Shown here: piece after piece, positions 1 through 22,379 of the stretch | How the letters are laid out: each line of letters begins with the position of its first letter | Position numbering within the stretch: the first letter of the stretch is position 1 | NCBI GenBank assembly: GCA_964016885.1 | Contig: CAXHJY010001172.1 | Span: forward strand, 1 to 22,379 | Source: Eledone cirrhosa | Taxonomy: Eukaryota | Direction of reading: 5' to 3' | DNA: 22,379 nucleotides | Position numbers and translations under genes: made by a program | The notes under the pieces: model-generated | Seen by the model: only the letters and a program-made list of their open reading frames with translations | The model's database searches: none | Told to the model about the DNA's origin: nothing

Positions 1-406
1 GTGCATTCTTCATGGGGGAGGGATTTAGTGTTTACAACAGACACTCTGTCACGTCTTCTGGTAAGGATATAATCTACCTGGTGTGTTCCCTGATCTATAG
101 GTGATCAGGTGATTGTCACGTTTTTTGAAGTTAGTGTTACAGATAGTTAGGTTATTTGCATCACAGAATTCCAGGATTATGGAGCCTTCCTCATTTCTAG
201 TACCAAACCCATGGCCTCCATGGATTTCGTCGTAGCCGTCACAATGTTGTCCAACGTGACCATTTAGGTCGCCTGCAATAATTATATAGTCACTGTCTGA
301 TATTTGGAGGTAGTTAGCAACAGTGTCTCATAGAATCTGTCTTTTATAGTGCCGGGCAGTCCGGATTGGGGTGCGTACGCAGATATTACTGTCACCGTAG
401 TTTTTA
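1..406 (-). mobile_element. 5'-truncated RTE-clade LINE fragment (APE endonuclease region); continues beyond the window start
   Basis: Near-identical to ~5547-5955 of the long RTE copy (encodes the [18 protein letters not shown] and LEFCDANNL segments). Similarity stops at ...gtagtttttat, where the (TA)n array begins. Confidence 0.9.
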
Positions 407-1976
<1,570 letters not shown>

Positions 1977-2230
1977 CATCATCATCATCATCATCAACGT
2001 TTAACGTCCGTGTTCCACGCTTGCATGGGTTAGGACGGGGGTAGTCCCACTTGAGGCAAGAGTGATTGTCTTGCTCGCATAGGACTGTCTGCAGGTTTTC
2101 TACAGTTGGATGCCCTTCCTAACACCAACCACATTTACAGTGTGGGTCTGGGAGGTTTTTACCGTGTTGCCTACACGGCCACATTACAGCGTGGACTGTG
2201 TGTTTTTTTGTCGTGACACCTACACGATCT
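1977..2230 (-). mobile_element. Short RTE 3'-end fragment (3' UTR plus (GAT)n tail)
   Basis: (CAT)n followed by caacgtttaacgtccgtgttccacg..., matching the 3' UTRs starting at 2712, 13222 and 21338. Truncated at acacgatct, with (TA)n on both sides. Confidence 0.92.
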
Positions 2231-2312
2231 ATACATATATATATATATGTATATATATGTATATATATGTATATGTATATATATGTATATATATGTATAT
2301 ATATGTATATGT

Positions 2313-2344
<32 letters not shown>

Positions 2345-2370
2345 GTATATATATGTATTATATATATATG

Positions 2371-2417
<47 letters not shown>

Positions 2418-2464
2418 GTATATATATGTATATATATATATATGTATATATATGTATATATATG

Positions 2465-2513
<49 letters not shown>

Positions 2514-2711
2514 GTATATATATGTATATATATGTATATATATATATATGTATATATATGTATATATATGTATATATATATATATGTATATATATATGTA
2601 TATATATGTATATATATATGTATATATATATGTATAGATATGTATATATATATATATATGTATATATATGTATATATATATATATGTATATATATGTATA
2701 TAATTATGTAT
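2231..2711. repeat. (TA)n/TATG microsatellite
   Basis: Directly visible. Confidence 0.98.
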
Positions 2712-2812
2712 CATCATCATCATCATCAGGTTTAGCGTCCGTGTTCCACGCTTGCATGGGTTTGGACGGGGGTTTTCCCACTTGAGGCAAGAGTGGTTGT
2801 CTTGCTCGCATA

Positions 2813-3037
2813 GGACTGTCTGGCGGGTTTTCTACAGTTGGATGCCCTTCCTAACACCAACCACATTTACAGTGTGGGGCTGGGAGGTTTTTACCGTGTT
2901 GCCTACACGGCCACATTACAGCGTGGACTGTCTGGCGGGTTTTCTACAGCTGGATGCCCTTCCTAACTCCAACCACATTTACAGTGTGGGGCTGGGAGGT
3001 TTTTACCGTGTTGCCTACGCGGCCACATTTACAGCGT
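2813..3037. repeat. Tandem duplication (~112 bp x2) inside the copy A 3' UTR
   Basis: 2813-2924 is nearly identical to 2925-3037, bounded by GGACTGT. The segment is single-copy in the other three 3' UTRs. Confidence 0.9.
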
Positions 3038-3214
3038 GGACTGTGTGTTTTTTTGTCGTGACACCTACACGATCTCATTTGTTTCGGCCTGGATGTTGTG
3101 GGACCAACATAACTGTACATTGAAAGGGGGCGGTGTGGATGGGGTGGAGGTGGTGGGACGGGGGGGTGTTTTGATAGAGATGCCTACTGACTGAAGTAGG
3201 TTTTTACTTTGTAT

Positions 3215-6200
3215 TTAGGTAAGGCGGGTCTTCTCTATTACTGAGTACCGCGAAAGGTCTCGGTCCAGTGACATTGTCTTGGAGAGGTGTAAGCGTGTGA
3301 GGTCGGAATTTATCAGCTCGTCCCATGTTTTTCTGGGTCTGCCTACTCCGTGGCTACCGTCTATCTTTATTGCCCTGCACTTTGTTATACAGCTGTCGTC
3401 TTTCATGCGCATCACGTGACCGTACCAACGTAGCCTTCTCTCGAGTAAACAACATCTGATCCCTCTTATTTCTAATTTTTTCCTTAGTTCGTTTATGCTT
3501 TGCCGTTCACGTATATTACTATTGCACATCCAGCGGAGCATGCAAGCTTCGTTCCTCTCTAGTCTGCGTATATCCTCTGCACACAATGCCCAGGTCTCAC
3601 TGCCATGCAGCATTGCTGTTCGTATGCAGGCATCGTATAACCTGCCTTTCATTTTTAGGAGAACCTCTAGCGGCTAATAGTGGTATAAGCTCTCTGAACT
3701 TTTTCCATCCAGTTCTGACTCTAGCTACTGTACTTTCAGAGCACCCTCCCCCACTGCTGATTTTGTCACCCAGGTAACGGAAGCTGTCCACTATTTCTAT
3801 AGAACCCTCTGCGCAGTTGGAGCTAGTATTTGTGGGCACTTGCTGCTACTTATTGCACCAGAGCACCGGCCACATGTAAAATCTATGTTCTTAGTTAGCT
3901 TACCTGTGATCCCACTACATCTTTTATGCACCCATACCTTGCATTTGGGACATAAAATGGAGTTTCTACCTACGCCTTTCCTACACACTGAGCATGGCCA
4001 TTTCCCAGATGGGACTGCCGCCATATTTTCTTTCCTACAAACTAGAACTTTTGTCTTAGCCAGGTTAATTTTAAGGCCTTTTGATTCTAGGCCGTGCTTC
4101 CATGTTTGGAATTTCTTCTCTAGTTCGGTCATTGATTCAGCTATGAGCGTTAGATCATCTGCGTATAGGAGTTCCCATGGGCAGCCGGTCTTGAACTCCT
4201 CTGTTATAGCCTGAAGGGCAATAATAAATAGTAGGGGCCTAAGAACAGAGCCCTGATGGACACCAACTTTTACGCTAAACTCTTCACTATATTCGTTGTT
4301 AATTCTAACCTTACTGACTGTTTCTTTATACATGGCTTGTATAGCTCTCACAAGCCATTCGTCAACACCTAGTTTTCTAAGAGACCACCAGATAATGGAA
4401 CGGGGGACTCTGTCGAAGGCTTTCTCCAAGTCGACGAAAGCTAAGTATAGGGGTTTACTTTTAGCTAGGTACTTCTCCTGTAGTTGTCGTACAATGAAAA
4501 GAGCGTCTGTGGTACTTTTGCCTGACACAAACCCGAACTGCATTTCATCTAGGTCAATCTCTCTCTGATTAGTTGCGCTATTACTTTTTCCGTGACCTTC
4601 ATGACCTGGTCGATTAATTTAATGCCTCTATAGTTACTCCTATCTAGGGCATCTCCTTTTCCCTTATAGCAGTTAACGATGATGCTGCTACGTCAGTCCT
4701 TCAGAACAACCCCATTCTGTACGACTTGGTTAACTATCCGGGTGACCATGGTGTGTCCCACCGAACCAGATGCCTTCAGCATCTCAGCAACTATTTCCGA
4801 AGGCCCAGCCGCCTTACCCGTCTTCATATCTTTGATTGCCTTGCTTATTGTACTACCCTGGACTAACACTGCTGGTCCCTCTATTGGGTCGATGTGGGGG
4901 AGACTGTCTTTCTCCCATTTGTTCTCCTCATTTAGAAGCCTTTCGTAGTGACACTTCCAAGCTACCTTCTTATCAGCGTCGGTGATGGCAAGTATGCCAT
5001 CATCGTTAAGCACACACTTCTCCCCGACAATATCACGGTTTTCCTTGACACATTGCCTGGCAATCCTGAACACCTCACGTTTTTGGTCCTCACGTTGTAG
5101 AACATGCTTGAACTTTCTTTCCTCTGCTTCCCTTCTTGCGAAGTACACTTGTCTCCTAGCTTCCCTCCTGACTACCTGATAGTCTTCTCTACTTCCCCCA
5201 TCCCGCCATGCTTTCCAAGTCTGCTTTTTGGCCTTAATTGACTCCTCCACCTTACTGTTCCACCACCATGTTACTCTCCTCCTACCTACAGGCCTGCTCC
5301 AGCCACAGACTTCGTCTGCCGCCGTCAGCAGGTTTGCTCTCAGGAATTCCCACTGTTCCTCTATATTATACGTCTCTAATTGCTCTTCCTTACTGTCGAA
5401 AGCGTCAAGTAATATGCTTTGAAATTTATTTCTGACTATGGGGTCCTTTATCTTCCATATTTTTCTCCTGAGGATAGTCCTCTTCCGCTGTCTAGTACGT
5501 CTCGTCCTGACTATGAAGTCGCTAATTATCAGTCTATGTTGGGAGGTGAATTCTTCATGGGGGAGGGATTTAGTGTTAACAACAGACACTCTGTCACGTC
5601 TTCTGGTAAGGATATAATCTACCTGGCTTGTGTGTTCCCCCGATCTATAGGTGATCAAGTGATTGTCTCGTTTTTTGAAGTTAGTGTTACAGATAGTTAA
5701 GTTATTTGCGTCGCAGAATTCCAGGATTCTGGAGCCTTCCTCATTTCTAGTACCGAACCCATAGCCTCCATGGATTCCGTCATAGCCGTCACAATGCTGT
5801 CCGTGACCATTTAGGTCGCCTGCAATAACTATATAGTCACTGTCGGTTATTTGGGAGGTAGCGAGCATCAGTGTCTCGTAGAATCTGTCTTTTATAGCAC
5901 CGGGCAGTCCGGATTGTGGTGCGTACGCAGATATTACTGTCACCGTAGTTTTATTGAGGACAAGTCTTATTTTAATTATTCTGTCGTTCACTCTATTTAC
6001 GTCTATTATCTTATCTGCCCACTTTTCTGCTACCATGATTCCTATCCCACCCAACCCATTGTCATTTCCCACCCAGAAAAGCTTATAGCATCGTTCTTTA
6101 CCCACGATGAATCTAGCCGACCCTCCCCTCCACTTGGTCTCTTGAATACAACAAACATCGACCTCCTTACGTTCAAGCATTTCTACAACCTCGTTAGAGC

Positions 6201-6450
6201 GACCCTTTAAGGTGCCTACATTCATGGTACCAACTCTGAAGTTTTGGATTGCGTTTGGAGGGTGGGAGGGGTGGGGCGCGGGGGGTGATGGGGTTATGTT
6301 AGCCATCCTGGGCCGAAACAAGGCGGAGTGCTTGCATTCTCGTCCACGAGGTGAATTTGTCTTTATCTTTGGCATTGTCGCTGAGCGTCCACATTTTTCT
6401 CTCTTCAACTCTCCTGAATTCCGTAGTCCATCCATCATATCGAAAAGCAA
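3215..6450 (-). pseudogene. Disrupted RTE ORF: APE endonuclease, reverse transcriptase with PHD-type finger insert, RTE C-terminus
   Basis: APE motifs TMNVGTL, CCIQETKW, AYAP, GDLNG, QVDY. RT motifs QFGF, FVDLEKAFD, GVHQGSVL, YADD, FRYLG. RTE C-terminal motifs RLRWYGHV and GRPRKTW. Compared with copy B: TGG>TGA stop at 4693-4695 and frameshifts near 4558, 3830 and 3660. Confidence 0.93.
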
Positions 6451-6542
6451 CCAGTTAGGCGATAGTATGGGCCTCTGACTTATGATTGGTCCACGTAATA
6501 ATGGTGGTGCGTGGGGGAGGGTGGGAGGGATGATGTGTTGTT

Positions 6543-7405
6543 AGCGAGAATGTAAGGTTTAAGATAAGATCGCCGTATTTTGGGCATAATTTAACAAACG
6601 AAAATACAAGATTTGTTTTTAAGAAAATACGATAGAGAAAATGCGGTGATAGGGAAAATATGATTTTTAGAGAAAAAATATGATATAGAATGATAGAATG
6701 GTGAAAATATGATATAGTGTGAAATTAGGACATAGAACAGTCATTGAAATGAATGGATTCGAATGGAGAGAAGAATCGAGAAAAATATATTTGGACGTTA
6801 CTTTATACCGCAAGAAGAGCCATCCCAGAAATAGCGAGTTGGCGATTGTGATTAATTTTGGTAGGGATTTATCTTATATGTATAGAGAGGGATGGGGGGG
6901 GGGGGGAACCAGCATGGTGTATGGGTAGGGGGTAGAAGATGGGATGGAGCAGAGGTTAAGAGTTTAAATAGGTACTAGAAGTTTTGCGTAGAACTTAGCA
7001 AGTTTAACAAAATATATTTAAAGGAATATATAATAGTGATTTGTTTTTGTTATGAAAATACGACAGAATATGAAAATATGACTGAATTAAGCGAGAATGT
7101 AAGGTTTAAGATAAGATCGCCGTATTTTGGGCATAATTTAACAATAAACGAAAATACAAGATTTGTTTTGTTTAAGAAAATACGATAGAGAAAATGCGGT
7201 GATAGGGAAAATATGATTTTTAGAGAAAAAATATGATATAGAATGATAGAATGGTGAAAATATGATATAGTGTGAAATTAGGACATAGAACAGTCATTGA
7301 AATGAATGGATTCGAATGGAGAGAAGAATCGAGAAAAATATATTTGGACGTTACTTTATACCGCAAGAAGAGCCATCCCAGAAATAGCAAGTTGGCGATT
7401 GTGAT

Positions 7406-7407
<2 letters not shown>
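6543..7407. repeat. ~315-bp direct repeat (6543-6854 and 7090-7407) upstream of the RTE ORF
   Basis: Both units run agcgagaatgtaagg...ggcgattgtgatta. The near-identical short ORFs at 6719 and 7272 reflect this duplication. Confidence 0.92.
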
Positions 7408-7436
<29 letters not shown>

Positions 7437-7457
7437 GTATATATATATGTATATATG

Positions 7458-7487
<30 letters not shown>
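7408..7487. repeat. Short (TA)n/TATG array between the divergent RTE copies A and B
   Basis: Directly visible. Confidence 0.95.
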
Positions 7488-7488
<1 letters not shown>

Positions 7489-9103
7489 GCCATCACCGAC
7501 GCTGATAAGAAGGTAGCTTCGAAGTGTCACTATGAAAGGCTACTAAATGAGGAAAATAAATGGGAGAAAGACAGTCTCCCCCATAACGACCCAATAGAGG
7601 GACCAGCAGTGTTAGTCGAGGGGAGTATGATAAGTAAGGCAATCAAGGATATGAAGACAGGTAAGGCTGCTGGGCCTTCGGAAATTGTTGCTGAGATGCT
7701 GAAGGCATCTGGCACGGTGGGACACACCATGGTCACCCGCATAGTTAACCAAGTCGTACAGAATGGGGTTGTTCCGAAGGACTGGCATAGCAGCATCATC
7801 GTTAACTGTTATAAGGGTAAAGGAGACGCCCTAGATAGGAGTAACTATAGAGGCATTAAATTAATCGACCAGGTCATGAAGGTCACGGAAAAAGTAATAG
7901 CGCAACTAATCAGAGAGAGAATTGACCTAGATGAAATGCAGTTCGGGTTTGTGTCAGGCAAAAGCACCACAGACGCTCTTTTCATAGTACAACAACTACA
8001 GGAGAAGTACCTAGCTAAAGGTAAACCCCTCTACTTAGCTTTTGTCGACCTGGAGAAAGCCTTCGACAGAGTCCCCCGCTCCATTATCTGGTGGGCTCTT
8101 AGAAAACTAGGCGTTGACGAATGGCTTGTGAGGGCTATACAAGCCATGTATAAAGAAACAGTCAGCAAGGTTAGAATTAACAACGAATATAGTGAAGAGT
8201 TTAGCGTAAAAGTTGGCGTCCATCAGGGCTCTGTTCTCAGCCCCCTACTATTTATTATTGCCCTTCAGGCTATAACAGAAGAGTTCAAGACAGGCTGCCC
8301 ATGGGAACTCCTATACGCAGACGACCTGACACTCATAGCGGAATCAATGGCCGAGCTAGAGAAGAAATTCCAAACATGGAAGCACGGCCTAGAGTCAAAA
8401 GGACTTAAAATTAACCTGGCTAAGACCAAAGTTCTAGTTTGTAAGAAAGAAAACAAGGCGGCGGTCCCTTCTGGGAAATGGTCGTGCTCGGTGTGTAGGA
8501 AAGGCGTAGGTAGAAACTCCATTTTATGTCCTAAATGCAAAGTATGGGTGCATAAAAGATGTAGTGGGATCACAGGTAAGCTAACTAAGAACATAGATTT
8601 TACATGTGGCCGGTGTTCTGGTGCAATAAGTAGCAGCAAGTGCCCACAAAATACTAGCTCTTTCAATTGCGCAGAGGGTTCTATAGAAATAGTGGACAGC
8701 TTCCGTTACCTGGGCGATAAAATCAGCAGTGGAGGAGGGTGCTCTGAAAGTACTGTAGCTAGAGTCAGAACTGGTTGGAAAAAGTTCAGAGAGCTTATAC
8801 CACTATTAGCTGCTATAGGGTTCTCCCTAAAAATGAAAGGCAGGTTGTACGATGCCTGCATACGAACAGCAATGTTGCATGGCAGTGAGACCTGGGCATT
8901 GTGTGCAGAGGATATACGCAGACTAGAGAGGAACGAAGCTTGCATGCTCCGCTGTATGTGTAACAGTAATATACGTGAACGGCAAAGCATAAACGAACTA
9001 AGGAAAAAATTAGAGATAAGAGGGATCAGATGTTGTTTACTCGAGAGAAGGCTACGTTGGTATGGATACGTGATGCGCATGAAAGTCGATAGCTGTATAA
9101 CAA
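7488..9103 (+). mobile_element. RTE copy B: 5'-truncated, uninterrupted RT reading frame, 3' end replaced by the Penelope-like element
   Basis: Open frame from AITDADKK (7489) to KVDSCIT (9102) with FVDLEKAFD, QGSVLSPLLF, YADD and FRYLG. Inverted homolog of ~3383-4990. The N-terminal Y/I stretch and last ~22 aa of the 7417-9171 ORF are read-through into flanking sequence. Confidence 0.93.
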
Positions 9104-9190
9104 TGTTTGAATATGTATCAATGTTTGAATATGTATTGGTATGTCTCTCGGCTGAAAGGGAGGTCATATAACTGTCCATGCATTAATAAA

Positions 9191-9240
9191 TTGCTCCGAA
9201 GAATCCAAACCTCGGTTTGGAGGAAACAGCTGTAAGCACA
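9191..9240 (+). ncRNA. Minimal type I hammerhead ribozyme (variant core)
   Basis: Stem I TGCT (9192-9195) / AGCA (9235-9238). Core CCGAAGA (9196-9202; canonical CUGANGA). Stem II TCCAAAC-ctcg-GTTTGGA. GAAA at 9223-9226. Palindromic stem III CAGCTG. GUA cleavage triplet ends at 9234. Such motifs are established in Penelope pLTRs. Confidence 0.78.
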
Positions 9241-9487
9241 ATAATGTTTTGAACAGTTCTTTGATTCTTATATTTCATATAACTGCTCTGTAAATCATCT
9301 GATGTTTTTACATTGAGCTACTTAACTTACTGGTAATAAGGTAGTAATACAATACTGCCTACCACTATTTAGGGTGTGTGTAAAATACTTACAACTGCTT
9401 AAGGTCTTGTGTTTACATAACCATAAATAGTATAACTAATACTATTAACTGCTCCATATCGTTGAGCTGACATATAATATTGCCAAT

Positions 9488-11944
9488 ATGCTAATCAAAG
9501 ACCAACTCCCCCTGTCAACCAAGAACATACCAATACCATCCAGGAATACATATGAGAAATTGCTGATCAACAGTGTAAATTCATTTATCAATAGAGTGAG
9601 ATGGAGGACATTCCATTATGATAGAAACAAATCTAACAACTTGAATAATACTAACAATTTTGACTCCTTCGGCTTTAAAACCTTTAAAAGCCCCCCTCAT
9701 AACACTCTTCTTAACTCCTTTGAAAATGACCTAGTGAAACTAGTTAAGAACATTAAATACAATAAGCACCATATTAAAAGCAACACCTTCTTAAACAAAC
9801 TTAACACTTCTATTAATGGATTCAAAACTAGTAATAAAATTATTGTACACGCAGATAAAACTAATAACATATACAGCCTAGATTATAATACTTATAGAAA
9901 GTTTATATATAATGAACTACATAAAAGCTACAAAAAAACCACCTTGAAAAACTTAGAAGATATTAATGTAGAGGGTTATAATATAGTGTCTAAACTAGGA
10001 CTACAGAGGCATACACAACCTTTCACTCCGAACCCCCATAGATTCTCTCTGAAGGACCATAAGGAGAACTTCATCAGCAACCCCACGATAAGACTTATCT
10101 GCCCTTCCAAGTCCGACATTGGTATTATCAGCAAGAAGATTTTGGATAAAATCATCCCACAAATTAAACACAAGATACACCTTAAACAATGGGGAAATAC
10201 GGGTGAAGTCATTGAATGGTTCAAGGATATCAAGAATAATAAGAACAAAAAATTTATTCAATTTGATATCAATTCGTACTACACCTCTATTTCCCCTATC
10301 CTATTAAATAAGGCACTTATCATGGCCATGACCAATAGCGACCTGACTAGAGCCCAGGTTGATGTCATCCTTGCGGCCCGTAAAACCATAATTACCTTTG
10401 AGGACCAACTATGGACACGCAAGGATACGCACAACAACTTCGACATAACCATGGGATCTAGTGACTCGGCGCAGGTCACTGATTTGGTCGGCCTATACCT
10501 CCTCAATGAAATCCATAAGGACCTCCCTTACCTCAACGGTGGTTTGTACCGCGATGATGCACTTCTACTTATAGAATATAAAAAATTTAATATAGAAAGA
10601 ACTAGAAAACAACTGCATAAGACATTCAAAAACTTTAACCTTAGTATCACCATGGACAAAAACACTAAAAATGTTAACTTCCTAGACGCCACACTATACC
10701 TAGACTCAAAAATATATACACCTTTCCATAAGCCTAATGAGAAACTTATTTACGTAGATACCAAGTCTAATCACCCTAGATCAATATTAAACTCTATCTC
10801 TAAGGGGGTGTCCAATAGAATCTCTAGTCTGTCCTATGACGCAAACATATTTAGCAAAAACTCACAATATTACAATCAAGCATTAGCTAGCTCCGGCCAT
10901 AATATAGAAATTGAGTTCCTACCTAAGAAAACACATAGCTACAACATCATCTCGCACAACATGTCCATGAGGAAATCTAATAGGAATAGCAACCACAAGT
11001 ACACCAAAGCGGAGTGTGCCACCAGAAGTAACCATTACCATGGAAACTACTGTGGGGCCTTAGGAGGCAGCAACACACCAAACACTAAAAGCAAAAATAG
11101 AAGAAGAAATAATACATTTTTCAACCCTCCTTTCAACCTTAATGTCTCCACCAACATACCTAGGGCTTTCTTCTCACTACTAGATAAAAACTTCCCTCTA
11201 GGACACAAGTACCACAACCTCTTAAACAAAAACACCATTAAAATCTCATACTCTACGACGCCTAACTTAGCATACCACATAGCTAGCAGCAATAATAGTA
11301 AAATTAGTTCTTACTTCCAACAAACAAAATCACAACGGGATGCAAACCCTCTAAATACCACTGTAGCAAGCAACCATAGCAACGGCAGTAACAATAGAAA
11401 TAACACTAGTATAAGTAATAACACCAGGGTTGTCAACCCGAACACCCAAAATCCTATATCTACCACACAGACTTCCACATTGCATTATAACCAGCGGACT
11501 AACGCACAGGATAATTGTAACTGTAGAGCTAATAGAACCTGCCCTTTAGATAAAAAATGCCTAACCAAGGATGTCATATACTCATGCACCGTCACGACTA
11601 ATAACTCTTCAGAAACCTATGTAGGCTCCACTTCTAACTGCTTCAAAATCAGATATAATTCGCACATCCACTCGTTCAAAAAGCACAGCCTAGCCAACTA
11701 CACCTCACTTTCTAGCTACATACACTATCTAAAATCTAAAAATAAACCATACACACTCAAATGGGAAGTGATAGGCAGCGCGACCTCGTACAAACCACCT
11801 AATAAATTCTGTAACCTCTGTATACTAGAGAGACACAATATTATCTTCTCCAACCGTAACCTACTTCACAAAAAATCTGAGGTGTTTGCAACTTGCCAGC
11901 ACCGCCTCAGACATTCCTTCCAAAACTTTAAGCCCAATATATAG
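9488..11944 (+). CDS. Penelope-like polyprotein: reverse transcriptase plus C-terminal GIY-YIG endonuclease (818 aa, intact)
   Basis: N-terminal KNIPIPS, ADKTNNIY, RLICPSKSDIG. RT motifs FDINSYYTSI, FDITMGSSD, LYRDD, NFLD. Thumb YVDTKSNHP. Cys motif CNCRANRTCPLDKKC. GIY-YIG VIY...YVGST...FKIRYNSH. C-terminal CNLCILE...CQH. Confidence 0.92.
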   Translation: MLIKDQLPLSTKNIPIPSRNTYEKLLINSVNSFINRVRWRTFHYDRNKSNNLNNTNNFDSFGFKTFKSPPHNTLLNSFENDLVKLVKNIKYNKHHIKSNTFLNKLNTSINGFKTSNKIIVHADKTNNIYSLDYNTYRKFIYNELHKSYKKTTLKNLEDINVEGYNIVSKLGLQRHTQPFTPNPHRFSLKDHKENFISNPTIRLICPSKSDIGIISKKILDKIIPQIKHKIHLKQWGNTGEVIEWFKDIKNNKNKKFIQFDINSYYTSISPILLNKALIMAMTNSDLTRAQVDVILAARKTIITFEDQLWTRKDTHNNFDITMGSSDSAQVTDLVGLYLLNEIHKDLPYLNGGLYRDDALLLIEYKKFNIERTRKQLHKTFKNFNLSITMDKNTKNVNFLDATLYLDSKIYTPFHKPNEKLIYVDTKSNHPRSILNSISKGVSNRISSLSYDANIFSKNSQYYNQALASSGHNIEIEFLPKKTHSYNIISHNMSMRKSNRNSNHKYTKAECATRSNHYHGNYCGALGGSNTPNTKSKNRRRNNTFFNPPFNLNVSTNIPRAFFSLLDKNFPLGHKYHNLLNKNTIKISYSTTPNLAYHIASSNNSKISSYFQQTKSQRDANPLNTTVASNHSNGSNNRNNTSISNNTRVVNPNTQNPISTTQTSTLHYNQRTNAQDNCNCRANRTCPLDKKCLTKDVIYSCTVTTNNSSETYVGSTSNCFKIRYNSHIHSFKKHSLANYTSLSSYIHYLKSKNKPYTLKWEVIGSATSYKPPNKFCNLCILERHNIIFSNRNLLHKKSEVFATCQHRLRHSFQNFKPNI

Positions 11945-13221
11945 CAAGGTCGGACTGGAACCTAACACCACATCTAGCATCAAACACCAGAGACACACCT
12001 TATACTACATACCCAACACTAACTGATCCATTATAACACAAACAACGACATCCCTCTGGAACCCTTCGCAGGGAGAATACCCATTTATACCTCTACGGCA
12101 GGCGTGACAACATCCACCCACTTGAACGGCACTACACTGCTCTAAGGGTAATTTGAGCATGAATTGATCGGTCGGATAGTGTTGTGCAGAGGAAACACCT
12201 TCCTTAGACGGATGTAAAATGATTTAATCGAGTAGCGCTGTTGACCAGTAGGACCGGACTGCTGAGCGCAGTGAGTGAATGCATTGCAACTGCCGGGCGG
12301 GTTGTACGTATATGGATGATCTGACGGTCAGAGAGGGGTCGCGAGGACCGCGGATTGACCTTTGGCCGGCCTGGGGATGATTTTCTTTCGACATCAAATG
12401 TAGCAAGCGATGACCCAGATCTTACCAGAGATCATTGGGTCCTGAAGCAAGCCTGCAATCACCGCGCCTGGTCATATGAGCAGACTACAACCACAAAGAT
12501 CATTAACTTAGAATCCTCGCTCATCATCTATAATTTCCATTTGTGGCACCTTAAGATGGGTTAACCCACCATAATAATATGACCACCTTCAGCATAACTT
12601 AATTAAACTACTCTATAGTTAATACACTTTATGCTTTAAAAATCTCTCTTGGAAGATGCGCATCACCATAGAATTTAGAGTCTATATTGGGACACATTTT
12701 AATGGCTAGATATAGAAACCCCAGAGTTACCTCCCCGCACGCATTAACTCCCCTATGCCACACACACACTTCCGGGCGGTATTCAATGGCGTTTCTAGAA
12801 ACGTAACAACCTCCTGTATCGAACTAAAGAACACCAGACTACGATCTCTAACTGGATTGTCATGGATTACGTGAAGGGCATATAATCGAAAAATACACTC
12901 CCCTGACCATGAAAATGCCGAAGTACATGAAATACTTGACATCCCTGCGCTGTGCATCTCCATTACTTATAACACTTTTAATGCTTGCACTATCTTTAAT
13001 GCTTATAATATTTCTCCACACACAGACTATATCAATCATAAAGAATTTGCCACCAGATCTACCAACCTAACACTCTTATTTACCTACCTAAGTGCCTCTA
13101 CCACACAAATCTCTCTGCCAAACTATATAAACAAGACGCGCATGCGTGCCACACATATAACATTTGCACTATATAACCGCTTATCTTCATGTATTTTAAC
13201 CTATATTTTTGATTTTTGATT

Positions 13222-13831
13222 CATCATCATCATCAACGTTTAACGTCCGTGTTCCACGCTTGCATGGGTTTGGACGGGGGTAGTCCCACTTGAGGCAAGA
13301 GTGATTGTCTTGCTCGCATAGGACTGTCTGGCAGGTTTTCTACAGTTGGATGCCCTTCCTAACACCAACCACATTTACAGTGTGGGTCTGGGAGGTTTTT
13401 ACCGTGTTGCCTACACGGCCACATTACAGCGTGGACTGTGTGTTTTTTTGTCGTGACACCTACACGATCTCATTTGTTTCGGCCTGGATGGCGTGGCACC
13501 AACATAACTTTACATAGAGCGGGGTGGTGTGGATGGGGTGGGGGTGGTGGCGGGACGGGGTGTATTTTGTTAGAGATGCCTACTGGCAAGGCGGGTCTTC
13601 TCTGTTACTGAGTACCGCCAAAGGTCTCGGTCCAGTGACATTGTCTTGGAGAGGTGTAAGTGTGTGAGGTCGGAGTTTATCAGCTCGTCCCAGGTTTTTC
13701 TAGGTCTGCCTATTCCGTGGCTACCGTCTATCTTTATTGCCCTGCACTTTGTTATACAGCTATCGACTTTCATGCGCATCACGTGTCCATACCAACGTAG
13801 CCCTCCCTCGAGTAAACAACATCTGATCCCT
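13222..13831 (-). mobile_element. RTE copy C: 3'-terminal ~610 bp with (GAT)n tail
   Basis: Encodes GIRCCLL...RWYGHVMR...GRPRKTW and has the full 3' UTR. A ~29-bp deletion at ~13587 removes the normal stop codon. Confidence 0.92.
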
Positions 13832-13864
13832 GTGTGATCCCGTTGATGATGATGATGATGATGA

Positions 13865-16036
<2,172 letters not shown>

Positions 16037-16210
16037 CATGGACACACTAGAAGAGGAAGACCAAGGTTAACATATGTTGATGCCCTAAGGACAGACACTG
16101 GTCTATTGGAGATGCAGGATATGGCAGCGATAATGAGGGACAGAGACCGCTGGAGAGAACTCGTCCATGGATCTCGGGAATTTTACGCGCCTTAGATAGA
16201 TAGATAGATA
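16037..16210 (+). mobile_element. 3' fragment of a second RTE-like LINE family with (TAGA)n tail
   Basis: Encodes [22 protein letters not shown]...[11 protein letters not shown]...* (RTE-type GRP...DR..WR C-terminus). The stop TAG at 16193-16195 runs directly into tagatagata. Confidence 0.8.
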
Positions 16211-16251
16211 CATATATATATATACATATATACATACATATATATACATAT

Positions 16252-16302
<51 letters not shown>

Positions 16303-16312
16303 CATATACATA

Positions 16313-16346
<34 letters not shown>

Positions 16347-16361
16347 CATATACATATATAC

Positions 16362-16412
<51 letters not shown>

Positions 16413-16420
16413 CATATACA

Positions 16421-16756
16421 TGGCTTAGTGGTTAGAGCATTGGCCTTGCAATCGAAAGGTTGTGAGTTCAATTCGCAGACCGGGTGATGTGTTGTTTCCT
16501 TGAGCAAGACACTTTATTTCACATTGCTCCAGTTTACTCAGCTGTAGAAATGAGATGATAGGGACTGCGGTCCCTATCATTCCACTGCAAAGTGGTCGTG
16601 GAGGCGCCACGGCAAAAAAGCACCCAGCACTCACTGTAAATGAGGTTGGTGTTAGGAAGGGCATCCAGCTGTAGAAATCAAGCCAAAATCAGTTCCCGTC
16701 CCACCCTTGCAAGCAAGGAAAAAGCGGACGTAAAATGAAATGATGAAATGATGATG

Positions 16757-16758
<2 letters not shown>
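16421..16758 (+). mobile_element. tRNA-derived SINE with CORE-like segment and RTE-derived 3' tail
   Basis: A box TGGCTTAGTGG (16421-16431), B-box-like GAGTTCAATTC (16464-16474), CORE-like ccttgagcaagacactt. The tail shares cactgtaaatg.ggttggtgttaggaagggcatcca.ctgtagaaa and cgtcc...ggacg with the RTE 3' UTR and ends in (GAT)n. Confidence 0.88.
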
Positions 16759-16827
<69 letters not shown>

Positions 16828-16920
16828 CATATATACATATATATATACATATATATATACATATATATATACATATATATATACATATATATATACATAT
16901 ATATATACATATATATATAC

Positions 16921-16985
<65 letters not shown>

Positions 16986-16986
16986 C

Positions 16987-17017
<31 letters not shown>

Positions 17018-17098
17018 CATATATATACATATACATATATATACATATACATACATATACATACATATACATATACATATACATATATATACATATAC

Positions 17099-17129
<31 letters not shown>

Positions 17130-17162
17130 CATATATATATACATACATATATATATATATAC

Positions 17163-17219
<57 letters not shown>

Positions 17220-17224
17220 TATAC

Positions 17225-17287
<63 letters not shown>

Positions 17288-17344
17288 CATATACATATAT
17301 ATATATATACATATATATATACATATATATATATATACATATAC

Positions 17345-17391
<47 letters not shown>

Positions 17392-17398
17392 CATATAC

Positions 17399-17445
<47 letters not shown>

Positions 17446-17487
17446 CATATATATATATACATATATATATATACATATATAGATACA

Positions 17488-17519
<32 letters not shown>

Positions 17520-17527
17520 GATACATA

Positions 17528-17559
<32 letters not shown>

Positions 17560-17567
17560 GATACATA

Positions 17568-17599
<32 letters not shown>

Positions 17600-17632
17600 C
17601 ATATACATATATATATATACATATATATATAC

Positions 17633-17697
<65 letters not shown>

Positions 17698-17698
17698 C

Positions 17699-17761
<63 letters not shown>

Positions 17762-17832
17762 CATATATATATACATATATACATACATATATACATATAT
17801 ATATACATATATATATACATATATATATATAT

Positions 17833-17863
<31 letters not shown>

Positions 17864-18001
17864 TACATATATGCATATATATATACATATATACATATAT
17901 ATATATACATATATATATACATATATACATATATATATACATATATATATACATATATATATATATGTATATATATATGTATATATATATATATGTATAT
18001 G

Positions 18002-18064
<63 letters not shown>

Positions 18065-18069
18065 GTATA

Positions 18070-18126
<57 letters not shown>

Positions 18127-18159
18127 GTATATATATATATATGTATGTATATATATATG

Positions 18160-18206
<47 letters not shown>

Positions 18207-18287
18207 GTATATGTATATATATGTATATGTATATGTATATGTATGTATATGTATGTATATGTATATATATGTATATGTATATATATG

Positions 18288-18318
<31 letters not shown>

Positions 18319-18331
18319 GTATATATATATG

Positions 18332-18382
<51 letters not shown>

Positions 18383-18475
18383 GTATATATATATGTATAT
18401 ATATATGTATATATATATGTATATATATATGTATATATATATGTATATATATATGTATATATATATGTATATATG

Positions 18476-18544
<69 letters not shown>
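16759..18544. repeat. Central (TA)n microsatellite; polarity flips from TACA to TATG at ~17960
   Basis: Last C at 17952; the G run starts at 17967. Confidence 0.97.
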
Positions 18545-18546
<2 letters not shown>

Positions 18547-18882
18547 CATCATCATTTCATCATTTCATTTTACGTCCGCTTTTTCCTTGCTTGCAAGGGT
18601 GGGACGGGAACTGATTTTGGCTTGATTTCTACAGCTGGATGCCCTTCCTAACACCAACCTCATTTACAGTGAGTGCTGGGTGCTTTTTTGCCGTGGCGCC
18701 TCCACGACCACTTTGCAGTGGAATGATAGGGACCGCAGTCCCTATCATCTCATTTCTACAGCTGAGTAAACTGGAGCAATGTGAAATAAAGTGTCTTGCT
18801 CAAGGAAACAACACATCACCCGGTCTGCGAATTGAACTCACAACCTTTCGATTGCAAGGCCAATGCTCTAACCACTAAGCCA
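18545..18882 (-). mobile_element. SINE, inverted copy of 16421-16758
   Basis: Reverse complement with no differences seen by eye; the 79-aa spurious ORFs in both copies are identical. Confidence 0.88.
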
Positions 18883-18890
18883 TGTATATG

Positions 18891-18939
<49 letters not shown>

Positions 18940-18954
18940 GTATATATGTATATG

Positions 18955-18988
<34 letters not shown>

Positions 18989-18996
18989 TGTATATG

Positions 18997-19047
<51 letters not shown>

Positions 19048-19088
19048 ATATGTATATATATGTATGTATATATGTATATATATATATG

Positions 19089-19262
19089 TATCTATCTATC
19101 TATCTAAGGCGCGTAAAATTCCCGAGATCCATGGACGAGTTCTCTCCAGCGGTCTCTGTCCCTCATTATCGCTGCCATATCCTGCATCTCCAATAGACCA
19201 GTGTCTGTCCTTAGGGCATCAACATATGTTAACCTTGGTCTTCCTCTTCTAGTGTGTCCATG
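19089..19262 (-). mobile_element. Second-family RTE-like 3' fragment, inverted copy of 16037-16210
   Basis: Same peptide and (TAGA)n tail on the minus strand. Confidence 0.8.
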
Positions 19263-21337
<2,075 letters not shown>

Positions 21338-22379
21338 CATCATCATCATCATCATCAACGTTTAACGTCCGTGTTCCACGCTTGCATGGGTTTGGACGGG
21401 GGTAGTCCCACTTGAGGCAAGAGTGATTGTCTTGCTCGCATAGGACTGTCTGGCAGGTTTTCTACAGTTGGATGCCCTTCCTAACACCAACCACATTTAC
21501 AGTGTGGGTCTGGGAGGTTTTACCGTGTTGCCTACACGGCCACATTACAGCGTGGACTGTGTGTTTTTTTGTCGTGACACCTACACGATCTCATTTGTTT
21601 CGGCCTCGATGGCGCGGCACCAACATAACCCTACATAGAACGGGGTGGTGTGGATGGGGTGGGGGCGGGGGCGGCGGGACGGGGTGCACCTTGTTAGAGA
21701 TGCCCACCGGCCGGAGCAGGTCCCACTATACATTTAGGCAAGGCGGGTCCTCCCTGCTACTGAGTACCGCCAAAGGTCTCGGTCCAGTGACATTGTCTTG
21801 GAGAGGTGCAAGTGTGTGATGTCGGAGTCCATCAGCTCGTCCCAGGTCTTCCCAGGTCTGCCCATTCCGTGACTACCGTCCATCTCTACTGCCCTGCACT
21901 TTGTTATACAGCCATCGACCCTCATGCGCATCACGTGTCCATACCAACGTAGCCCTCCCTCGAGTAAACAACATCTGATCCCTCCTATCTCCAATTCCCT
22001 CCTTAGCTCGTTTATGCCTCGCCGTTCACGCACATTACTGTTACACATCCAGCGGAGCATGCAAGCCTCGTTCCTCCCCAGTCTGCGTACATCCTCTGCA
22101 CACAATGCCCAGGTCCCACTGCCGTGCAGCACTGCTGTTCGCATGCAGGCATCGCACAACCTGCCCTTCATCCTTAGTGAGAACCCTCCAGCAGCCAATA
22201 GTGGTATAAGCTCTCTGAACCCCCTCCAACCAGTTCCGACTCCAGCCACAGTACCTTCAGAGCACCCCCCCCCCCCCACTGCTGATCCTATCGCCCAGGT
22301 AACGGAAGCTGTCCACCACCTCTACAGAACCCTCTGCGCAATTGAAAGAGCCAGTAGTTTGTGGGCACCTGCTGCCACT
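21338..22379 (-). mobile_element. RTE copy D (3' part, runs off the window), A-to-G hypermutated
   Basis: Same 3' UTR, tail and C-terminal ORF as copies A, B and C, with dense T>C changes on + from ~21615 to the window end. Confidence 0.93.

What the first reader, a model, noticed from the sequence alone, without database searches (positions are those of the whole stretch)
21615..22379. ADAR-like A-to-G hyper-edited LINE copy fixed in DNA
Seen: against sister copies A, B and C, copy D has roughly 60 or more T>C changes on + (A>G on the RTE sense strand) in ~760 bp by manual count, and only a handful of other substitutions. Examples: aactttttcc>aaccccctcc, ctatttctat>ccacctctac, tctagctac>tccagccac. 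Amino-acid changes are almost all A>G type: ESTVARVRTGWKKF>EGTVAGVGTGWRGF, GSETW>GSGTW, Y>C, I>V/M, K>R. Many sites are sense UAG or AA contexts, and the A directly 3' of a G is usually spared. Established: this is the ADAR neighbour preference, and coleoid cephalopods edit RNA heavily. Inference: a hyper-edited (inosine-rich) RTE transcript was reverse-transcribed and integrated, writing RNA editing into the genome and inactivating the copy, an ADAR analogue of APOBEC hypermutation. Sister copies agree on A and conserved residues are broken, so D is the derived state.
Basis: partly seen in the sequence, partly recalled or inferred. Interest (0 to 1): 0.92.

Follow-up and report, generated by a model that had tools for sequence, protein, structure and literature searches.

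The report
RNA editing fossilised in octopus DNA
A jumping-gene copy in an octopus genome, and several more found elsewhere in it, carry dense A-to-G changes with the fingerprint of the RNA-editing enzyme ADAR, which suggests edited RNA was copied back into DNA and that normally temporary RNA edits can become permanent mutations.

Summary
Confirmed. LINE copy D differs from its closest sisters by 75 A>G on the sense strand and no other substitution. A after 5' G is spared (5 of 55) and UAG is hot (13 of 16). D is not alone: genome searches gave 8 more hyper-edited copies, 7 on chromosome-scale contigs; 697 of 753 pooled private substitutions are A>G. Three copies match one unedited locus: edits fall inside its RNA hairpins (39 of 108 A) and never outside (0 of 75). 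In another locus the edited strand flips at an inversion, so editing came before reverse transcription. Two routes appear. D and E keep their last 270 nt unedited. Seven others are edited almost to the tail and lie upstream of a second retroposon, X. The host is an octopod with ADAR genes. Not shown: raw reads for D, which ends a 22-kb unplaced contig; population fixation; a defence role (3 in about 14,050 copies at one site). Known from avian retroviruses; no paper on genomic LINE copies found in 10 searches. This scan noted a similar L1 copy in another genome.

The parts
21347..22379 (-). Copy D: 3' 1.03 kb of a young RTE-type LINE (end of ORF, 3' UTR, (GAT)n tail), cut by the contig end
21630..22376 (-). 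Hyper-edited tract: 75 A>G of 241 A, ADAR-like context, no other substitution
21347..21629 (-). Unedited 3' end: last 270 nt of the element plus tail; copy E's last edit lies 271 nt from its end
22265..22268 (-). 4-nt lengthening of a G run that an edit at 22272 made continuous; the only difference that is not A>G
21734..22321 (-). Open frame in D (195 aa, stop kept); 33 amino-acid changes from 49 edits in 170 codons
13225..13831 (-). Copy C: shortened here to 0.6 kb; its first 30 nt carry two D-type G (13803, 13806) that are A in the twin contig C797
13841..21360 (.). 7.5-kb inverted duplication running from D's tail to the C breakpoint; non-microsatellite parts of the arms identical
2721..6842 (-). 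Copy A: longer, older sister with endonuclease domain; unedited control on the same strand as D
7496..9106 (+). Copy B: sister with RT and PHD domains, inverted to D and 12.8 kb away; unedited control

Best explanation
D is a LINE insertion made from an RNA that ADAR had hyper-edited. Steps: (1) an RTE transcript became double-stranded over most of its length (inferred for D, partner not found; shown for hairpins in another family of copies); (2) ADAR turned about a third of its A into inosine (inferred from spectrum and context); (3) the LINE reverse transcriptase put C opposite inosine, so the new copy reads G (established chemistry); (4) the copy integrated in a (TA)n tract with the normal tail (seen). 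D and E were probably copied from the RTE's own 3' end, whose last 270 nt were shielded or had to stay intact (inferred, two copies). Seven other copies are edited almost to the tail and probably travelled as passengers in longer RNAs ending in a second retroposon, X (inferred from position).
For: Spectrum 75:0 and context. Independent copy E on C7: 264 A>G against about 40 other changes over 2.55 kb; 34 edits shared with D, 22 only in E, 33 only in D. Copies G, J, K, M, N, O, P: 16-91 A>G each; pooled over 9 copies 697 of 753 private substitutions, 5' G 51/362 against U 205/345, UAG 84/107. Unedited locus on C3 against its copies on C13, C22 and C403: unique flank 10 A>G/0 other and 13/0, RTE piece 28-41 A>G/1 other, X 1-2 of 144 A; 39 of 108 A edited inside predicted hairpins, 0 of 75 outside, p=6e-11. 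Locus L069: antisense RTE piece with 15 A>G on the X strand, and the adjoining inverted piece with 13 T>C. ADAR-type deaminase matches at 4 genomic places; one exon is 95% identical to Octopus vulgaris ADAR2.
Against: No read-level confirmation: the 4 runs listed hold 0.04-0.11 of D's words, none of the listed contig pieces matches D's haplotype, and at several edited sites all contig depth in X2-X4 reads the unedited base; these may be another individual, and contigs cannot show absence. D ends a rearranged 22-kb unplaced contig, and no chromosomal counterpart of its flank was among 40 scored of 3294 candidates. No duplex partner is identified for D; the element has no internal inverted repeat, and intermolecular duplexes are reported to be rarely edited (PMC13445718, abstract). 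3' G makes up 33% of pooled and 43% of D's edited sites, above the 20-25% given for octopus (PMC5625713, passages). G is followed by only the first 84 nt of X. The searches forced edits at UAG/AAG sites, which biases discovery. Human L1 RNA was not found edited by ADAR1 (PMC5224506, passages).
Confidence: 0.88

Rival explanations
1. Assembly or sequencing artefact: base-calling decay at the contig end, or polishing with edited RNA reads, wrote G into these loci.
For: D lies at the end of a small unplaced contig with a 7.5-kb palindrome. No run confirms D. RNA polishing would also give one-strand, ADAR-context, hairpin-limited changes.
Against: The last 300 nt of the contig show 29 A>G and no other substitution. 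Copy A on the same strand is clean. Seven edited copies sit on chromosome-scale contigs. The edited strand flips at an inversion junction in L069, which in-place polishing would not easily give. Two D-type G recur at the C breakpoint and are absent from C797. H and I share one 18-nt edited patch on different chromosomes.
Confidence: 0.05
2. Adenine was deaminated in DNA, not RNA: on the cDNA of the RNA:DNA hybrid, or on single-stranded hairpin DNA during integration or repair.
For: Hairpin restriction would also fit folded single-stranded DNA. ADAR activity on hybrids is recalled, not checked here.
Against: Editing of first-strand cDNA would read T>C on the sense strand; D, E and the seven others read A>G, and one antisense control search in the RT region gave 0 hits (low power). 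J's inverted neighbour and the flanks of E show no such changes.
Confidence: 0.04
3. Reverse-transcriptase error, for example dCTP put opposite A under dTTP shortage, or adenine-directed mutagenesis as in diversity-generating retroelements.
For: It would also give one-strand A>G in single retrocopies; runs of A are heavily changed (AAA 137/221).
Against: It does not explain the 5' G depletion, the UAG preference or the stop of edits at hairpin borders (0 of 75 outside). DGR-type mutagenesis gives A>N (recalled); D has only A>G.
Confidence: 0.02
4. D belongs to an ordinary G-rich subfamily.
For: H and I show that an edited patch can be shared by two copies.
Against: Two searches inside D's span found only D plus differently edited copies (2 and 5 hits) against 14,050 unedited matches at the second site.
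Confidence: 0.01

Closest known systems
A-to-G hyper-edited avian retroviruses RAV-1 and avian leukosis virus (Felder 1994; Hajjar and Linial 1995), seen as cited in PMC8586724 (passages; originals not read)
   Same: ADAR-linked A-to-G clusters in a reverse-transcribing element.
   Different: Those are exogenous retroviruses; here it is non-LTR retroposons at many places in a host genome assembly, with passenger host repeats.
APOBEC DNA editing of LTR retrotransposons (Knisbacher and Levanon, PMC4866542, passages)
   Same: A single copy instantly hypermutated during retrotransposition, strand-biased, found by comparing subfamily members.
   Different: G>A on the sense strand from C>U in cDNA; LTR elements only; the passages seen report invertebrates as negative. 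Here A>G, made at the RNA level, in LINE and SINE pieces of an invertebrate.
Hyper-edited RNA reads in metazoa (Porath et al., PMC5625713, passages)
   Same: Dense A>G clusters in repeats, 5' G depletion, link to dsRNA; octopus has an exceptionally high rate.
   Different: Those are transient RNA reads; these are in the genome assembly. 3' G share is higher here (33%) than given for octopus (20-25%).
ADAR1 restriction of human L1 (Orecchini et al., PMC5224506, passages)
   Same: ADAR meets LINE RNA.
   Different: No editing was found in more than 2.5 kb of L1 RNA and restriction was editing-independent; the authors left rare editing open.
5' and 3' transduction and twin priming by LINE machinery (recalled, no call)
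   Same: Flanking RNA is carried along; a 5' part is inverted with near-adjacent breakpoints (L069).
   Different: Here the carried RNA is hyper-edited, so the edits mark which strand was the RNA.

Membership tests
ADAR hyper-editing product | Only A>G, on one strand, in dense clusters | tested here: met
   75:0 in D; 697 of 753 in 9 copies
ADAR hyper-editing product | 5' G depleted, 5' U/A preferred | tested here: met
   D 5/55, p=2.5e-5; pooled G 0.14, C 0.28, A 0.57, U 0.59; criterion from PMC8586724 and PMC5625713 passages
ADAR hyper-editing product | 3' neighbour preference as reported for octopus (A enriched, G weak) | tested here: inconclusive
   Pooled rates G 0.52, A 0.45, U 0.32, C 0.30; G share 33% against 20-25% in PMC5625713; sequence composition differs and searches forced UAG sites
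ADAR hyper-editing product | Edits confined to double-stranded RNA (copies of the C3 locus) | tested here: met
   39/108 A in hairpins, 0/75 outside
ADAR hyper-editing product | Double-stranded partner for D itself | tested here: inconclusive
   No internal inverted repeat; D's source locus unknown
ADAR hyper-editing product | ADAR gene in the host | tested here: met
   PF02137 over cut-off at C6, C1 (two places) and C25; C6 exon 95% identical to Octopus vulgaris ADAR2
ADAR hyper-editing product | Matching edits in RNA; loss without ADAR | not testable with these tools
   No RNA holder listed
Non-LTR retrotransposon (LINE), RTE-type | AP endonuclease and RT in the family ORF; short-repeat 3' tail; 5' truncation | tested here: met
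   PF03372/PF14529 in A, PF00078 and PHD in B; (GAT)n tail in D and 29 sisters; truncated copies
Non-LTR retrotransposon (LINE), RTE-type | Placement in the RTE clade by RT phylogeny | not tested
Non-LTR retrotransposon (LINE), RTE-type | Target-site duplication around D | not testable with these tools
   5' end cut by the contig end; E sits inside a microsatellite of the same type on both sides
APOBEC-edited retroelement | G>A clusters on the sense strand | tested here: not met
   6 G>A of 753 pooled substitutions
Diversity-generating retroelement mutagenesis | A changed to any base (recalled) | tested here: not met
   A>G 697, A>T 7, A>C 4

The most novel reading that the evidence does not exclude
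In octopus, ADAR hyper-editing is a recurring germline mutagen. LINE machinery copies edited RNA into DNA by two routes, one through an abundant non-coding retroposon (X, at least 12,412 copies) that drags edited neighbours along. This rewrites LINE, SINE, hairpin and (TA)n sequence at perhaps hundreds of loci, can repeat over successive rounds, turns (TA)n into TG-containing microsatellite, and can seed edited patches into lineages that keep jumping (H and I).
Probability: 0.45. Interest if true: 0.93.

Novelty: new variant of a known kind. Interest (0 to 1): 0.82.

Why it matters
A-to-I editing is treated as non-heritable, and the genome screen I read for edited retroelements sought APOBEC G>A in LTR elements and used invertebrates as a negative control. 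These copies suggest an RNA-to-DNA route for editing in an animal known for extreme editing. Each copy is a single-molecule record of editing in the cell where it integrated, presumably germline. They make several questions testable from sequence alone: how often edited RNA is retrotransposed, which part of a LINE RNA must stay unedited (the shared 270-nt border), and whether editing shaped octopus microsatellites. They also warn that such copies look 10-25% diverged while being very young.

Tried and rejected
Run search: 4 runs, small shares, no RNA holder listed. Laying them showed only the family and could neither confirm nor exclude D. Search for D's chromosomal allele: one junction search found only the unplaced twin C797, which ends before D's position; a flank search scored 40 of 3294 candidates without a full match. 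C797's long copy C as E's direct source: rejected, 35 other substitutions remain. RT-region search found only E. Antisense control gave 0 hits; weak, and L069 shows antisense-edited pieces exist. Rfam on X: only low-complexity hits below gathering scores; a ribozyme in X was considered by eye and not established. X as an LTR pair: disfavoured, the two X copies around K and P differ by 3-5% while the downstream X of M, N and P are 99.6% alike. General A>G bias upstream of X: not seen (106 A>G, 100 T>C in 27 kb from 40 loci), so most X copies carry no edited passenger. One T>A run of 5 was dropped as an alignment artefact. G-rich microsatellite beside X (18 of 28 upstream, 17 of 29 downstream) is not counted as evidence, since a (TATG)n tail or target preference explains it too. 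Homologue search of the RT gave no useful names. Paper searches listed no report of ADAR-edited LINE copies in genomes; the library lacks most subscription papers, Carmi 2011 was not held, and no supplements were read. No further copies edited close to the 270-nt border were collected, so that border rests on two copies.

Full report
Observation. The window is the whole 22,379-bp unplaced contig C1199 of a 3.0-Gb genome. D (21347-22379, minus) is the 3' end of a LINE whose sisters carry endonuclease, RT and PHD domains. Against three chromosomal sisters D has 75 A>G on the sense strand and no other substitution; all 29 sisters fetched give 74-78 A>G. Edits cover 75 of 241 A between 21630 and 22376. 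A after G is spared (5/55, p=2.5e-5), A before G is favoured (32/68), UAG is 13/16. This is the 5' rule given for ADAR in PMC8586724 and PMC5625713 (passages). The last 270 nt are untouched. The frame stays open with 33 amino-acid changes in 170 codons.

Is D alone? Pattern searches requiring G at two hot sites found more. One search gave D and E. E (C7:81238181-81240731) is 2.55 kb, with 264 A>G against about 40 other changes, the same context, a normal tail, and the same microsatellite type on both sides. It shares 34 edits with D and differs at 55; 28 shared are expected from context alone, so it is a separate event. One search gave 5 hits: D, E, G (91 A>G of 183 A) and two copies, H and I, that share one 18-nt edited patch. 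The unedited form of that site has 14,050 matches. One search gave only E. One search, in the 3' UTR, gave 6 hits and all 6 are hyper-edited (J, K, M, N, O, P). Pooled over the 9 copies, 697 of 753 private substitutions are A>G. Seven of the 9 lie on chromosome-scale contigs. An antisense control gave 0 hits.

Evidence for an RNA step. M (C13), N (C22) and P (C403) match one unedited locus on C3. They differ from it almost only by A>G, also in non-LINE sequence and in (TA)n. The non-LINE pieces fold into long hairpins, and edits stop at their borders: 39 of 108 A inside, 0 of 75 outside. M, N and P share an upstream X copy that the C3 locus lacks, so C3 may be a sibling and not the direct parent. 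In L069, one of 30 X loci taken in positional order, an antisense RTE piece has 15 A>G on the X strand, and the adjoining inverted piece has 13 T>C with near-adjacent breakpoints. That fits editing first, then reverse transcription with a 5' inversion (twin priming, recalled).

Two routes (inferred). D and E have their last edit 270 and 271 nt from the element's end and no X nearby. G, J, K, M, N, O and P are edited to within about 50 nt of the slice end, and all 7 have X downstream on the same strand; none of the 29 unedited sister loci does. The chance of a same-strand exact X match within 4 kb is 0.8% per locus; M, N and P count once, J's X is 3.5 kb away across pure microsatellite, and G has only 84 nt of X. 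My reading: the LINE can copy its own RNA only while its 3' end is intact or covered, and RNA edited to the end survives only as a passenger. The 3' UTR search selected for 3' edits, but G came from the ORF search. In 40 more X loci, 2 had A>G clusters on the X strand (one upstream, one downstream) and none had clusters of the other transitions; the bulk spectrum was unbiased. So about 3 of 70 X loci show it.

Host. Deaminase-domain matches lie at four places; one exon is 95% identical to Octopus vulgaris ADAR2. Octopus has an exceptionally high hyper-editing rate in RNA (PMC5625713, passages).

Against. D itself is unconfirmed by reads. The four runs found hold at most 0.11 of its words, and at several edited sites all contig depth in X2-X4 reads the unedited base; they may be other animals. 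C1199 is rearranged relative to its twin C797, which ends before D's position. In D's favour, two D-type G recur at the rearrangement breakpoint in copy C and are A in C797, and the contig's last 300 nt show no error-like changes. D's duplex partner is unknown; inverted LINE neighbours are common here, and intramolecular pairing is the usual source (PMC13445718, abstract). The 3' G share is above that reported for octopus. Survivors are rare, so a defence role is neither shown nor excluded.

Known and new. ADAR-linked A-to-G hyper-editing is reported in avian retroviruses (as cited in PMC8586724). Genome screens found APOBEC G>A in LTR elements and nothing in invertebrates (PMC4866542, passages). 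Trace surveys saw A>G excess in RNA traces, not DNA traces (PMC2873906, abstract and passages). Human L1 RNA was not found edited (PMC5224506, passages). Ten searches listed no paper on ADAR-edited LINE copies in a genome; the library is incomplete and Carmi 2011 was not held. An unchecked note of this scan describes a similar L1 copy in another genome; I did not test it.

Verdict. The feature is real in the assembly and recurrent. ADAR-edited RNA copied into DNA by LINE machinery: 0.88. It is a new variant of a known kind; interest 0.82. The wider reading, editing as a recurring germline mutagen at many loci, has probability about 0.45.

Noticed in passing
window 13841-21360 and G000:C797:19401-34613: C797 is a 99.7% twin of window 2727-13831, but there copy C is 2.55 kb and unedited. 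In the window its 5' part is replaced by an inverted duplication that starts at D's tail. It looks like a fold-back in (TA)n with template switches, in vivo or in the library.
   Followed up: partly
L048:5585-5602 region (C1:352866645) and L049 (C3:118957597): Two otherwise unedited copies, about 2% apart, share an identical 18-nt patch of 6 A>G: an edited patch apparently inherited by a small lineage.
   Followed up: partly
L051:4601-5205 minus (element X): A 600-nt non-coding retroposon with 12,412 exact 31-mer matches. Its 3' part reads like a C2H2 finger remnant and its end resembles the end of a zinc-finger LINE upstream in L066 (by eye). Often in tandem and in (TATG)n.
   Followed up: partly
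L125 (C1:19540626-19548625), 2339-2435: A SINE 1.6 kb upstream of X with a run of A>G on the X strand (16 in the 270 nt shown); a smaller cluster of 5 lies downstream of an X array in L121. Editing fossils are not limited to this LINE.
   Followed up: partly
L086 against L052, L053, L055: P's edits in the RTE piece are nearly nested in M's (16 of 16) and N's (15 of 16), which may mean cumulative editing over successive rounds rather than fully independent events. The (TA)n tracts gain G: A/(A+G) 0.79 to 0.62.
   Followed up: partly
window 9449-11944: An 831-aa open frame that looks like a Penelope-type element (RT plus GIY-YIG-like end, by recall); Pfam gave no family.
   Followed up: no
L053:5640-5920: A 290-nt near-perfect palindrome sits directly 5' of copy N, in place of part of the carried sequence.
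   Followed up: no
C7:81238181 and C797:32466: E and the long copy C have 5' truncation points within about 12 nt of each other although E is not derived from that copy.
   Followed up: no
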